Of a DNA stretch of 64,000 nucleotides, positions 1 to 64,000 are shown in pieces (positions within the stretch are counted from its first letter, which is position 1; every line of letters begins with the position of its first letter). Source of the stretch: Armatimonadota bacterium (GTDB lineage: Bacteria > Armatimonadota > SYMT01); NCBI GenBank assembly GCA_041690135.1, contig JAWLHY010000006.1:237964-301963 (forward strand), read 5' to 3'. Under the pieces are notes generated by a model. It ran no database searches. It was not told the DNA's origin and was given only the letters and a program-made list of their open reading frames with translations. Made by a program: the position numbers and the translations under genes.

Positions 1-548
1 GCGGATTCCGCGACCGGATGGAGCACGTGCTGCTGCTCGATATGGCCATCCACACGTTTGACATGGCGCGTTACCTCACGGGCGCCGACCCCGTTTCCGT
101 TTACTGTAAAGAATGGAACCCCGCCGGCTCCTGGTATGACCACGAAGCGTCGGCAGTGGCCGTGTTCCAGATGACCGGGGACCTCATCTACACCTACCGG
201 GGAAGCTGGTGCTCGGAGGGGCTCAACACCTCCTGGGAAGCCGAATGGCGTGCCATCGGACAATGGGGGTCCGCCTTTTGGAACGGTGATGACCAATATC
301 ATGCGCAGCGAGTACGTCCGGGCGCCGGGCCGGAGTTCCGGATGCCGTTGGACGACGTGGAGGTTCCGGACGCACCCGGCGACACAAAAGATGGCGGGCA
401 CCTGGGAGTAATCCGCGAGTTTGTGGCCTGCGTGCGTACCGGCGGAACTCCAGAGACCGTCTGCACCGATAACATCAAGAGCCTCGCAATGGTTTTCGGG
501 GCCATTGCCAGCGCTCGGGAAGGACGCGAAGTCCCCATCGAGTGGTAA
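1..548 (+). CDS. Gfo/Idh/MocA-family oxidoreductase, C-terminal fragment (5' end outside window)
   Basis: Frame is open from the window edge to TAA at 546-548. The sequence resembles the C-terminal domain of this family. Full-length paralogues lie at 4024-5028 and 47159-48226. Confidence 0.6.
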   Translation, partial: GFRDRMEHVLLLDMAIHTFDMARYLTGADPVSVYCKEWNPAGSWYDHEASAVAVFQMTGDLIYTYRGSWCSEGLNTSWEAEWRAIGQWGSAFWNGDDQYHAQRVRPGAGPEFRMPLDDVEVPDAPGDTKDGGHLGVIREFVACVRTGGTPETVCTDNIKSLAMVFGAIASAREGREVPIEW

Positions 549-626
549 TTTCTGGAAGTCCCGCCGGCCCACCTATCGCAGCCTTCCGGAGGCAGGCCCG
601 CGGAAATACCCCCACAGGATAGACCG

Positions 627-3600
627 ATGCGAAGCACTTTTTCCACCACCCTCGTCCTGCTGGCGGCCGGCACCACCGTCGCCGCGTCGGCCGCCGGCGA
701 GAAGCATACCCTGATCCTCAAAGCCAAGCCCGGCCAGTTGGTTCGCTACCGAACTACCGTGAACCTGACGCTGGAAGCCAACGGGCAGAAGGCGCTCATG
801 GAAATCAAGGAAACCGAGAAGGTCACGTTCGCGGGGGTCGCACCCAACGGAGACATCACCACGGAGCGGGAAACAGAGTCCTCCGAGATGTCGATCAATG
901 GGACAAAGCTTCCTCCCAGCACAGACCCGCCGGAAAAAGCCACCGTTGTCTTCCGGTCCAACAACTCGCTCGTCTCTTACAAATCGGGAACGCCCGATGG
1001 TGACAGCGACAAGCTCTCCGTGCGGATGATTACGGCGACCAACCCCATCTTCCCGGCGCAACCCGTGGGTCCGGGCGACAAATGGACCCATGAGTTCAAG
1101 GCGGACTCGGCCACGGGAGCGCGTGCCGGTAAGGGTGAGTTCGAAGTGCTGTCCTTCGAGAAGTCCCCCAATGGGGTGGACGCGGTCAAGATCCGCATGG
1201 CCTACCGGGAAACGGAAGGGAACCCGGCGATCGCCAGCAAGGGGACCTACTGGGTCGAACGCTCTTCCGGCGATCAGGTCGTCAGCGATATCGAACTGGA
1301 GAATGTGCCGTTTGGGCCTCCCGGCAGCAACGCGCTCGCCAGCGGAAAAGTGAAACAGGAGCGCACGGAAGGGAGCGCCCTGGGCGACGCCGGAAGCGCC
1401 AGTGCAGCTCCCAGGCCCAAGACGATCGACGATGTGGTCAAGGGGTACACGAAGGAAGAGGGTCTCCTCACGCTCTACCGGAAGAAAGACAACAACCGGG
1501 AAACCCTCTACCTGGAGATCCGCGAGGAACAGCTCAACCAGTTGATGATGCTGCAGGCCACGGCTGCTACCGGCACGGGAGAAGCGATCATCGCCGGGGA
1601 TCCATTGGCCGATATCGTCTTCCGGTGGGAGAAGCTCGGCGAAGACAAGCTCGTCATGGTCGTTCCCAACATCGCGTTCCGAGCCGATCCCCAGGCGCCG
1701 ATCGCCCGCGCGGTGAAGCGTTCCTTTCCCGACGCTTACCTCCAGGACTTCAAGATCGAAGCACGCCAGCCGGAACGGACGAGCCTGCTCATCAACATCA
1801 CCGATTACTTCCGCAATGACATCGCCCAACTGGGGCAGGCGCTCACCACGGGCGGACTCATCGGCATGGGTGTGGTGCCGGGAGTGTCCTATGCCCTGGA
1901 TCGGGAAAAGACACTCCTTCAATCCGTCAAATCCTTCCCGGAGAATTTCTGCGTAGAGACCTCCTACCACTTTCTCCGCGGGGGTCCTCCCGCAGCCGTA
2001 TTCGGGCGGAGCACCACCCTGGCGGATCCCCGGAGCGTGCCGTTGCGCGTGCAGTTCAATCTGTTTCCGTTAAAGAACAACGGGTACCAACCGCGCCTGG
2101 CAGATCCGCGGGTCGGCTATTTCTACACGGAGTTCCAGGACTTCACCGACGACGGGCGCGACACGCAGATGACGCGCTACATCTATCGCTGGAATGTGGA
2201 GAAGGCCGATCCGAAGGCTCCCCTTTCCTCCCCGAAGAAACCGATCACCTTCTGGCTGGACAACGCCATCCCCACCGAGTACCGCGCCGCCGTCCGCGAC
2301 GGACTGCTCATGTGGAACGCGGCGTTCGCAAAGATCGGCATCCGAGACGCTATTGTGGTCAAGCAGATGCCGGACGACGCGGAGTGGGACCACGCGGACA
2401 TGCGCTACAACGTGATCCGGTGGTCCACCACGCAGACGCCGCCCTACGGCGCCATTGCCCTCTTCCGCGTCAACCCGCTGACCGGTGAGATTCTGAACGC
2501 GGGCATCACGGTAGACGCCACCCTGACCCGCGGCACCAAGTTCGAGCGGCGCCGCATCGTAGAACCTTCGACCCGGTTTGAACAATTGGAGCGTGATCCG
2601 CAGAGCAATGCGCTTTCCACCCGCGCGTGCCGCTGCGAACTGGCCGAAGGCGCCATGGAACAGGCCTGGTTCGGCTTCACCGCACTGGAACTCCTGGCGG
2701 CACCGGGGACAAAGGTCGACGAGAAGGCCTACACGGAAAGTTACCTGCGCTCCATCGTCGCCCATGAAATGGGGCACATCCTGGGTCTCTTCCACAACTT
2801 CGCGGCGAGCACCGAGCTGAGCCTGGAAGAGTTGAAGGACCCGAAAAAGGTAAAAGACCGCGGGACGGTGGCCTCCGTGATGGACTACTACCCGTTCAAC
2901 ATCGCGGCACTGCGGTCGCGCGACGTGGAATACTGGCCGACCAAGGTGGGCGCCTACGATCTGTGGGCCGTGCGGTACGGCTATTCGCCCACGCCCGCGG
3001 AGAAGCCGGAGGCCGACCGGTCGCGCCTGAAGGAAATTGCCTCCCAGGGAAATCTTCCCGGGCGGGCCTTCCACAACGACATCCTCGCGGACGGGTTCGA
3101 CCCGGCGGTGTCGCGCTTCGATCTCAGCAAAGAGCCCCTGGAGTACCACGACCGGCTGATGCGCGTGAGCCGCCACCTGCTGATGACCCTCGACCAACGC
3201 GAACCGAAGAAGGGGGAGAGCTACTGGGAGTTCACCCGCCTGTTTAACGGTTTGCTCAACCAGTATGCCAGCGGAGCCGCCCAGGCGACCCGCTACATCG
3301 GCGGGCTGCACATGAACCGCAACCACCGGGGCGATGCGGGAGAAAAGCCCACGCTGGTTCCCGTGGCCGCGGAAAAGCAGAAGCGGGCGCTGAAACTGCT
3401 GAACGACTACGTGCTGGCCGAGCGTGCCTTCAACTTTCCAAAGTCGTACTACGCGCGCTTCACAAACAACCCGTTCCCCGACGCCCGCTCCTTTGCTTCC
3501 GGCGGAGGCCCGGACTTTCCGGTGCTGGACTCAATCGCCAACATGCAGCGAGCCGCGCTCCGGCGCCTCTACACCACGGCCGTGCTGAATCGCGTGGCCA

Positions 3601-3947
3601 ATAACGAGTACAAAACAGCGGAAAGCCCGAACACCTTTACCCTGGCGGAACTGTTCGGCACGGTGGGAACGACGGTCTGGTCCGAGTTGGAGGGCGGAAA
3701 AGAGATCGACACGCTGCGCCGGCGGCTGCAGCGGGCACATCTCGAGGAGATGGTACGCCTTGCCAACACCGGCAGCGGCGCACCGGAAGACGCGCGCATG
3801 CTGGCCTGGGACCAGCTTCGGCGGTTGAAGTCCCGGATCACGTCCGCCCGACGGCGGAAACCGGGACAGTACACACAGGTCCACCTGGATGAGTCACTGG
3901 TCCGGATCAACCGGGCCCTGAATGCCACTCAAACCTTAAGCAACTAA
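627..3947 (+). CDS. secreted zinc-dependent metalloprotease (large, DUF5117/DUF4953-like architecture)
   Basis: 1106-aa ORF with an N-terminal signal-like segment (MRSTFSTTLVLLAAGTTVAASAA). It carries the zinc-binding motif HEMGHILGLFHNF. A strong hairpin terminator follows. Confidence 0.85.
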   Translation: MRSTFSTTLVLLAAGTTVAASAAGEKHTLILKAKPGQLVRYRTTVNLTLEANGQKALMEIKETEKVTFAGVAPNGDITTERETESSEMSINGTKLPPSTDPPEKATVVFRSNNSLVSYKSGTPDGDSDKLSVRMITATNPIFPAQPVGPGDKWTHEFKADSATGARAGKGEFEVLSFEKSPNGVDAVKIRMAYRETEGNPAIASKGTYWVERSSGDQVVSDIELENVPFGPPGSNALASGKVKQERTEGSALGDAGSASAAPRPKTIDDVVKGYTKEEGLLTLYRKKDNNRETLYLEIREEQLNQLMMLQATAATGTGEAIIAGDPLADIVFRWEKLGEDKLVMVVPNIAFRADPQAPIARAVKRSFPDAYLQDFKIEARQPERTSLLINITDYFRNDIAQLGQALTTGGLIGMGVVPGVSYALDREKTLLQSVKSFPENFCVETSYHFLRGGPPAAVFGRSTTLADPRSVPLRVQFNLFPLKNNGYQPRLADPRVGYFYTEFQDFTDDGRDTQMTRYIYRWNVEKADPKAPLSSPKKPITFWLDNAIPTEYRAAVRDGLLMWNAAFAKIGIRDAIVVKQMPDDAEWDHADMRYNVIRWSTTQTPPYGAIALFRVNPLTGEILNAGITVDATLTRGTKFERRRIVEPSTRFEQLERDPQSNALSTRACRCELAEGAMEQAWFGFTALELLAAPGTKVDEKAYTESYLRSIVAHEMGHILGLFHNFAASTELSLEELKDPKKVKDRGTVASVMDYYPFNIAALRSRDVEYWPTKVGAYDLWAVRYGYSPTPAEKPEADRSRLKEIASQGNLPGRAFHNDILADGFDPAVSRFDLSKEPLEYHDRLMRVSRHLLMTLDQREPKKGESYWEFTRLFNGLLNQYASGAAQATRYIGGLHMNRNHRGDAGEKPTLVPVAAEKQKRALKLLNDYVLAERAFNFPKSYYARFTNNPFPDARSFASGGGPDFPVLDSIANMQRAALRRLYTTAVLNRVANNEYKTAESPNTFTLAELFGTVGTTVWSELEGGKEIDTLRRRLQRAHLEEMVRLANTGSGAPEDARMLAWDQLRRLKSRITSARRRKPGQYTQVHLDESLVRINRALNATQTLSN

Positions 3948-3970
3948 AAGCTAGCCGCACGAGTGTTCAG

Positions 3971-4012
3971 CGGGGTGGGATCCTCTTCCGAACAGAGGAT
4001 CCCACCCCGTTT
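3971..4012. terminator. rho-independent terminator hairpin between convergent genes
   Basis: Perfect 16-bp stem (cggggtgggatcctct / agaggatcccaccccg) with a 7-nt loop, followed by TTT. It lies between stop codons at 3947 (+) and 4024 (-). Confidence 0.75.
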
Positions 4013-4023
4013 GACATGAGGGA

Positions 4024-5028
4024 TCAGCCCAGGGTCACCGACTCTGCGGATACAGCGGAAACGAAGATGGCGTCGATCAGGCCCATGGAGGCCCGTAGCT
4101 CTTCTCCCGTCACGTTGGGCGCCGCTTCGCCCCGACATGCGGCGAGCAGATTATCGTAGAGCTCGTCGATCACGTTCACCGGCTCCAGCACCTCCGGCTC
4201 CGACATGCCGTCCGCCAGCAGCGTTATCGGACCGTTCACCTTCTCCGCCGTAATGCAGCCTTCCGTACCGATCACGTACCAGTGCGGGGCAGGTAGGCGA
4301 GAAAGGTTGCTCGCTTCGAGATAAGCCGTTGCCCCGCCCTCGAACCGGAGGAGGCAAGAGAAGTGGTCGTCCACTTCGTTGCTGAACCGGATCCCCCGGG
4401 CATCGGCGAACACCGTGCGGACCGGCTCTCCGATCAGGTGGAGTACCTGATCGCCGAGGTGGGGAGCATAGTCGTACACCATGCCCCCCCCGAACGCCCG
4501 CTGCACGCGCCAGGTGGGGTTGAACCCTTCAATTCCCCACGTGGCCCAGCCCATCCCGAACTGCGACCAGACGCGCCGTACGTGCTCCACCCGTCCAATG
4601 CGGCCGGCTCGCACCGCCTGAAGAATCGCACGATATTCGCCATCATAGCGGCGCGACTGGTGGCAGTGCATTACCACGCCGTTCGCCTGGGCCGCGGCAA
4701 GCATCGCTTCCGCTTCGCCGAGCGTCATCGCGAACGGTTTGTCCACGAAGACGTGCTTTCCGGCTTCCGCCGCCTGCACTGCCAGGTCGCGGTGGCTATT
4801 CGGTGGCGTGGTCACGATGACCAGGTCCACATTCGGGTCCGCCAGCAGATCCTCAAACCGCTCGTAAATGCGGGCGTCCGGGTTCTCCTCCTGGGCAGCG
4901 GTGCGGCGCACTTCCGTCGTGTCGCTCACCGCCACGAGCTTTGCCGTTTCGCGGGCGGTAACCCAGCGACGATGCGCGCCCGCACCGACTTTGCCGTAGC
5001 CCACGATCCCCACTCCGATGGGAGGCAT
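4024..5028 (-). CDS. Gfo/Idh/MocA-family NAD(P)-dependent oxidoreductase
   Basis: 334 aa. N-terminal Rossmann motif (GVGIVGYGKVGAGAH) and the family-typical EKP-like 'VFVDKPFA' segment. Confidence 0.9.
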   Translation of the reverse strand: MPPIGVGIVGYGKVGAGAHRRWVTARETAKLVAVSDTTEVRRTAAQEENPDARIYERFEDLLADPNVDLVIVTTPPNSHRDLAVQAAEAGKHVFVDKPFAMTLGEAEAMLAAAQANGVVMHCHQSRRYDGEYRAILQAVRAGRIGRVEHVRRVWSQFGMGWATWGIEGFNPTWRVQRAFGGGMVYDYAPHLGDQVLHLIGEPVRTVFADARGIRFSNEVDDHFSCLLRFEGGATAYLEASNLSRLPAPHWYVIGTEGCITAEKVNGPITLLADGMSEPEVLEPVNVIDELYDNLLAACRGEAAPNVTGEELRASMGLIDAIFVSAVSAESVTLG

Positions 5029-5116
5029 CCGGATCTCCTATCTTCTCCACCCGTGCGCTGCGAGCCCGCGAATTCGCGGCACAGCTCGCAGCGCGCCGCT
5101 GCCGGCAACCGACCGC

Positions 5117-5491
5117 CTACTTCTGCGCTTTGCTGGCGTCGAAGGCCTCAGTCAGAAGCCGGCTCCACCGGGCGGCCACCGTGGCAACCTTCTTCTGCCT
5201 TTCGGCCGCGGCATCCTCGGGAGTGACGACCGCAATCAGCTCATTGTTGAGGAAGAGTTTGATATTCTTCCCGGCAGGTTTCGAGGTCACCTTGCAGACC
5301 TTGCCGCCCAGGTACTTGTTGATGACGTCCATGGCCGCGCCGGCTCGCGCTTCGGGCTCTTTCCCCTCCGCGGCGACACGGAAGTAAAAGCAGGTGAAGG
5401 AACCGCAATAGACGGGGACCCGCATCTGGGCGGCGGCAAGCCCCCCGATCAGACTGGCGGTAGCGAGGGAAAGGAGAACGCGACGAAACAT
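5117..5491 (-). CDS. small secreted hypothetical protein
   Basis: 124 aa with a signal-like N-terminus (MFRRVLLSLATASLIGGLAAAQ). Third-codon positions are strongly G/C, as in neighbouring genes. No family recognised. Confidence 0.6.
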   Translation of the reverse strand: MFRRVLLSLATASLIGGLAAAQMRVPVYCGSFTCFYFRVAAEGKEPEARAGAAMDVINKYLGGKVCKVTSKPAGKNIKLFLNNELIAVVTPEDAAAERQKKVATVAARWSRLLTEAFDASKAQK

Positions 5492-5677
5492 GGGGCAACT
5501 CCTGGGACGAAGACAAGGACGGCCGGTTGGAGATACCGTCCTACCCGGGATATTCGGCCGAAACGCCGGGGAACGCCACCCCGGGCGGATGGCGGTAAGG
5601 ATAAGGACCGGGAGAGGAAGAAGATGCAGTTAAGGAGACCCACAACGGCTAACTCACTAGCCGCCCGGAGATACAAG

Positions 5678-6127
5678 ATGGCGGATATTCCTGGAAAGCG
5701 TCACGTCAGGCCCGAAGAAGTCGCGACCTCCACCTTCGGGTGGGGCCAGATCAAGTTCCTATGCGATCCCCAGCTAACGAATGCGGAACATCTTACGGTT
5801 GGCCACGTTCGGTTGGCTCCGGGCCAGGGTCACCTCCGGCACAACCATCCTGGGTCCGAGGAAATCCTTTTCATTCTCTCCGGTGAAGGAGAGCAGATGG
5901 TGGAGAGTGACCTGGAGGAGAACGGCGGTGAGCCGCGCTACTTCCGGGTCAAGGCGGGAGACCTGGTCCACATCCCGACCTCGGTTTACCACCAGACGAT
6001 CAACGATGGCCCCACCACCATGGAACTGCTGGCCGTCTACAGCCCCTGCGGGCCGGAGGAAGTCATCCGCGCCTTGCCGGACCACCAGGAGTTACCCACC
6101 GGGCCCTGGCCCGCCGTAGAAAGCTAA
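5678..6127 (+). CDS. cupin-domain protein
   Basis: The cupin_2-like motif G-x5-H-x-H (GQGHLRHNHPGSEEILFILSGEG) and a second motif (HIPTSVYHQTIN) are present. I chose the ATG at 5678 inside the longer 5018-6127 ORF; an alternative ATG lies at 5624. Confidence 0.75.
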   Translation: MADIPGKRHVRPEEVATSTFGWGQIKFLCDPQLTNAEHLTVGHVRLAPGQGHLRHNHPGSEEILFILSGEGEQMVESDLEENGGEPRYFRVKAGDLVHIPTSVYHQTINDGPTTMELLAVYSPCGPEEVIRALPDHQELPTGPWPAVES

Positions 6128-6285
6128 GCGACCGGGCCGGCAGCGGATTTTGAGCCCAGGTCTTTGCTTCCGTGTATCCAGGTAGGAAGATTCGACTGGA
6201 CACGGAAATACTGTTGCAGGGGTCTCAACACAAACCCCTATATGTCGGATCCATCCCTGGTGCGCCTACTGCTGGAGGAACCCAG

Positions 6286-6984
6286 ATGCGAAGACGCGCA
6301 TTTACCTTGATCGAGCTTCTCGTGGTGATAGCCATTATCGCCATTCTTGCCGCCATCCTCTTTCCCGTTTTTGCACGCGCCCGTGAGTCCGCACGACGAT
6401 CTGCCTGCCTCAGCAACTGCAAGCAGATCGCCACGGCAGTCATGATCTACACGCAGGATTATGACGAGATCATGCCGATCGTCTCCTACGGCGGCCAGTA
6501 CCGGGCAGCCACCCAATGCCCCCACGGAGCGGGTTATACGTCCCGAAACGTGGACGGCCTGGATCGCTACCTGGTGCCGGTTCTGCTCCCCTACACGAAA
6601 AACGAGGGTATCTTCAAATGCCCGAATGCTCCGGCGGACCGGATGGGTGCGCCGGGCATCGCGCAGTTGTGGGGCCAGACCTACTGGTACTGGTGCATTC
6701 GGGATACCGACTCCCAGAACGCGACCCGCGCCTTCTTCCCTCCCAACGGCATCAAGTCGAACGTGTGCGGCGTATCGCTTGCCAGCTTCGCCGCGCCCGC
6801 GGACAAGGTGATCATGGCGGACGGAAACCCGGGCTGGCACACCCGCGGCGGGACGCAAATCGGAGTGCCCACGACGGAAACCGGTTACTCGAACGCGGTC
6901 TTCGCGGACGGCCACGCAAAAATGCTCACCTACGTGGGAGCTCCGGATTACTACAAAAAGGTCTGGACTGCGCGCGAGCCCTGA
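6286..6984 (+). CDS. prepilin-type N-terminal cleavage/methylation domain protein (type II secretion pseudopilin-like, DUF1559-like)
   Basis: [30 protein letters not shown]-terminus and a C-terminal 'FADGHAKML' motif. GGAGGA lies 7 nt upstream of the ATG at 6286. The ORF-track start at 6172 is a GTG further upstream. Confidence 0.85.
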
Positions 6985-7008
6985 CCCGAGTAGGGTCTGA
7001 AATCAGCG

Positions 7009-7044
7009 GCGAGCGACACCATGAGCTGGTGTCGCTCGCTTTTT
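7009..7044 (+). terminator. rho-independent terminator
   Basis: Perfect 12-bp stem (gcgagcgacacc / ggtgtcgctcgc) with a 7-nt loop, followed by T5. It sits directly after the stop at 6984. Confidence 0.8.
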
Positions 7045-7047
7045 CAC

Positions 7048-8559
7048 TTAGCCTTCCGCAGGCACCTCACTTCGGTCCTTAAGGGTCCAAACCGTAAGGC
7101 CCCGGAGCGACTCGGCGGGCGGCGGAGGGAAGAGCAGGCTTACGGGCCAGGCAACCAGCAGCACCACGGCCATTCCTACTCCGGAAAAGAGGAAGAACGA
7201 AACGGGACGCGGCTGAGCGAAAAATACAGCCGCCATCACCACCACGGAGGCGGCCACACCCGCCAGCACACCCGCCGAGTTGATCCGCCGGCTGAGCAAC
7301 CCCGCCAGGAAAAGGCCCACCAGCGACCCTCCGAACAGTCCCAGCAACTGGATCGCCTGTTCCCAAAGTGAGCGGTCGTTGAGACGATCCAACACTAGAG
7401 CTCCCCCGATGGCCATCAGCCCCCAAAAGACGGTCATCCACCGGGCCACGCGCAGATACTCACGCTCGTCCCGGTCCGGATGCCGGCGCCGGTAGAAGTC
7501 CTGCACCGAGATCGTCGCCATACTGTTCAGGCTGGAGTCGAGGGTAGACATCGTCGCGGCGAAGATCGCTGCTAACACCAGGCCAGCCAGTCCCCCACTC
7601 ATGTGCTGAACCAGGAAGAACGGAACCACGGAGTCGCGGTGGGCCAGGCCCTCGATCTGGCCGGGGTGCGCCTGGTAATAAGCCCACAGGGCGCTGCCGA
7701 TGCTGAAGAAGAGGAAGTTGATGGGGATCACCGCCGCGGCCAGGAGCCAGAGCGATCGCCGCGCCGCCGCTTCGGTAGGAGTGGTGAGATAGCGCTGGAC
7801 CACAGCCTGATCGGCACAGTACGGCACCAGACCCAGGAACCAGCCGCCAACGAATATGACGAAGGTGTTTTCCTGGTTGAGCGCGAGGCCCGGCGCAAAG
7901 AGCCTGAACTTCTCCTGCGCCGCTCCCATCGCCAGGATCTCGGGAACGCCGCCCGGAACTCCCGTGATGATCTTTCCCAGCATCAGCGTAGCGGCCAGCG
8001 AGAAGATCACAACCTGCACCACGTCCGTCCAGATCACGGCTTCGATCCCGCCAAGGACTGTGTACACGAGTGTGAGCACCCCGACGAGGATCACCATCGT
8101 CACCACGCTGAGACCCGTCACTTGATGCAAGGCCAATGCGGGCAGGTATTGGACGACCGCAATCCGCCCCAACTGCATCAGGAAGAAGAGGATGGAGCCT
8201 AGCGTATGGCAGGTGGGGCCAAAACGCTGGCCCAGGTACTCATAGGCGGAAACGATCCGCTGGCGCCGGAAGAAAGGCAGGAAGAGAAAGCCCGCCACTG
8301 GGGTTACCAGCATCACGGCGGCGGTGCCGATGAAGTAGGTCCAATCCCGCGCAAAGATCTGCGCCGGGATTGCCATGAACATGATGGCGCTGATCTGCGT
8401 GCCGACGATGCTGAGGCCCGCGGCCCACCAGGGAATCCGCTGGCCTGCCAGAAAGAAGTCGCCCGTGCTCTTTTCCCGCCGGGAACAGAGGCTGCCGAGC
8501 ACGGCAATCCCCAACAAGTAGATCCCTGCCACCACATAGTCAAGCGCCGTAAGGGTCAT
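7048..8559 (-). CDS. sodium:solute symporter family (SSS) transporter
   Basis: 503 aa, polytopic membrane protein. The N-terminus (DYVVAGIYLLGIAVLG...DFFLAGQRIPWWAAGLSIVGTQISA) is typical of SSS transporters. Confidence 0.9.
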   Translation of the reverse strand: MTLTALDYVVAGIYLLGIAVLGSLCSRREKSTGDFFLAGQRIPWWAAGLSIVGTQISAIMFMAIPAQIFARDWTYFIGTAAVMLVTPVAGFLFLPFFRRQRIVSAYEYLGQRFGPTCHTLGSILFFLMQLGRIAVVQYLPALALHQVTGLSVVTMVILVGVLTLVYTVLGGIEAVIWTDVVQVVIFSLAATLMLGKIITGVPGGVPEILAMGAAQEKFRLFAPGLALNQENTFVIFVGGWFLGLVPYCADQAVVQRYLTTPTEAAARRSLWLLAAAVIPINFLFFSIGSALWAYYQAHPGQIEGLAHRDSVVPFFLVQHMSGGLAGLVLAAIFAATMSTLDSSLNSMATISVQDFYRRRHPDRDEREYLRVARWMTVFWGLMAIGGALVLDRLNDRSLWEQAIQLLGLFGGSLVGLFLAGLLSRRINSAGVLAGVAASVVVMAAVFFAQPRPVSFFLFSGVGMAVVLLVAWPVSLLFPPPPAESLRGLTVWTLKDRSEVPAEG

Positions 8560-8678
8560 GGTAGGACGTTACACTCCGATTGCGCGCCGGAACCGCCGGC
8601 AAACCGCTTAACGCACTGCTACGGCGAGAGAGGTCTCTTCTCCTCTGCGCATTTCGGGAATGTGCAGACCCGCTTCAT

Positions 8679-9374
8679 TCACATGAGACCCAGGTGCTTG
8701 AGACTCACCCAGCGACCGTCTCCAATGATGATATGGTCCAACAGCTCGATCCCCAGGATCTTCCCGGCCTCGACCAGCCGCTTCGTCGTGGCGAGATCCT
8801 CCGGCGACGGCTCCGGGTCGCCGGAAGGATGGTTGTGTACCAGCACGATGCTGGCGGCATTAAACCGGATTGCCTCCGCGTACACCTCCCGCGGGTGGAC
8901 GAGACTTTCGGTCAGCGTCCCGCTGGAGACCCTGCGCTGGTGACGGAGCTGATTGCGGGCATCCAGAACCATCACATAGAGGTGCTCGCGCGTCTCGTAC
9001 CGGAGTTCCGCCATCATCAACTGGGCCACCTCCGCTGGGGATCGTATGATCGGCCGCGCTTCCTCGTTGGAGGCCGCCAGCCGTTTGGCCAGCTCGACCG
9101 CCGCTTTGACTTCAATCGCCTTCACGCGCCCGACACCCGGCACGCTCGCCAGTTCTTCCAGCGTGGCCGTAGCCAGCCGGGAAAGGCCACCCAGGTTCTT
9201 GAACACTTCCTCCGCCACCTGCACGGCGTTGCGCTGTGGCGTGCCCGTGCGGAAGAGGATGGCCAGCAACTCCGGATTCGTCAGGCTTTCCGGACCCGAC
9301 CGTTCCAACCTCTCCCGAGGTCGGGCATCCGGTGCCATATCGGCGATCCGCATCGCGTTATACATATCGGCCAT
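8679..9374 (-). CDS. radC: RadC-family JAB/MPN-domain protein
   Basis: 231 aa with 'RPRERLERSGPESLTNPELLAILFRTG' and the JAMM motif 'HNHPSGDPEPSPED'. GAGGAG lies 8 nt upstream of the ATG at 9374. Confidence 0.9.
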   Translation of the reverse strand: MADMYNAMRIADMAPDARPRERLERSGPESLTNPELLAILFRTGTPQRNAVQVAEEVFKNLGGLSRLATATLEELASVPGVGRVKAIEVKAAVELAKRLAASNEEARPIIRSPAEVAQLMMAELRYETREHLYVMVLDARNQLRHQRRVSSGTLTESLVHPREVYAEAIRFNAASIVLVHNHPSGDPEPSPEDLATTKRLVEAGKILGIELLDHIIIGDGRWVSLKHLGLM

Positions 9375-10027
9375 CCAGTGCTCCTCTCGTCCTCACACCC
9401 GTTCATTTCCATCCCACGACGCCTCATCCGAAGCGTAGCCGCACAGCGCAAAGAAGGGTACCCCCTTTGAAGCTCCCGTTCTCCAATGCCGCCCCCCCAC
9501 TGCAGGAGCGTCCTCCAGTTCCCCGTCAGGCGACGCCGCTTCCGGATCCAGCCAGCCTCTTCCCATGGCTCCTGCTCGAAGGCATCCAACGACTTGCGGA
9601 AATCTGCACGAAATGCCCGCAAGTCTCCTTGCATAAAAAACACCTCATAGGGATCGAAGTACAGATACTGCCTGCTTCTCGTCTCGACGTACTGGAGCCA
9701 GGACTCAAATGCTGGCAGACGGTTCGGGCCCAGAGCGGCGCAAATGCCCGAACTTCGATCCCTGGCCCGAGCCAGTGCCGAGCCCGTCTCCGAGACGAGA
9801 AAGGGATACTTCTCAGGACCAGCGATAGGATCCGCCTCCTCGTCCGAAAGCGTGTCTAGGGCCGTCCGAAGCGAATTCACCTCGAACAGTGCAAACCAGA
9901 GGGAAGGGATCAAGTTGCAACCGTAGCAGAGGCTGATCGTGTCTGCGGATCCGCGGGCCGGCTTCTCCGGAGTATCCGAGGTAACGAGCTCACTATAGTT
10001 TGCCATACCCATCCTCTCCCGAAGCAA
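9281..10027 (-). CDS. hypothetical protein (3' end uncertain; overlaps radC start by ~94 nt)
   Basis: 248-aa ORF. The first ~190 aa look protein-like (…YLYFDPYEVFFMQGDLRAF…). The last ~55 codons overlap radC and lose G/C third-position bias. No family recognised. Confidence 0.4.
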   Translation of the reverse strand: MLRERMGMANYSELVTSDTPEKPARGSADTISLCYGCNLIPSLWFALFEVNSLRTALDTLSDEEADPIAGPEKYPFLVSETGSALARARDRSSGICAALGPNRLPAFESWLQYVETRSRQYLYFDPYEVFFMQGDLRAFRADFRKSLDAFEQEPWEEAGWIRKRRRLTGNWRTLLQWGGGIGERELQRGYPSLRCAATLRMRRRGMEMNGCEDERSTGWPICITRCGSPIWHRMPDLGRGWNGRVRKA

Positions 10028-10223
10028 GGGCCATGCTTAACCTGCGTTCCTTGCCAAGCCGTTCTCTAAACAAGAAGGCTACCGGTTGCACAGTACTTAG
10101 TTGGTGGGCCGGCAGGTTCCGACCTCCAAAGCCCGAGCAGGACGCGCGTGACGGCGACTGGAACTCAGCAGCGGTTGGGCGACCTATTCCTTCGGTAGGA
10201 AAGCGGCTGGCGACGGAGGTTCC

Positions 10224-12641
10224 ATGACGTACACATCCCGGATTCTTGCACTGTTCACCCTGGGCGGGTTGCTTCTCCCCCTGGCGCCCGGATTGGCTTC
10301 CGGTGAGGGCTATCGCAAACCCCCGGAGTCGATCCGCAAGGTTCTGGATGCGCCCCCTCCCCCACTCGTAAGCATCAGTCCCAAGCGCGACCAGATGGTA
10401 CTGATCGACTGGGTGCGCTATCCGCCCCTCGCGGATCTGGCGCAGCCCATGCTGCGGCTGGCGGGCCTGCGGATCAATCCGAACACCAACGGACCGCATG
10501 AGCCGCGGCAGTTCGTCGGCTTCCGCATCAAGACGATTCCCAGCGGTCAGGAGCGCCGGATCGCACTCCCCGCCGGCGCGGACCTGGGGGCACCGGTGTG
10601 GACGCCCGATGGAAAACGGTTCGCCTTTACTCTCACCCGCCCTAACGGCATTCAACTCTGGCTAGCGGACGCGGTCGCGGGCACTGCGCGCCAACTGCCG
10701 AACATCCAACTCAACGCCGCCTACGGCACGCCCGTGCAGTGGATGCCCGGTGGCAAGACCTTGCTGGTGCAAACGGTCGCATCCGGCCGCGGCAAGGTTC
10801 CCGCGGCACCAACGGTCCCCCCGGGGCCCACCATCCAGGAGAGCGCCGGCCGTGCCGCCCCGGTCCGCACCTATCAGGATCTGCTCAAGAACCCTCATGA
10901 CGAGGCCCTCTTCGATCACTACGCCACTTCCCAGTTGACGCTGGTGGAGGCCTCCGGCGGGAAAGCCGTTCCCGTGGGCAAACCCGGCATCTTTGCTGAC
11001 GTGGAACCCTCACCTGATGGCAAATATCTGCTGGTAGCGCGCAACCACCGACCCTACTCCTACCTGATTGGCTACTGGGCATTCCCGAAGAAGGTTGAGG
11101 TGTGGGACCGAACCGGACGCCCGGCCCACAAGCTGGCGGATCTGCCACTGGCCGAGCGCGTGCCCATAGGCGGCGTACCCACGGGTCCCCGTGGCTATCA
11201 CTGGATGCCGACGGACCCAGCAACACTGGTGTGGGTCGAAGCGTTGGACGAAGGAGATCCGAAGAAGAAGGTGGCGCACCGCGATCGGGTTCGGCTCTTG
11301 CCCGCCCCCTTTCGGACCGACCCCACGGATCTGGCTAAAACGGAACACCGCTACGCGGGTCTCCACTGGATCGAGCGGGGTGGGCAGGTCCTGTTGTCCG
11401 AATACGATCGGGACCGGCTCTGGCGCCGCACCTGGCTGATCGATCGCGCCAATCTGGATAGGCGCCTGGTTTGGGATCTCTCGGTCAACGATCGCTACAA
11501 GGCCCCCGGCGAGCCGGTCTACCGGACACTGGCCAACGGGCATCGCGCCGTGCGCCGGGAGGGCAACTCAATTTACCTGGAAGGTCCGGGCGCCTCGCCG
11601 GAAGGAGACCGCCCCTTCCTGGACCGGCTGAACCTCGAGTCCCTGCAGGCGGAACGCCTTTTTCACAGCCCCGCCGGCTCTTACGAATCGTTCGTCGCCC
11701 TTATAGACGCGGACCGGTTCATCACCCGGCGTGAAACCCTCACCGAGCCGCCGAACTATCTTCTCCGCTCCCTGGGCGAGGCGAAGCCAACGGCCCTCAC
11801 CCGTTTTCCGGACCCGGCGCCCCAGCTGCGCTCCATCCAGAAACGGCTGGTGACCTACAAGCGCGCCGACGGTGTCCCGCTTTCCTTCACTCTGTACCTA
11901 CCCCCGGATTATAAGGAGGGCGAGCGCCTTCCCACCTTCGTATGGGCGTATCCGCGGGAGTACGGCGATGCCGCCACTGCCGGCCAGGTTTCGGGCTCGC
12001 CCCATCGCTTCACCACGATCACCGGCATTTCCCACCTGTTCCTGGTGCTGGAGGGCTACGCCGTACTGGATAATGCGACGATGCCGGTCGTGGGCCCTCC
12101 GGAAACAGTGAACGACACCTTCATCGAGCAGATCGTCGGGAGCGCAAAGGCAGCCATCGACAAGGCCGTAGAATTGGGAGTCACGGACCCGGAGCGGGTC
12201 GCGGTGGGCGGCCACAGCTACGGCGCATTTATGACCGCCAACCTGCTTGCACACTCCGACCTGTTCCGCACAGGCATTGCTCGCAGCGGCGCCTACAACC
12301 GCACCCTCACCCCGTTTGGGTTTCAGAGCGAGCGGCGGACCGTATGGGAGGCGCCGGAGGTCTACACGCGGCTCTCGCCCTTCATGCACGCCCACAAGAT
12401 CAACGAGCCCTTGCTGTTGATCCACGGAGAAGCGGACGACAACCCCGGTACCTTTCCGATGCAGAGCGAACGAATGTATCACGCCGTCAAGGGCAACGGC
12501 GGCACCGTGCGGTACGTGGAACTACCGCATGAGTCGCACGGTTATGTTGCGCGAGAGTCGGTGGCTCACACACTCTGGGAAATGGCGTCGTGGTGCGACC
12601 GGTTTCTCAAGCAGGGATCAGCGAACCAAACCAAGCGGTAG
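10224..12641 (+). CDS. S9-family (prolyl oligopeptidase / acylaminoacyl-peptidase-like) serine peptidase, secreted
   Basis: 805 aa with a signal-like N-terminus. The nucleophile elbow 'GGHSYGAFM' and the C-terminal 'LLIHGEADDN…HGY' catalytic Asp/His region are present. Confidence 0.9.
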   Translation: MTYTSRILALFTLGGLLLPLAPGLASGEGYRKPPESIRKVLDAPPPPLVSISPKRDQMVLIDWVRYPPLADLAQPMLRLAGLRINPNTNGPHEPRQFVGFRIKTIPSGQERRIALPAGADLGAPVWTPDGKRFAFTLTRPNGIQLWLADAVAGTARQLPNIQLNAAYGTPVQWMPGGKTLLVQTVASGRGKVPAAPTVPPGPTIQESAGRAAPVRTYQDLLKNPHDEALFDHYATSQLTLVEASGGKAVPVGKPGIFADVEPSPDGKYLLVARNHRPYSYLIGYWAFPKKVEVWDRTGRPAHKLADLPLAERVPIGGVPTGPRGYHWMPTDPATLVWVEALDEGDPKKKVAHRDRVRLLPAPFRTDPTDLAKTEHRYAGLHWIERGGQVLLSEYDRDRLWRRTWLIDRANLDRRLVWDLSVNDRYKAPGEPVYRTLANGHRAVRREGNSIYLEGPGASPEGDRPFLDRLNLESLQAERLFHSPAGSYESFVALIDADRFITRRETLTEPPNYLLRSLGEAKPTALTRFPDPAPQLRSIQKRLVTYKRADGVPLSFTLYLPPDYKEGERLPTFVWAYPREYGDAATAGQVSGSPHRFTTITGISHLFLVLEGYAVLDNATMPVVGPPETVNDTFIEQIVGSAKAAIDKAVELGVTDPERVAVGGHSYGAFMTANLLAHSDLFRTGIARSGAYNRTLTPFGFQSERRTVWEAPEVYTRLSPFMHAHKINEPLLLIHGEADDNPGTFPMQSERMYHAVKGNGGTVRYVELPHESHGYVARESVAHTLWEMASWCDRFLKQGSANQTKR

Positions 12642-12660
12642 CCCAGCAGAAAAGCTAGCG

Positions 12661-12690
12661 GGGGGGGATCGCCACTGGCGATCTCCCCCC
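12661..12690. terminator. GC-rich hairpin between convergent genes (possible terminator)
   Basis: gggggggatcgcc-act-ggcgatc(t)cccccc lies between stops at 12641 (+) and 12723 (-). There is no clear T-run. Confidence 0.45.
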
Positions 12691-12722
12691 GATACCCTTA
12701 AATACTTGTTGAAAACGGAAGC

Positions 12723-13103
12723 CTATCCAGGAACCGGGCGACCTAGGGACTTGTAGATATCCTCGATCATCTTCTTATCCCGGGCGGCGGCTGCATGCTT
12801 GGGATTCAACTCCAGGGCGCGGCGGTACTTTTTCAACGCACCGGGGTACTTCACACGCGGAGGAAGGTCCGGATTGTTCATCATCGTGAAGCCGACCTGG
12901 TAGTTCGCTTCCGCCACTTCCTTCTTCAACTTGGCGTCCTTCGGGCTCTTGGCAAGCTTGGCCTCCAGAGCCTTCAACTTCGCCTCATCATACTTCTTAG
13001 CCGCCGCGGCAGCCGGTTTGGCGACCGGCTTGGCGGCAAAAGCCGTTCCTGCCGGAGCCACGGCACACAGCCCCAGAGCGAGGGCCAGGACCGTCATTCG
13101 CAT
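12723..13103 (-). CDS. small secreted helical (TPR-like) protein
   Basis: 126 aa with a signal peptide (MRMTVLALALGLCAVAPAGTAFA). Lys/Ala-rich helices and an 'ALKKYRRALELNP' TPR-like segment follow. Confidence 0.6.
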   Translation of the reverse strand: MRMTVLALALGLCAVAPAGTAFAAKPVAKPAAAAAKKYDEAKLKALEAKLAKSPKDAKLKKEVAEANYQVGFTMMNNPDLPPRVKYPGALKKYRRALELNPKHAAAARDKKMIEDIYKSLGRPVPG

Positions 13104-13352
13104 CGCTCTCTTCTCCTTCTCCGGGCGGCGCGCCCGGGCATCTACCTCCCCATGATACGACAGTCAACCCCTCGCGGTTTGCCCATAATTTCGCAAGAAT
13201 CGAGGATACCCGGAACTTTCAGCAGTTAAACACCCGTCTTTAGCCGTGGCACACTGCCATAGCAATCGGACTTTGCCGGTCGCCTCCGGTCTTCCTGACC
13301 CTCACCTCCGAGGCCCGGCAGCCCAGATCAGAACCACGGAGAAGCGTGTTTT

Positions 13353-14066
13353 ATGCTGTACCGCACAGCCCGTGCCCTGACCATACCTGCTAGTGTTACG
13401 CTGCTTTGCTGTTTGGAAGCGAAACCGCCGCGCTGGCTGACCCCCCCGGCGCTGCGCCGGCCGGTCCAGGTCGAAGCTCCCAAGCCGGAAATCAAACCGT
13501 TCGAAGAACCCAGGATCCTGGCCGTGAATAAGCGGATCGCGAAGCGGATCAACGCGCTGCGTCCCTGTGTTAAAGAGCGCCTCGTTCGCGTAACCCAGAA
13601 GCTCCCGAAGAAGGTGACGCTGCTGGTCACGTCCGCAACCCGCACCCGCGAAGAGCAGGCAGCCCTACGCCCCACCTTCGGAGTGAAGGCCCGGCCGGGA
13701 ACCAGCACCCATGAAGACGGTCGTGCCATTGATCTCAACGTGATTGTCGATGGGAAGCGCGTGAGCCCGCGCATGAACCAGAAGATCATCGGTAAAGTGA
13801 TGGCCAGCGAGGGCTTCCGCCACCTCGGCCGGATCGACCCGGTCCACTACAGCGTACCCAAGGAAAAGATCGACGTCTCTCTCACATCGGGACCCGATCT
13901 TCAGGTCATGACGATGGCTGAAGCCGAGGAGTTGCGCAGCGAAGTGGAAGAACTCCGGGCCGCCGCGGATCAAGAAGCTGAAAGCACCGGTGCTGCGATC
14001 CGCGCGCCTTTGAACCCCACCTCTGCTGCCCAATCGGCGATCTCATTCCTGCCCGCCGGCCTTTAA
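13353..14066 (+). CDS. M15-family (VanY / D-Ala-D-Ala carboxypeptidase-like) zinc peptidase
   Basis: 237 aa. The 'SATRTREEQ', 'STHEDGRAIDL' and 'DPVHY' motifs match the H-x6-D…H zinc site of M15 peptidases. Confidence 0.75.
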   Translation: MLYRTARALTIPASVTLLCCLEAKPPRWLTPPALRRPVQVEAPKPEIKPFEEPRILAVNKRIAKRINALRPCVKERLVRVTQKLPKKVTLLVTSATRTREEQAALRPTFGVKARPGTSTHEDGRAIDLNVIVDGKRVSPRMNQKIIGKVMASEGFRHLGRIDPVHYSVPKEKIDVSLTSGPDLQVMTMAEAEELRSEVEELRAAADQEAESTGAAIRAPLNPTSAAQSAISFLPAGL

Positions 14067-14224
14067 GAGCTGGTATAAGCGGCACGTCACACTCTTCCTT
14101 GCTCCGGCACTTATTCACTGGCTGCCTTGACTTGTGCGGCTCCGGCCGCGACGGGCCGACAGGGGCAGCCGATGGGGTCCCCTGGAGGAGTGAGGACGGA
14201 GTCAGCGTGAGTACCTCGGTTTGG

Positions 14225-16873
14225 ATGGGGTCGGGCCTGGCGGCCAGAGCGTGGCTTGCGGCGACCGCGTTTCTCTTTCTGGTTGCCGCGGCGGCCGCGG
14301 GGTCCGACCAGAACGCGGCTCCGCGCGGCGAAGGACTGCTGGTCGCCTTTCAGGATCACGCTCCTTTGTCCGCGCGTCTCGCCGTGCTCCAGCGGTTCGG
14401 GCTCGCTCCGGACTCCCGGTTCAAAAGCGCGCATGTGGCACGCCTCACTCCGGTGCGAAGCCCAACTTCAGCGGCCTCCCAGGCTGGTCACTTCCGCCAA
14501 CTCGTCAGTCGCCTCCGCCACGATCCCGCCGTCCGCGTCGTCGAACCGGATTACACGGTTCGCGCGTCCGGTATTCCCAACGACCCCGAATTCCACCGGC
14601 TGTGGGGCTTGCGCAACACTGGTCAGACGGAGGGCTTGCCGGGCGCGGATATCGAGGCGCCCGCCGCGTGGGACATCACCAGCGGGCGACCGGAAACCAT
14701 CGTCGCCGTGATCGATACAGGGGTCGACTACAATCATCCCGATCTGCGGGACAATATCCTTCGGGACGCAAATGGGGCCGTTGTGGGATACGACTTCGCC
14801 AATGACGACCCCAACCCCATGGACGACAACAACCACGGCACTCACGTCGCCGGAACCGTGGGGGCCGTGGCGGGGAACAGCCTGGGAATTGCCGGCGTCT
14901 GCCCCCGCGTGCGAATCATGCCGCTCAAGTTTCTCGACGGCGCCGGAAACGGCGCCACTTCCGACGCAATCGAAGCGATCGATTTCGCCCTGGCCCATGG
15001 AGCCCACGTGCTCAACAACAGTTGGGGAGGTGGAAGCTACAGCCAGTTGCTAAAGGAAGCGATCGATCGGGCGCGGGCAAAAGGGGTGCTCGTCGTTGCG
15101 GCCGCCGGCAATGAAGCGGCCAATAACGACGAGATCGCCACCTATCCCGCCGCCTACAACCGGGTTTGCGAGAACGTCATCAGCGTAGCGGCCACGGATG
15201 ACCGTGACCGGGTAGCCTCGTTCTCTAACTTCGGCCCGGCAACCGTCGATGTGGCGGCACCCGGCGTCCGGATTTACAGTACCCTTCCGGGCAACCGATA
15301 CGGCTACCTGAACGGCACTTCGATGGCGGCGCCGCACGTTTCCGGCGCCGCCGCTCTCGTGCGCGCGCACTACCCCATGATTTCCACTTCGATGTGGAAG
15401 GCGAGGCTCCTCGGAACCGCGGAAAAGGTCGCCTCCCTGGAGAGGAAGATCAAGGGCGGGCGCCTGAACCTACGGACTACCCTCCTGCCGGACAATGTTC
15501 CACCCGGTCCGCCCGCCGATCTTCGGGTCACCCACCACGCCACCAACGCACTCCTGTTGGCCTGGACCGCCTCCGGCGAGGACGGTTCAACCGGGGCCGC
15601 CGCTGCCTTCGACCTTCGGTACAGCACTCAACCTATTACAGCCCGAAACTTCGAGACTGCCGCGGGCGCAAGCGAATTACCGGCTCCAGGTGTTGCAGGC
15701 TATCCCCACCAGTATCTGCTCCCCAACCTCCTCGCCGATCGGGAGTACTACCTGGCGCTCCGAGCTATCGATCGGGTCGGCAATTTATCCGCGCCGGTGG
15801 TCCTGGGTCCCGTGCGTACCCGCTCGAGTGGTACGGACATCTATCTGGTGGAGGACTCGGTGGAAGCCCATCCCCAGTTTTATGGCGATTGGAGTGTGAC
15901 CACCGAGCGCGCCGCCAGCCCCACCCACGCGTACACGGATAGCCCAGGACGCCCCTACCCGGCGTCGGCGGTGCGTCATCTGACCCAACTGGCGCCGGTT
16001 TCCCTGGTGGGGGTAGTACCGGTCCTGCGTTTTCGCGCCGAGACCGACCTGGAAACAGGCTATGATTTCCTCTGCGTGGATGTCTCCACTGACGAGGGAG
16101 CCTCGTGGGAGCGCCAGCCCCTGTCGATCACCGGGACAAACGGCTGGAGCGATTACGAAGTGCCCTTGCACCAATACTACGGCCATCGCATTCAAGCGCG
16201 TTTTCGCCTGGTGAGCGATCACGTCGTGCACCAGGATGGAGCCTGGATCGATAATATCCGCCTGGGTGGAACGCCCCTGCTGGCAGCGGGGAACCCGGAT
16301 GCGCCACTACCACAGGTCCCTACCGGGCTGACAGCGACTGCGGGAAGCGCCCAGGTCTCACTTTCGTGGCTTCCCGGCCGGCATGCCTCCGCCTACAACA
16401 TCAAGAGAGCGCCGACCGCCACCGGCTCCTTTACCCGCGTGGGCACCACCACTACCTCGACGCAGTTCACGGATGTGGGTCTCAAGAACGGCGTAACCTA
16501 CTACTATCTCGTCAGCTCCGTGAACGCTGCGGGGGAGAGCGAGCATTCCAATCTGGCAACGGCTACTCCTCAGCCCCCAGCGCCACCCCGCTCACCGCGA
16601 AACCTAACCGCCCGACCAGGCAAGGGATTCGTGACGCTGCGGTGGATCCAACCGGGCCCTGCGGCGCGGCATCGCATTTACCGTTCCGAAGTCCGGGGGA
16701 GGAACTATTCGCTGCTCGCCTCGATTCCGGCTGGTCGGACATATACGGACCGCGTGGTGGCGGGTAGGAAGAGGTACTACTACCAGGTCACCGCGCTGAG
16801 TGCGGAGGGGGTGGAAAGCGGACGATCCCCTGCGGCCTCTGCCGCGGCCAGGGCCAACGCCGCGCGACGGTAG
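14225..16873 (+). CDS. secreted S8 (subtilisin-family) serine peptidase with C-terminal fibronectin-III-like repeats
   Basis: Catalytic triad motifs 'DTGVDYNHPDL', 'HGTHVAGT' and 'GTSMAAPHVSG' are present. Two 'P..P..L.A….V.L.W' FN3-like modules lie near the C-terminus. I chose the start at the ATG preceding the hydrophobic signal (MGSGLAARAWLAATAFLFLVAAAAAG). Confidence 0.9.
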   Translation: MGSGLAARAWLAATAFLFLVAAAAAGSDQNAAPRGEGLLVAFQDHAPLSARLAVLQRFGLAPDSRFKSAHVARLTPVRSPTSAASQAGHFRQLVSRLRHDPAVRVVEPDYTVRASGIPNDPEFHRLWGLRNTGQTEGLPGADIEAPAAWDITSGRPETIVAVIDTGVDYNHPDLRDNILRDANGAVVGYDFANDDPNPMDDNNHGTHVAGTVGAVAGNSLGIAGVCPRVRIMPLKFLDGAGNGATSDAIEAIDFALAHGAHVLNNSWGGGSYSQLLKEAIDRARAKGVLVVAAAGNEAANNDEIATYPAAYNRVCENVISVAATDDRDRVASFSNFGPATVDVAAPGVRIYSTLPGNRYGYLNGTSMAAPHVSGAAALVRAHYPMISTSMWKARLLGTAEKVASLERKIKGGRLNLRTTLLPDNVPPGPPADLRVTHHATNALLLAWTASGEDGSTGAAAAFDLRYSTQPITARNFETAAGASELPAPGVAGYPHQYLLPNLLADREYYLALRAIDRVGNLSAPVVLGPVRTRSSGTDIYLVEDSVEAHPQFYGDWSVTTERAASPTHAYTDSPGRPYPASAVRHLTQLAPVSLVGVVPVLRFRAETDLETGYDFLCVDVSTDEGASWERQPLSITGTNGWSDYEVPLHQYYGHRIQARFRLVSDHVVHQDGAWIDNIRLGGTPLLAAGNPDAPLPQVPTGLTATAGSAQVSLSWLPGRHASAYNIKRAPTATGSFTRVGTTTTSTQFTDVGLKNGVTYYYLVSSVNAAGESEHSNLATATPQPPAPPRSPRNLTARPGKGFVTLRWIQPGPAARHRIYRSEVRGRNYSLLASIPAGRTYTDRVVAGRKRYYYQVTALSAEGVESGRSPAASAAARANAARR

Positions 16874-16880
16874 GGGCCGT

Positions 16881-17213
16881 TCACTGCCCCATCCAGGTGC
16901 GTTCCGTGCTCGGCCCTCCCGCGGGTTCGCCTCGATAGGCCGCCGAAAGAGCGGGGATTTCCTCTTCCGCATACTCCTGGCACTGGGGACAGAGGAATCC
17001 CAGTTCCACGGGCATGGGCCGGCCGTAGAGGGCCTGGAACAGGTACTCGACTTTGGCGCGGTTCTCGATACTGATCGGTACGCCGCACTGTTTGAAAGTG
17101 ATTCCCGGGTGCCGCCACTCCGGATATCCTTCCGCAGTCAATTCGCCGCGGAACCACTCCCCCAGCGATGGTCTCCTGCCACAACCATCACAGCGCATCT
17201 GGGTCAACAGCAT
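16881..17213 (-). CDS. small hypothetical protein with two CxxC pairs (zinc-ribbon-like)
   Basis: 110 aa with 'CDGC' near the N-terminus and 'CPQC' near residue 75. It lies 13 nt downstream of comEA on the same strand. Confidence 0.5.
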   Translation of the reverse strand: MLLTQMRCDGCGRRPSLGEWFRGELTAEGYPEWRHPGITFKQCGVPISIENRAKVEYLFQALYGRPMPVELGFLCPQCQEYAEEEIPALSAAYRGEPAGGPSTERTWMGQ

Positions 17214-17226
17214 CGGTGCACCTCAA

Positions 17227-17958
17227 CTACGGAGCGGTAACGAGACTGCGAATCTGATCGAAGCGACCCTCGCCAATCCCCCGCACGTTCAGCAGGTCTT
17301 CGGGTTGCGTGAAGGGGCCGGACTGCCGTCGGTAGGCGAGGATCGCTTCCGCGGTCGATGGTCCGATACCGGGTAGTTCCTCAAGTTGTTTCTGGGTGGC
17401 CGTGTTGAGGTTCAGCGGGAATTGCGTCTTACCGGCGGGGCCGGACGAGCTACGTACCACCACGGGAGAACTTACCGCCTCGGCAGACAGCGTGAAGGGA
17501 TACCGACCGGACCGGTTACCCCCCACCGTCGATTGAACGGGGCCCGGTTCCGGGGCGGGCTGGTGGCTGGTGAGACGCTGAGGCCGGCCGCGCAGGGGGA
17601 TCCGGACCTGCTCCCCATCTTTCACCGGATCGGCCAGGTTGATCGCGTCGAGATCCGCCTGTTGCGTGGGTCCGCCGGCCCGCTTCATGGCGTCCACCAC
17701 GCGCGCCCATTCCGGAAGAGAGTAGACACCCGGCTTTTTCACCGCCCCGGCCACGTGGACGCGGATCGGCCCGCTCTTGTCGAACAGGCGCGGAGCCATC
17801 GGGTCCGTATCTTCGGGACTAACCGGCCCTGAAACCAGCGCGGCTCGCTGTTCCGGCGTAACCGGAGTGTTCCGGTAGCCGTTGAGGCTCACGCCGACCG
17901 CCGTAAGAATACCTCCCACGGCTAACGAGCCCATGATCCACGCCAGTCGGTTGCTCAC
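17227..17958 (-). CDS. comEA: ComEA-family DNA-binding competence protein
   Basis: 243 aa with an N-terminal TM segment and an SLBB-like middle region. The C-terminal tandem helix-hairpin-helix reads 'LNLNTATQKQLEELPGIGPSTAEAILAYR…LLNVRGIG'. Confidence 0.85.
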   Translation of the reverse strand: MSNRLAWIMGSLAVGGILTAVGVSLNGYRNTPVTPEQRAALVSGPVSPEDTDPMAPRLFDKSGPIRVHVAGAVKKPGVYSLPEWARVVDAMKRAGGPTQQADLDAINLADPVKDGEQVRIPLRGRPQRLTSHQPAPEPGPVQSTVGGNRSGRYPFTLSAEAVSSPVVVRSSSGPAGKTQFPLNLNTATQKQLEELPGIGPSTAEAILAYRRQSGPFTQPEDLLNVRGIGEGRFDQIRSLVTAP

Positions 17959-17987
17959 GATGGTACCTGTTTTGGCTCGGAGGGGCG

Positions 17988-18740
17988 TTAAAGCACGCCT
18001 GCCAGGGCATCCGGCCCTACCCGCATCCCGGTCAGGAAGGGACCGAACTCCGCATACTTGGCGCTGACCTCGTCAAAGCGCATCTCATAAACCAGCTTCT
18101 TGAATTGGAGCGGATCTTCCGTAAACAGAGTCACCCCCCACTCCCAATCATCGAACCCCACAGAGCCGGTGATCATCTGCTGCACCACGCCGAAGTACTT
18201 ATGGCCGATGGTCCCGTGGCTGCGCATCATGCCGCGGCGCTCCTCCATCGGCAACATGTACCAGTTGAGGTCCTCGCCGCGCTTCTTGTTCATGGGGTAG
18301 AAAACCATGTAGCGACGCTCCGCGGGAATCTGGAACTTCAAGCGCGCCTTGACGAACGGCACTTCCATCGGATTCTCGATGGCCCCTCGGGACTGGGCCT
18401 CATAGAGACCCAATTCGGTTACGGAAAAATAGGAGTACGGGCGGGTGGTGAAATCGGCCAGGCGTGTCTGCGCGAAGGCGTGTTCGAGAGCATCCAGTTC
18501 GTCCGGAGTGGATCGCAGGTGCAAGTACATCAGGTCGGCCTTGTGCCCGATGATGCTGTAGAGCGCACTCGACCCCTCTGGCGCGTCCGCGTGGGCTTCC
18601 GCTCCGCACAGGAATTCGGCCGCTTCGGCGAGGGCCGCCTCCCGTTCCGCGGAGGGCAGGGCCTTCCATCGCGGCCAATCGATCTGGCGGAAGTCGTGCA
18701 GGCAGTACCACCCTTCCAGGGTTCCGGGCACTTCAGGCAT
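17988..18740 (-). CDS. hemQ: chlorite-dismutase-family protein, HemQ/ChdC-like coproheme decarboxylase
   Basis: The sequence (GWYCLHDFRQIDW… SYFSVTELG… MVFYPMNKKR…WYML… HG) matches the Cld/HemQ fold family. I chose the ATG at 18740, with AGGAG 11 nt upstream. The ORF track extends to 18791. Confidence 0.8.
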   Translation of the reverse strand: MPEVPGTLEGWYCLHDFRQIDWPRWKALPSAEREAALAEAAEFLCGAEAHADAPEGSSALYSIIGHKADLMYLHLRSTPDELDALEHAFAQTRLADFTTRPYSYFSVTELGLYEAQSRGAIENPMEVPFVKARLKFQIPAERRYMVFYPMNKKRGEDLNWYMLPMEERRGMMRSHGTIGHKYFGVVQQMITGSVGFDDWEWGVTLFTEDPLQFKKLVYEMRFDEVSAKYAEFGPFLTGMRVGPDALAGVL

Positions 18741-18912
18741 CTGGTTCTCACTCCTGGTCAGTGTCGCTCGCCGGCATGCCGCGGCACGCAAAATGCGGTG
18801 CTGCGAGAAACCGAAATCGCGTCTAAGATGGTGTTAAGGCTGGGCCGAACCGGCCACTCCTGGTCGATGATACCACACCCTTCAGGACGGTGATAGTTTC
18901 CCTGGAGTTGCG

Positions 18913-20136
18913 ATGTTTGTCGAAGAATATCCGCGCCTGCGTCCTCTCGAAGCTGTTCCGGACCCCAAAAACCACCGGGTTATCCTCCGGGACCCTACCC
19001 AACTCGCCGCCGGCATGCTGGTGGTAGGCCTGCGCGACCTGGCCCTGATCACCCTGCTGGATGGCTCGCGGAGCCGGGTGCAGATCCAGGCGGAGTACGC
19101 GCGCCAGACTGGGCAACTCCTCGTGACTGCAGATCTGGAGGCTCTGCTCGCCCAATTGGGACAGGGCGGTTTTCTCGACGGCGCAGCCTTCGAAACCTAC
19201 TACGCGGAATTGGTGGAAGAGTACCTCGCGAAGCCGTACCGTCCCCTCCGGGATCTGAACGGATACGGGGCTCCGGCGGAGCGCCTTCCGGATTACCTGG
19301 ACGGGGCCCTCGCGGAGGCGGAACTCGGGTCCCGTTTTGGGGTCGGTCGCCGACCTTATGCAATCGTTACCCCGCATCTCGACTTCCCACGCGGCCGGAG
19401 TTGTTATGCAGAGGGTTACGCCGCATTGAGGTCCAGCGGCTGGAAGCCACGGCGGGTCGTGATCCTGGGAACCAACCACTTCGGCCGTTCGCGCAGCCTC
19501 GTAGCGACCACCCGCGATTTCGAGACACCCTGGGGGATCGTTCCGACCGACCGCGCGTTCCTGGAGCTTCTCCAGGCGGAGTGCACGGGTAGCCTGTTCC
19601 CCTATGAGCTCGATCACCTGCGGGAGCACTCCATCGAGCTTCAGGTTACGTGGCTCCACCACGTTCTTGGGAACGGTTTCGCCATCGTGCCGGTGCTCTG
19701 TCCCGACCCGAGCGCGCCCCGGGGCACCCGTCCGGGCGATCCGAACGGTGTCGATCTCCGGGAGTTCTCCCACGCCCTGGGGCGGCTGATCCGCGATGAT
19801 CCCGAGTCGACCCTGATCGTCGCCAGCGCCGACCTCAGCCATGTGGGAGGCTACTTTGGGGATGAGACGGCTCTGGACGAAGGGTTTCTGGGAGAAGTAC
19901 GGAGCGGTGACGAGGCAGCACTATCCTGGGTGGACCGGAACGACCCAGAAGGTTTCCGCGCTCACATGGCTTCCACGGGCAACCCCACCCGCGTCTGCTC
20001 CGTGGGGTGTCTTTATGCTTTGATGACGGCGTTGGGGTCCTCTATCCGGGCCGAACGACTGCGTTACCACCAGGCCGTGACCCCCGAACTCGAAAATGCA
20101 GTGACGTGCGCCGCCTACGCGTTCGGAGAGTGGTAA
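18913..20136 (+). CDS. MEMO1 / AmmeMemoRadiSam-system-protein-B family protein with ~130-aa N-terminal extension
   Basis: 407 aa. The core has 'VTPHLDFPRG', 'ILGTNHF', 'EHSIELQV' and 'ASADLSHVG', typical of Memo-like proteins. The N-terminal extension looks PqqD-like (see findings). Confidence 0.8.
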   Translation: MFVEEYPRLRPLEAVPDPKNHRVILRDPTQLAAGMLVVGLRDLALITLLDGSRSRVQIQAEYARQTGQLLVTADLEALLAQLGQGGFLDGAAFETYYAELVEEYLAKPYRPLRDLNGYGAPAERLPDYLDGALAEAELGSRFGVGRRPYAIVTPHLDFPRGRSCYAEGYAALRSSGWKPRRVVILGTNHFGRSRSLVATTRDFETPWGIVPTDRAFLELLQAECTGSLFPYELDHLREHSIELQVTWLHHVLGNGFAIVPVLCPDPSAPRGTRPGDPNGVDLREFSHALGRLIRDDPESTLIVASADLSHVGGYFGDETALDEGFLGEVRSGDEAALSWVDRNDPEGFRAHMASTGNPTRVCSVGCLYALMTALGSSIRAERLRYHQAVTPELENAVTCAAYAFGEW

Positions 20137-20148
20137 CAAGCCGCTTTG

Positions 20149-20625
20149 TTATGCGCCGAGTTGCTTCCGGAACGCTTCGAGACTCTCCGCCCGCACCGAT
20201 GCTCGCTGAAGCACCCGCAAACGCTCCGGATCGTTGATGGCCCATACCGCTTCCGCGAGATCCGCAGGCACCTCCCCGTGATCGAAGGTCAGATTCTCCA
20301 GGATAACGTTCTGGAGTGCTCGACGCTCGCCTCTTTGCTCGCCAATTCTCTCACCAACCTCTTGTCCCCGGCGCTCACCGATACGTTCCCAACTCGTAAC
20401 GTAAGGCATCTTTTGTTCCCTTTCCCAGGTTTCCATTTCCGCCCAGAAGCGTTCTTCCAAACTTTCCGGCAAGTTCAGGAGCCAGTCCACCAGGCGAAGC
20501 AACTCGAGTACTTCATCGCGAGAGAAACTACTTCGATACAGTTCCTTTACCAGCTCGATTTTACCGCGTAAACGCTGCGCTGGGGACCTACGAGTCACCT
20601 GAGCACGGCGATGGGCGCGGATCAC
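20149..20625 (-). CDS. Rpn/YhgA-like putative transposase, C-terminal region only (DUF4351-like); possible remnant
   Basis: 158 aa. 'LLRLVDWLLNLPESLEERFWAEMETWEREQKMPYVTSWERIG' resembles the C-terminal half of PD-(D/E)XK Rpn-family proteins, but no nuclease domain is present. The region is visibly less GC-rich than its flanks. Confidence 0.5.
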   Translation of the reverse strand: MIRAHRRAQVTRRSPAQRLRGKIELVKELYRSSFSRDEVLELLRLVDWLLNLPESLEERFWAEMETWEREQKMPYVTSWERIGERRGQEVGERIGEQRGERRALQNVILENLTFDHGEVPADLAEAVWAINDPERLRVLQRASVRAESLEAFRKQLGA

Positions 20626-20698
20626 CGCGGCGATGGGATTCTGGGGGACAACGCTTCCTTCCAGGGATTGTCGTAGTCGGTGGGCTTTAGCATCGGTT

Positions 20699-21307
20699 TT
20701 AGTGGCGAAAGCCTACCAGGCGCTCCAGGAGGGGTCGGGCTTCCTGCAGCGCCCGACCCCGGTGGCTGATGCGGTTCTTAACGGCGGGGTCCAACTCCGC
20801 CATCGTGCAGCCATACTCCGGGACGTAGAAGTGCGGATCGTATCCAAAGCCGCCGTCGCCTCGGGGTTCATCCACGATCAGCCCCTCACAGGACCCTTCC
20901 GAAAGCCACACCCGTCCGTCGGGGGCAGCGATTGCTATGACTGCCCGGTAGCGGGCGGTCCGCCCTTCGGCGGGCACCCCCTCCAGTAATTTGAGCAGCG
21001 CGTGGTTGCGCTCGACTTCGGTGGTGTTTGGGCCCGCAAACCGGTTGGAATGCACTCCGGGCCTGCCGTCGAGCGCATCGACCTCGAGGCCGGAGTCGTC
21101 GGCGATCGCCCACTGTCCGGACCATTCCGCCGCGGCCCGAGCCTTCAACTCGGCGTTCTCCGCGAAAGTCGAACCGGTCTCATCCACCTCGGGCATCGTG
21201 TCGGCGGCGGTGAGCTCCACCTCCAGGTCGGCAAGCAGCGCCCGCAGCTCCCGTACTTTCCCGGCATTCTTGGTAGCCACCACCAGCTGATGAATCCGCT
21301 CGGACAT
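20699..21307 (-). CDS. rdgB: RdgB/HAM1-family non-canonical purine NTP pyrophosphatase
   Basis: 202 aa with 'VVATKNAGKVREL', 'GFGYDP' and 'ISHRGRA' motifs. It lies immediately downstream of rph, which is a conserved gene pairing. Confidence 0.9.
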   Translation of the reverse strand: MSERIHQLVVATKNAGKVRELRALLADLEVELTAADTMPEVDETGSTFAENAELKARAAAEWSGQWAIADDSGLEVDALDGRPGVHSNRFAGPNTTEVERNHALLKLLEGVPAEGRTARYRAVIAIAAPDGRVWLSEGSCEGLIVDEPRGDGGFGYDPHFYVPEYGCTMAELDPAVKNRISHRGRALQEARPLLERLVGFRH

Positions 21308-21310
21308 GAA

Positions 21311-22051
21311 TCAACGCTTTCTCGGCTGGATGAGGTCTTTCAACGCTTCCTGCTGAAGGCCGAACAGGTGCTTCACGCCCTTATCGGCGGCCTGCATCAG
21401 CTGGTCCATCTGGGCGCGGGAGAAAGGGTCTCCTTCGGCGGTCCCCTGGACCTCCACCAGCCGACCATCGCCGGTCATCACGATGTTCATGTCGACTGCG
21501 GCCATCGAGTCTTCGTCGTAGTTGAGATCGATGCAGATCTGCCCAGAGTAAATGCCCACGCTGACGGCTGCCAACTGGTCCAGCAATGGCCAGCCCTTGA
21601 GTTGCCCTGCGGCCCGCATCTTCCCCAGGCACTCGACCAGGGCGACGTAAGCGCCCGTAATCGAGGCGGTCCGAGTTCCCCCATCGGCCTGGATTACATC
21701 GCAGTCGATCCAGATCGTGCGCTCTCCCAGGCCAGTCCGATCCACTACCGAGCGGAGGGAGCGGCCGATCAGGCGCTGGATTTCCACCGTGCGCCCGCTG
21801 GGAGCCTTCCCGACATCACGCGGCGTGCGCTGGCGGTTGGCCCGGGGAATCATCGCGTATTCGGCGGTCACCCACCCCACTCCCTGGCCTTTGAGAAACG
21901 GGGGTACCCGATCTTCGAGGGAGGCGGTACAGATGACCTGGGTCTCCCCCACTTCAATGAGGCAGGAGCCTTCGGCGTATCGGTTGAAACCACGCGTAAT
22001 CTTTACGGGCCGCATCTCGCCGGGGGCGCGACCATCGGGCCGGACGGACAT
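21311..22051 (-). CDS. rph: ribonuclease PH
   Basis: '[44 protein letters not shown]' and '[14 protein letters not shown]' match RNase PH. I chose the ATG at 22051; the ORF track extends to 22192. Confidence 0.92.
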
Positions 22052-22252
22052 GAGACTGGGTTCCTTTACTACCGTCTTGAGTGTGCACCAAACGGACAGT
22101 CGGTTGGACAGGAGACGGTTCGCGCTTGCGCGGCCCGTCTCCTGTCCCCTGGCGGCATGCGTACGGGCGTACGGGATCCGGCGCGCCGCCACCGAAGCTT
22201 ACGGCACCCATGATACGGTATTAGACGGTGAAGAGGCCGATCTGCGGAGAGA

Positions 22253-23914
22253 GTGGAGAGTTTTGGGATGGACAACCAACCACACGACGGACGACAGCGG
22301 CGCTGGGAACTGACCGGAGCTGGGCTGAACAACCTGGATCTGGTGGAGCGGGAGATCCCGCGGCCGTCCGCGGACGAGTTGCTCGTACGCATCGACGCAT
22401 GCGGCGTTTGTTTCAGCGACATCAAAATCCTGAACCTGGGGCCCAACCATCCGCGTCTCCAGGGCCGCGACCTCTCCGTGGACCCAGTCGTCATGGGCCA
22501 CGAGACGGCCATGACGGTGCTGGAGGTCGGCAGCAAGTGGGCCGACCGTTTTCGGCCAGGCCAGCGGTTCCTGATTCAGGCCGACGTCTACTACCAGGGC
22601 GAGGGGATGGCGTTCGGTTACCGTCTACCGGGTGGCTACAGCCAGTATCAGCTCATCACTCACCCCATTCTGGAAGGCGATGAGGGCTGCTACCTTCTCC
22701 CGGTGTCGGAAGGGGTCAGCCACGCGCAGGCGGCCCTCTGTGAGCCGTGGGCCTGCGTGGAAGCCTCTTACCGCTACCAGCCCCGGATGCAGCCACGCCA
22801 GGGTGGAGACTCGGTTGTCTTCCTCCTCGACACGGAACTGGTCGGCGACATTGCGGCCGAGGTCCGGGCCGCCGGTAACGCCCGCGTGCTCACCCCCGCC
22901 GAGACACCATGGATCCGCGATCCCGCGCGGGCGGCAGAGGGTGTAGAGGCGCTACTGAGCGACCAGCCCGCGGGATTTGACGATGTCTTCCTTTTCGGAA
23001 TGCCAAATCCGGAACTGGCACGCGAGGCCACCCGGCTACTGAAAAATGGCGGAGTGTACGCCATTCAGGGAGAGGGCTCCACCGGCCCTCTCCCGGTGGA
23101 CGTGGGCAGCGTCCACTACCGCGACCACTGGTACACCGGCTCGCCCGCCGGAAATGTCCTGGCCTGGGGCCGGACCACGGAACTCTCGCCCGGCGGGGTG
23201 GCCTGGTTTATCGGCGCCGGCGGGCCGCTTGGGCAGATGCACATCCAACGCGCGCTGGCACTACCGCATCCGCCTTCGAAGATCATCATCTCCCAGCGCG
23301 GAGGCCCGCGCCTGGAAGAACTGCGTCGCCGTTTCGCCGCCACCGCTAGCGAAAGAGGAGTCGAGCTCGTCCTCCTCGATGCAGGAGAGTTGGGCGAGGG
23401 CGTATATGCGGCCGTCCGAGAAGCCTCGGGAGGACGGGGCTGCGACGACGTCGTCGTGATCATTCCCAACGCCGAGGTCGTGGCCCGTGCCTTCGAAGCT
23501 CTCGCTCCCGGCGGCGGCCTGAACATCTTCGCCGGGGTCGCGGTCGGAACCACCGCCGACATCGATCTGGGCCGCGTGGCTTCCGATGGCGTGCGCCTCT
23601 GGGGCACGAGCGGCAGCAAGATCTCCGACCTCCAGAGCATTGTCGATAAGATGGAAACGGGTGGTCTCCCGACGGATCGCGTCGTCGCCGCCGTGGGAGG
23701 CATCGAGGCCGTGAAACAGGGGCTCGAGGCGGTGCGCGACGGCGTGTTTCTCGGCAAGACGCTCATTTATCCTCACTGCAAAAACTTGCCGCTGATCACG
23801 GTCGCCGACCTGGCTGAAAAGCATCCCTCGATTAAGGAACGCATGCTCGAGGGCCACTACTGGACCCCGGAAGCCGAGGCGGAGTTGCTCCGGCTTTACA
23901 GGGCCGCGGACTGA
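22253..23914 (+). CDS. zinc-type medium-chain dehydrogenase/reductase (MDR) family protein, unusually long
   Basis: 553 aa with the GroES-like N-domain motifs 'CGVCFSDIK' and 'GHE'. A Rossmann-like 'FIGAGGPLG' segment follows. The start is uncertain (22253 or 22268). Confidence 0.75.
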   Translation: MESFGMDNQPHDGRQRRWELTGAGLNNLDLVEREIPRPSADELLVRIDACGVCFSDIKILNLGPNHPRLQGRDLSVDPVVMGHETAMTVLEVGSKWADRFRPGQRFLIQADVYYQGEGMAFGYRLPGGYSQYQLITHPILEGDEGCYLLPVSEGVSHAQAALCEPWACVEASYRYQPRMQPRQGGDSVVFLLDTELVGDIAAEVRAAGNARVLTPAETPWIRDPARAAEGVEALLSDQPAGFDDVFLFGMPNPELAREATRLLKNGGVYAIQGEGSTGPLPVDVGSVHYRDHWYTGSPAGNVLAWGRTTELSPGGVAWFIGAGGPLGQMHIQRALALPHPPSKIIISQRGGPRLEELRRRFAATASERGVELVLLDAGELGEGVYAAVREASGGRGCDDVVVIIPNAEVVARAFEALAPGGGLNIFAGVAVGTTADIDLGRVASDGVRLWGTSGSKISDLQSIVDKMETGGLPTDRVVAAVGGIEAVKQGLEAVRDGVFLGKTLIYPHCKNLPLITVADLAEKHPSIKERMLEGHYWTPEAEAELLRLYRAAD

Positions 23915-23933
23915 AGTCGCATAGGAGAACACC

Positions 23934-24722
23934 ATGCCCAGATTGGAGGGACGCGTCGCCCTGGTCACGGGTGCCGGGCAAGGACTGGGAGAGGCATTGG
24001 CGCGCCGCCTCGCCGCCGAAGGGGCTGCGGTCGCCGTCGCGGATGTGAACGGTGACGCCGCGGAAACGGTGGCCGTCTCCCTTCGCGAGAACGGCACCCA
24101 CTCCATTGGGATTTCGGCGAACGTCGCGGACGAAGATCAGGTGGCCTCGATGGTCCGGCGCACCGTCGAGGAGTTGGGTGGACTGGACATCCTGGTGGCC
24201 AACGCGGGCGTACTCCGGGCTCATGACATCCAGGAGTTTCCTCTGGCTGATTGGAAGCTGGTCCTCGACGTGAACCTGACGGGCTACTTCCTCTGCGCCC
24301 GTGAGGCGGCGCGGGTGATGGCCCCCCAGCGCCGCGGGGTCATCATCCAGATCAATTCCAAGAGCGGAAAAAAGGGAAGCTTCCGTAACAGCGCCTACGC
24401 GGCCAGCAAGTTCGGGGGCGTGGGCCTGACCCAGAGCCTCGCGCTCGACCTGGCCCCCTACGGCGTGCGAGTGAACGCCGTATGCCCGGGCAACCTGCTA
24501 GACGGAACCCTGTGGAGCCAGAGCCTCTACGAGCAATATGCGAAGAAGTGGGGCCTCACGCCGGAGGAAGTGCGCAAGAAGTACGAAGACCAGGTCCCGC
24601 TTGGCCGCGGGTGCACCTATGAAGATGTGGGCAACGTGGTCGTCTTCCTGGCCAGCGATGAGAGCAGCTACATGACCGGACAGGCGCTTAACGTGACCGG
24701 AGGCCAGCAACTCAGTCCTTAA
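23934..24722 (+). CDS. short-chain dehydrogenase/reductase (SDR)
   Basis: 262 aa with 'TGAGQGLG' cofactor-binding and 'YAASK' catalytic motifs. Confidence 0.9.
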   Translation: MPRLEGRVALVTGAGQGLGEALARRLAAEGAAVAVADVNGDAAETVAVSLRENGTHSIGISANVADEDQVASMVRRTVEELGGLDILVANAGVLRAHDIQEFPLADWKLVLDVNLTGYFLCAREAARVMAPQRRGVIIQINSKSGKKGSFRNSAYAASKFGGVGLTQSLALDLAPYGVRVNAVCPGNLLDGTLWSQSLYEQYAKKWGLTPEEVRKKYEDQVPLGRGCTYEDVGNVVVFLASDESSYMTGQALNVTGGQQLSP

Positions 24723-24743
24723 GGTCCAGTTTGCCTGATTACT

Positions 24744-26057
24744 TCACAGTAACTGCCGGTACTTTAGCTCCAGGTACCGATTGACGAGGTTCATCGACAA
24801 CTCGTCGGGAGAAGTATCCAGTACGACTGCCCCCAGCTTGTGAAGGCTGTCGAGGATGCGACGGCGCTCGTTGAGCAAATCGATTGCCACGGTGCGCTCG
24901 TACATCTGCTCCGCCATTTCGCTGGGGCGCCGGGAGGTCGCCAGCACCTGCTCGTCCTGGAGCGTTACGCAGAGGGGAAGGTGAACGGGGCGCAGTAGCC
25001 GCAGGTAGGTGACCAGGTCGGCCGAAGTGTCCTCATCGACCAGGTCCGTGAAGAAGACCACCAGCGAGCGCCGCTTGCACCGCTGGGCGATCTGCTCCAG
25101 CGCGCCGCGGTAGTCCACGTGGCAGAGGCGTGCTTCCACCCCGTAGAGCAGTTCCAGGCACTGCTTGAAGTGGCCCGGGCTCTTCCCCAACGGCAGGTAC
25201 GCGTCAACGCTGTCGGAAACGATCATCAGGCCCACGCGGTCCCCCGCCTTGAGCGCCACGTGCGCCAGCATGAGCGCGGCGTTGACTGCATAGTCCAGCT
25301 TGGCCAACTTCCCCACGCGTCCCGCCATCATCCGCCCCGCGTCGAGTACCAGGAACACGTTCTGACTCTTCTCGACTTCGTAGACGCGCGTCATCGGCCG
25401 GTGCCTGCGGGCGGTCGCCTTCCAGTCGATCTGACGGTACTCGTCGTCCGGCGTGTAGTCGCGGATGCGTTCGAACTCCGTCCCCCTGCCGACCATACGA
25501 GAGCGGTGGATGCCGAACTCCCCCAGCCGGCTCCGGCGCGCCATCAACTCATAGCGGGTCACTTCCCGGAGATCCGGATAGATGCGGACCTCTTCCGGCG
25601 CGGAGAGACTTAGCTGCCGCACCGCCAGACCGGGCGCCTGTTCCACCCGGGCATAGAGGTCGCCGAACTGGAACCGCCCCCGCGCACCCGGCGTGACGTA
25701 ATACGTCAGGGTCGCCTCCTCTTTGGCGCCCACGAGCACTTCCGCGGGCAATCCTTCCGCCTCAAAGGCTTGGGGAACGGTATCGGTGACGAGAATCCGG
25801 GCGGGAGCGCGACCGAAATTCCGCACCCGCAGTTCGACCTTTTCCCGCTCGCCCAGCGAAAGACGCGACGGGACCGACCGCGTGATGGTCACCTCTTCGG
25901 GGCGGAGTCCCACCAGATAGGTCCCGGCCAGGAACGCGCAGCAGATGACGAAGTAGGCCAGCGCCAGAGAGAACAGTCCCGGCACAAACGTGCCCAGTGC
26001 TGCCGGCACGAGCCCAAGGGCGATCAGAAATAGGAATTTGCGGCTGGGAATCACCAT
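24744..26057 (-). CDS. DUF58-family (vWA-like) protein, last gene of MoxR operon
   Basis: 437 aa with N-terminal TM helices and an 'IDWKATARR' motif. A vWA-like 'VFLVLDAGRMM' segment is also present. Confidence 0.85.
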   Translation of the reverse strand: MVIPSRKFLFLIALGLVPAALGTFVPGLFSLALAYFVICCAFLAGTYLVGLRPEEVTITRSVPSRLSLGEREKVELRVRNFGRAPARILVTDTVPQAFEAEGLPAEVLVGAKEEATLTYYVTPGARGRFQFGDLYARVEQAPGLAVRQLSLSAPEEVRIYPDLREVTRYELMARRSRLGEFGIHRSRMVGRGTEFERIRDYTPDDEYRQIDWKATARRHRPMTRVYEVEKSQNVFLVLDAGRMMAGRVGKLAKLDYAVNAALMLAHVALKAGDRVGLMIVSDSVDAYLPLGKSPGHFKQCLELLYGVEARLCHVDYRGALEQIAQRCKRRSLVVFFTDLVDEDTSADLVTYLRLLRPVHLPLCVTLQDEQVLATSRRPSEMAEQMYERTVAIDLLNERRRILDSLHKLGAVVLDTSPDELSMNLVNRYLELKYRQLL

Positions 26058-26060
26058 TGG

Positions 26061-27023
26061 TTACCGGGGCACGGGCACTTTCTGCATGACAATCCGCAGC
26101 ACATCATCCGAGGTCAGGCCGTTGGCTTCCGCTTCGGGTTGGAGCACGATGCGGTGGCGGAGGGTGGGGAGCACCATGGATTGGATGTCATCCGGAGTGA
26201 CGAACTCGCGACCGGCAAATGCGGCGGTCGCCTTGGCGGCCATGAGGAGGTGGATGCCGCCCCGGGGGCCGGAACCCACCAGGATCTCGTCCGAGAGACG
26301 CGTGGCGGTGATCAACTCGCGGACGTAGGTCACCAACTCGGAGCGCATTGCCAGCGCCTTGATGACCGTGCGGCAGCGGTCCAGTTCTTCCGGCGTCATC
26401 ACCGGTTGGATTTGCGCATCTTCGACGTTGTGCGGCTCCTCGCCGCGGTTGTACATTTCGAGGATTCGCTCTTCTTCCGCCGCCTCCGGGTAGCCTACGT
26501 GGACTTTCATCATGAAGCGGTCCAGTTGGGCCTCTGGCAGGGGGTAGGTACCCTCGTACTCGATGGGGTTCTGGGTAGCGAACACGGTGAAAAACCGGGT
26601 GAGCTCGTAGGGTGCGCCATCGATGGTGCAGCGTCGCTCCTGCATCGCCTCCAGCAGGGCGGCCTGGGTTTTGGCGGGGCTCCGATTGATCTCGTCCCCC
26701 AGGAGGAGATCCGTAAACACCGGGCCCTTGCGCAGGATGAACTGCCCCTTCTGGAGGTCGAAGATATTCGTCCCGATCACGTCGGAAGGCATCAAGTCCG
26801 GGGTGAACTGGATGCGTCCGAAAGTCAGGCTCATCGAGCGCGCCAGGGCACGGACCATGAGCGTCTTGGCGGTACCGGGCACCCCCTCCAGGAGCACGTG
26901 ACCGCTGCAGTAGACCGCCACCAGCAGCGATCGGATCACCTCTTCCTGGCCGACGACCACCCGGCTCATCTGCTGGAACACCTGGGTCGTTTTCTCGTTA
27001 ACGAAAGTAAGTCCGTCCATCAT
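26061..27023 (-). CDS. MoxR-family AAA+ ATPase
   Basis: Walker A 'GVPGTAKT', Walker B 'LLGDEINR' and the MoxR signature 'FFTVFATQNPIEYEGTYPLPEAQLDRF' are present. The ATGATG start at 27023/27020 overlaps the upstream gene's TGA. Confidence 0.9.
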   Translation of the reverse strand: MMDGLTFVNEKTTQVFQQMSRVVVGQEEVIRSLLVAVYCSGHVLLEGVPGTAKTLMVRALARSMSLTFGRIQFTPDLMPSDVIGTNIFDLQKGQFILRKGPVFTDLLLGDEINRSPAKTQAALLEAMQERRCTIDGAPYELTRFFTVFATQNPIEYEGTYPLPEAQLDRFMMKVHVGYPEAAEEERILEMYNRGEEPHNVEDAQIQPVMTPEELDRCRTVIKALAMRSELVTYVRELITATRLSDEILVGSGPRGGIHLLMAAKATAAFAGREFVTPDDIQSMVLPTLRHRIVLQPEAEANGLTSDDVLRIVMQKVPVPR

Positions 27024-28327
27024 TCTTTCTTGTCCGTGCCAGGGGGATGAAGCGCCTGATCGAGACGCGTCAACTGCTCGCAAAACTCCAGGGCTTCCTT
27101 TTCCGAAAGCCGTTCTCGCGCCAACGCCGCCTCGGTCTGCACCAGCACCATCCGGGCTTCAATCGCGGGCCGTCCCGTGCGTCGCTCATAGCGCCGGCCC
27201 ACCTCTTCCAGGTCCGTCAAGCCGTCCATCCGGAGCGCCCCTGCCAGTCGGCGCCGGAAGTCCAGGAAGATTGTATTCAGTGCGTCGCGGGCTACGCCGG
27301 CGTTCCGGTAGAGTTGCGCCACCGCCCGGACATATTCCGCGCTGTCGCGCTGCCGGTCGGCCACCAGCGGTTCGGGGGCGCCGAAGCGGACTCCCGTACG
27401 CCAGAAGACGAGGCCCAGCAGCAGAAGTCCATACACCAGCACCGGCACGAGCGCCCGGTCACGGAGATAGGCGATTAGCCCGCGCTCCACATCTCGTTTG
27501 TGGAATTCATCAAACCAGATCGTCCCGCCGGATGGCCGCATGGCGGCGAGGTTCAGCACGAAGCGAGAGTTGTCGGCGGCGGTGACCCCCAGATTGCTGG
27601 CGGGATAGGCATCGTTCACGGCGACGTAAAGCCCCCTCCCGCGGACCGCGGTCACCACTTGCGGCACTTTGCGCGGCCCATCCTCCTTCACAAAGAGCGG
27701 CAGCCACTCCTCCGCGGGAATGGGCGGGATGGGAGGCTCCGGCTCGTCGACTTCGAGCATTTTCGCCATGGCATCCTTCTGCCGCCCGAACTTGAACCCA
27801 AACTGGGTTTGGGTCTGCAACTCGCTGAGGCCTTGCGCCAGAAGACTGGGCTGTGTTGGCAATGCCGGCTTCCCGGAAAGGCTCTTCGGCTCATCAACGA
27901 TCAGGCCCAGGCCCGCATAGAGGGGATTGGTAACGGACGACATGACGACCACCACATTCCCCTCTCGGACCCAACGGTCCAGAGCCTCCAGTTCGTGAGG
28001 GAGGATGTCGCCGCGACCGCCCACCTCCTGTCCCCCGCCGAGCACGAACTGGCCGCGGGCGGGAGCGATCAAGATCAGCAGCCCCGGCTCCTTCAGGCGC
28101 GTGAACTCGGAGTTCCAGATACGTGGCGACAGCCCGGCACCCTGGTAGAGCCGGTACGCGATGGCGGCGCCGCGATCGTCGGTGCGGTGGACGGAGTACT
28201 CCGGGTGCCGGGTATCGCGCCGGGTGTCCTGCGTCCAGAGGAGCCACGCGCCGGCGATCAACACTCCCAGCACCGCCATCAACCAGAGGATAATCGCTAC
28301 GGACGAGCGTCGATCAGCCACGCACAC
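27020..28327 (-). CDS. DUF4350-like membrane-anchored protein
   Basis: 435 aa with an N-terminal TM (VAIILWLMAVLGVLIAGAWLL) and a second TM near residue 290. Its position between the DUF4129-like gene and MoxR matches the conserved operon order. Confidence 0.65.
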   Translation of the reverse strand: MCVADRRSSVAIILWLMAVLGVLIAGAWLLWTQDTRRDTRHPEYSVHRTDDRGAAIAYRLYQGAGLSPRIWNSEFTRLKEPGLLILIAPARGQFVLGGGQEVGGRGDILPHELEALDRWVREGNVVVVMSSVTNPLYAGLGLIVDEPKSLSGKPALPTQPSLLAQGLSELQTQTQFGFKFGRQKDAMAKMLEVDEPEPPIPPIPAEEWLPLFVKEDGPRKVPQVVTAVRGRGLYVAVNDAYPASNLGVTAADNSRFVLNLAAMRPSGGTIWFDEFHKRDVERGLIAYLRDRALVPVLVYGLLLLGLVFWRTGVRFGAPEPLVADRQRDSAEYVRAVAQLYRNAGVARDALNTIFLDFRRRLAGALRMDGLTDLEEVGRRYERRTGRPAIEARMVLVQTEAALARERLSEKEALEFCEQLTRLDQALHPPGTDKKE

Positions 28328-30242
28328 CCCCAGAGCCGGTTACGAAAGGAGCTGGGGTTCCGAGCGATCTTACTCCTTCCTCAAAGCGATGGTAGACTTC
28401 CTCGCCGCAGGGACGTTCTCCGTACCACACCTCATCGAAGACCTGGGTCAGTTGACGAAGAGTGCTTCGCTGCTCCGATTCACCGCGGAACTGACGAACG
28501 TAGATCCAGTTGGTCAGGGCGCGGTTGTATTCAATCTTGCGCTCGCGATGCAGGTGGACCAGGGTCGCAAGGTAGAGGGCACGGATCGCCTGGCGTACGT
28601 CCCCCTGTCCCAGCCACTGTTGGGCGAACCTTTCCCACTCGTCCACGGTGTGATCCAGGGCGTTCTCCGTCGTCGAAGCTTCCAGGGGTGGCGCCGCGCC
28701 GGATGCGACAGCCGCTGCGCGGCCTCGGTCGCTCATAGGCCGTTCAATAAGCCAGCGGATCAACATCGCCAGCAGGTAGAGCACGGCCAGAGCCAGAAGG
28801 ATCCAGAACACCGGTTCGAGCTGGCCCAGGTTGGGCAGGGTCCCGTCTGGGGCATCCACTTCCGGCCGGGCGGGTTGAAACAGTTTCTCACGGACCCACT
28901 TCCAGAACCCGGTCCACCAGTTAGCCGGTTGGCGGAAGTTGACGTTCTTGAGCAATTCCCGCAGTTCCGGGCGGTCGGCGAGGGGCTGAAACTCAGGCTG
29001 CTGGAGAATCTGCTTAACTGCCTCCTTCGGGTCGTGACCTCCGGCGCCGACAGTTACGGGGACCCTCTGTTCCGCCTGGGTTCCCCCACTCTCTCCTGAG
29101 GCCACGCCCGCGAGCGAGCGCTCCAACGCTTCCAGCCTTCGAAGCAAGGCATTCTTCTCGGCGGAACTCTCGCCCTCGCCGTTCTCCCACCGCCGGAGTC
29201 CCTCGGAAATCCAGGTGTTGTCCACGGAAAGCTTACGGTCCCCTGGAAGCTCGACGGTGGTGTGTCCGAGACCATCCAGCACCCGGGGATTAACCGAGTC
29301 CGGTCTGGGCGCGGCCTGAATCTGTTTGCGGGCAGCACGCACTTGCTCGACATAGCGGTCCAGCGGCGCGGCAGCGGTCGGCGTGGCAAAGAGCACCAGG
29401 AACACCGTCACCAGACCGGCAGCGGAACGAAGGCGCAGCAGTTGCCCCTGGAGATCGGCCCCTTCCCGCCGGATGCGCAAATCGAGATAGAACAGCGCGT
29501 CGATGGTCGTCTTGATAGGATCCAATAAGACCAGCAGCACCGCGGCAAGAAACAGGGTGTAGGCCTGGTTACCGAGACTCAACCGGGGTCTCAAGCCGCT
29601 CAACTCCAGACCGAGGAAGTCCGCAGCCACTCCCAGACCCAACTGCAAAAGCAGGTGCAGGTTGAGGATGCCCAGCGCCCCCACTCCCACCAGGAGCAGC
29701 CAAAGACCCAGTGAGCGGAGGCGATAGCCCTCCGTCAAACGCCAGCTTCGGCGCAGCGCCGCGACATAGGGACGGCGCTCGTCCAGCAGCACGGGCCGCG
29801 CCACCCACCAGCCCATAACCAGCATCAAACCTGGCGCCAGCAGGCATGTAGCGCCGGCCCACGCCAGCGAGAAGCCGGCGAGACCGACGAACGCGCTGCC
29901 CAGCGCCGCGCGACGGGCTTCTCCCCAGGCGCCACGCAGGTCGACAGGTTCACCCCGGAGCGCCGATAGCGCCAGGCGGGTGACTGCGGCACGGGAAACG
30001 GAGTGGACCGTCCATGCAAGCGTCATCAGTAGCGCCCACCATGCCGTACCCTGATAGAACTCGCGGTTCTCCACCTCTCCCACCAGCCGACCCAGCCACA
30101 AAAAATATCCGATCGTCAACACGGCTACCGGAACCGTTCCGGCGGTAGACGCGGCAAAGAGGGGGAGCCAGTGGCGTCGGACCACCAGCCAGGCCGCATC
30201 CAGGAGTTCCACGGTATTTAAGGGTCGAAGGTCGGTGGCCAT
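28314..30242 (-). CDS. polytopic membrane protein with C-terminal DUF4129-like domain
   Basis: 642 aa with multiple TM helices in the first ~290 aa. The C-terminal 'WLGQGDVRQAIRALYLATLVHLHRERKIEY' is DUF4129-like. It overlaps the next gene by 14 nt. Confidence 0.65.
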   Translation of the reverse strand: MATDLRPLNTVELLDAAWLVVRRHWLPLFAASTAGTVPVAVLTIGYFLWLGRLVGEVENREFYQGTAWWALLMTLAWTVHSVSRAAVTRLALSALRGEPVDLRGAWGEARRAALGSAFVGLAGFSLAWAGATCLLAPGLMLVMGWWVARPVLLDERRPYVAALRRSWRLTEGYRLRSLGLWLLLVGVGALGILNLHLLLQLGLGVAADFLGLELSGLRPRLSLGNQAYTLFLAAVLLVLLDPIKTTIDALFYLDLRIRREGADLQGQLLRLRSAAGLVTVFLVLFATPTAAAPLDRYVEQVRAARKQIQAAPRPDSVNPRVLDGLGHTTVELPGDRKLSVDNTWISEGLRRWENGEGESSAEKNALLRRLEALERSLAGVASGESGGTQAEQRVPVTVGAGGHDPKEAVKQILQQPEFQPLADRPELRELLKNVNFRQPANWWTGFWKWVREKLFQPARPEVDAPDGTLPNLGQLEPVFWILLALAVLYLLAMLIRWLIERPMSDRGRAAAVASGAAPPLEASTTENALDHTVDEWERFAQQWLGQGDVRQAIRALYLATLVHLHRERKIEYNRALTNWIYVRQFRGESEQRSTLRQLTQVFDEVWYGERPCGEEVYHRFEEGVRSLGTPAPFVTGSGGVRG

Positions 30243-30248
30243 TTCGGG

Positions 30249-30584
30249 CTATTCGGCCGACACGCCGCCGCCCATCCACAGGCGGGTCAGGGCCAGCAAC
30301 CAGCCCAGCACGGCAAAAACAGCAGTGGTCAGTAGAAATGCACCGATCAGGAGCGGTACGCCCAGGATTCTCTCGCGCGCGAGGTTCTCAGGCGGCGCGC
30401 TGCTCGTCGGTTCCGCTGTGCGGAGGCACCGGATGCAGTAGTTCATCCGGTCCACGCGGGTCGAACACTCAACGCACACTACCGTCCGGCACTGAACGCA
30501 GATTCCCACACCTTCTCGATCGGGATGGTTACGACATCGGAAAGTGTGCGGTAAGTTAGGGTGGTGCGTGTAGGGTTGCGACAT
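30249..30584 (-). CDS. B-box-type zinc-finger protein with C-terminal TM helix
   Basis: 111 aa. 'CRNHPDREGVGICVQCRTVVCVECSTRVDRMNYCIRC' shows a C-x2-H…C-x2-C…C-x2-C…C-x2-C pattern. A hydrophobic helix follows (LGVPLLIGAFLLTTAVFAVLGWLLAL). Confidence 0.6.
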   Translation of the reverse strand: MSQPYTHHPNLPHTFRCRNHPDREGVGICVQCRTVVCVECSTRVDRMNYCIRCLRTAEPTSSAPPENLARERILGVPLLIGAFLLTTAVFAVLGWLLALTRLWMGGGVSAE

Positions 30585-30840
30585 CGACTCGGCGTGGCTC
30601 TGCAGTGTATAACGGTTAGCGACTTCCCCGCGTTCCGTTCCACCCTGCGAGCGCGCTTTCCTTTAATGGCCCGCAACCCTACCGAGAGCGATCCGGCGCA
30701 GGAAGTTGTAGATCCGAACGTCAATATCAATTCTAGAGCGAACGACCAACCACCTGAAGGGTAGTCCACCTTTCGCATGCCGGTGTTTCAAGCCCGCCGG
30801 AATGTGGCTACGCTTTTAGGGTTTACGGCAGAGAAAAACC

Positions 30841-31698
30841 ATGGCCCAAACTTCAACCCGAATTCCAGAAGTGCTCGCCAAGCACGAGACCGCGCTTCTC
30901 GCCGCGTGGATAGGCGAACTCTCCGGCTCCATCCGACGACGGGATCTCATCAGCGAATCGGAGCTGCGGATCCAGTGTGAGGAGTTCATCCGCCTGGTGC
31001 GCGCGGCTTCCGAGAGCGGCAACATCAGTAACACTCAGGCTTCCGAGTGGGCGCCGGTCCGCGAAGTGCTGGGGGACCTGTCCCGCTCCCGTGCTCGGCA
31101 GGGCTTTACACCTCGTGAAACCGCCCTCTTCGTGTTCTCCTTCAAGAGCCCCCTTTTCAGCTGTTTGCGGGAGGAATACGGAAAGGACGCCGAAGGTCTC
31201 ACCGACGACATCTGGAACGCGACGCAACTTCTGGATGGCCTGGGGCTCTGGACGACAGAAGTCTTCCAGCAGACCCGGGAGGAAGTGATCGCCCGCCAGC
31301 AAGAGGAACTGATGGAGCTCTCCACGCCCGTCGTGAAGCTCTGGGACGGCATTCTCGCACTTCCGCTCATCGGCACACTCGACAGCGCCCGGACGCAGAC
31401 GGTGATGGAGAACTTGCTCCAGCGGATCGTGGAAACCGAGGCGGAAGTCGCTATCATCGACATCACCGGCGTGCCCACGGTAGACACCCTCACCGCCCAG
31501 CACCTGATCAAGGCAATCACCGCTGCCCGGTTGATGGGCGCGGATTGCATCATCAGCGGCATCCGCCCGCAGATCGCGCAAACTATCGTGCACCTGGGAG
31601 TTGACCTGGGTGAGGTGGTCACCAAGTCCAGCCTCGCCGACGCCTTCCAGTTGGCCCTGAAGCGCCGCGGCGTCGCGCTGCAGCGGCCTGCCGTCTGA
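30841..31698 (+). CDS. rsbR: RsbR-like stressosome sensor protein (N-terminal globin-like sensor domain + STAS)
   Basis: 285 aa. 'ELSTPVVKLWDGILALPLIGTLDSARTQ' opens a STAS domain. The N-terminus 'ETALLAAWIGEL' is RsbR-N-like. Confidence 0.85.
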   Translation: MAQTSTRIPEVLAKHETALLAAWIGELSGSIRRRDLISESELRIQCEEFIRLVRAASESGNISNTQASEWAPVREVLGDLSRSRARQGFTPRETALFVFSFKSPLFSCLREEYGKDAEGLTDDIWNATQLLDGLGLWTTEVFQQTREEVIARQQEELMELSTPVVKLWDGILALPLIGTLDSARTQTVMENLLQRIVETEAEVAIIDITGVPTVDTLTAQHLIKAITAARLMGADCIISGIRPQIAQTIVHLGVDLGEVVTKSSLADAFQLALKRRGVALQRPAV

Positions 31699-31711
31699 GG
31701 GGTAAAGTACC

Positions 31712-32068
31712 ATGGACCGGATTCCCATCCTTCGCATGGGCCCCTTCCTGCTCGTCACGATCCAGGTGGACATGCATGATCAACTGGCGTTGACACTGCA
31801 GGATGACCTGACCAATAAGATCTCCGAAACCGGCGCCAAAGGTGTGCTGATCGATATCTCCTCTCTAGAGATGGTCGACTCGTTTATCGGGCGGGTTATT
31901 GCCAATATTGCGGCGATGGCACGCGTCCTCGACGCCCAAACGGTGGTCGTGGGGATGCAGCCTGCCGTGGCCATCACCCTCGTGGAGCTCGGGCTCTCAC
32001 TGCCGGGAGTGCGTACCGCGCTGAACGTGGAAAAGGGAATGGATCTCCTTCGGACCGCACTCGGCTAG
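31712..32068 (+). CDS. rsbS: RsbS-like STAS-domain stressosome scaffold protein
   Basis: 118 aa, single STAS domain. '[10 protein letters not shown]' contains the expected phosphorylatable Ser context. Confidence 0.85.
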
Positions 32069-32084
32069 ACGGGAACGCCAGAGA

Positions 32085-32492
32085 ATGCTTGCCGTCAAGA
32101 GAGAAGAGACCTATCCCATCCGCTCCGACGCGGACGTCGTGCTGGCCCGCCAGGCCGTCCGCAAGGCGGCTACCAGTCTCAGCTTCAGCCTGGTGGACCA
32201 GACCAAAATCGTCACTGCTGCGAGCGAACTCGCGCGCAACGCCGTCATCCACGGTGGAGGCGGCCAGATGCGTCTTGAAGTAGTGGAACAGGGATTCCGC
32301 AAGGGCCTGCGCCTGGTGTTCGAAGACCAGGGGCCGGGCATTGCGGATATCGACCTGGCATTGAAGGACGGGTATACCACGGGCAGCGGATTGGGTATGG
32401 GACTGAGTGGGTCCCGCCGGCTGGTCAATGAGTTCGAAATCGATTCGCGGCCGGGCGAAGGCACGCGTGTCACTATCATCCGCTGGAAATAG
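32085..32492 (+). CDS. rsbT: RsbT-like anti-sigma regulatory factor (Ser/Thr kinase, HATPase_c_2)
   Basis: 135 aa with 'ELARNAVIHGGGG', 'DQGPGI' and 'GSGLGMGLSGSRRL' motifs. Confidence 0.85.
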   Translation: MLAVKREETYPIRSDADVVLARQAVRKAATSLSFSLVDQTKIVTAASELARNAVIHGGGGQMRLEVVEQGFRKGLRLVFEDQGPGIADIDLALKDGYTTGSGLGMGLSGSRRLVNEFEIDSRPGEGTRVTIIRWK

Positions 32493-32505
32493 CAGTGAAG
32501 CAGTA

Positions 32506-33534
32506 ATGAGAGAATCCGTGGTCCTGCCGATGCAGGAGCCGAGCCAGGTGGGCGAGGCGAGAAGAATCGCCGTGACCCTGGCCGACCGCGCCGGCTTCAG
32601 CGAAGAACGGCAGGGCCGCGTGGCCCTCATCGTTACGGAAGCCGGCACCAATCTCGTCCGCCATGCACACAATGGCGAGCTGATCCTCACCCAATTGCGG
32701 CAATCCGGCGTGGCGGGCCTGGAGATGCTGGCCCTCGACCAGGGACCGGGTATCGAGCGTCTTGATGAATGTATGCGCGACGGCTTCTCCACGGCAGGAA
32801 CTGCCGGAGGAGGCATGGGAGCCATCCGCCGGATGTCGGACCAGTTCGATCTCTACACCCAACCCGGCGTAGGCACAGCGGTCGTGGCGCGCGTCTGGCA
32901 AAGCGCTCCAACGTCACGGCCCGCCGGGAATACCTCCGGGTTCGAGATCGGAGGGCTGAGTGCACCCCTCACCGGGGAAAGCCGCTGTGGCGATGCCTGG
33001 GCGTGTTGGGCAGATGAGCACCGCGCCGTTGTCATGGTAGCCGATGGCCTGGGACATGGTCCGGCCGCGGCGGATGCCTCTGCGGAGGCGGTCGAATGCT
33101 TCTACGATCGCCCCGAATTATCACCGGACGAAATCCTGGAAGCCGTGCATCTGGCACTACGCGGCACTCGCGGTGCAGCGGTAGCGGTCTGCGAGATCCG
33201 TAGGACGCAAGGCAACGTTCGCTTTGCGGGGGTGGGCAATATCGGCGGCGTAATCGTCCGCCCCGAGGATTCGCAGCACATGGTTTCCCACCATGGCACC
33301 ATCGGACACCTGGCGCGCCGGTTTCAATCCTTCACCTACGACTGGACGCCCGATTCCCTGCTCCTCATGTATTCCGATGGATTGACCTCCCAATGGCGGC
33401 TGGATCGTTATCCTGGCTTGATCGCCCGACATCCAAGCCTCATCGCGGGTACACTGTACCGGGACTTCAAACGAGAACGTGACGACACTTCGATAGTTGC
33501 CGTCCGTTATTCGTCCCCACGACCAAACTTTTAG
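32506..33534 (+). CDS. RsbT/RsbW-like ATP-binding domain fused to SpoIIE/PP2C-type phosphatase
   Basis: 342 aa. The N-terminal half parallels RsbT (EAGTNLVRHA…DQGPGI…GGGMGAIRR). The C-terminal half has 'GDAW…VADGLGHG' and 'LLMYSDGL' PP2C/SpoIIE motifs. I chose the ATG at 32506. Confidence 0.8.
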   Translation: MRESVVLPMQEPSQVGEARRIAVTLADRAGFSEERQGRVALIVTEAGTNLVRHAHNGELILTQLRQSGVAGLEMLALDQGPGIERLDECMRDGFSTAGTAGGGMGAIRRMSDQFDLYTQPGVGTAVVARVWQSAPTSRPAGNTSGFEIGGLSAPLTGESRCGDAWACWADEHRAVVMVADGLGHGPAAADASAEAVECFYDRPELSPDEILEAVHLALRGTRGAAVAVCEIRRTQGNVRFAGVGNIGGVIVRPEDSQHMVSHHGTIGHLARRFQSFTYDWTPDSLLLMYSDGLTSQWRLDRYPGLIARHPSLIAGTLYRDFKRERDDTSIVAVRYSSPRPNF

Positions 33535-33536
33535 CC

Positions 33537-35705
33537 ATGCCCGCTCGCCGGACTCGTATCCTCGTACTGAAAATCGCAAGTGAACCCGATGTGGTGCTCG
33601 CCCGCCAGCGGGCCCGCCAGATTGCGGGAGCCCTGAGTTTCGACCCTCTCGACCAGACCCGGATCGCTACAGCCGTCTCCGAGATTGCGAGGAACGCCTA
33701 CCAGTACGCCGGCGGCGGCACCGTCGAATACGCGGTGGAAGGTCAGAACCCCACCCTTTTCGAGGTGCGCATCCAGGACCAGGGCCCGGGTATCACCGAG
33801 CGCGCGAGGCGTGGGCGCGGTGATTGGAGCACCGGAGGATTGGGCATCGGCATCAGCGGCAGCCGGGCGCTGATGGATCGCTTCGAGATCGAGTCAGTTC
33901 CAGGAAAGACCACCATTCTGCTGGGGAAGTATCTCCCCCACGCTGCCCCCCCGGTCACCAATAGTCTGCTCAACAAGCTGTCCGGGGAGTTGACGGCGGC
34001 CCGTGATGGCGGCGCGTTACAAGAGGCACTTCAACAGAACCATGAGCTTCTTCAGGCCCTGGAAGATTTGTGCGCCCGCCAGTCGGAGATCGAGCAACTA
34101 AACGCGGAACTCGACGACACCAATCGCGGCGTGATGGCGCTGTACAGCGAACTCGAGGAGAAGGCCGAGTACCTGCGGCGGATCAACGACCAGAAGAGCC
34201 GGTTCTTCTCCAACATGAGCCATGAGTTCCGTACGCCGCTGAATGCCATTCTGAGTCTTTCCCGGCTGCTCCTGGACCGCATCGATGGAGAACTCACCCC
34301 GGAACAGGAAAAGCAGGTTACTTTCATCCGGCGTTCGGCCGAGGGACTTTCGGAACTGGTCAACGATCTCCTCGACATGGCCAAGGCCGAAGCGGGCAAG
34401 ATCACCATTCGCCCCAGCGACTTCAGTGTCGATTCGCTTTTCGGCACGGTGCGCGGAATGCTGCGCCCCATCATCAGCCCTGGACGTGTTGAGTTGTCCT
34501 TTGAAGATCCGGCCGGGATCTCCAACCTGCACACCGACGAAGGGAAACTGTCTCAGATCCTCCGCAACTTCATTTCCAACGCGCTCAAGTTCACGGTGGA
34601 AGGCTCGGTTCGCGTCACTGCCAGTATGGGGCCGGCCGATACCGTCGTCTTTTCGGTCATTGATACGGGCATTGGGATCGCCCCGGAACAACAAGAGCGG
34701 GTTTTCGAAGAATTCGCGCAGGTCGAGGGTCCCATGCAGCACCGGTTCCGCGGTACCGGCCTGGGGCTGCCGCTCTCCAAGAAGCTTGCGGAACTGCTGG
34801 GGGGCACGGTCTCCCTGCATTCCGAGCCGGGAAAGGGTTCTACTTTCACCGTTCGAGTGCCCCGTATCTACTCCGGGCCCGCCGCCGTAGCCTATGTGCC
34901 GGAATCAGGATGGCAGATCGACCCAACCCGGACCCCGGTGCTGATCGTGGAGAGTGATCCGGAGACCCTCTTCACCTATGAGACTATGCTGCGTGGCACC
35001 GGCTTCCAGGGGATTCCGGCGAGGAGCATCCAGGACGCCCGCAGAGCCATACGGGACGTACATCCGGCCGTCGTCGTGGTGGCACACCTCGAGGGCGCGA
35101 GCACCGCCGCCGACCTGGTGCGAGACTTCAAGGCCGACGCCCGCTACCGGGCGACTCCCATTCTTGCCGTGTCGCCACCCGAGTTCCACGAGATGCTGCG
35201 TCTATCCGGCGTGGACGGCTTTCTCAAGGGGCACTCGGATCGGGAGGGTTTCATCAAGCAACTCCAACGGGTAACCCAGCGCACCCGTGACGACGTCATT
35301 CTCGCCATCGACGACGATCCGGTGGCCCGCTACCTCATGAAGCGCCTCCTGTCGGATACGCGTTATGAGTATGTCGAGGCCACCGGGGGTCGAGAGGGCC
35401 TTCGCATCGCGCGGATCGAGAAGCCTCAGGTGGTCCTGCTCGATCTCTCCATGCCGGACATGTCCGGGGCGGAAGTCCTGACTGAATTCCACAATGACGA
35501 CGAACTCCGCGACGTACCTGTGTTGATCGTTACGGGATTGCCCCTCAGCGACGACGAACGGGACGAGCTCAGTGGCCGGTCAGCAGGGATTCTCTCCAAG
35601 CAGGCTCTATCACGCGAGGCACTCGTGAATGCCATTCGAGAGGTTCTGGAAGCCGGCGCGGGGGCGCACGGGTCAGGCGCCACGCGGGAGGCCGCCGGTG
35701 TCTGA
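33537..35705 (+). CDS. hybrid sensor histidine kinase: RsbT-like domain, coiled coil, HisKA, HATPase and two receiver-like domains
   Basis: 722 aa. The N-terminus parallels RsbT (EIARNAYQYAGGG…DQGPGI…GLGIGISGSRAL). H-box 'FFSNMSHEFRTPLN' and G-boxes 'DTGIGI' and 'GTGLGL' are present. The C-terminal REC domain has 'LLDLSMPDMSG'. Confidence 0.85.
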   Translation: MPARRTRILVLKIASEPDVVLARQRARQIAGALSFDPLDQTRIATAVSEIARNAYQYAGGGTVEYAVEGQNPTLFEVRIQDQGPGITERARRGRGDWSTGGLGIGISGSRALMDRFEIESVPGKTTILLGKYLPHAAPPVTNSLLNKLSGELTAARDGGALQEALQQNHELLQALEDLCARQSEIEQLNAELDDTNRGVMALYSELEEKAEYLRRINDQKSRFFSNMSHEFRTPLNAILSLSRLLLDRIDGELTPEQEKQVTFIRRSAEGLSELVNDLLDMAKAEAGKITIRPSDFSVDSLFGTVRGMLRPIISPGRVELSFEDPAGISNLHTDEGKLSQILRNFISNALKFTVEGSVRVTASMGPADTVVFSVIDTGIGIAPEQQERVFEEFAQVEGPMQHRFRGTGLGLPLSKKLAELLGGTVSLHSEPGKGSTFTVRVPRIYSGPAAVAYVPESGWQIDPTRTPVLIVESDPETLFTYETMLRGTGFQGIPARSIQDARRAIRDVHPAVVVVAHLEGASTAADLVRDFKADARYRATPILAVSPPEFHEMLRLSGVDGFLKGHSDREGFIKQLQRVTQRTRDDVILAIDDDPVARYLMKRLLSDTRYEYVEATGGREGLRIARIEKPQVVLLDLSMPDMSGAEVLTEFHNDDELRDVPVLIVTGLPLSDDERDELSGRSAGILSKQALSREALVNAIREVLEAGAGAHGSGATREAAGV

Positions 35706-35709
35706 ACCC

Positions 35710-37656
35710 ATGTCCAAGCGCATCGTGCTGGTGGACGACGACGAGCCGAACCGTTACGCCGTTGGCCGGATCTTACGGAACGCCGGGATGGAAGTCTTGG
35801 AGGCCGGACGCGGCGATGAGGCTCTCCTACTGGCGAAGGATAATCCCGACCTGGTCATTCTGGACGTCAACCTCCCCGACATGAACGGCATGGAAGTCTG
35901 CCGTCTCATCAAGACGAATCCGGCGACCGCTTGCATCCCCGTCATTCATCTTTCCGCGAGTAAGGTCCAATCTCGCCACCGGGTGCAAGGGCTGGAATCC
36001 GGAGCCGACGGCTACCTGATCCAACCAATTGAGCCGGAGGAATTGATCGCCACGGTGCACGCGTTGCTGCGCGCGCGCACCGCCGAGGCTGCGCTGCGGG
36101 CTGCGGCCCGGGAGTGGAAGACCACATTCGACGCACTGAGCGACGCGATTTGCCTGGTGGCGGCCGACGGCGAGCTCTTGCGATGGAACGCGGCCATGGC
36201 GGAGTTGATCGGTCCGCATGGAGAGTGCGAGGTCGGTTCCTCTTACCTCGCACTCCCTCGCGAGGTTCGCCTTCTGGGCTTTCCCCTCCTCGAAAGGGCC
36301 CTCGAAAGCGGAAAGCGGCAAACCACGGAAGGTCGGCTGGGAGAGAAATGGTTCCGCCTGGCTGCCGATCCGGTACTGGATGAGAGCGGCGAGGTTTCGG
36401 CGGTCGTGCAGATCCTCACCGATATCACGGACCTCAAACAACTGGAAGAGGCCGCCCGGCAACGTGCCGACGATCTGGCGTCTGCCGCTCGAGCCAAGGA
36501 CGAGTTCCTGGCCATGCTCGGTCACGAGCTCCGTAACCCGCTGGGAGCCATCAGCAACTCGCTTTACATCCTGAACCAGGTCGGTGGACAGAATGAGCCG
36601 GCAATCCGCCAGCGTTCGCTCCTCCTACGACAGATTGGCCACCTCACTCGCATGGTCGATGATCTTCTCGATGTGTCGCGGATCACCCGCGGTAAGATCG
36701 AGTTGCGGAGAGAGCCCGTCGACCTGCGTCAACTGGCGCTCAGCGCCGTGGCTCCGCTAGAGCCGATGATTGCGGGCAACCAGCAACGGCTTACGGTAAC
36801 CCTTCCGGACGAGCCGGTAATGGTCCTGGCGGATACGACCCGCGTCGATCAAATCATCAGCAACCTGCTCAACAACGCGTCCAAGTATACCGATGCGGGG
36901 GGAAGCATCCATCTGAGCCTCAAGATCGAGGCAGCGCCGGAAAGCTGCCGTTTGCTTCCAAGCGATCCCGAACCCGCCGGATGCGCCGTCCTTCAGGTTG
37001 TCGACACCGGCATCGGCATTTCGCCCCAAATGCTGCCCCGCATCTTCGATCTTTTCGCGCAGGTGGACCAAACCCTCGACCGTACGCGAGGGGGCCTGGG
37101 AATTGGGTTGACCCTCGTTAGAAACCTGGTGGAAATGCATCAAGGTACCATAACGGCGGAGAGTGCCGGTCCGGGACGGGGAAGTACCTTCACGGTCCAC
37201 TTCCCACTTGCCGACGCAGCCGACCTGCTATCACCCGTAGCGGGTTCACCGGCTGCCGCCCCCGCCGGAGCGGAGGGTGAAAACCCGTTGGCACCCGCAA
37301 CAACCCGCCGAGTTCTGGTGATCGAAGATCAGGAAGATGCTCGGGAAACACTCTGCGACTTGCTGGAACTATGGGGCTTTGAAGTGGTGGCGGCGAACTC
37401 CGGCTTGGACGGCCTGGAGCAGGTCCGTGGGTTCCGGCCGGACGTGGCGCTGATCGATATCGGGCTTCCAGGTCTATCCGGATACGAAGTGGCCAGAGCC
37501 GTGCGGGCCGAGCCGGAGTTCTCGCCGACCCGCCTGATCGCTCTGACCGGCTACGGACAGGAAGAGGATCGACGGCGGGCGCAACAGGCGGGGTTTGACG
37601 AGCACCTCACGAAGCCCGTGGACCCGGAGGTCCTCCGACCGCTCCTGTGCCGGTAG
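35710..37656 (+). CDS. hybrid histidine kinase / response regulator (REC-PAS-HisKA-HATPase-REC)
   Basis: 648 aa from the ATG at 35710. REC1 has 'ILDVNLPDMNG', the H-box is 'FLAMLGHELRNPL', a G-box is 'DTGIGI' and REC2 has 'LIDIGLPGLSG'. Confidence 0.85.
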   Translation: MSKRIVLVDDDEPNRYAVGRILRNAGMEVLEAGRGDEALLLAKDNPDLVILDVNLPDMNGMEVCRLIKTNPATACIPVIHLSASKVQSRHRVQGLESGADGYLIQPIEPEELIATVHALLRARTAEAALRAAAREWKTTFDALSDAICLVAADGELLRWNAAMAELIGPHGECEVGSSYLALPREVRLLGFPLLERALESGKRQTTEGRLGEKWFRLAADPVLDESGEVSAVVQILTDITDLKQLEEAARQRADDLASAARAKDEFLAMLGHELRNPLGAISNSLYILNQVGGQNEPAIRQRSLLLRQIGHLTRMVDDLLDVSRITRGKIELRREPVDLRQLALSAVAPLEPMIAGNQQRLTVTLPDEPVMVLADTTRVDQIISNLLNNASKYTDAGGSIHLSLKIEAAPESCRLLPSDPEPAGCAVLQVVDTGIGISPQMLPRIFDLFAQVDQTLDRTRGGLGIGLTLVRNLVEMHQGTITAESAGPGRGSTFTVHFPLADAADLLSPVAGSPAAAPAGAEGENPLAPATTRRVLVIEDQEDARETLCDLLELWGFEVVAANSGLDGLEQVRGFRPDVALIDIGLPGLSGYEVARAVRAEPEFSPTRLIALTGYGQEEDRRRAQQAGFDEHLTKPVDPEVLRPLLCR

Positions 37657-37753
37657 AGCAGCCCACTTCCAGTGAAGCCCGCAAACCGTGGGAGGCGGAA
37701 ATTCAGGACTCCCGGGCCGCTGCGGCGAACCTGCATCGGTATGGGAGACCCGC

Positions 37754-39178
37754 ATGTCACAGAATAGACCTCCACGAACCAGGAGGAACCTGCCGATCTA
37801 CCTTCAGGTGCTGGTTGGCGTCGTGCTCGGCGCGGCCCTGGGGGTGATCTTCGAAACCCGCCCCTACCTCTTCGGGCTACGCAACGACGACCTCGGCCAA
37901 CTCGGGTTGCTCGTCATCCGCCTGCTCAAAGCCCTCGCCGTTCCCCTCATCCTCTTTGCCATCCTGGACGCCTTCGTGCGAACGCGCCTCTCCGCCCGCA
38001 GCGGTGGTCGGTTGGTTCTGATCTGTCTGGTGAATGTCACCGTCGCGATGACGATCGGCCTGCTGATCATGAACACGCTGAAGCCGGGACTCCAGTGGCG
38101 CGGACGGATGGATGAGTTGCAAAGCCTGGTGCAAACCGCGTCGCACACCGCACCGGCACCGGCCGGCGCGGCACCCCAGGTTTCCGCCCCCCAAACGGCA
38201 GCTAAAGCCGACGGACCGACTCTGAACCCGATCAAGAACATCGCGGGTTACGTTCCGGAGAGCCTGGTCGATCCCTTTGTAAAGAACAACGTGATCAGCG
38301 TGGTACTTCTGGCGCTTCTGCTGGGAGCCGCACTGCGCCGGGTCCGCGACGTACAGCGCGAAACGGGTGAGGATACGATCGAGGCCGTCGAACGGTTCGT
38401 GAAGGCAAGTTACGAGATCTTCCTGCAAATGCTGGAGTGGGTCGTGCGGATGGTACCGTTCGCGGTCTTCGGCGTGGTCGCACAGGTAGTCGGCAAGTCC
38501 GGCCTGGGCATCTTCAGCATCCTCTGGGTCTTTCTCGGGACCGCCATGCTGGGGCTATCGATCCATGCCCTGCTCTACTATCCGTTGGTGGCCTGGCTGG
38601 TCGGCAAGAAGTCCCCACGGGAGTACATCGGCAAAGGCGCGGACGCGATCATCACCGGTCTTTCAATCAACAGCAGCCTGGCCACCGTCCCCGTCACCCT
38701 GCGCTGTCTCACCCAGAAGATGGGTGTTTCGGAGCAGTCCGCGCGCCTCTCGGCATGCGTGGGCACCAACCTGAACAACGATGGGGTCACCCTTTACGAG
38801 GCGATGGCCGCGCTCTTCCTTACCCAGGCGCTGGGGATGACCCTGGGCCTGGAGCAGCAATTCATCGTAGTGCTCGCCTCCATCATGGCCGGGGTGGGTA
38901 TCGCGGGCATACCCGAAGCGGGGCTCGTGGTACTGCCGCTGGTGCTCGGCGCGGCCGGGCTGCCCGAGGGCGCCATCGCCGCCGCCATCCCGCTCATCAT
39001 CCCCGTAGACTGGATCATCGCGCGCCTCCGCTCCGGCGTGAACGTGATGAGCGACATGCTGGTCGCTATTCTGCTCGACGTCGGCCGCAAGCCGGAGACC
39101 GAACCCGGCATCGGATCGGATGGCCAGGACGGTTCTTGTGTACTGGCGGATGCTGTCGCGGAGATGACCCCTCGCTAA
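37754..39178 (+). CDS. dicarboxylate/amino acid:cation symporter (DAACS, GltP-like)
   Basis: Polytopic membrane protein with 'SSLATVPVT', 'GTNLNNDGVTLYEAMAALFL' and 'AGIPEAGLV' motifs typical of DAACS. I chose the ATG at 37754, preceded by GGGAG. Confidence 0.9.
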   Translation: MSQNRPPRTRRNLPIYLQVLVGVVLGAALGVIFETRPYLFGLRNDDLGQLGLLVIRLLKALAVPLILFAILDAFVRTRLSARSGGRLVLICLVNVTVAMTIGLLIMNTLKPGLQWRGRMDELQSLVQTASHTAPAPAGAAPQVSAPQTAAKADGPTLNPIKNIAGYVPESLVDPFVKNNVISVVLLALLLGAALRRVRDVQRETGEDTIEAVERFVKASYEIFLQMLEWVVRMVPFAVFGVVAQVVGKSGLGIFSILWVFLGTAMLGLSIHALLYYPLVAWLVGKKSPREYIGKGADAIITGLSINSSLATVPVTLRCLTQKMGVSEQSARLSACVGTNLNNDGVTLYEAMAALFLTQALGMTLGLEQQFIVVLASIMAGVGIAGIPEAGLVVLPLVLGAAGLPEGAIAAAIPLIIPVDWIIARLRSGVNVMSDMLVAILLDVGRKPETEPGIGSDGQDGSCVLADAVAEMTPR

Positions 39179-39206
39179 CCATCCTACGGGTTGAAACCCG
39201 CAAATC

Positions 39207-40994
39207 CTAGCCGAGTGCCTGCTCGCGGTGGGTTTCGACCTCCCGGGCCGCCACCTTCAGGAGCACCGGGATGGCGATCACGTTCGCCACGGCATAGAGC
39301 ATGGGCAGCCCCAGGATGATTTCCTCGGGTCGCGCCAGGTTTTTGGCAAAAGCCCAGAGCAACAAGAGCGGCTCCGCCAGCACGATCGCTCCGACCGCAC
39401 CCTGCGTGGTGAATAGATCGCGCCACCGGGTCATGGTACGTAGGGAAGCGGAGCAGCCGACGGCAATGACGAACGCCAGGCTCAGGAACCACGCACCGAG
39501 GGCGAGACTGAGCCCGTAGTCGTCTCCTTCCGTCGCGATGAGCAGGAAGAAGTAGAAACTGGCGATCCACGGCACCGACGTGAGCAGGCCCTCGATCAGC
39601 GCCGCCGCGAGCCGGCCGCGAATGATCTCGCGTCCGGCCAGGGGGGTGAGGAGGAGCTGACTGACCGTGTTCATCCGGCGCTCGCTGCCCCACTGCGCGG
39701 CGGCACGGGAGCCGATCCGAATCGCCGTGACAAAGGCTACCCAGCCCAGGATAGAGCACATCATCCCGGCGAAGGCCGCCACCAAGAGGCCGCCACCCCG
39801 AGGCACGCCCCACGGCCCGGCGACCAGCAGCGCCATCATCGCGAGGCCGATGAGCACGATTCCCAGGCACTGACCCAGGAAGGTCCAGAGGAGGCCGCTC
39901 CCCCGCAGCGCGACTCGGAGGTCGCGGATGAGGACCGGGTTATCCCAGCGGCGCTGGAGGGATAGAATCTCTCCCGCGGTGCGCGCTCCTTCTTTGCGGG
40001 GCTTGACCTTTCGATCCTTTCCTGGCTGTTGGGCCTGCCGCTCCTGCCCGCCCTGACGATAAAGCCGCAGCACCTGCACGAGGGGAAAGCCGATGACCAT
40101 GACCTTCCAGATCCACCAACTCCCCACCCAGGTAAGCCCCAGCAGGATCAGGTACCCTACCGTAACGGTGGTCACTTGCATACCCGTCCGCAAACGCCGT
40201 GCGAGCGGGCTTGCCGGGTTTGCCCAGGTCCAGGCAGCCGCCAGCGCGTACGCCAGGAACAGCGCCAGCAGCAAACCCACGATCTGATCCTGTCGCAGCC
40301 AGATCGCGGCAAAGAGCCGCCTGGGGAACAACCCAAGCGGCTTGCCTGCCGCGGCATCAACGATCCATCGGCCGCCAATGGATAGCAGCATCCAGCCGAT
40401 CCCCATGGGCAGCACGCGGTGAATGCTCGTCTCGAGGCGCTCCGTCAGTGGACGCGTGCGCTCATTCACCGGCGGCGCCCCGATCCGCTCAGGCGCGATC
40501 ACCAGAGCCGCTGCAAACGCCAGCAGTCCAATGCACGCCGAGAGGATGAGGCCGGGCCAGAGGTCGCGCGGGAGGAACTCCCCGCGCATCACCAGGGCGA
40601 AGTAGCCGGGGAGGGCCGCCGCCCAGATAAGCGCAAGCGCATAGACTGGGAAGGCCAGCTTCTGCAGAACCCACCACCAGGGGGACACCGAAATGAGACG
40701 CAGGCTTTCCAGAGTTTTCTGCCGGTACTCTGCTCCGAACACGCGCACCCCAAGCAGCCATCCCGCGGTAGCGCACACGCCCCCATGGGTGAGGCCCACC
40801 GCGACCAGAACCATCGCCCTCAGGAACGTCTCCATCATCCGATTTTCCGTTTCGGAAAACCGCTCCCCGAGCCAGAGGGGAAACAAGGGAAAAAGCGCGC
40901 CCGCAAGAAGTAGCCACGCCAGAGGTGACCAGGCCTTCCGAGAATAGGCGCGTACTTCACGAACGAAAAACGGGTTCTCCACTCCGAACATCAT
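39207..40994 (-). CDS. large polytopic membrane protein, internally duplicated ABC-2-permease-like modules
   Basis: About 595 aa. 'NPFFVREVRAYSRKAW' at the N-terminus and 'NPVLIRDLRVALRGSG' mid-protein each precede a block of TM helices. No ATPase gene is adjacent. The start is uncertain (40994 or 41066). Confidence 0.6.
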   Translation of the reverse strand: MMFGVENPFFVREVRAYSRKAWSPLAWLLLAGALFPLFPLWLGERFSETENRMMETFLRAMVLVAVGLTHGGVCATAGWLLGVRVFGAEYRQKTLESLRLISVSPWWWVLQKLAFPVYALALIWAAALPGYFALVMRGEFLPRDLWPGLILSACIGLLAFAAALVIAPERIGAPPVNERTRPLTERLETSIHRVLPMGIGWMLLSIGGRWIVDAAAGKPLGLFPRRLFAAIWLRQDQIVGLLLALFLAYALAAAWTWANPASPLARRLRTGMQVTTVTVGYLILLGLTWVGSWWIWKVMVIGFPLVQVLRLYRQGGQERQAQQPGKDRKVKPRKEGARTAGEILSLQRRWDNPVLIRDLRVALRGSGLLWTFLGQCLGIVLIGLAMMALLVAGPWGVPRGGGLLVAAFAGMMCSILGWVAFVTAIRIGSRAAAQWGSERRMNTVSQLLLTPLAGREIIRGRLAAALIEGLLTSVPWIASFYFFLLIATEGDDYGLSLALGAWFLSLAFVIAVGCSASLRTMTRWRDLFTTQGAVGAIVLAEPLLLLWAFAKNLARPEEIILGLPMLYAVANVIAIPVLLKVAAREVETHREQALG

Positions 40995-41590
40995 CCCCTC
41001 AGGCCCACCGGCGCTCGACGCCCGGTCTCCACGTTCAACCACAACCCCATGTGCCGGCCCATCCACCGCGCCCTGCTACCCGATAGCCCGGTACGACCCA
41101 GCCCGCGGGAGGCCCAGGTACGTCTCCATCCATCCAACGTAGAACCACCGGTGACAAGTTACGCCCGAGCCTCACCGTCCCTGAGGAAAGTGCCGTACCC
41201 TGGAGTTCGCGATAGGCCTCCCAAAGTACTGCATCCGAGATGCGCAACCTGCCCAGGGAACATTCCGTTTGTAATACCGGTAAGATGAGTATGTAAGGAT
41301 ATGGCAACGGCCCGGCAACCGCCGTGGGCTCAACCCTTTCCAGATCCAAAATCAGGTGCCGAGCTCCGCGGCAGCGGAGGCGGGGGACCCGTGGTAGTTG
41401 GGGCATATTCCGGAACACCCGGAACGAGGACTCTTCCCCTCGCGCCCGTCAGCTAACCTCGTAGGCACGGCGCGAAGAGTCACCTACACCTAACGACTTC
41501 CCATGCCGGAACGTCGTCCTGTTTTTGGCACTCCTCCCGCCGTTCCTCCCTCGCATCTTCTCCTGCCGCGCGAGCCGGCGGGAGTGAACG

Positions 41591-42619
41591 ATGTCAAGCA
41601 CGCAATTCCGCGGACCCCGGCCGGCTAAGTGGCAAGGCTGGGCCGCATTCTGTTCCATTACCTTGCTCGCCGGTGGCGCCACCCACTCGCTCTGGTTGCC
41701 GCGAATCACCATGGCGGGCGACAGTCTTCGCGAGACGCCGAAGCCCGCTGCCCAAAGACCCGCTGCCAAAGACAAGAGCCAGGCCACCGACAGGACCCGG
41801 GTGAGCGGCAAGTCAAAAGCCGGGGCCACGAAGTCACCGAAGAAAACCGCGAAGACGGCTAAGAAAGCTGCGACCTCACCGGTGGCCTACCGGAAGATCA
41901 TCGTCCGCGGGGTACCGATGCACGTGGTTCAGGTGGACCCTCGCAATCCCAATGTCCGGCTCGGAGTGGTCACACCGAAGTACGGAATTGGGGCCCGGGA
42001 GTCGTGGTCGGACCTCGTCGACCGTGCGCGGCCGGCAGCGGCCATCACCGGCACGTACTTTTGCACTTCGTCCGGCATTCCGGTCGGAAGTATCATCGCC
42101 GCGGGCAGAACGGTCCATCGCGGTGGAATCGGCACCGCCTTCACCTTCAGCCCGGCGAAGGGGGCGCAAGTCGTTACCTGCCTCCCTAACCGCGGCTATG
42201 ACTGGAAGGGGGCCGACACGGTGCTGCGCGCCGGACCCCGCCTGTTGACCGCCGGCCAGCGCACCCTATGGCCCGAAGCCGAAGGGTTCAAGGACCCGGC
42301 CGTCTATCAGCGCAAGCGCCGCACGGCCGTGGCTGTGACGAAGCACGGAAAGCTTCTGTTGGTGGCCGTGAACAAGCCGGTGCTGCTGCGGACCCTGGCC
42401 GATTCCCTGCGGGATCTCGGAGCGGTGGACGCTATGTGTCTCGACGGCGGTGGATCGACCGGTCTCTACACCCGCGGCAAAACCCAAATCAAGCCGGATC
42501 GTCCTCTCACCAACCTGCTTGTCGTTTACGACTCGCCAGCGCGCTACGCACAGCAGGTGGGGCGCCTCAACCCGACCGATACGCAGATCGTGCGGCTGGA
42601 GGCGAGCCCGAGTGGTTAG
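41591..42619 (+). CDS. phosphodiester glycosidase family (DUF2233-like) protein, membrane-anchored
   Basis: 342 aa with an N-terminal TM and a Lys/Ala-rich linker. 'AAITGTYF', 'RTAVAVTKHGKLLLVAV' and 'AMCLDGGGSTGLY' resemble this family. Confidence 0.7.
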   Translation: MSSTQFRGPRPAKWQGWAAFCSITLLAGGATHSLWLPRITMAGDSLRETPKPAAQRPAAKDKSQATDRTRVSGKSKAGATKSPKKTAKTAKKAATSPVAYRKIIVRGVPMHVVQVDPRNPNVRLGVVTPKYGIGARESWSDLVDRARPAAAITGTYFCTSSGIPVGSIIAAGRTVHRGGIGTAFTFSPAKGAQVVTCLPNRGYDWKGADTVLRAGPRLLTAGQRTLWPEAEGFKDPAVYQRKRRTAVAVTKHGKLLLVAVNKPVLLRTLADSLRDLGAVDAMCLDGGGSTGLYTRGKTQIKPDRPLTNLLVVYDSPARYAQQVGRLNPTDTQIVRLEASPSG

Positions 42620-42632
42620 GGGTTTCGGGGTG

Positions 42633-42715
42633 CGAGTTGGGAGTCCGGACGAAGTCCGGTTCTCCCTCGCGACCGCCGGATCCGAACCCCGGACTGGCAC
42701 CCGGACTCCCAACTC
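42633..42715. repeat. 15-bp perfect inverted repeat enclosing nested CCGGAC/GTCCGG hairpins
   Basis: GAGTTGGGAGTCCGG (42633-42647) pairs with CCGGACTCCCAACTC (42701-42715). On the minus strand the interior contains CCGGAC-UUCG-GUCCGG. The element lies in a convergent intergenic region. Confidence 0.7.
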
Positions 42716-42979
42716 GGGCGCGGAGAGGCTGGTAACCACAGGCCGACGCCACGTGGCGTTGCGGCAGCTCTGCGACCCGGACGCTCACACAGCAATACAA
42801 CTGTGCCCTAAGACCGACCGTTGGTCAGTTTAGGTGCGAGGGCAAGAATCTGATGGCGCAAGCGACCTGACCCTTTGGTCGCTGAACAATGAACCGAAAC
42901 GGCTCCGGTTGCCAACTTCCTTCCTGGCCTCTCGGCAGGTAAGACGTTGGCAACCGGAACTTGAGTGCCAGGGGACCCC

Positions 42980-44473
42980 TCAGGGCTTTTCCGCCAGGAG
43001 AGCCTTAACCTGGTCGAGCACGCCCTGCTCGTTGAAGCCGGCTTCCAGGTAGCGCAGCACGCCTTTCCGGTCGATGACTGCGACCGTGGGGAAAGCCTGC
43101 ACCTGGTAAGCCTGGGAGGCCACATCGTCCAGGTCCATCATGACCGGATAGGTCACCCCGTGCTTGTCCACGAACTCGCGGGCCATGCGCATCGGATCGG
43201 AGCGCTCACCGGCGTTGACGCCGAACACCATCAAACCCTGCTCGCGATACTTGTTCCAGATCTCTTTTTCCATACGCGGAGCCTCCGCGTTGCAGGGTCC
43301 TCACCAGGAGGCGAACCAGTTCAGCAGCACCACCTTACCGCGGTGCTCTGAAAGCTTCGCCTCTTTTCCATCGAGAGTTTTGAGCTGGACCTCCGGCGCG
43401 GGCTTGCCGACCGAAGCGAAGCGCGCGGCCTGCTTTTCGTGCAGGGCCTTCACTTCCGCCAGGGTGAGTTCCCGATCCCCCTGTTTGTAACGGACCGGAG
43501 GATCGAATCGCCCGTCCGCCACCAGGGTGCCCGCGGGGAAATCGACCGTCAACTCTTCCGGGCGGACCGGGACGTTGATCTGCGAGCCTTCGATCTTGTA
43601 GGTGGAGAGCATGCCCCGGTTCAGGGCCCCGGTGATGTAGATGAGGTGTTCGACGCTCTTCAGGGCAAGGCCGCTCTTGGTGACCTCGTGCGTGATCTTC
43701 AGCTCCTGCCCTCGCGCCACCGGGCCCTGGGGCGTAACGGTATCGCCCGCCATCATCAGCTTCTCCAGGGCATAGCGCGGCGCGGTCCGGAGAATCGCGG
43801 TCACCCGGTCTTCACCCCGCGTTCCGCTGAGGGTCATCAGACCCTTCGAAGGCTTGGCCGAGGACCAGGTGATCCCTTCGAGCAGGTCGGCACCCCGCAT
43901 CACCAGCAAACGGTCCGGCGCTGTCTGGTCCGGTTGCGGGCCTACCTGGCCCACGCGCTCCAGCTTTTCGGCACGGCCAGTCTCCTGGAGCACCCGGCCC
44001 AGGTCCTTCGCCACACCGACGAGGTAGTGGGCTTGGGTGTCCCCCTGGGCATCCATCACCGTGACATCACGCTTCCAATCGTCACCGGAAAAGAGGAGGT
44101 ATTCGCGCCGCTGGGTACCGACCGGTGCCTTCGCAATGGCCGATCGCACAGTCGCACGCTGGGTGCCCTCCGGCAGATCGACCTGGCGTTGTGCCACGTG
44201 CAGCGAGATGCGACCGCTCTTGACCCGAGCCTCATCCTTCTTGAGTTGAGCTACGGCCTTTTCCGCAAGAGCAGATCCCTTGGGCGAATTGGCCGATTTA
44301 GGCGCCGCGGGCCTGGCGGGCGGTTTGGCAGCGGTTGCCCTGGTGGCGGCAGACTTTTTGGCCGCGGGAGGGGCCAGGGTAGCCGACACCGGCTGGCACC
44401 CCACGCTGGCGGCCGTGATTCCGGCCGCGGCCACCGCTCCGAGAGCACAGCGGATCCGGGTCTTCTCGTTCAT
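42980..44473 (-). CDS. predicted selenoprotein: lipoprotein with C-terminal TlpA/ResA-like thioredoxin domain; in-frame UGA (43303-43301) replaces the first Cys of W-C-G-P-C
   Basis: ORFs 43301-44473 and 42980-43273 share one frame, separated by one TGA plus 9 sense codons. The joined sequence reads …GKVVLLNWFASW-U-GPCNAEAPRMEKEIWNKYREQGLMVFGVN…, a canonical TlpA-type redox-motif context. The N-terminus has a lipobox-like 'AASVGC'. The ATG overlaps the larC stop (ATGA). Confidence 0.75.
43274..43290 (-). promoter_or_regulatory. candidate bacterial SECIS hairpin
   Basis: On the mRNA: UGA-GGACCCUGCA-ACGCGG(A)-GGC-(U)CCGCGU. This is a 6-7-bp perfect stem starting 10 nt after the UGA. The apical loop starts with GG. 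Confidence 0.6.
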
Positions 44474-45900
44474 TGCATCTCCTTATCGAGGAGGCCCCAC
44501 GCGGCGGCCAGTGCGGCGGCCTGGACCTTCTTGACCGGCGCCCCGGTCGCAGCCGAACATTTACGGCAATCCTCGTATTCGGGGGTTGCGGTGCGGATCT
44601 CACCATCCTGCCGCGCAACCTTCACCCTGACTTCTCCATACGGTGTTTCCACCGCAAGCCATTCCCGTGGGAGGCAATCCCGGCTCCAGCTCGAATACCG
44701 CACCCCAAATGTTGTGGTCTCCTGGAATAGAACCCGGGTGAGTACTTCGCGTTTCGCCGGATCACACAGCACACTCAGGGTAAGGGCCGGCCGGTTCTTC
44801 TTCATCTGGATCGGCGTCCACCACACGTCCAGCGCCCCGGCGGCGAAAAGCCCCTCCATCACCGGCTCGAACAACTGCGGGGACTGATCGTCGATATTCG
44901 CCTCGATCAACGTGACCTGCGTGGGCTCGGACTCTACCTCGGCCAGCTCCCCGATCACCACCCGGAGCAGGTTGGGGAACGGAAAGTTTTTCATCCCTGC
45001 CCCGTACCCGATTTCGTGTACGGTGAGCGGCGGCAGGTCCCCGAACTCTGGGGACAACGTACTGGCGAGGGCAGCCCCGGTGGGGGTGACCAGCTCTCCT
45101 TCCACGTCCACGTGGCGTAGGGGGCAGCCTTTGAGTAACTCCATGGTGGCCGGGGGCGGCACCGGCATCATTCCGTGCGCGCACCTCACGAAGCCATGCC
45201 CCGTCGGCAACGGTGAGCACACCACGCGCTCCACTCTTAGCAGGTGCAATGCATAGACGGAGCCCACCACATCCACAATGCTGTCTACAGCGCCCACTTC
45301 GTGGAAATGAACTGCCTCCAGGGTGGACCCGTGGACGGCCGCTTCGGCCTCCGCCAACCGTCGATAGACCCGTTCGGCATCCCGCTTCACCCCCTCCGGT
45401 AACCCACTCGCACGGATCAGGGCCGCTACCTCAGTGAAGGTGCGGGTGCCGGCGTGAGCATTGGGCATTGGGCACTCAGACGTTGGGCGATCAGGCGTTG
45501 GGGACTGGGGATCGTGATCGTGATCGTGATCGTGATCGGCTTCCCTTCTCTCCTCGCCGTGAGAATGGCTATGGCCGTGGGAATGCTGCGTGTGCTCGTG
45601 GGTGTGGTGCGAGTGTTCGTGGGTGTGGGTGTGGCCGGAGGGTTCTGGGAGGGGGGCGTCGGTGGGTGGGAGGCGCAGGAGGGGCGCGGAGCCGGCGACC
45701 TCGCCGTGGACCAGGACCTCCACATGCGTCGCGGCAATGCCGGATTTCCAGGCGCGCCTGACTTCGAGGTCCCAGCCGGGCAGGTCGAGGGTGTGCAGGC
45801 CTTCCACCAACAACCCCGCATCCACCCCCGCGTCCAGCAGGGCACCCAGCATCATGTCGCCGCTGATTCCACCGATGCAATCCAGGTAGGCTACTCGCAT
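44470..45900 (-). CDS. larC: LarC, nickel-pincer cofactor biosynthesis nickel-insertion protein (DUF111 family)
   Basis: 476 aa with 'MRVAYLDCIGGISGDMMLGALLDAGV', 'HFHEVGAVDSIVDVVG', 'ELVTPTGAAL' and 'MKKNRPA'. A long His/Asp-rich insert is present (HTHTHEHSHHTHEHTQHSHGHSHSHG…HDHDHDHD). Confidence 0.9.
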   Translation of the reverse strand: MRVAYLDCIGGISGDMMLGALLDAGVDAGLLVEGLHTLDLPGWDLEVRRAWKSGIAATHVEVLVHGEVAGSAPLLRLPPTDAPLPEPSGHTHTHEHSHHTHEHTQHSHGHSHSHGEERREADHDHDHDHDPQSPTPDRPTSECPMPNAHAGTRTFTEVAALIRASGLPEGVKRDAERVYRRLAEAEAAVHGSTLEAVHFHEVGAVDSIVDVVGSVYALHLLRVERVVCSPLPTGHGFVRCAHGMMPVPPPATMELLKGCPLRHVDVEGELVTPTGAALASTLSPEFGDLPPLTVHEIGYGAGMKNFPFPNLLRVVIGELAEVESEPTQVTLIEANIDDQSPQLFEPVMEGLFAAGALDVWWTPIQMKKNRPALTLSVLCDPAKREVLTRVLFQETTTFGVRYSSWSRDCLPREWLAVETPYGEVRVKVARQDGEIRTATPEYEDCRKCSAATGAPVKKVQAAALAAAWGLLDKEMQ

Positions 45901-45901
45901 A

Positions 45902-46651
45902 TTAATCCCGGCAGATGAGGTGCGCCACGTACCCGGCGCCGAAGCCGTTGTCGATGTTGACGACCACTACCCCCGTCGCGCACGAATTGAGCATGCCCAG
46001 AAGCGCGGCCACTCCCTGGAAGCTGGCGCCGTAGCCCACGCTGGTGGGGACGGCGATCACCGGCACTTCCACGAGGCCACCAACCACGCTGGGCAGAGCG
46101 CCCTCCATTCCGGCGACAACCACCAGGGCCTTCGCTTTGACCAGGGCATCCCGTGCGGCGAGAATCCGATGGAGACCGGCCACTCCGCAGTCGTACAACC
46201 GCTCCACCCGACTCCCTAACGCTTCCGCAGTAACAGCGGCTTCCTCCGCCACCGGTTGGTCGGAGGTCCCCGCGCTCACCACGAGAACATGGGGAGCATC
46301 CGCGGGTGGTTCCGGACGAGGCTCCGCTCGCAACTCCACGATCCGTGCGGGGGAATGCAAAACGGCTTCCGGAAAGATCTCCGCAACTGCGGCAAACTGT
46401 TCCGGGGAGATGCGCGTACCCAGGACGAACCCGTGCCGCTCGTAGAGCCGTGCCGCGATGGCGACCACCTGGTCCGCCGTCTTGCCGGCGCAGTAGATCA
46501 CCTCGGGCACGCCCTTGCGGAGGTGGCGGTGCGTGTCCACACGCGCGAAACCCAGGTCTTCGTAGGGCGCCCACTTGAGCGCTGCCACCGCATCTTCGAT
46601 GGTGAGGATGCCGGACTGGACGCCGGCCAGGATCTCTCGAATGTTGTCCAC
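45902..46651 (-). CDS. larB: LarB, pyridinium-3,5-biscarboxylic acid mononucleotide synthase (AIR-carboxylase-like)
   Basis: 249 aa with '[14 protein letters not shown]', '[15 protein letters not shown]', 'DCGVAGLHR', '[16 protein letters not shown]' and 'NIDNGFGAG'. It starts with GTG at 46651. Confidence 0.9.
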
Positions 46652-47072
46652 GCTCGCTTTTGCCTCGAACCAAGTTCACGGGGTTGGGATTAGAATCTGC
46701 CCGCGGAACACACGGAAGAACGCGGAGAAAGAAAGAAGAAGGCGGAAGAAAACTCCGCGAAACGCCTTCTCCCGTGATGCTTCGGCTTTTCCAGTGAGTC
46801 GCGTCTTTGCTGGTGCTGGTTAGCCAATCTCTCTTCAGTTTACCACTGCGGTGGACGGGGCGCATGGGCGGAAAGGAGAGGCCGGAAAAGGCGGGCAAGA
46901 TGACCGCCCCACGGGGCGGCTACCGTCGTGCAGGACAGGGCCGGTGGGCAGGTCCGTTTTCAGATTTTTCTGCCGCGGTGCAGTCCGAGAGCGTCGGCAA
47001 GGTCCTGGTCGGCGACAGCGAGCCGACCCTACCGGTGCGCAGTCCAGGTGCGGAGGCAGAGGCGTGGATGTG

Positions 47073-47102
47073 AAAAAAGGGCGGGCAAGATGCCCGCCCT
47101 TT
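47073..47102 (-). terminator. rho-independent terminator
   Basis: The minus strand reads AAAGGGCGGGCA-UCU-UGCCCGCCCUUUUUU: a 9-bp G/C stem followed by a U6 tail. It begins 57 nt after the stop at 47159. Confidence 0.85.
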
Positions 47103-47158
47103 AGTGCGTCCTGATTGCGAGAGGGCACAGGCCCCCCCTTTTCTTGAGCCACGGTGGG

Positions 47159-48226
47159 TTATCCCAGCTTGAGCGGCTGGCCGCGGCGAGCGCTTTCGTA
47201 GACCGCGGTCATGATCTCGATGGTGTGCCGGGTCGTTTCGATGCTGTTGGCCGGCTCCTCGCCGCGCCGGATCGCCGCGGCAAACCCCTCGAACTGCTTC
47301 AGGTGGCCGCGGGTGGCGAAAGCGAACGGGTCGGAGGCAATGGTGGCATCGCGCGGGCCCTTGGGGCCGAAGCGGGCCAGCATCGCCGCTTCCTCTTCCT
47401 TCTCCGCCTCACGGCTCTCGCCGGCAATCGTCCAGGCGGTCAACTCGTCGTCTTCGACCGTGATGCTGCCTTTGGAGCCGTGGATCAGGAGGGTCCGGCT
47501 GAGGCCCGGGTAGGCCGCCGTCGTCGTGGTCATCGTGCCCAGGGCACCATTCGCGAAGGTCAGCACCGCGACCGTCTTGTCCTCGGATTCGATGTTGTGG
47601 GCAAACACGCCGTACTTGCCGTAGACCTCGACCACGGGGCCGCCCAGCCACTGGACGATGTCGAGCGTGTGGATTCCCTGGTTGGCCAGCGATCCGCCAC
47701 CGTCCAGCTTCCAGGTGCCCTTCCAGCCGCCTGGAGGTCCGTAGTATTCATCGGAGCGCCACCAGTTGACCTCGCCATGTACACCGACCAGCCGGCCGAG
47801 GCGACCGCTCTCGATCGTCTTCCGGATCTCCTGGTAGAGGGGCTCGAAGCGGGACTGGAAGATCACCATCAAGTGCTTCCCGGCCTCCTGCTTCGCCGCG
47901 ATCATCCGGTCCACGGCTTCCAGGGTGACATCCGGCGGCTTCTCGCAGATGACATGTTTGCCGGACTGGAGCGCCTTCACGCTGAGGTCGGCGTGCGTGC
48001 CGGAAGGAGTGCAGATGTTCACGACATCCACGTCGGCATCGTTCAGGAAGTCGTCGTAGGAGGTGTAGGCGCGGACGCCGAACTCCTGGCGGTTCTGTTC
48101 CAGGCGTGGCTCGTTGGCGTCGCAGATGGCCGCCAACTCACAGCCTGCGGCATCGACCAGGTCGCGGCAGTGCTGCACGCCCATTCCGAGGCCTACGACT
48201 CCAAATCGGAGGGGTTTATCACTCAT
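47159..48226 (-). CDS. Gfo/Idh/MocA-family oxidoreductase
   Basis: 'LRFGVVGLGMGVQH' Rossmann N-terminus and the 'VICEKPP' motif are present. I chose the ATG at 48226, which overlaps the hepT stop by 8 nt. Confidence 0.9.
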   Translation of the reverse strand: MSDKPLRFGVVGLGMGVQHCRDLVDAAGCELAAICDANEPRLEQNRQEFGVRAYTSYDDFLNDADVDVVNICTPSGTHADLSVKALQSGKHVICEKPPDVTLEAVDRMIAAKQEAGKHLMVIFQSRFEPLYQEIRKTIESGRLGRLVGVHGEVNWWRSDEYYGPPGGWKGTWKLDGGGSLANQGIHTLDIVQWLGGPVVEVYGKYGVFAHNIESEDKTVAVLTFANGALGTMTTTTAAYPGLSRTLLIHGSKGSITVEDDELTAWTIAGESREAEKEEEAAMLARFGPKGPRDATIASDPFAFATRGHLKQFEGFAAAIRRGEEPANSIETTRHTIEIMTAVYESARRGQPLKLG

Positions 48227-48611
48227 GGGTGTTCTCGTTCTTTTGTGGGCCGTCAAACCCAGCATCACCTTGTTCTACGAGGGCAACGTGGGCTTCCAAC
48301 ATTGAGATTAGCGCGGGAAGATCTAATTCCAGCGTGTCCCACACTCTCTCGGGATCTATATCCCAATAAGCATGCACCAATCGGTTCCGCATACCGATGA
48401 CACTTCTCCAGGGAATGTTGGGATACTCCGCCTTCGCTTCCTCCGAAAGCCGGGTGGCAGCCTCGCCAATTATCTCAATACACCGGACAACGGCAAGCGC
48501 GAACATCCGATCATGCTCTAGATCGTCCCGCGTTCGTGTACTGGCGAAGCCGACTGCCTCGCGAGCGGCCTCCACCATGTGGCGAACACGATTCTGGTCT
48601 TCACGCCGCAT
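48219..48611 (-). CDS. hepT: HepT-like (DUF86) ribonuclease toxin
   Basis: 130 aa. The R-x4-H-x-Y active-site motif is present as 'RNRLVHAY'. It overlaps the upstream nucleotidyltransferase gene by 11 nt. Confidence 0.85.
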   Translation of the reverse strand: MRREDQNRVRHMVEAAREAVGFASTRTRDDLEHDRMFALAVVRCIEIIGEAATRLSEEAKAEYPNIPWRSVIGMRNRLVHAYWDIDPERVWDTLELDLPALISMLEAHVALVEQGDAGFDGPQKNENTHE

Positions 48612-48900
48612 ACTGGATCTCTGCAGCTTGCTCTACTTCCTCGCGAAAGTGCCGGCTGAGCTCCCGTGGCGTGCGGAGGTCGACTCGCCGGCCGAAGAGT
48701 TCGGATAGCTCCTCTTCCATTTTGGCCATCGCCAGCAATCCGGCCCGTACGTCGGGTTCGAACTCAACGAGGACATCCACATCGCTCTCCGGAGTGAAGT
48801 CGCTTCGCAGAACTGAGCCGAAGAGTGACAGTTTGCGAATCCCGTTTCGCCGACAAAACTCTGCAATCCGGTTTCGGTCTACTGTCACTCTCGCGTCCAT
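48601..48900 (-). CDS. mntA: MntA-like minimal nucleotidyltransferase antitoxin
   Basis: 99 aa. 'LFGSVLRSDFTPESDVDVLVEF' matches the G-S-x10-D-x-D nucleotidyltransferase motif. Confidence 0.85.
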   Translation of the reverse strand: MDARVTVDRNRIAEFCRRNGIRKLSLFGSVLRSDFTPESDVDVLVEFEPDVRAGLLAMAKMEEELSELFGRRVDLRTPRELSRHFREEVEQAAEIQYAA

Positions 48901-48909
48901 GGATCTAGC

Positions 48910-51900
48910 TTACCGCTTTCCCTTGCAGTACTCGTCGATGGTGAGGCAGTGGGGGCGCATGTCTTCACCGCCGCCGTTGGCGCGGGCGGAGAGGGCTTCG
49001 AGCAGGGCGCCTACCGTGTCCAGGCTGGTGAGACAGGGCACGCCGTTCTCCACCGCCGCCCGGCGCAGGAGGATCGCTTCCTGCTCGGACTTCTTGTTGC
49101 GGGAGACGGTGTTGATCAGCAGGTTGACCTTTCCTTCCTGGATCAGGGAGATGAGGGTGCGCCCGCCTTCGTGGATCTTATTCGCCTGCTCGGCATCGAT
49201 GCCGTTCTGCTGGAGGTACTTCGCCGTGCCGGCCGTGGCATAGATCTTGTAACCCATCTGCGCGTAGCCCCGCAACATGGGCAGGGCTTCCAGCTTGTCC
49301 GGGTCCGCAATGGTCGCGATGATGGCGCCGTGCGTCGGCACATCGACCCCGCTGGCGATCATCGCCTTGTAGAGGGCGCGCGGGTAATCGAGGTCGGTGC
49401 CCATGATCTCGCCGGTGGACTTCATCTCGGGGCCGAGGCTCACATCGACCTTGGTAAGCTTGGCGAAGCTGAAGACGGGCGCCTTCACCGAAACGTGATG
49501 GGCGGGCCGCTCCGCGCCGCCGGCGTAGAGGCCGGAGGTGTAGCCCAGGTCCTTCAGCCGGTCGCCCAACATACAACGGGTGGCGAGATGCACCATCGGG
49601 ACGCCCGTGATCTTGGAAAGGTAGGGAACCGTGCGGCTGGAGCGCGGGTTCACTTCGAGGATGTAGACCTCCTCGCCCTCGACCACGAACTGGATGTTCA
49701 TCAGGCCAACGACTTTGAGCGCCCGCGCCACGCGGATGGCGTAGTCGCACATCTTGTCCTGGACGACCTGCGACAGAGACTGCGGCGGAAACACCGCCAT
49801 CGAGTCGCCGCTGTGGACGCCGGCCCGCTCGATATGCTCCATGATGCCGGGGATGAGACAGTCCACGCCATCGGAGATGACGTCGACTTCCGCTTCCTTA
49901 CCCAGGACATACTTGTCGACCAGGATGGGCGCGTCCGGGCTCACTTCCACCACATACCGCATGTAGTTGAGCAGTGCTTCACGAGTGTGGATGATCTCCA
50001 TCGCCCGGCCGCCCAGCACGTAGGACGGGCGGACCAGCACCGGATAGCCGATCTCATCCGCTACCTCGACGGCCGCCTCAATGGAGCGGACCGCGCGTCC
50101 CGGAGGCTTGGGAATGCCCAGGTCGCTAAGCATCTGCTCGAAGAGGTCCCGATCTTCCGCGGCATCGATCCCCTCGACCGTGGTCCCGAGGATCGGCACG
50201 CCGGCCTCCTTCAACGGCTTCGCCAGGTTGATGGCCGTTTGCCCGCCGAACTGGACGATCACCCCTTCCGGCTTCTCCTCGGCCACGATCGCCAGCACGT
50301 TCTCCAGGGTTAGCGGCTCGAAGTAGAGGCGGTCGGAGGTATCGAAGTCGGTGGAGACCGTTTCCGGATTGTTGTTGATGACGATCGATTCGTAGCCGGC
50401 CTCGCGGAGCGCCCACACGCCATGCACGGTACAGTAGTCGAATTCGATCCCCTGTCCGATCCGGATCGGCCCGGAGCCGATCACGATAGCCTTCTTCTTA
50501 GGGGCTAGGGGCTGGGGGTCGGGGGTCGGGGTGGTCGGGGAAGCGGGGGAATTGACAATTGTCAATTGGGCATCTGCTTCTGACCCCTGGCCCCTGGCCC
50601 CTGGCCCCTCACCGCCATCAGCAGCTTCGTCTTCGGTTTCGTAGGTGCTGTAGAAGTAGGGGGTGGCAGCCTCGAATTCGGCGGCGCAGGTGTCCACCAT
50701 CTTGTAGACGGGCTTGATGCCGTTCGCCCAGCGCAGGTCACGGATTTCCTTCTCCGTCACCCCGCACTTCTCGGCCAGCGTTCGGTCACTGATGCCGCAG
50801 CGCTTGGCGGCCGCCAGATCCGCCAGGAACTGCGGATCGGCGGACGGCTGCCGCCCCTCGAAGCTGTCTTCGAGGCGGACCAGCTCGCGCACCTTCCAGA
50901 GGAACCAGGGGTCGACGTGGGTAAGCGACTGGACCTCTTTGATTTCCCACCCGCGCCGGAAAGCCTCGGCGATGGCGAAGAGACGCTCGTCCGTCGCCTT
51001 GCGGAGACCGACCTCGAGCTCCATCTCGCTCCAGCCATGGGTATTCCGCGCGGAAAGGCCGTGGACCCCCACTTCGAGCGAGCGGATTGCCTTCAACAGT
51101 GCGGACTCGAAGGTGCGCCCGATGGACATCACCTCGCCGGTGGCCTTCATCTGGGTGCCGATGGTCCGGTCCGCGGTCACGAACTTGTCGAAGGGCCAGC
51201 GTGGGATCTTAACGACGCAGTAATCGAGCGCCGGTTCGAAGCAGGCCAGCGTCTTGCGGGTCACTTCGTTCCGGATCTCGTCCAGCCGAAGCCCGATACA
51301 AATCTTGGCGGAAACGCGTGCGATCGGGTAACCCGTCGCCTTGGAAGCCAGCGCGGAGGAGCGGCTGACCCGCGGGTTCACCTCGATCACGTAGTACTGG
51401 AAGCTCTTCGGGTCGAGGGCGAGCTGGACGTTGCAGCCCCCTTCGATCCCCAGCGCGCGGATGATCTTGAGGGAGGCGGACCGGAGCATCTGGTACTCCT
51501 TGTCCGACAGCGTCTGGCTCGGCGCCACCACGATGGAGTCCCCAGTATGAACGCCCATCGGGTCGAAATTCTCCATGTTACAGATGGTGATACAGGTATC
51601 CGCGCCGTCGCGCATCACCTCGTATTCCACCTCTTTCCAGCCGGCGAGATACCGCTCCACCAGGATCTGGTGCCGCATGGAGAGTTTCAGGCCCAGCGCG
51701 CCAATCTCCATCAACTCATTCCGGTCCTGGGCGATTCCGCCGCCGGTCCCACCCAGCGTGTAGGCCGGACGCACGATCAGCGGCCACGGCAGATCGTCCT
51801 GGCCGGCCAGCTCACGGAGCTGTTCCATGCTCTCGATGATCCAGCTCTCCGGCACCGGCTCGCCGATGCGGCGCATGAGGGAGCGGAACTCCTCGCGGTC

Positions 51901-52281
51901 CTCGGCCATCCGGATCGAAGGAAGAGGCGTGCCCAGCAGTTCGACGTCGTACTTCTCCAGCACGCCCGCCGCGGCCAGCTTGGTGGCCAGGTTCAGACCC
52001 ATCTGTCCGCCCAGGCCCGGCGCGAGGCCGTCCGGACGCTCGCGGGCGATGACCTTCTCCGCGAACTCGACCGTGAGCGGCTCGATGTAAACCCGGTCCG
52101 CCATCTCCGTATCGGTCATGATGGTGGCGGGGTTGGAGTTAATGAGGACGACCTCACACCCTTCCTCGCGTAAGGACTGGCAAGCCTGGGTGCCCGCGTA
52201 GTCGAACTCTGCGGCCTGGCCGATGATGATCGGCCCGGAGCCGATGACCATTACTTTCTTGATGTGCGGTTTCTTTGGCAT
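48910..52281 (-). CDS. carB: carbamoyl-phosphate synthase large subunit
   Basis: 1123 aa, recognisable end to end ([26 protein letters not shown]… second half [22 protein letters not shown]…). A ~40-aa low-complexity insert lies in the inter-half linker (see findings). Confidence 0.95.
50500..50610. repeat. G-rich/C-rich imperfect inverted repeat with perfect 18-bp palindromic core, in frame inside carB
   Basis: The plus strand has a G-run arm at 50501-50549, the core AATTGACAATTGTCAATT at 50550-50567, and a C-run arm at 50568-50610 containing (CCCCTGGCC)x3. Confidence 0.8.
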
Positions 52282-52297
52282 ACGTCCTGCTATCGTC

Positions 52298-52900
52298 CTA
52301 CAACAAACCGAACCGGATCAGGGGCCAGGTTACCAGGAACCCCCGTCCAACGAAATTCTCCCGGAAGGCCGCGCCCCACTCGTGACTGTCCCGGCTGAAG
52401 TTCCGGTTGTCACCCAGCACCCAGTACTCCCGAGCCTCTAGCTTCAGCGGCTTCGTGGTGTAAAGCATCGGCTGCCCTTCCTCGATGTACGGCTCCGGGA
52501 GCACCTTGCCGTCGATGAACAACTTTCCGTCGCGCACCTCGATCGTATCGCCGGGAAGACCAACCACCCGCTTCACCAGGAAGGGCCCGTTGCCATCTTC
52601 CGGCGTGGGATTGCGCAGCACCCAGATCTCTCCACGGCGCGGACCCACCCGAGGCGCGATGAGTATGTCCGCCCGGAAGCGGTCCCCCTCCTGCAGTCGC
52701 GGGAACATCGAACTCGATGGCACGAAGTACGGCTGCGTCCCCGTGAAGTAAATGGAGAGCGCAAGGCCCGCCACCAGGATCAACAGAAACTTTTGCCACC
52801 CCGGAACCGCGGCCCAACCGGTCTTCCGGTTGCCGCGCGGCGCGTATGGATCGCGTGCTTCCAACTCCGGATCGTCCGGCCGGCGCCACGCCTCGCTCAA
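52298..52900 (-). CDS. lepB: signal peptidase I
   Basis: 200 aa with an N-terminal TM. The catalytic Ser box is 'PSSSMFP', the Lys box is '[10 protein letters not shown]', and '[14 protein letters not shown]' is present. The start is uncertain because the ORF-track start at 52900 is a TTG. Confidence 0.8.
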
Positions 52901-53116
52901 CCGCTCCGGCGCCCGCTCGCGCAGGCTCTCCCCGGAACGGGACCGGGATCGCGAGGATCTCTCGCCCCGATGAGAAGGCTCGCTGCCGTGCGAGCGGCTG
53001 CTCCCCTGGGAGCGACCGTGGCCATGCGATCTCCCACTGCGGTGAGACCGGCCGCTGCCCCGTGACCCCTCTCGGGAGTCGCCTTCGCGATGCCTCGGCT
53101 TTTCCGGGTCCAGGGT

Positions 53117-54211
53117 TTAGCTCTCCTCCATCGCTTCGATGAAGCGGTTGAACAGATAGGCGCTGTCGCGCGGGCCGGGGTTCGCTTCCGGATGGTACTG
53201 AATGGTGAATACCGGCAGCTCCCGGTGGCGCAGCCCCTCGACCGTTCCGTCGTTCAGGTTTACGTGGCTGACCTCCAACCCGCTCTTCTCCAGCCCCTCC
53301 GGATTGACGGCATAGCCGTGATTCTGGCTGGTGATATAGACGCGGTCCGTGGCCAGTTCCTTGACCGGGTGGTTGCCGCCCCGGTGTCCGAACGGCAGCT
53401 TGAAGGTCCCCGCACCGAACGCCTTTCCCACGATCTGGTTGCCCAGGCAAATCCCGAAGACCGGCCGGCCGCTGTGGATGAGGGTGCGGGCCGTGTCCAC
53501 CACCCCGCCCAGGCGGTCCGGGTCGCCGGGACCGGGCGAGAAGGCGATGCCGTCGGGATTTCGCTCCAGGATCTCCTCGGCACGCGTAGTGCAGGGGAAG
53601 ACGGTGGTACGCACCCCGCACTCGCCGAGCGCGCGCAGGATGTTGTACTTCACGCCGCAGTCGACCAGGCTCACCTCCAGCACGCGGCCATCGGGGCGGG
53701 TCGCCGTGGGCTCCCACACGTAGGGTTCCGCCGTGGTCACCTTCTGCACGTAACTGATACTGCTGTAGTGCGGGCTCTCGCGCAGGCGCTGCAGGGCCGC
53801 TTCCGGCTCCAGCTCCGAGGAGATGAGCCCCATCATCACGCCCTGGACGCGCAGCCGACGGGTGAGGGCACGGGTGTCGATCCCCTGGATCCCCACGACG
53901 CCCTGGCGCGTGAGGAACGACTGTAGATCCTCCCCGCTGCGCCAGTTGCTGGGCGCCTCACAAAGCTGTTTGATGATGAACCCGGAGGCCTGAATGCCCC
54001 GCGACTCGAAGTCCGCTTCCGTGACCCCATAGTTGCCGATGAGGGGATAGGTGAGGGTGAGGAGCTGCCCCGCGTACGAAGGGTCGCTCAACATCTCCTG
54101 GTAACCGGTCATGGAGGTGCTGAACACCACCTCGCCGGCTACCGTCCCCGGAGCTCCGATGGCCTGGCCTTCGAATACCGAGCCGTCTTCCAGAACCAGT
54201 AAACTACGCAT
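53117..54211 (-). CDS. carA: carbamoyl-phosphate synthase small (glutaminase) subunit
   Basis: 'LLVLEDGSVFEGQAIGA', 'VVFSTSMTGYQEMLSDPSY', 'GICLGNQ' (catalytic Cys) and 'QYHPEA' are present. The start is at 54211 (MRSLLVLEDG), with an alternative at 54226. It overlaps the pyrC stop. Confidence 0.92.
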   Translation of the reverse strand: MRSLLVLEDGSVFEGQAIGAPGTVAGEVVFSTSMTGYQEMLSDPSYAGQLLTLTYPLIGNYGVTEADFESRGIQASGFIIKQLCEAPSNWRSGEDLQSFLTRQGVVGIQGIDTRALTRRLRVQGVMMGLISSELEPEAALQRLRESPHYSSISYVQKVTTAEPYVWEPTATRPDGRVLEVSLVDCGVKYNILRALGECGVRTTVFPCTTRAEEILERNPDGIAFSPGPGDPDRLGGVVDTARTLIHSGRPVFGICLGNQIVGKAFGAGTFKLPFGHRGGNHPVKELATDRVYITSQNHGYAVNPEGLEKSGLEVSHVNLNDGTVEGLRHRELPVFTIQYHPEANPGPRDSAYLFNRFIEAMEES

Positions 54212-55529
54212 CCAGTACGATCCCATCCCGCATCAAAACCCGGCCACCGGAAACGGTGGCGCAGGCGGCACCCTTCAATTCCCAACCCGCGAACGGCGTG
54301 TTCTTGCTCCGGCTGTAGAGCTTCTCCGGCTCCACCACGTACTCGCGGTCCAGGTCGAGGACCGTGACGTCGCCGGGCGCCCCCACCTGGAGCGTGCCCA
54401 GCAGCGGATGTACCCCCGCCGGCAGCCGGTAGCCATCGCCCTTCAGCACCGCCGCGGGGTGCGTCGAGAGCTTCGCAACCGCCTCCGACAGCGACACGAC
54501 CCCCGGCCGGACCAGCTTATCCAGCGTGAGCGGCACCGCCGTTTCCAGCCCGACCATTCCGAACATCGCCAGGTCGAACTCGCATTCCTTCTCGTTCACC
54601 GCGTGCGGGGCGTGATCGGTGGCGATGCAATCGATCGTCCCGTCGGCCAGCCCCTCCAGCACGGCGGCCACGTCGTCCGCGCTGCGCAGCGGCGGATTCA
54701 CCTTGGCCTGCGTGTTGTAGTTGAGGCAGGCCTCGTCCGTGAGGCAGAAGTGGTGGGGACACCCCTCCGCCGTGACCGGCAGCCCCTGCGCCTTCGCCCG
54801 GCGGACCAGATCCACCGACACCCGCGTGGAAACGTGGAGGATGTGCAGCCGGACCCCGGTGAGACGGCAAAGCTCGATATTCCGCGCCACATGGACATCT
54901 TCGGCCGCATTGGGGATTCCGCGGATGCCGAGGAGGGTGGAGACCGGCCCCTCGTTCATGTGGCCGCCTTCCGCCAGGGATTTGTCCTCGCAGTGGAGGG
55001 CCACCCCCCGGTGGAGCATCCGGGCGTACTCCATCGCCCGCCGCATCACCTCGGTGTCCTGGATCGGGAAGGCGTCATCCGAGAAGAGCGCGGCGCCGGC
55101 ATCCGCCAGGCGGCCCATCTCGGCCAGCTCCTTGCCGGCATTCGCCTTCGTCATCGCGGCGAGCACGTGAACCTTCACGCCGACCGCGGCTTCCGTCTTG
55201 TCCTGGATCAGCCGCACGACGGAGGGATCGTCGATGGCCGGATCGGTGTTCGGCATGCAGCAGGCGTGTACGAACCCACCCGCGGCGGCCGATTTCGCCC
55301 CGGTGGCGATCGTTTCCTTATACTCCTGTCCCGGTTCCCGCATGTGCACGTGCAGGTCGATGAAGCCGGGGCAGACGACGCGGTCCGACGCATCGAGGGT
55401 TTCGTGGTTGCCCGCCGCCAGGCCGCGCTCGACGGCGACGACGTGGCCCGCCTCGATGAGCACGTCGGCTTCGCGGTCCAGGTTTTGCGACGGGTCGATC
55501 ACCCGCCCGTTTTTGATCAGAAGTCCCAT
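54204..55529 (-). CDS. pyrC: dihydroorotase
   Basis: 441 aa with 'GFIDLHVHMREPG', 'HCED', 'ATDHAPH' and 'PFAGWEL' motifs. Confidence 0.92.
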   Translation of the reverse strand: MGLLIKNGRVIDPSQNLDREADVLIEAGHVVAVERGLAAGNHETLDASDRVVCPGFIDLHVHMREPGQEYKETIATGAKSAAAGGFVHACCMPNTDPAIDDPSVVRLIQDKTEAAVGVKVHVLAAMTKANAGKELAEMGRLADAGAALFSDDAFPIQDTEVMRRAMEYARMLHRGVALHCEDKSLAEGGHMNEGPVSTLLGIRGIPNAAEDVHVARNIELCRLTGVRLHILHVSTRVSVDLVRRAKAQGLPVTAEGCPHHFCLTDEACLNYNTQAKVNPPLRSADDVAAVLEGLADGTIDCIATDHAPHAVNEKECEFDLAMFGMVGLETAVPLTLDKLVRPGVVSLSEAVAKLSTHPAAVLKGDGYRLPAGVHPLLGTLQVGAPGDVTVLDLDREYVVEPEKLYSRSKNTPFAGWELKGAACATVSGGRVLMRDGIVLDA

Positions 55530-55550
55530 TGTTTTGGATTAGGACAAGCG

Positions 55551-55580
55551 AAGATAAAGATAAGGATAAAGACAAAGACC
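55551..55580. repeat. five tandem degenerate hexamers (AAGATA AAGATA AGGATA AAGACA AAGACC)
   Basis: Read directly from the sequence. The repeats fill most of the 59-nt pyrB-pyrC spacer. They are pyrimidine-rich on the mRNA strand and strikingly AT-rich for this genome. Confidence 0.8.
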
Positions 55581-55588
55581 AACCAGGG

Positions 55589-57235
<1,647 letters not shown>

Positions 57236-58333
57236 TATCGTCTGCTCAGTCTATCACGGCGATGGGGTGCATGCGAAGGGTTCGTGCTGCAATTGCGTGC
57301 CTTGATTTCGACACAGAGGGGCACAGAGGAGGCCGAGAAGGAACACAGAATTCGGAACCGGGATGGACACGGAGGACACGGATCGGACGGATGGGCACGG
57401 ACGACTGCGGTTGGGGTGGTCTCTCGCAAATCCATCACCCGCACACGGGTACCCGACCCGAACCGGGGGCGCAAAGATACCCAAAGGACTATAAAGGGAG
57501 CGAAGGGTGCGGACCTGGTTTAGGAACAGCTTGCAGGGGTTTCATGGTGCGCGTGGGAGCCGGTTTGGGAATCTCGCAGAACACGGAACGGGAGGAAAAG
57601 GTAGCACAGGGCCTCGTGCCCGTTGGTTACGGTACGCACAGACGATAGTGGTGGTGCCGCCTAATGACGGGGAGCCCGTGATGGTTGCGGAGGACGCCTG
57701 ACGGGTAGCGGTGCTCTATCCGGCGGCGGAGCACACCCAGTTGCGCGGTGGATTGGGGAACGCAGAGGGCGCAGAGAGTGTGAAGCGCGCAAAGGGGGAC
57801 AAGGACGGGATGGGTGCGGGAGTGGAGGGGAGTTCGTTTCGCAACTTCTGTGTTGCATACCTTCCGCCGAAATCCGCCGATCTTTCCCGGCACCCGCGCC
57901 GCGAGGGTGAGTTCGTTTCGCAGCTATCGAGTACGGAAGGCTGTAGGGGAGCGGTCGCTGTCCCTTCCCCAGAGCGTGTTCACGCACCCGTCGTCCAACC
58001 GTGAGGGAGGGTCGGCCACCCCGCGGCTGACGAAAAGTCCGCTGACTGGGTAAGGGCTTCCGCCCTTTCGGCCCCCTCCCCCAATCCTGGGGGTGACTGC
58101 ACCCCACGACGCTGGCCGCTCCACCCGAAGCCGGACGGGAATCCGGACGAGCTTTCCGGTTTGCCCGCGGCGCATGCGTCCGTATGGAAACACGCGGAAT
58201 GGCGCGGAAGAAGGAAGGAACGTGAAGATTGGCCCACTCCGTGTGTGGGGAAAGTTCCGCCACCCCGCGGGTGGCAAAAGTTCCGGCTTCCGGGTTCCGC
58301 CACTTCGCAGGAGGCAAAACCTTCGAGGCTCGA

Positions 58334-58359
58334 CTGCCCACTGCCCACTGCCCACTGCC
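58334..58359. repeat. heptamer tandem repeat (CTGCCCA)x3 + CTGCC
   Basis: Read directly from the sequence, inside the 1.45-kb non-coding tract. Confidence 0.85.
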
Positions 58360-58417
58360 TTCTGGGATTGCCCGGTAACCAGTTTACCAGGAGATCGAAG
58401 GCAATACAAATACATGT

Positions 58418-58633
58418 TTGATATTCTTTGGTGGGCGGGCCGGGCGGCGAGGGTTGGATGGTGCGGGTTCGCGAAGTACGGACGGTGGCGCGCTGGAGAG
58501 CCGGGATACGCTGAACAGCGAGAAGAGGCCGACGACGCTTACCGTCCCCCTTACCCGCAGAGCGCATTTCCGGACGCTGAGAGAGGTGGTAGGAAATGTA
58601 CCCACTGGTAGCTACGAATTCTCCCGTCTATGA
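58418..58633 (+). pseudogene. decayed copy of the 5' end of the beta-helix gene at 60410
   Basis: A 21-nt identity (agccgggatacgctgaacagc) is shared between 58500-58520 and 60489-60509. A 12-nt identity (ttccggacgctg) and a collinear peptide are also shared (ESRDTLNS…P(T/P)TLTV…FRTL). The copy lacks the signal peptide and the Pro/Lys linker, and stops after 71 codons. Confidence 0.45.
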
Positions 58634-58703
58634 CCCCAGGCAGCCGCAACTTTGGGCGCCATACCCCGTTAGGCAAGCAGAGTAGAGCCCTGGGGGAGGC
58701 GCC

Positions 58704-59954
58704 ATGCGAGCAACCGGCTACACAGGATTCGTCGCCATCGCCCTCGTGTTGACGGCGGCTGCCGCTCCGGCCCAGGAGAGATCCAGGACAGAGCCTCGGT
58801 CATCGGTCTACCGGCAGCTCTTCCCTCGTCCCACCGGCAAGAACGGCTATGAGGAGTTGATCCTGGCAGGCGAGACCGCCCGTGCGAGTAAGCTCTACCT
58901 CCGGGCCGAGGGTGCCTTGCCCACGGATCCGGAAGGGCGGAGCCTCGCCTTCAAGCGTCGAGTGCTGAAGGACCCCCCGGTAGTGAAAGCGCTCGCGCTG
59001 ATCCGACAAGGATTGGCGAAATCGATCTTCCCATCGCGAAGGACGGCAGGCTCGGATACCGGCATCCAGCAGATGCGCCCACTGCACACCGTGCGGCGGC
59101 TGCTGGCCCTACAGCAGTACGTGCTGCTGGCGGACGGGCACGTCTCGGAGGCGATTCTCGTGGCGCGGCAGGGACTGCGTATCGGGCAGGTCCTCTACAC
59201 GGACCCGCAGATCACGGGACTGCTGGGAATCAACATCGCCACGGGTTCTCTTCGCACCCTCGCCAGCCACCTGGACCAGCTCTCCGCACGGGATTGCGAA
59301 CAGCTCTTCCAGGTCTGTGTGGAGTGGCTCCGGCAACCAGATCCACAAGTCGGCGAGATGGCCGAAGCACGGCGGTTCCAGCGGACCTATGTAATGTCAG
59401 TCCGCGAGAAGCTCACCCAAGGGGGCCTGGCAGCGCTCAATGAACTCCAGGTGTACGACGAGGAGATTCCGGACGAGGTGGAAAGCGCCCTGGCAGGTTC
59501 CCCGCGGGTGTTGGATGAGTTGTACCGGCAGGTAGAGCAGCGTCTCGACCAGATCTACGCTCACAACCTGGCGCAGTTCAGCAAACCGCCCTGGGAACGA
59601 AACTGGGATTTCCCCCCGGACGATGGTAGTCCTGCAGCGCAACTCGTTGCCCTGATCCATTCACCCTACGAGGAGTTATCCGACGCCTACACCCGGGGCA
59701 GTGCCTCCATCCAATTGTTCGCCTGTCACTGCGCCGTCCTCCGCCATCGCTGGGAGCACCACCGGGTTCCAGCCAGTCTTACAGAGTTGCAACTGGGGAG
59801 GTTAACCGTTGATCCGTTCACGGGAGAGCCCTTCCCCTATGAGACCCAAGGCAGGAGCTATCGTCTCACGAGCGCCGGACCTACCGCCGACGAAGATGAC
59901 CCCAAGGCGGTAAATGGTCGCGTTCCATTCACCATCGTGCCTGGAGACTCATGA
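58704..59954 (+). CDS. secreted hypothetical protein (predominantly helical)
   Basis: 416 aa with a signal-like N-terminus (FVAIALVLTAAAAPAQE) and G/C-biased third positions. No family recognised. Confidence 0.6.
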   Translation: MRATGYTGFVAIALVLTAAAAPAQERSRTEPRSSVYRQLFPRPTGKNGYEELILAGETARASKLYLRAEGALPTDPEGRSLAFKRRVLKDPPVVKALALIRQGLAKSIFPSRRTAGSDTGIQQMRPLHTVRRLLALQQYVLLADGHVSEAILVARQGLRIGQVLYTDPQITGLLGINIATGSLRTLASHLDQLSARDCEQLFQVCVEWLRQPDPQVGEMAEARRFQRTYVMSVREKLTQGGLAALNELQVYDEEIPDEVESALAGSPRVLDELYRQVEQRLDQIYAHNLAQFSKPPWERNWDFPPDDGSPAAQLVALIHSPYEELSDAYTRGSASIQLFACHCAVLRHRWEHHRVPASLTELQLGRLTVDPFTGEPFPYETQGRSYRLTSAGPTADEDDPKAVNGRVPFTIVPGDS

Positions 59955-60409
59955 AATTGCGAAGGCATGAGCTGCGAGTCACTCATGCGCTGCTTCAGAG
60001 GGTTACCCGACGCCCCGCTCACGGGTCCGGCGCACCATGCTTTTGGACGCTCCGACCGACCATTGAGGAGCCGCGGACCTATCCGTGCGGTCAGTACCTC
60101 CAGTGGCTTCTGCAAGCCCGAGCGGCGCTCCGTCGGCCTTGGTGACAGGTGCAGGGAAGGATGGATGATGGCAAAAGGATGAAGGATGAATTACAAAGCC
60201 CGCTGTGGAGGTGAGGCTGATACGCCGGAGTACCAGCGTGCTCCGCATCGGCGGTGCGCTAGAGGTGGTGCTTGACGGCTAGGGGTCTGCCAAGCAATCA
60301 CCGCTACAGTTGGGCGAGTGAACTCGCGGCTACATAAGGCGAAGCCGACCTACGTCGGCTGGGAACGATATAGCGGTTATTCCTTGGCGTTTCCAAAGTG
60401 ATTTGAGGA

Positions 60410-62296
60410 GTGGCGATGAGGGGTCTTCCAATCCTGGCCGCGATGGCGGTGCTGTTCCTGGCCGGTGCCTCCGCGGGCGCGCCGGAAAGCCGGGATACGC
60501 TGAACAGCATCCGCGGGAAGAAGAAGCCGCCGGCGATACCCGCCGCGAAGGGGGCTCGTCCTCGTCCGACCGCCCAGGCGCCGGTCCGGAAGCCGGCGCC
60601 GGCGCCGGTCCGCCGCGCCACGACGCCGAAGAAGGCGACACCCAAGCCGCCACCCACGCTCACCGTCTCCCCTCTCGGGGGCGCGCAGTTCCGGACGCTG
60701 GGCGATGCGCTGAAGAAGGCGCCCGCCGGAGCCCGGATCGTGGTGCGCGGGGGGCTGTACCGGGAGAGCCTGGTCCTGGCGCGGCCGGTGGAGATCCTGC
60801 CTGCGGGAGCCACGGAGGAGATCATCGTGGAGAGCGCCGGGCGGCCCTGCCTGACGATGCAGACAGACCAGGCGCGCGTGCGGGGGCTTACCCTCCGGTT
60901 GAAAGCGGGAGACGAGACGACGGAGTACGCAGTCGAAATCCCGAAGGGGCGGCTGATAATGGAGGCGTGTGAGGTCGCCTCCGGGTTGAAGGCGGCCGTG
61001 CACGTCCATGGTCAGGGGGCGGACCCCTTCCTTCGCAAGTGCCGGATCCGGCAGAGCGGGCAGGACGGTGTGCTGGTGACGGACGGCGCGCGGGTGACGC
61101 TGGACGAGTGCGAGATCTTCGGCAACGGCGGGCACGGGGTGTCCGCGCTCCGGGGCGCGAAGCCTTCGCTGCGGGGCTGCAAGGTGCGGGAGAACCGGGG
61201 CGACGGACTGCGGTTCGCGGAAAGGTCCGAGGGCGCGGCGGAAGATTGCAAGGTGTTCGGCAACGGCGCGGAGGGAATCTCCCTCCTGCAGGGCAGCAAC
61301 CCGATTTTGCGGAGGGTCCAGGCTTACCGCAACCGCGGGACCGGTGTGTTCGTAGGTGGGGACAGCCAGGGCACGCTGGAGCGGTGCGACCTGCGGGAAA
61401 ACGGCAACTGGGGATTGGCGGTCAATGGCGGCCGGCCGGTGGTGTTCCGCACCCGCATCCACCACAACCCCAATGGCGCCCTGTTCTCCCAAAAGAGCCG
61501 CGGCAGCATGGATCACTGCGAGTTGGATGCGAACGGCGCGGTCGGCGTGCGGGTGGAGCAGGAGAGTGACCCCATCCTCCGCAACTGCCGGGTCCGGGAG
61601 ACCCGGGGCGGCGGGATCACCTTCCAGGGGAAAGGGACCCGGGGCACCCTGATCGACTGCGAGGTAGCGGGCAGCGAGGAATGGGAATGCGTGGGCGCCG
61701 GCACCGGCAGTGCTCCCGTGCTCCGGCGCTGCCGGATCCGCGGCGGCAAGAAGCACGGGGTGGTGGTCGCCCACGGCGCGAACGCCACGCTGGAAGAGTG
61801 CGACGTCCACGACAACGCCGGCTCCAACGTCCACCTGGCAAAGGAAGGACAGGCCACCCTGCTGCGCTGCAAGCTGTACCGCGCGGGCGAGGCCGGCCTG
61901 TGGATGATCGACGGCGCCACCGCCCTGGTGGATGGCTGCAGCCTGTATGAAAACGCAGCCGCCGGGATGGTGATCCGGCGCCAGGCACGGCCCGTGGTCC
62001 GCAACAGCCGCATTTACCAGAACCCGGGCGACGGCCTCCACTTCAGCGAGAACGGAATGGGGACCGTGGAAGGGTGCGAGGTCTACGCCAACGGTACGTC
62101 CGGCGTGGGGATCGTCCGGGGCTCCAACCCCACCCTCCGGAAGTGCCGGATCTACGAGGGCCGCAAAGACGGGCTGGCGGTGGCGCAGAACGGTCGCGGA
62201 TTGCTCGAGGAGTGCGAGATCTTCGGCAACGCCGGCCGGAACGTGAACACGTGGGACGGGGGGCAGCCGAAGCTGGTCAGGTGCCAGGTCGAGTGA
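60410..62296 (+). CDS. secreted right-handed parallel beta-helix repeat (PbH1/CASH-like) protein
   Basis: 628 aa: signal peptide, Pro/Lys-rich linker, then about 20 repeats of ~23 aa (e.g. 'CEIFGNGGHGVSA', 'CKVRENRGDGLRF', 'CKVFGNGAEGISL', 'CDLRENGNWGLAV'). Confidence 0.8.
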   Translation: MAMRGLPILAAMAVLFLAGASAGAPESRDTLNSIRGKKKPPAIPAAKGARPRPTAQAPVRKPAPAPVRRATTPKKATPKPPPTLTVSPLGGAQFRTLGDALKKAPAGARIVVRGGLYRESLVLARPVEILPAGATEEIIVESAGRPCLTMQTDQARVRGLTLRLKAGDETTEYAVEIPKGRLIMEACEVASGLKAAVHVHGQGADPFLRKCRIRQSGQDGVLVTDGARVTLDECEIFGNGGHGVSALRGAKPSLRGCKVRENRGDGLRFAERSEGAAEDCKVFGNGAEGISLLQGSNPILRRVQAYRNRGTGVFVGGDSQGTLERCDLRENGNWGLAVNGGRPVVFRTRIHHNPNGALFSQKSRGSMDHCELDANGAVGVRVEQESDPILRNCRVRETRGGGITFQGKGTRGTLIDCEVAGSEEWECVGAGTGSAPVLRRCRIRGGKKHGVVVAHGANATLEECDVHDNAGSNVHLAKEGQATLLRCKLYRAGEAGLWMIDGATALVDGCSLYENAAAGMVIRRQARPVVRNSRIYQNPGDGLHFSENGMGTVEGCEVYANGTSGVGIVRGSNPTLRKCRIYEGRKDGLAVAQNGRGLLEECEIFGNAGRNVNTWDGGQPKLVRCQVE

Positions 62297-62410
62297 GTTG
62301 AAAGTTGAAGGTTGGAAGCCCCCCGCGGGGGCCAGGGGTTGGAAGCCCCCCGCGGGGGCCAGGGGTTGGAAGCCCCCCGCGGGGGCCAGGGGTTGAAAGT
62401 TGAAGGTTGG
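62297..62410. repeat. 3 x 27-bp perfect tandem repeat flanked by 19-bp direct repeats
   Basis: The unit ggaagccccccgcgggggccaggggtt occurs at 62314-62340, 62341-62367 and 62368-62394. Flanking copies of GTTGAAAGTTGAAGGTTGG lie at 62297-62315 and 62392-62410. Each unit holds a GCCCCC-CGC-GGGGGC hairpin. Confidence 0.9.
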
Positions 62411-62757
62411 GGCGAGGTTCCGGATAGCGTCCGCCCTGGGGGCACCCGGCTCTGGCTGCTTCCGGAAGCAGGCCAGTTGGACCCGCCGGACCTCCTGCGC
62501 TTCCGCACTCGCAGACTCCCCAAGCGGCCCTGGGCCAACGGATCGAAGCCCGCTTCGTGCGGCAGGAGGAAGCGGAAAAAAGCGGAAGCCGCCCGACCCG
62601 TACAGCACCCCCGACATCGCTGCTCGTCATTTCGAGATCGCCGGTCCGTGGTCGAAGCGAACCTTCCGGCTCCAACGGCCCACCAATCGCCTGACGGGAA
62701 ACAACGGGTTCAGTCGGCGCTCCAAAGTCGGAGCGCCGCCCGCTTGGGAGGTGAGAA

Positions 62758-63954
62758 ATGGTGCAGCCAAGAGGTCGCCTGGGGGTCCTGATCGCCGGAC
62801 TGCTCCCCCTCCTATCAGCAGCCGCGACGTCGGAAGCCGCCAGCAAAGGGTCGGGGGGTCCTCACGCGGTGTCGATTGCCCGACGCCCTCCGCGGGAGGC
62901 GCCCCGGACTGCCTGGGAGCAGGAGTTTCCCGGCGCCTCGCGGGTGCGTCTCGTCGCCGCCAGGGGAGGTCGGGTGCTCCTGCAATCCGGCTACCCCTCC
63001 GGACCGGAAGGCGACCAATGGACGTGGCGACTCCACAGCGTGGAACTGGAGAGCGGTAAAGAGCACTGGCGCCGCGAGGCTTCGGCATGGTTTGCCCCCT
63101 TAGTTGATGCGGGGCGTCTCTACCTCCTTCAAACGAGCGCGCTCCTAGCGCTGGATTGGGGGACGGGCCGGAAGCTGTGGAGCACGCCGGCCAAAGGTGA
63201 CCTGAGTCACCCGCTCCTGGCCCGGAACGGCCGCGTCTTCTATCGGGAGCGCGGCGGTGCGGTGGTGGCGGCCGACGGTGCCGGCGGACATCAACTTTGG
63301 GGTCTCGCGCCGCCCCGGGAGTTTGCCCGCTTCCATCCACTGGCGATCGCTTCCGACTGCCTCTACCTCCAGAGGACCGGGGCCGAAGGACACTACCTGG
63401 CGGCTCTCGACCCGGCGACCGGAACGGCGGTGCAGGAAGTCCGTCTGGAGCGAGGGGAAGACCTGGATTACGTCGTTACCGCTCTCCACTGGGCTCCAGA
63501 GCAGCGTCGGTTCTTCCTGCAGGAAGTGAAGACCGGCGCGGGCATCGACTTCCGCAGCCTCCGTGCGCTGCGGCCGGACCTGACGGAGGTGTGGCGGCGG
63601 GAGCACCTCGGCAGATTCGCCCTCGCCGAGGGGGTTCTGGTCTGCGAGGCCTGGAAAAACGTCCATAACGAGCGGCAGGGGCTCATGGCTTTGGACGCGG
63701 GCAACGGGCGCGTTCTGTGGGAACGTACGGAGAAGGGGCAGGAGGGGCATAGCGTCATCGGCACTCTGGGAAATACCGTCGTAATCGCACAGGAGCACGG
63801 AAAGCTGCGCGGTCTTCAGCCCCGAACCGGCCGCGAAGTCTGGTCGCTGTCCGTCCCGTTCACCCACGTCCGGGCTGCCGGAGATACCCTTCTCGTCTTT
63901 TCGGACGGCGAGGCGGGGAAACTCGCCCGCGTTTCCGCCCTTACCAGGCCCTAA
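62758..63954 (+). CDS. secreted PQQ-like / BamB-like beta-propeller repeat protein
   Basis: 398 aa with a signal-like N-terminus. 'G(K/R)xxW' blade motifs recur (GKEHWRR, GRKLWST, GHQLWGL, GRVLWER, GREVWSL) at roughly 40-60-aa spacing. Confidence 0.7.
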   Translation: MVQPRGRLGVLIAGLLPLLSAAATSEAASKGSGGPHAVSIARRPPREAPRTAWEQEFPGASRVRLVAARGGRVLLQSGYPSGPEGDQWTWRLHSVELESGKEHWRREASAWFAPLVDAGRLYLLQTSALLALDWGTGRKLWSTPAKGDLSHPLLARNGRVFYRERGGAVVAADGAGGHQLWGLAPPREFARFHPLAIASDCLYLQRTGAEGHYLAALDPATGTAVQEVRLERGEDLDYVVTALHWAPEQRRFFLQEVKTGAGIDFRSLRALRPDLTEVWRREHLGRFALAEGVLVCEAWKNVHNERQGLMALDAGNGRVLWERTEKGQEGHSVIGTLGNTVVIAQEHGKLRGLQPRTGREVWSLSVPFTHVRAAGDTLLVFSDGEAGKLARVSALTRP

Positions 63955-64000
63955 TGGTGACCTCAGTTCCCTTGCCCGCGCGTTGCGAACGAGATTGGGA

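Follow-up and report, generated by a model that had tools for sequence, protein, structure and literature searches.

TlpA-like selenoproteins with a UxxC motif are a kind that is already catalogued, and the view of an earlier note on the DNA studied here, that U-x-x-C thiol:disulfide oxidoreductases are an established class of selenoproteins, agrees with that record. In SECIS elements of the E. coli fdhF type, the minimal upper stem-loop is 17 nt long and lies about 11 nt after the UGA. The published bSECIS criteria are a loop of 3-9 nt, a stem of 4-16 bp, a G among the first two nucleotides of the loop, a distance of 16-37 nt from the UGA to the loop, and an MFE of -7.5 kcal/mol or below (PMC13188914). 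Within the Armatimonadota, Sec-type hydrogenases with canonical SelC have been reported in metagenome-assembled genomes (MAGs), and UGA may be translated as Cys in genomes that carry tRNA-ReC (PMC13582414).

Here, we describe a gene in a 64,000-nt stretch of Armatimonadota DNA (the window) that most likely encodes an exported two-domain selenoprotein, with SECIS-dependent insertion of Sec at an in-frame UGA at 43303-43301. Made from sequence, this is a strong prediction of selenoprotein status, and we set it against three alternative explanations of the same codon.

Results

A single TGA interrupts one minus-strand frame

The minus-strand frame that runs from 44473 to 42980 is broken only once, by the TGA at 43303-43301. 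The ORF upstream of this codon (44473-43301, minus strand) encodes 390 aa, the last of which read NWFASW immediately before the TGA. Nine sense codons follow on the 3' side (GGA CCC TGC AAC GCG GAG GCT CCG CGT), after which the same frame passes an ATG at 43273 and terminates at 42982-42980. The earlier note had described two ORFs in one frame with one TGA and nine codons between them, and all of its coordinates proved correct.

When the TGA is read through, the complete recoded CDS (42980..44473, minus strand; terminal stop TGA 42982-42980) encodes 497 residues, and the recoded protein aligns end to end with full-length homologues of 460-477 aa. The in-frame UGA (43301..43303, minus strand) becomes predicted Sec391, placed at the nucleophilic position of U-G-P-C by the Cys/TGA column in homologues. 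The resolving Cys394 (43292..43294, minus strand) is read directly from the sequence as TGC, and is TGC or TGT in all Sec and Cys forms. The active site across the UGA thus reads W-U-G-P-C-N-A-E, with U in place of the first C. In every database entry examined, the gene and its orthologues appear as a short "peroxiredoxin" fragment next to a "hypothetical protein". Screening of the window with GC3 and GC2 filters turned up no TGA-split coding frame besides the Sec gene; a second candidate, at 21313-21311, was rejected as two neighbouring genes that share a frame.

Cys or TGA occupies the same column in homologues

The earlier note had assigned the UGA to the nucleophilic position in the active site of a TlpA/ResA-like protein and had proposed examining the aligned column in homologues for Cys or TGA. 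Of the homologues in alignment A1, about 22 carry Cys in this column and read WFASW-C-(G/P)-P-C, and five database homologues (P0022, P0024, P0025, P0026 and P0032) end directly after WFASW. Furthermore, a TGA at this column with an in-frame continuation is present at 11 other distinct loci (L001, L002, L004, L005, L007-L012 and L017), which reach down to 28-33% protein identity; L017 is a locus of the Armatimonadetes MAG JACQGL01, and L011 and L012 are single-domain Sec forms with the same SECIS core. The continuation after the TGA follows the pattern G/A-x-C-x-A/V-E-A-P in the window and at all 11 loci. A contig scan of the genome collection returned one true family member. This pairing of Sec and Cys at one column, repeated at so many loci, bears out the proposed position of the UGA.

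The same comparison speaks to the possibility that the UGA is a true stop, in which case the locus would be a split gene or a pseudogene. Its products would be a LolA-like protein of 390 aa, which stops one residue short of the active site, and perhaps a 97-aa thioredoxin fragment with its own initiation. Consistent with this, the database gene calls are all split, into a product of 348-390 aa and an AhpC-TSA remnant of 81-97 aa, and the window has an ATG 27 nt past the TGA. However, the "split" would have to fall on the same codon at the 11 other loci, however low their identity, and protein-level conservation extends across the nine intervening codons, that of the resolving Cys among them. 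At the putative start of the downstream ORF, five orthologues (L005, L010, L011, L012 and L017) have L or I, with TTA, CTA, TTG or ATC as the codon; the situation that the earlier note had named as one that would refute it, close homologues consistently existing as two separate genes, thus does not hold. The bias towards third-position changes also continues past the TGA, where most differences lie at the third codon position (7/6/17 by position in the comparison with L001, for example). We therefore regard a true stop as very improbable.

It is scarcely credible that the TGA reflects an error of sequencing or assembly, a reassigned UGA, or near-cognate read-through that needs no SECIS (for example by tRNA-Trp). 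The DNA probably comes from a metagenome-assembled contig, and a change of one base turns TGC or TGG into TGA. Yet the TGA was recovered independently from different samples, in assemblies of JGI, ENA, Logan and NCBI, and the homologue residue aligned to it is always Cys, never Trp or Gly. TGA is also the terminator of 16 of the 47 predicted genes in the window, so UGA is not reassigned. These explanations are effectively refuted by the independent TGA loci, and Sec insertion at the UGA is the reading carried forward below.

The hairpin 3' of the UGA is specific to TGA forms

A candidate SECIS hairpin with a 7-bp stem (ACGCGGA/UCCGCGU) and the loop GGC lies at 43274..43290 on the minus strand (inverted repeat I3). 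It begins 10 nt after the UGA and is 17 nt long, and the description in the earlier note, of a perfect hairpin with a G-starting loop ten nt after the UGA, was accurate throughout. With its 3-nt loop, 7-bp stem, A-GGC-U apex, 17 nt from the UGA to the loop and a folding energy of -9.7 kcal/mol for the hairpin alone, it falls within every one of the bSECIS limits.

We compared this hairpin with chance expectation. A comparable hairpin lies 3' of 13 of the 1,451 TGA trinucleotides in the window (0.9%), and taken as a single instance the hairpin is suggestive only. The TGA and the hairpin core nevertheless recur together at 11 other distinct loci, which is far beyond chance. The 71-nt region as a whole was no more stable than its shuffles (z = 0.17); the local hairpin is real, and bulk stability has no discriminating power here.

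The distribution of the hairpin core, GCGGAGGCUCCGC, separated the two forms of the gene: it was present in every TGA form and in no Cys form, and each of its 13 occurrences in 285 kb lay 12 nt 3' of a family TGA. All Sec forms encode AEAPR as GCG GAG GCU CCG CGN, whereas the Cys-form orthologues (L006 and L021-L024) encode AEAP with GCC/GCG, GAA/GAG, GCG and CCC/CCU/CCG, and the hairpin was found in 0/5 of them. Across the aligned hairpins, 98.8% of stem cells were paired, the covariation score was reached by 0/500 shuffles, and controls in which the stem was slid collapsed. Compensatory changes, on both sides, were seen at three of the seven stem pairs: pair 1 changes from A-U to C-G or G-U, pair 2 from C-G to U-A in L002, and pair 4 from C-G to U-A in L007, at the cost of an Ala-to-Val replacement. 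On the opposing side, the hairpin is short, four of the seven pairs are invariant, and the conserved A-E-A-P codons constrain part of the stem.

A pseudogene would not keep a covarying hairpin that is specific to TGA forms, and an error or read-through at the TGA would likewise leave such a hairpin unexplained. Agreement with the bSECIS criteria, covariation and restriction to Sec forms together uphold the earlier reading of the hairpin as a bacterial SECIS. Rfam searches, of the window at the gathering threshold and of 43200-43360 at E values up to 10, returned no SECIS family and only noise. Family models generally do not cover bacterial SECIS elements.

Sec machinery and the residue inserted at the UGA

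A tblastn search with E. coli SelA, SelB and SelD found no selA, selB or selD in 285 kb (the window and 24 loci, from many genomes), and with ARAGORN neither the window nor 11 loci yielded a tRNA or tRNA-Sec. Missing sel genes in 285 kb spread over many genomes are uninformative and provide no negative evidence. By its CarB sequence the window falls within the Armatimonadota: this protein is 84% identical to that of a named MAG, and 16 of its 17 matches with an organism name belong to the phylum.

An alternative that keeps the SECIS is that SECIS- and SelB-dependent recoding of the UGA, through a tRNA of the tRNA-ReC (SelC*) type, yields Cys, or both Sec and Cys in proportions that depend on selenium supply; in that case the gene would encode an ordinary CxxC TlpA-like protein by way of unusual decoding. 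The window is itself from the Armatimonadota, a phylum in which tRNA-ReC-like tRNAs were reported in 5/5 genomes carrying UXXU hydrogenases, but those genomes have canonical SelC as well, and tRNA-ReC is tied to genomes with the UXXU motif, being present in just ~2.3% of Sec-type genomes outside that set (PMC13582414). The interleaving of Sec and Cys forms in the tree described below would be expected if the two states were nearly interchangeable. We consider Cys insertion of this type quite unlikely and favor insertion of Sec.

Domain architecture of the predicted protein

The predicted protein begins with a signal peptide (44396..44473, minus strand) that ends at Cys26 in a lipobox-like A-S-V-G-C. 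Under a PROSITE-style rule ([LVI][ASTVI][GAS]C), the lipobox matches at Cys26 in the window protein and in 0/26 homologues; these 26 have plain AxA-type signal peptides, and a signal-peptide-like N-terminal region is present in all family members. The lipobox pattern behind the earlier note's lipoprotein claim is present in this sequence, but lipoprotein status is not shared by the family. Residues 27-59 (44297..44395, minus strand) form a disordered linker rich in Pro, Ala and Lys that is of low complexity in all homologues, and the AlphaFold model (pLDDT 86.8) gives pLDDT values below 50 for residues 1-52.

Residues 60-345 (43439..44296, minus strand) are modelled as a LolA-like open beta-barrel domain. 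Because thioredoxin matches dominated the Foldseek search with the full-length model, this domain was modelled separately, with a pLDDT of 95 and a pTM of 0.89. Against the PDB, Foldseek matched the model to LolA, LolB, LprG, VioE and DUF1329 with E values of 1e-5 to 1e-3 and a probability of 1.0, at a TM of 0.5-0.6 over the target and 0.35-0.43 over the query and an rmsd of 6-9 Å. In its model, the domain resembles the LolA-like class at the level of fold only. The earlier note had called this domain unrecognised, which holds for Pfam and NCBIfam, where it has no match, but not for its fold, which Foldseek recognises as LolA-like.

The UGA lies within a ResA/TlpA-like thioredoxin-fold domain at residues 355-484 (43022..43411, minus strand). 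Over these residues, Pfam matched AhpC-TSA with 86.9 bits (cutoff 26) and Redoxin with 86.8 bits (cutoff 26.6), at E values of about 1e-24, and both matches run straight through the TGA. Foldseek aligned the modelled domain with B. subtilis ResA at a TM of 0.88-0.90, an rmsd of ~1.9 Å and ~30% identity. By domain, fold and motif criteria, applied to the sequence and its model, the predicted protein is a TlpA/ResA-like thioredoxin-fold thiol:disulfide oxidoreductase (PF08534 / PF00578; cd02966).

Sec and Cys forms of the family and their gene neighbourhood

The two-domain family is tiny, accounting for 41 clusters (50% identity) in a set of 1.84 billion proteins, and its named members come only from Armatimonadota. 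Representatives at 50% identity comprise nine Sec forms versus about six Cys forms. This two-domain selenoprotein subfamily is new and small, and mostly in the Sec state. Sec and Cys forms intermingle in a rough NJ tree rooted at its midpoint, and the branches that are deepest and most scattered belong to Sec forms.

A tentative reading, which we hold to be on the whole unlikely, is that Sec is ancestral and still predominant, with repeated reversion from Sec to Cys accompanied by decay of the SECIS, and with tRNA-ReC as a possible buffer that decodes the SECIS-flanked UGA as Cys when selenium is scarce. The deep and scattered Sec branches, the Sec majority among the representatives and the identical SECIS core throughout favor this history. 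However, the tree is rough and midpoint-rooted, and the AEAP codons of Cys forms are only three or four synonymous changes away from a SECIS, so convergent gain of the SECIS is also possible. The Sec-to-Cys direction is said to be rare in bacteria and is documented mainly for FdhA and SelD (PMC13188914). With such buffering by tRNA-ReC, the gene would offer an example from nature of an exported redox enzyme whose Sec/Cys dual decoding is conditional.

Immediately upstream lies a larC-like (Ni_insertion) gene (44470..45900, minus strand; Pfam PF01969, 477 bits). Its stop and the start of the Sec gene share 4 nt (ATGA), and the two genes are probably co-transcribed. The order larB-larC-(paralogue)-TlpA-like recurs in L001, L002, L021, L022 and L023. 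We found no redox-dead tandem paralogue in the window, where the queries matched the Sec gene alone, and no cytochrome c maturation or Cox genes near the Sec gene.

Discussion

In the protein that we predict, a signal peptide and a disordered Pro/Ala linker would precede a LolA-like beta-barrel, with a ResA/TlpA-like domain that carries W-U-G-P-C at the C-terminal end. During translation, the hairpin would act as a bacterial SECIS and recruit SelB with Sec-tRNA(Sec), such that Sec is inserted and termination avoided. The mature protein would sit outside the cytoplasmic membrane, where attack by Sec391 on the disulfide of a substrate would give a selenenylsulfide, which Cys394 would resolve. 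As for ResA and TlpA, a membrane electron shuttle of the CcdA/DsbD type would then re-reduce the oxidised U-x-x-C. The LolA-like domain, as modelled, may bind a hydrophobic or lipidated partner, or may serve in docking.

Recoding restores a 497-residue exported redox enzyme from what is mis-annotated as a "hypothetical protein" and a "peroxiredoxin" fragment, and adds a defined selenoprotein subfamily to the Armatimonadota, a poorly studied phylum known almost wholly from MAGs. The SECIS is unusually compact and invariant, and shares its sequence with the codons of an A-E-A-P peptide that is under functional constraint. Moreover, matched Cys forms that lack the SECIS offer a clean natural Sec/Cys contrast for the gain and loss of SECIS elements, and possibly for tRNA-ReC decoding. 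What is known of Sec decoding and of the function of UxxC oxidoreductases is unchanged by this gene.

Several known systems share parts of this arrangement. The hairpin is like the fdhF-type SECIS and the Zhang and Gladyshev consensus for bSECIS elements (summarised in PMC13188914) in its 17-nt length, its position 10 nt after the UGA and a loop that opens with G-G. It differs from the fdhF SECIS in having no bulged U, a loop of 3 nt and an unrelated sequence, and the extended lower stem is absent in most orthologues. The modelled N-terminal domain shares with LolA, LolB and LprG a curved antiparallel sheet with helices, but has ~10% identity to them, is ~100 residues larger and matches no sequence family.

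Among proteins with a related active site, the predicted protein is like B. subtilis ResA (PDB 1su9, 1st9 and 2h1b) and Bradyrhizobium TlpA in its thioredoxin fold and its W-C-x-P-C-x-x-E context, with a Glu six residues after the first Cys or Sec. The predicted signal peptide implies export, as for the extracytoplasmic ResA and TlpA, and by analogy the protein would probably act as they do, reducing substrate disulfides with electrons received via CcdA or DsbD. Unlike them, it would use Sec as its nucleophile and has an additional N-terminal LolA-like domain. As an orthologue of ResA (NF002854, 99.8 versus 170 bits), TlpA (NF047696, 44.9 versus 230) or DsbE/CcmG (TIGR00385, 56.9 versus 123) it was rejected. 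The ResA-like WAxxUGC selenoprotein NF041054 likewise has a ResA/TlpA-like fold and Sec in the active-site region. It was the best match among selenoprotein-specific models, yet with 52.2 bits versus a cutoff of 300 and no WAxxUGC motif, membership was rejected; U-G-C in that family stands against W-F-A-S-W-U-G-P-C (UxxC) here, and the domain architecture also differs.

There is also a likeness to the catalogued UxxC TlpA-like selenoproteins, of which the single-domain forms L011 and L012 may be members. These families share with the gene described here Sec in place of the N-terminal Cys of CxxC, a TlpA/AhpC-TSA-type fold, a SECIS within the CDS just 3' of the UGA, abundant Cys homologues and the logic of discovery through Sec/Cys pairs. 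In the literature on selenoproteins with LolA or TlpA, we found no published description of an architecture that joins a LolA-like to a TlpA-like domain, and it is the LolA-like domain of ~290 residues before the thioredoxin domain that, by description, sets this protein apart from the catalogued UxxC families.

A TGA at the active-site cysteine codon is shared by twelve loci

The upstream minus-strand ORF (44473-43301; 390 codons, ending ...GKVVLLNWFASW-TGA) continues in the same frame past its TGA (43303-43301) as GGA CCC TGC AAC GCG GAG GCT CCG CGT ATG... and reaches its final stop at 42982-42980. Joining the two pieces gives a 497-residue protein that reads W-[UGA]-G-P-C-N-A-E-A-P-R where they meet, and residues 355-484 match Pfam AhpC-TSA and Redoxin across the TGA (E ~1e-24). 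As a true stop, the TGA would truncate the thioredoxin fold one residue short of its active site. UGA is not reassigned, since TGA terminates 16 of the 47 predicted genes of the window. The coordinates given in the earlier note for the ORFs, the TGA and the hairpin proved exact throughout.

Homologues of the joined protein had been expected to carry Cys or TGA at this column, and both were found. With C written in place of U, the joined protein retrieved 27 close full-architecture relatives from 5.8 billion proteins; about 22 of them contain WFASW-C-(G/P)-P-C, with lengths of 460-477 aa. Five, which lack a Pfam domain (P0022, P0024, P0025, P0026, and P0032; 348-365 aa), terminate exactly at ...WFASW. 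On their contigs the gene looks split in the same way, with an AhpC-TSA ORF called after the stop (94-96 aa; 81 aa in L005) that begins 27 nt past it in four of the five. Counting distinct loci (L003 is identical to L002), TGA occupies the codon in the window and in 11 others (L001, L002, L004, L005, L007-L012, and L017), and in every one the frame past it reads G/A-x-C-x-A/V-E-A-P. This recurrence, in JGI, ENA, Logan, and NCBI assemblies, excludes a sequencing error. That two genes are simply split here is very unlikely: five orthologues have TTA, TTG, CTA or ATC where the downstream piece would have to start, the nine "intergenic" codons, the resolving Cys among them, are conserved across orthologues, and substitutions after the TGA fall mainly at third codon positions. 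Taken jointly, a split gene or pseudogene, a sequencing error, and read-through retain only a very small probability.

A covarying hairpin, the probable SECIS, is specific to the Sec forms

The hairpin ACGCGGA-GGC-UCCGCGU (43290-43274, minus strand) lies 10 nt 3' of the UGA. The window contains 1,451 TGA trinucleotides, of which 13 (0.9%) are followed, at a suitable spacing, by a perfect hairpin of at least 7 bp whose loop begins with G, and the 71-nt hairpin region is no more stable than its shuffles. A single instance is thus only weakly above chance on its own, and the comparative evidence is decisive. No Rfam family matches the hairpin, as is expected of bacterial SECIS elements. The background scan of TGA trinucleotides also returned long perfect hairpins (12-15 bp) at 6982-7046 and 4026, right after TGA stops of convergent or terminal genes, which are most likely ordinary terminators.

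All Sec forms, i.e. homologues with TGA at the active-site column, write A-E-A-P-R/Q as GCG GAG GCU CCG CGN or CAG, giving the hairpin core GCGGAGGCUCCGC. In 285 kb of window and related loci this core occurs 13 times, always 12 nt past the family's TGA and nowhere else. The Cys forms with DNA fetched (L006 and L021-L024) encode A-E-A-P with GCC/GCG, GAA/GAG, GCG, and CCC/CCU/CCG, and none of the five forms the hairpin; among them is P0002, the window protein's closest relative (64% identity). In a 12-sequence alignment, 98.8% of the stem cells were paired, and both-sided changes were present at three of the seven stem pairs: A-U to C-G at pair 1, C-G to U-A at pair 2 in L002, and C-G to U-A at pair 4 in L007, the last costing an Ala-to-Val replacement. 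The covariation score was reached by none of 500 shuffles, and a shift of the 3' partner of 1-3 columns reduced pairing to 21-57% and removed all both-sided changes. Moreover, the window hairpin agrees with every requirement of the published bSECIS model (PMC13188914): an apical loop of 3 nt (GGC, or A-GGC-U; 3-9 nt required), an upper stem of 7 bp (4-16 bp), G within the first two loop positions (G-G), a UGA-to-loop distance of 17 nt (16-37 nt), and an MFE of -9.7 kcal/mol (≤ -7.5 kcal/mol). The SECIS element predicted earlier is thereby supported as a covarying, Sec-form-specific hairpin.

Selenocysteine is the likely residue inserted

Window CarB is 84% identical to a protein of a named Armatimonadota MAG, and 16 of its 17 organism-named matches are Armatimonadota or Armatimonadetes. 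The only named genome with a family member, the Armatimonadetes MAG of L017 (JACQGL010000151.1), has the TGA too. Neither SelA, SelB or SelD homologues nor tRNAs were found in the window and the 24 related loci, which represent a small fraction of any genome. Armatimonadota MAGs are reported to contain Sec-type [NiFeSe] hydrogenases with canonical SelC (PMC13582414), and the lineage of the window therefore plausibly uses Sec. The same study found tRNA-ReC-like tRNAs, which decode SECIS-flanked UGA as Cys, in all five Armatimonadota genomes with UXXU hydrogenases (PMC13582414). By sequence alone, Cys or mixed insertion at this codon is a real alternative beside Sec; the same SECIS-directed recoding with Cys delivered via tRNA-ReC seems rather improbable, and we regard SECIS-directed recoding with Sec inserted as likely. 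The selenoprotein predicted in the earlier note is thus supported by the TGA/Cys pairing, the in-frame continuation in 11 other loci and the Sec-form-specific covarying SECIS.

The family is small and includes redox-dead paralogues

An exhaustive HMMER search with the N-terminal domain against 1.84 billion representatives yielded only 41 clusters. Those that could be classified comprise nine Sec-truncated clusters ending ...WFASW, about six Cys forms, and about ten redox-dead paralogues that have lost CxxC (e.g. WFNSRSRY, WVAADSTP, SxxS); P0200 and P0202 have SxxS or SxxC in its place. In most loci a tandem paralogue of this kind directly precedes the Sec or Cys gene: L001 (8605-9960), L002 (8611-9978), L004 (1289-2698), L022 (8619-9965), and L023 (7692-9041). 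It is absent from the window and its sister locus L021. It keeps the LolA-like N-domain and the Trx fold with CxxC replaced (WFNSRSRY, WVAADSTP, WFSTASAR), and appears to be a redox-dead partner.

In a rough NJ tree, Sec and Cys forms are interleaved and the deepest branches are Sec forms, a pattern suggestive of Sec as the ancestral state and of repeated replacements by Cys. Such replacements are regarded as uncommon in bacteria (PMC13188914). However, the AEAP codons of the Cys forms lie just three or four synonymous changes away from the SECIS, so repeated gain may have occurred instead. L011 (2893-3450) and L012 (2923-3480) encode single-domain Sec-TlpA-like proteins of about 170-185 aa with the same UGA context and an identical SECIS core; the Sec domain with its SECIS is therefore older than the two-domain architecture, or more mobile. 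The L012 protein has a good lipobox, LISAC.

The Sec gene follows larB- and larC-like genes

The minus-strand order is pyrB, pyrC-like, carA, S26 peptidase, carB, nucleotidyltransferase, GFO/IDH/MocA oxidoreductase, larB-like (AIRC), larC-like (Ni_insertion), and the Sec gene, whose start overlaps the larC stop as ATGA (44470-44473). The order larB, larC, (paralogue), TlpA-like is found in six loci; the larB-like/larC-like stretch (44470-46651, minus strand) has the same position in L001, L002, L021, L022, and L023. This conserved synteny, with its 4-nt ATGA stop/start overlaps, ties genes for a cytoplasmic nickel-pincer cofactor, for no evident reason, to one for an exported redox protein. 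Neither larE nor larA turned up near the cluster, and the Sec gene has no gene for cytochrome c maturation, Cox/Sco, Msr or CcdA/DsbD beside it. Window LarC carries a long His/Asp-rich insert.

Convergent with the Sec gene is a NAGPA (phosphodiester glycosidase) domain gene (41591-42619), syntenic also in L001, L021, and L022, with a c-di-AMP (ydaO/yuaA) riboswitch upstream (41347-41481, plus strand; 71 bits, gathering score 38). A 23-nt inverted repeat (42904-42958; 87% complementary, 9 nt between arms), about 20 nt past the Sec gene stop, could form a hairpin of the terminator type, lacking a T tract, that serves both genes. Elsewhere, an RsbR/RsbS/RsbT-like module (RsbRD_N+STAS, STAS, HATPase_c) with a hybrid histidine kinase/response regulator after it (30841-35705, plus strand) looks like a stressosome-type signalling cluster.

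The protein is predicted to join a LolA-like domain to a ResA-like domain

AlphaFold with the family alignment gave a mean pLDDT of 86.8; residues 1-52 are disordered in the model. Neither Pfam nor NCBIfam matches the N-terminal domain (residues 60-345), and its description as an unrecognised family is therefore right by sequence, though not by fold: modelled alone (pLDDT 95), it resembles open beta-barrels of the LolA/LolB/LprG/VioE/DUF1329 type (E ~1e-5, probability 1.0, TM 0.5-0.6 over target). The proposed lipoprotein has a lipobox pattern, A-S-V-G-C26, but none of 26 homologues does, and these have AxA-type signal peptides. Predicted export is common to the family and predicted lipidation is not conserved.

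UxxC selenoproteins with TlpA-like, Prx-like, and thiol:disulfide-interchange folds are catalogued among >110 prokaryotic families (PMC13188914), and we found no description in the literature of the LolA-like plus TlpA-like architecture. For these reasons, reading the Sec gene as a real selenoprotein gene, in a new subfamily within an already known kind, is well-supported. The result is well founded and of use both to annotation and to the study of SECIS evolution, and will not surprise a specialist. The C-terminal domain model superposes on B. subtilis ResA (TM 0.88-0.90) at ~30% identity and retains the W-C/U-x-P-C-x-x-E context, whereas the protein scores well under the NCBIfam cutoffs of ResA, TlpA, DsbE, and the WAxxUGC selenoprotein family. 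In its predicted working it resembles ResA, TlpA, and DsbE, and it is an orthologue of none of them.
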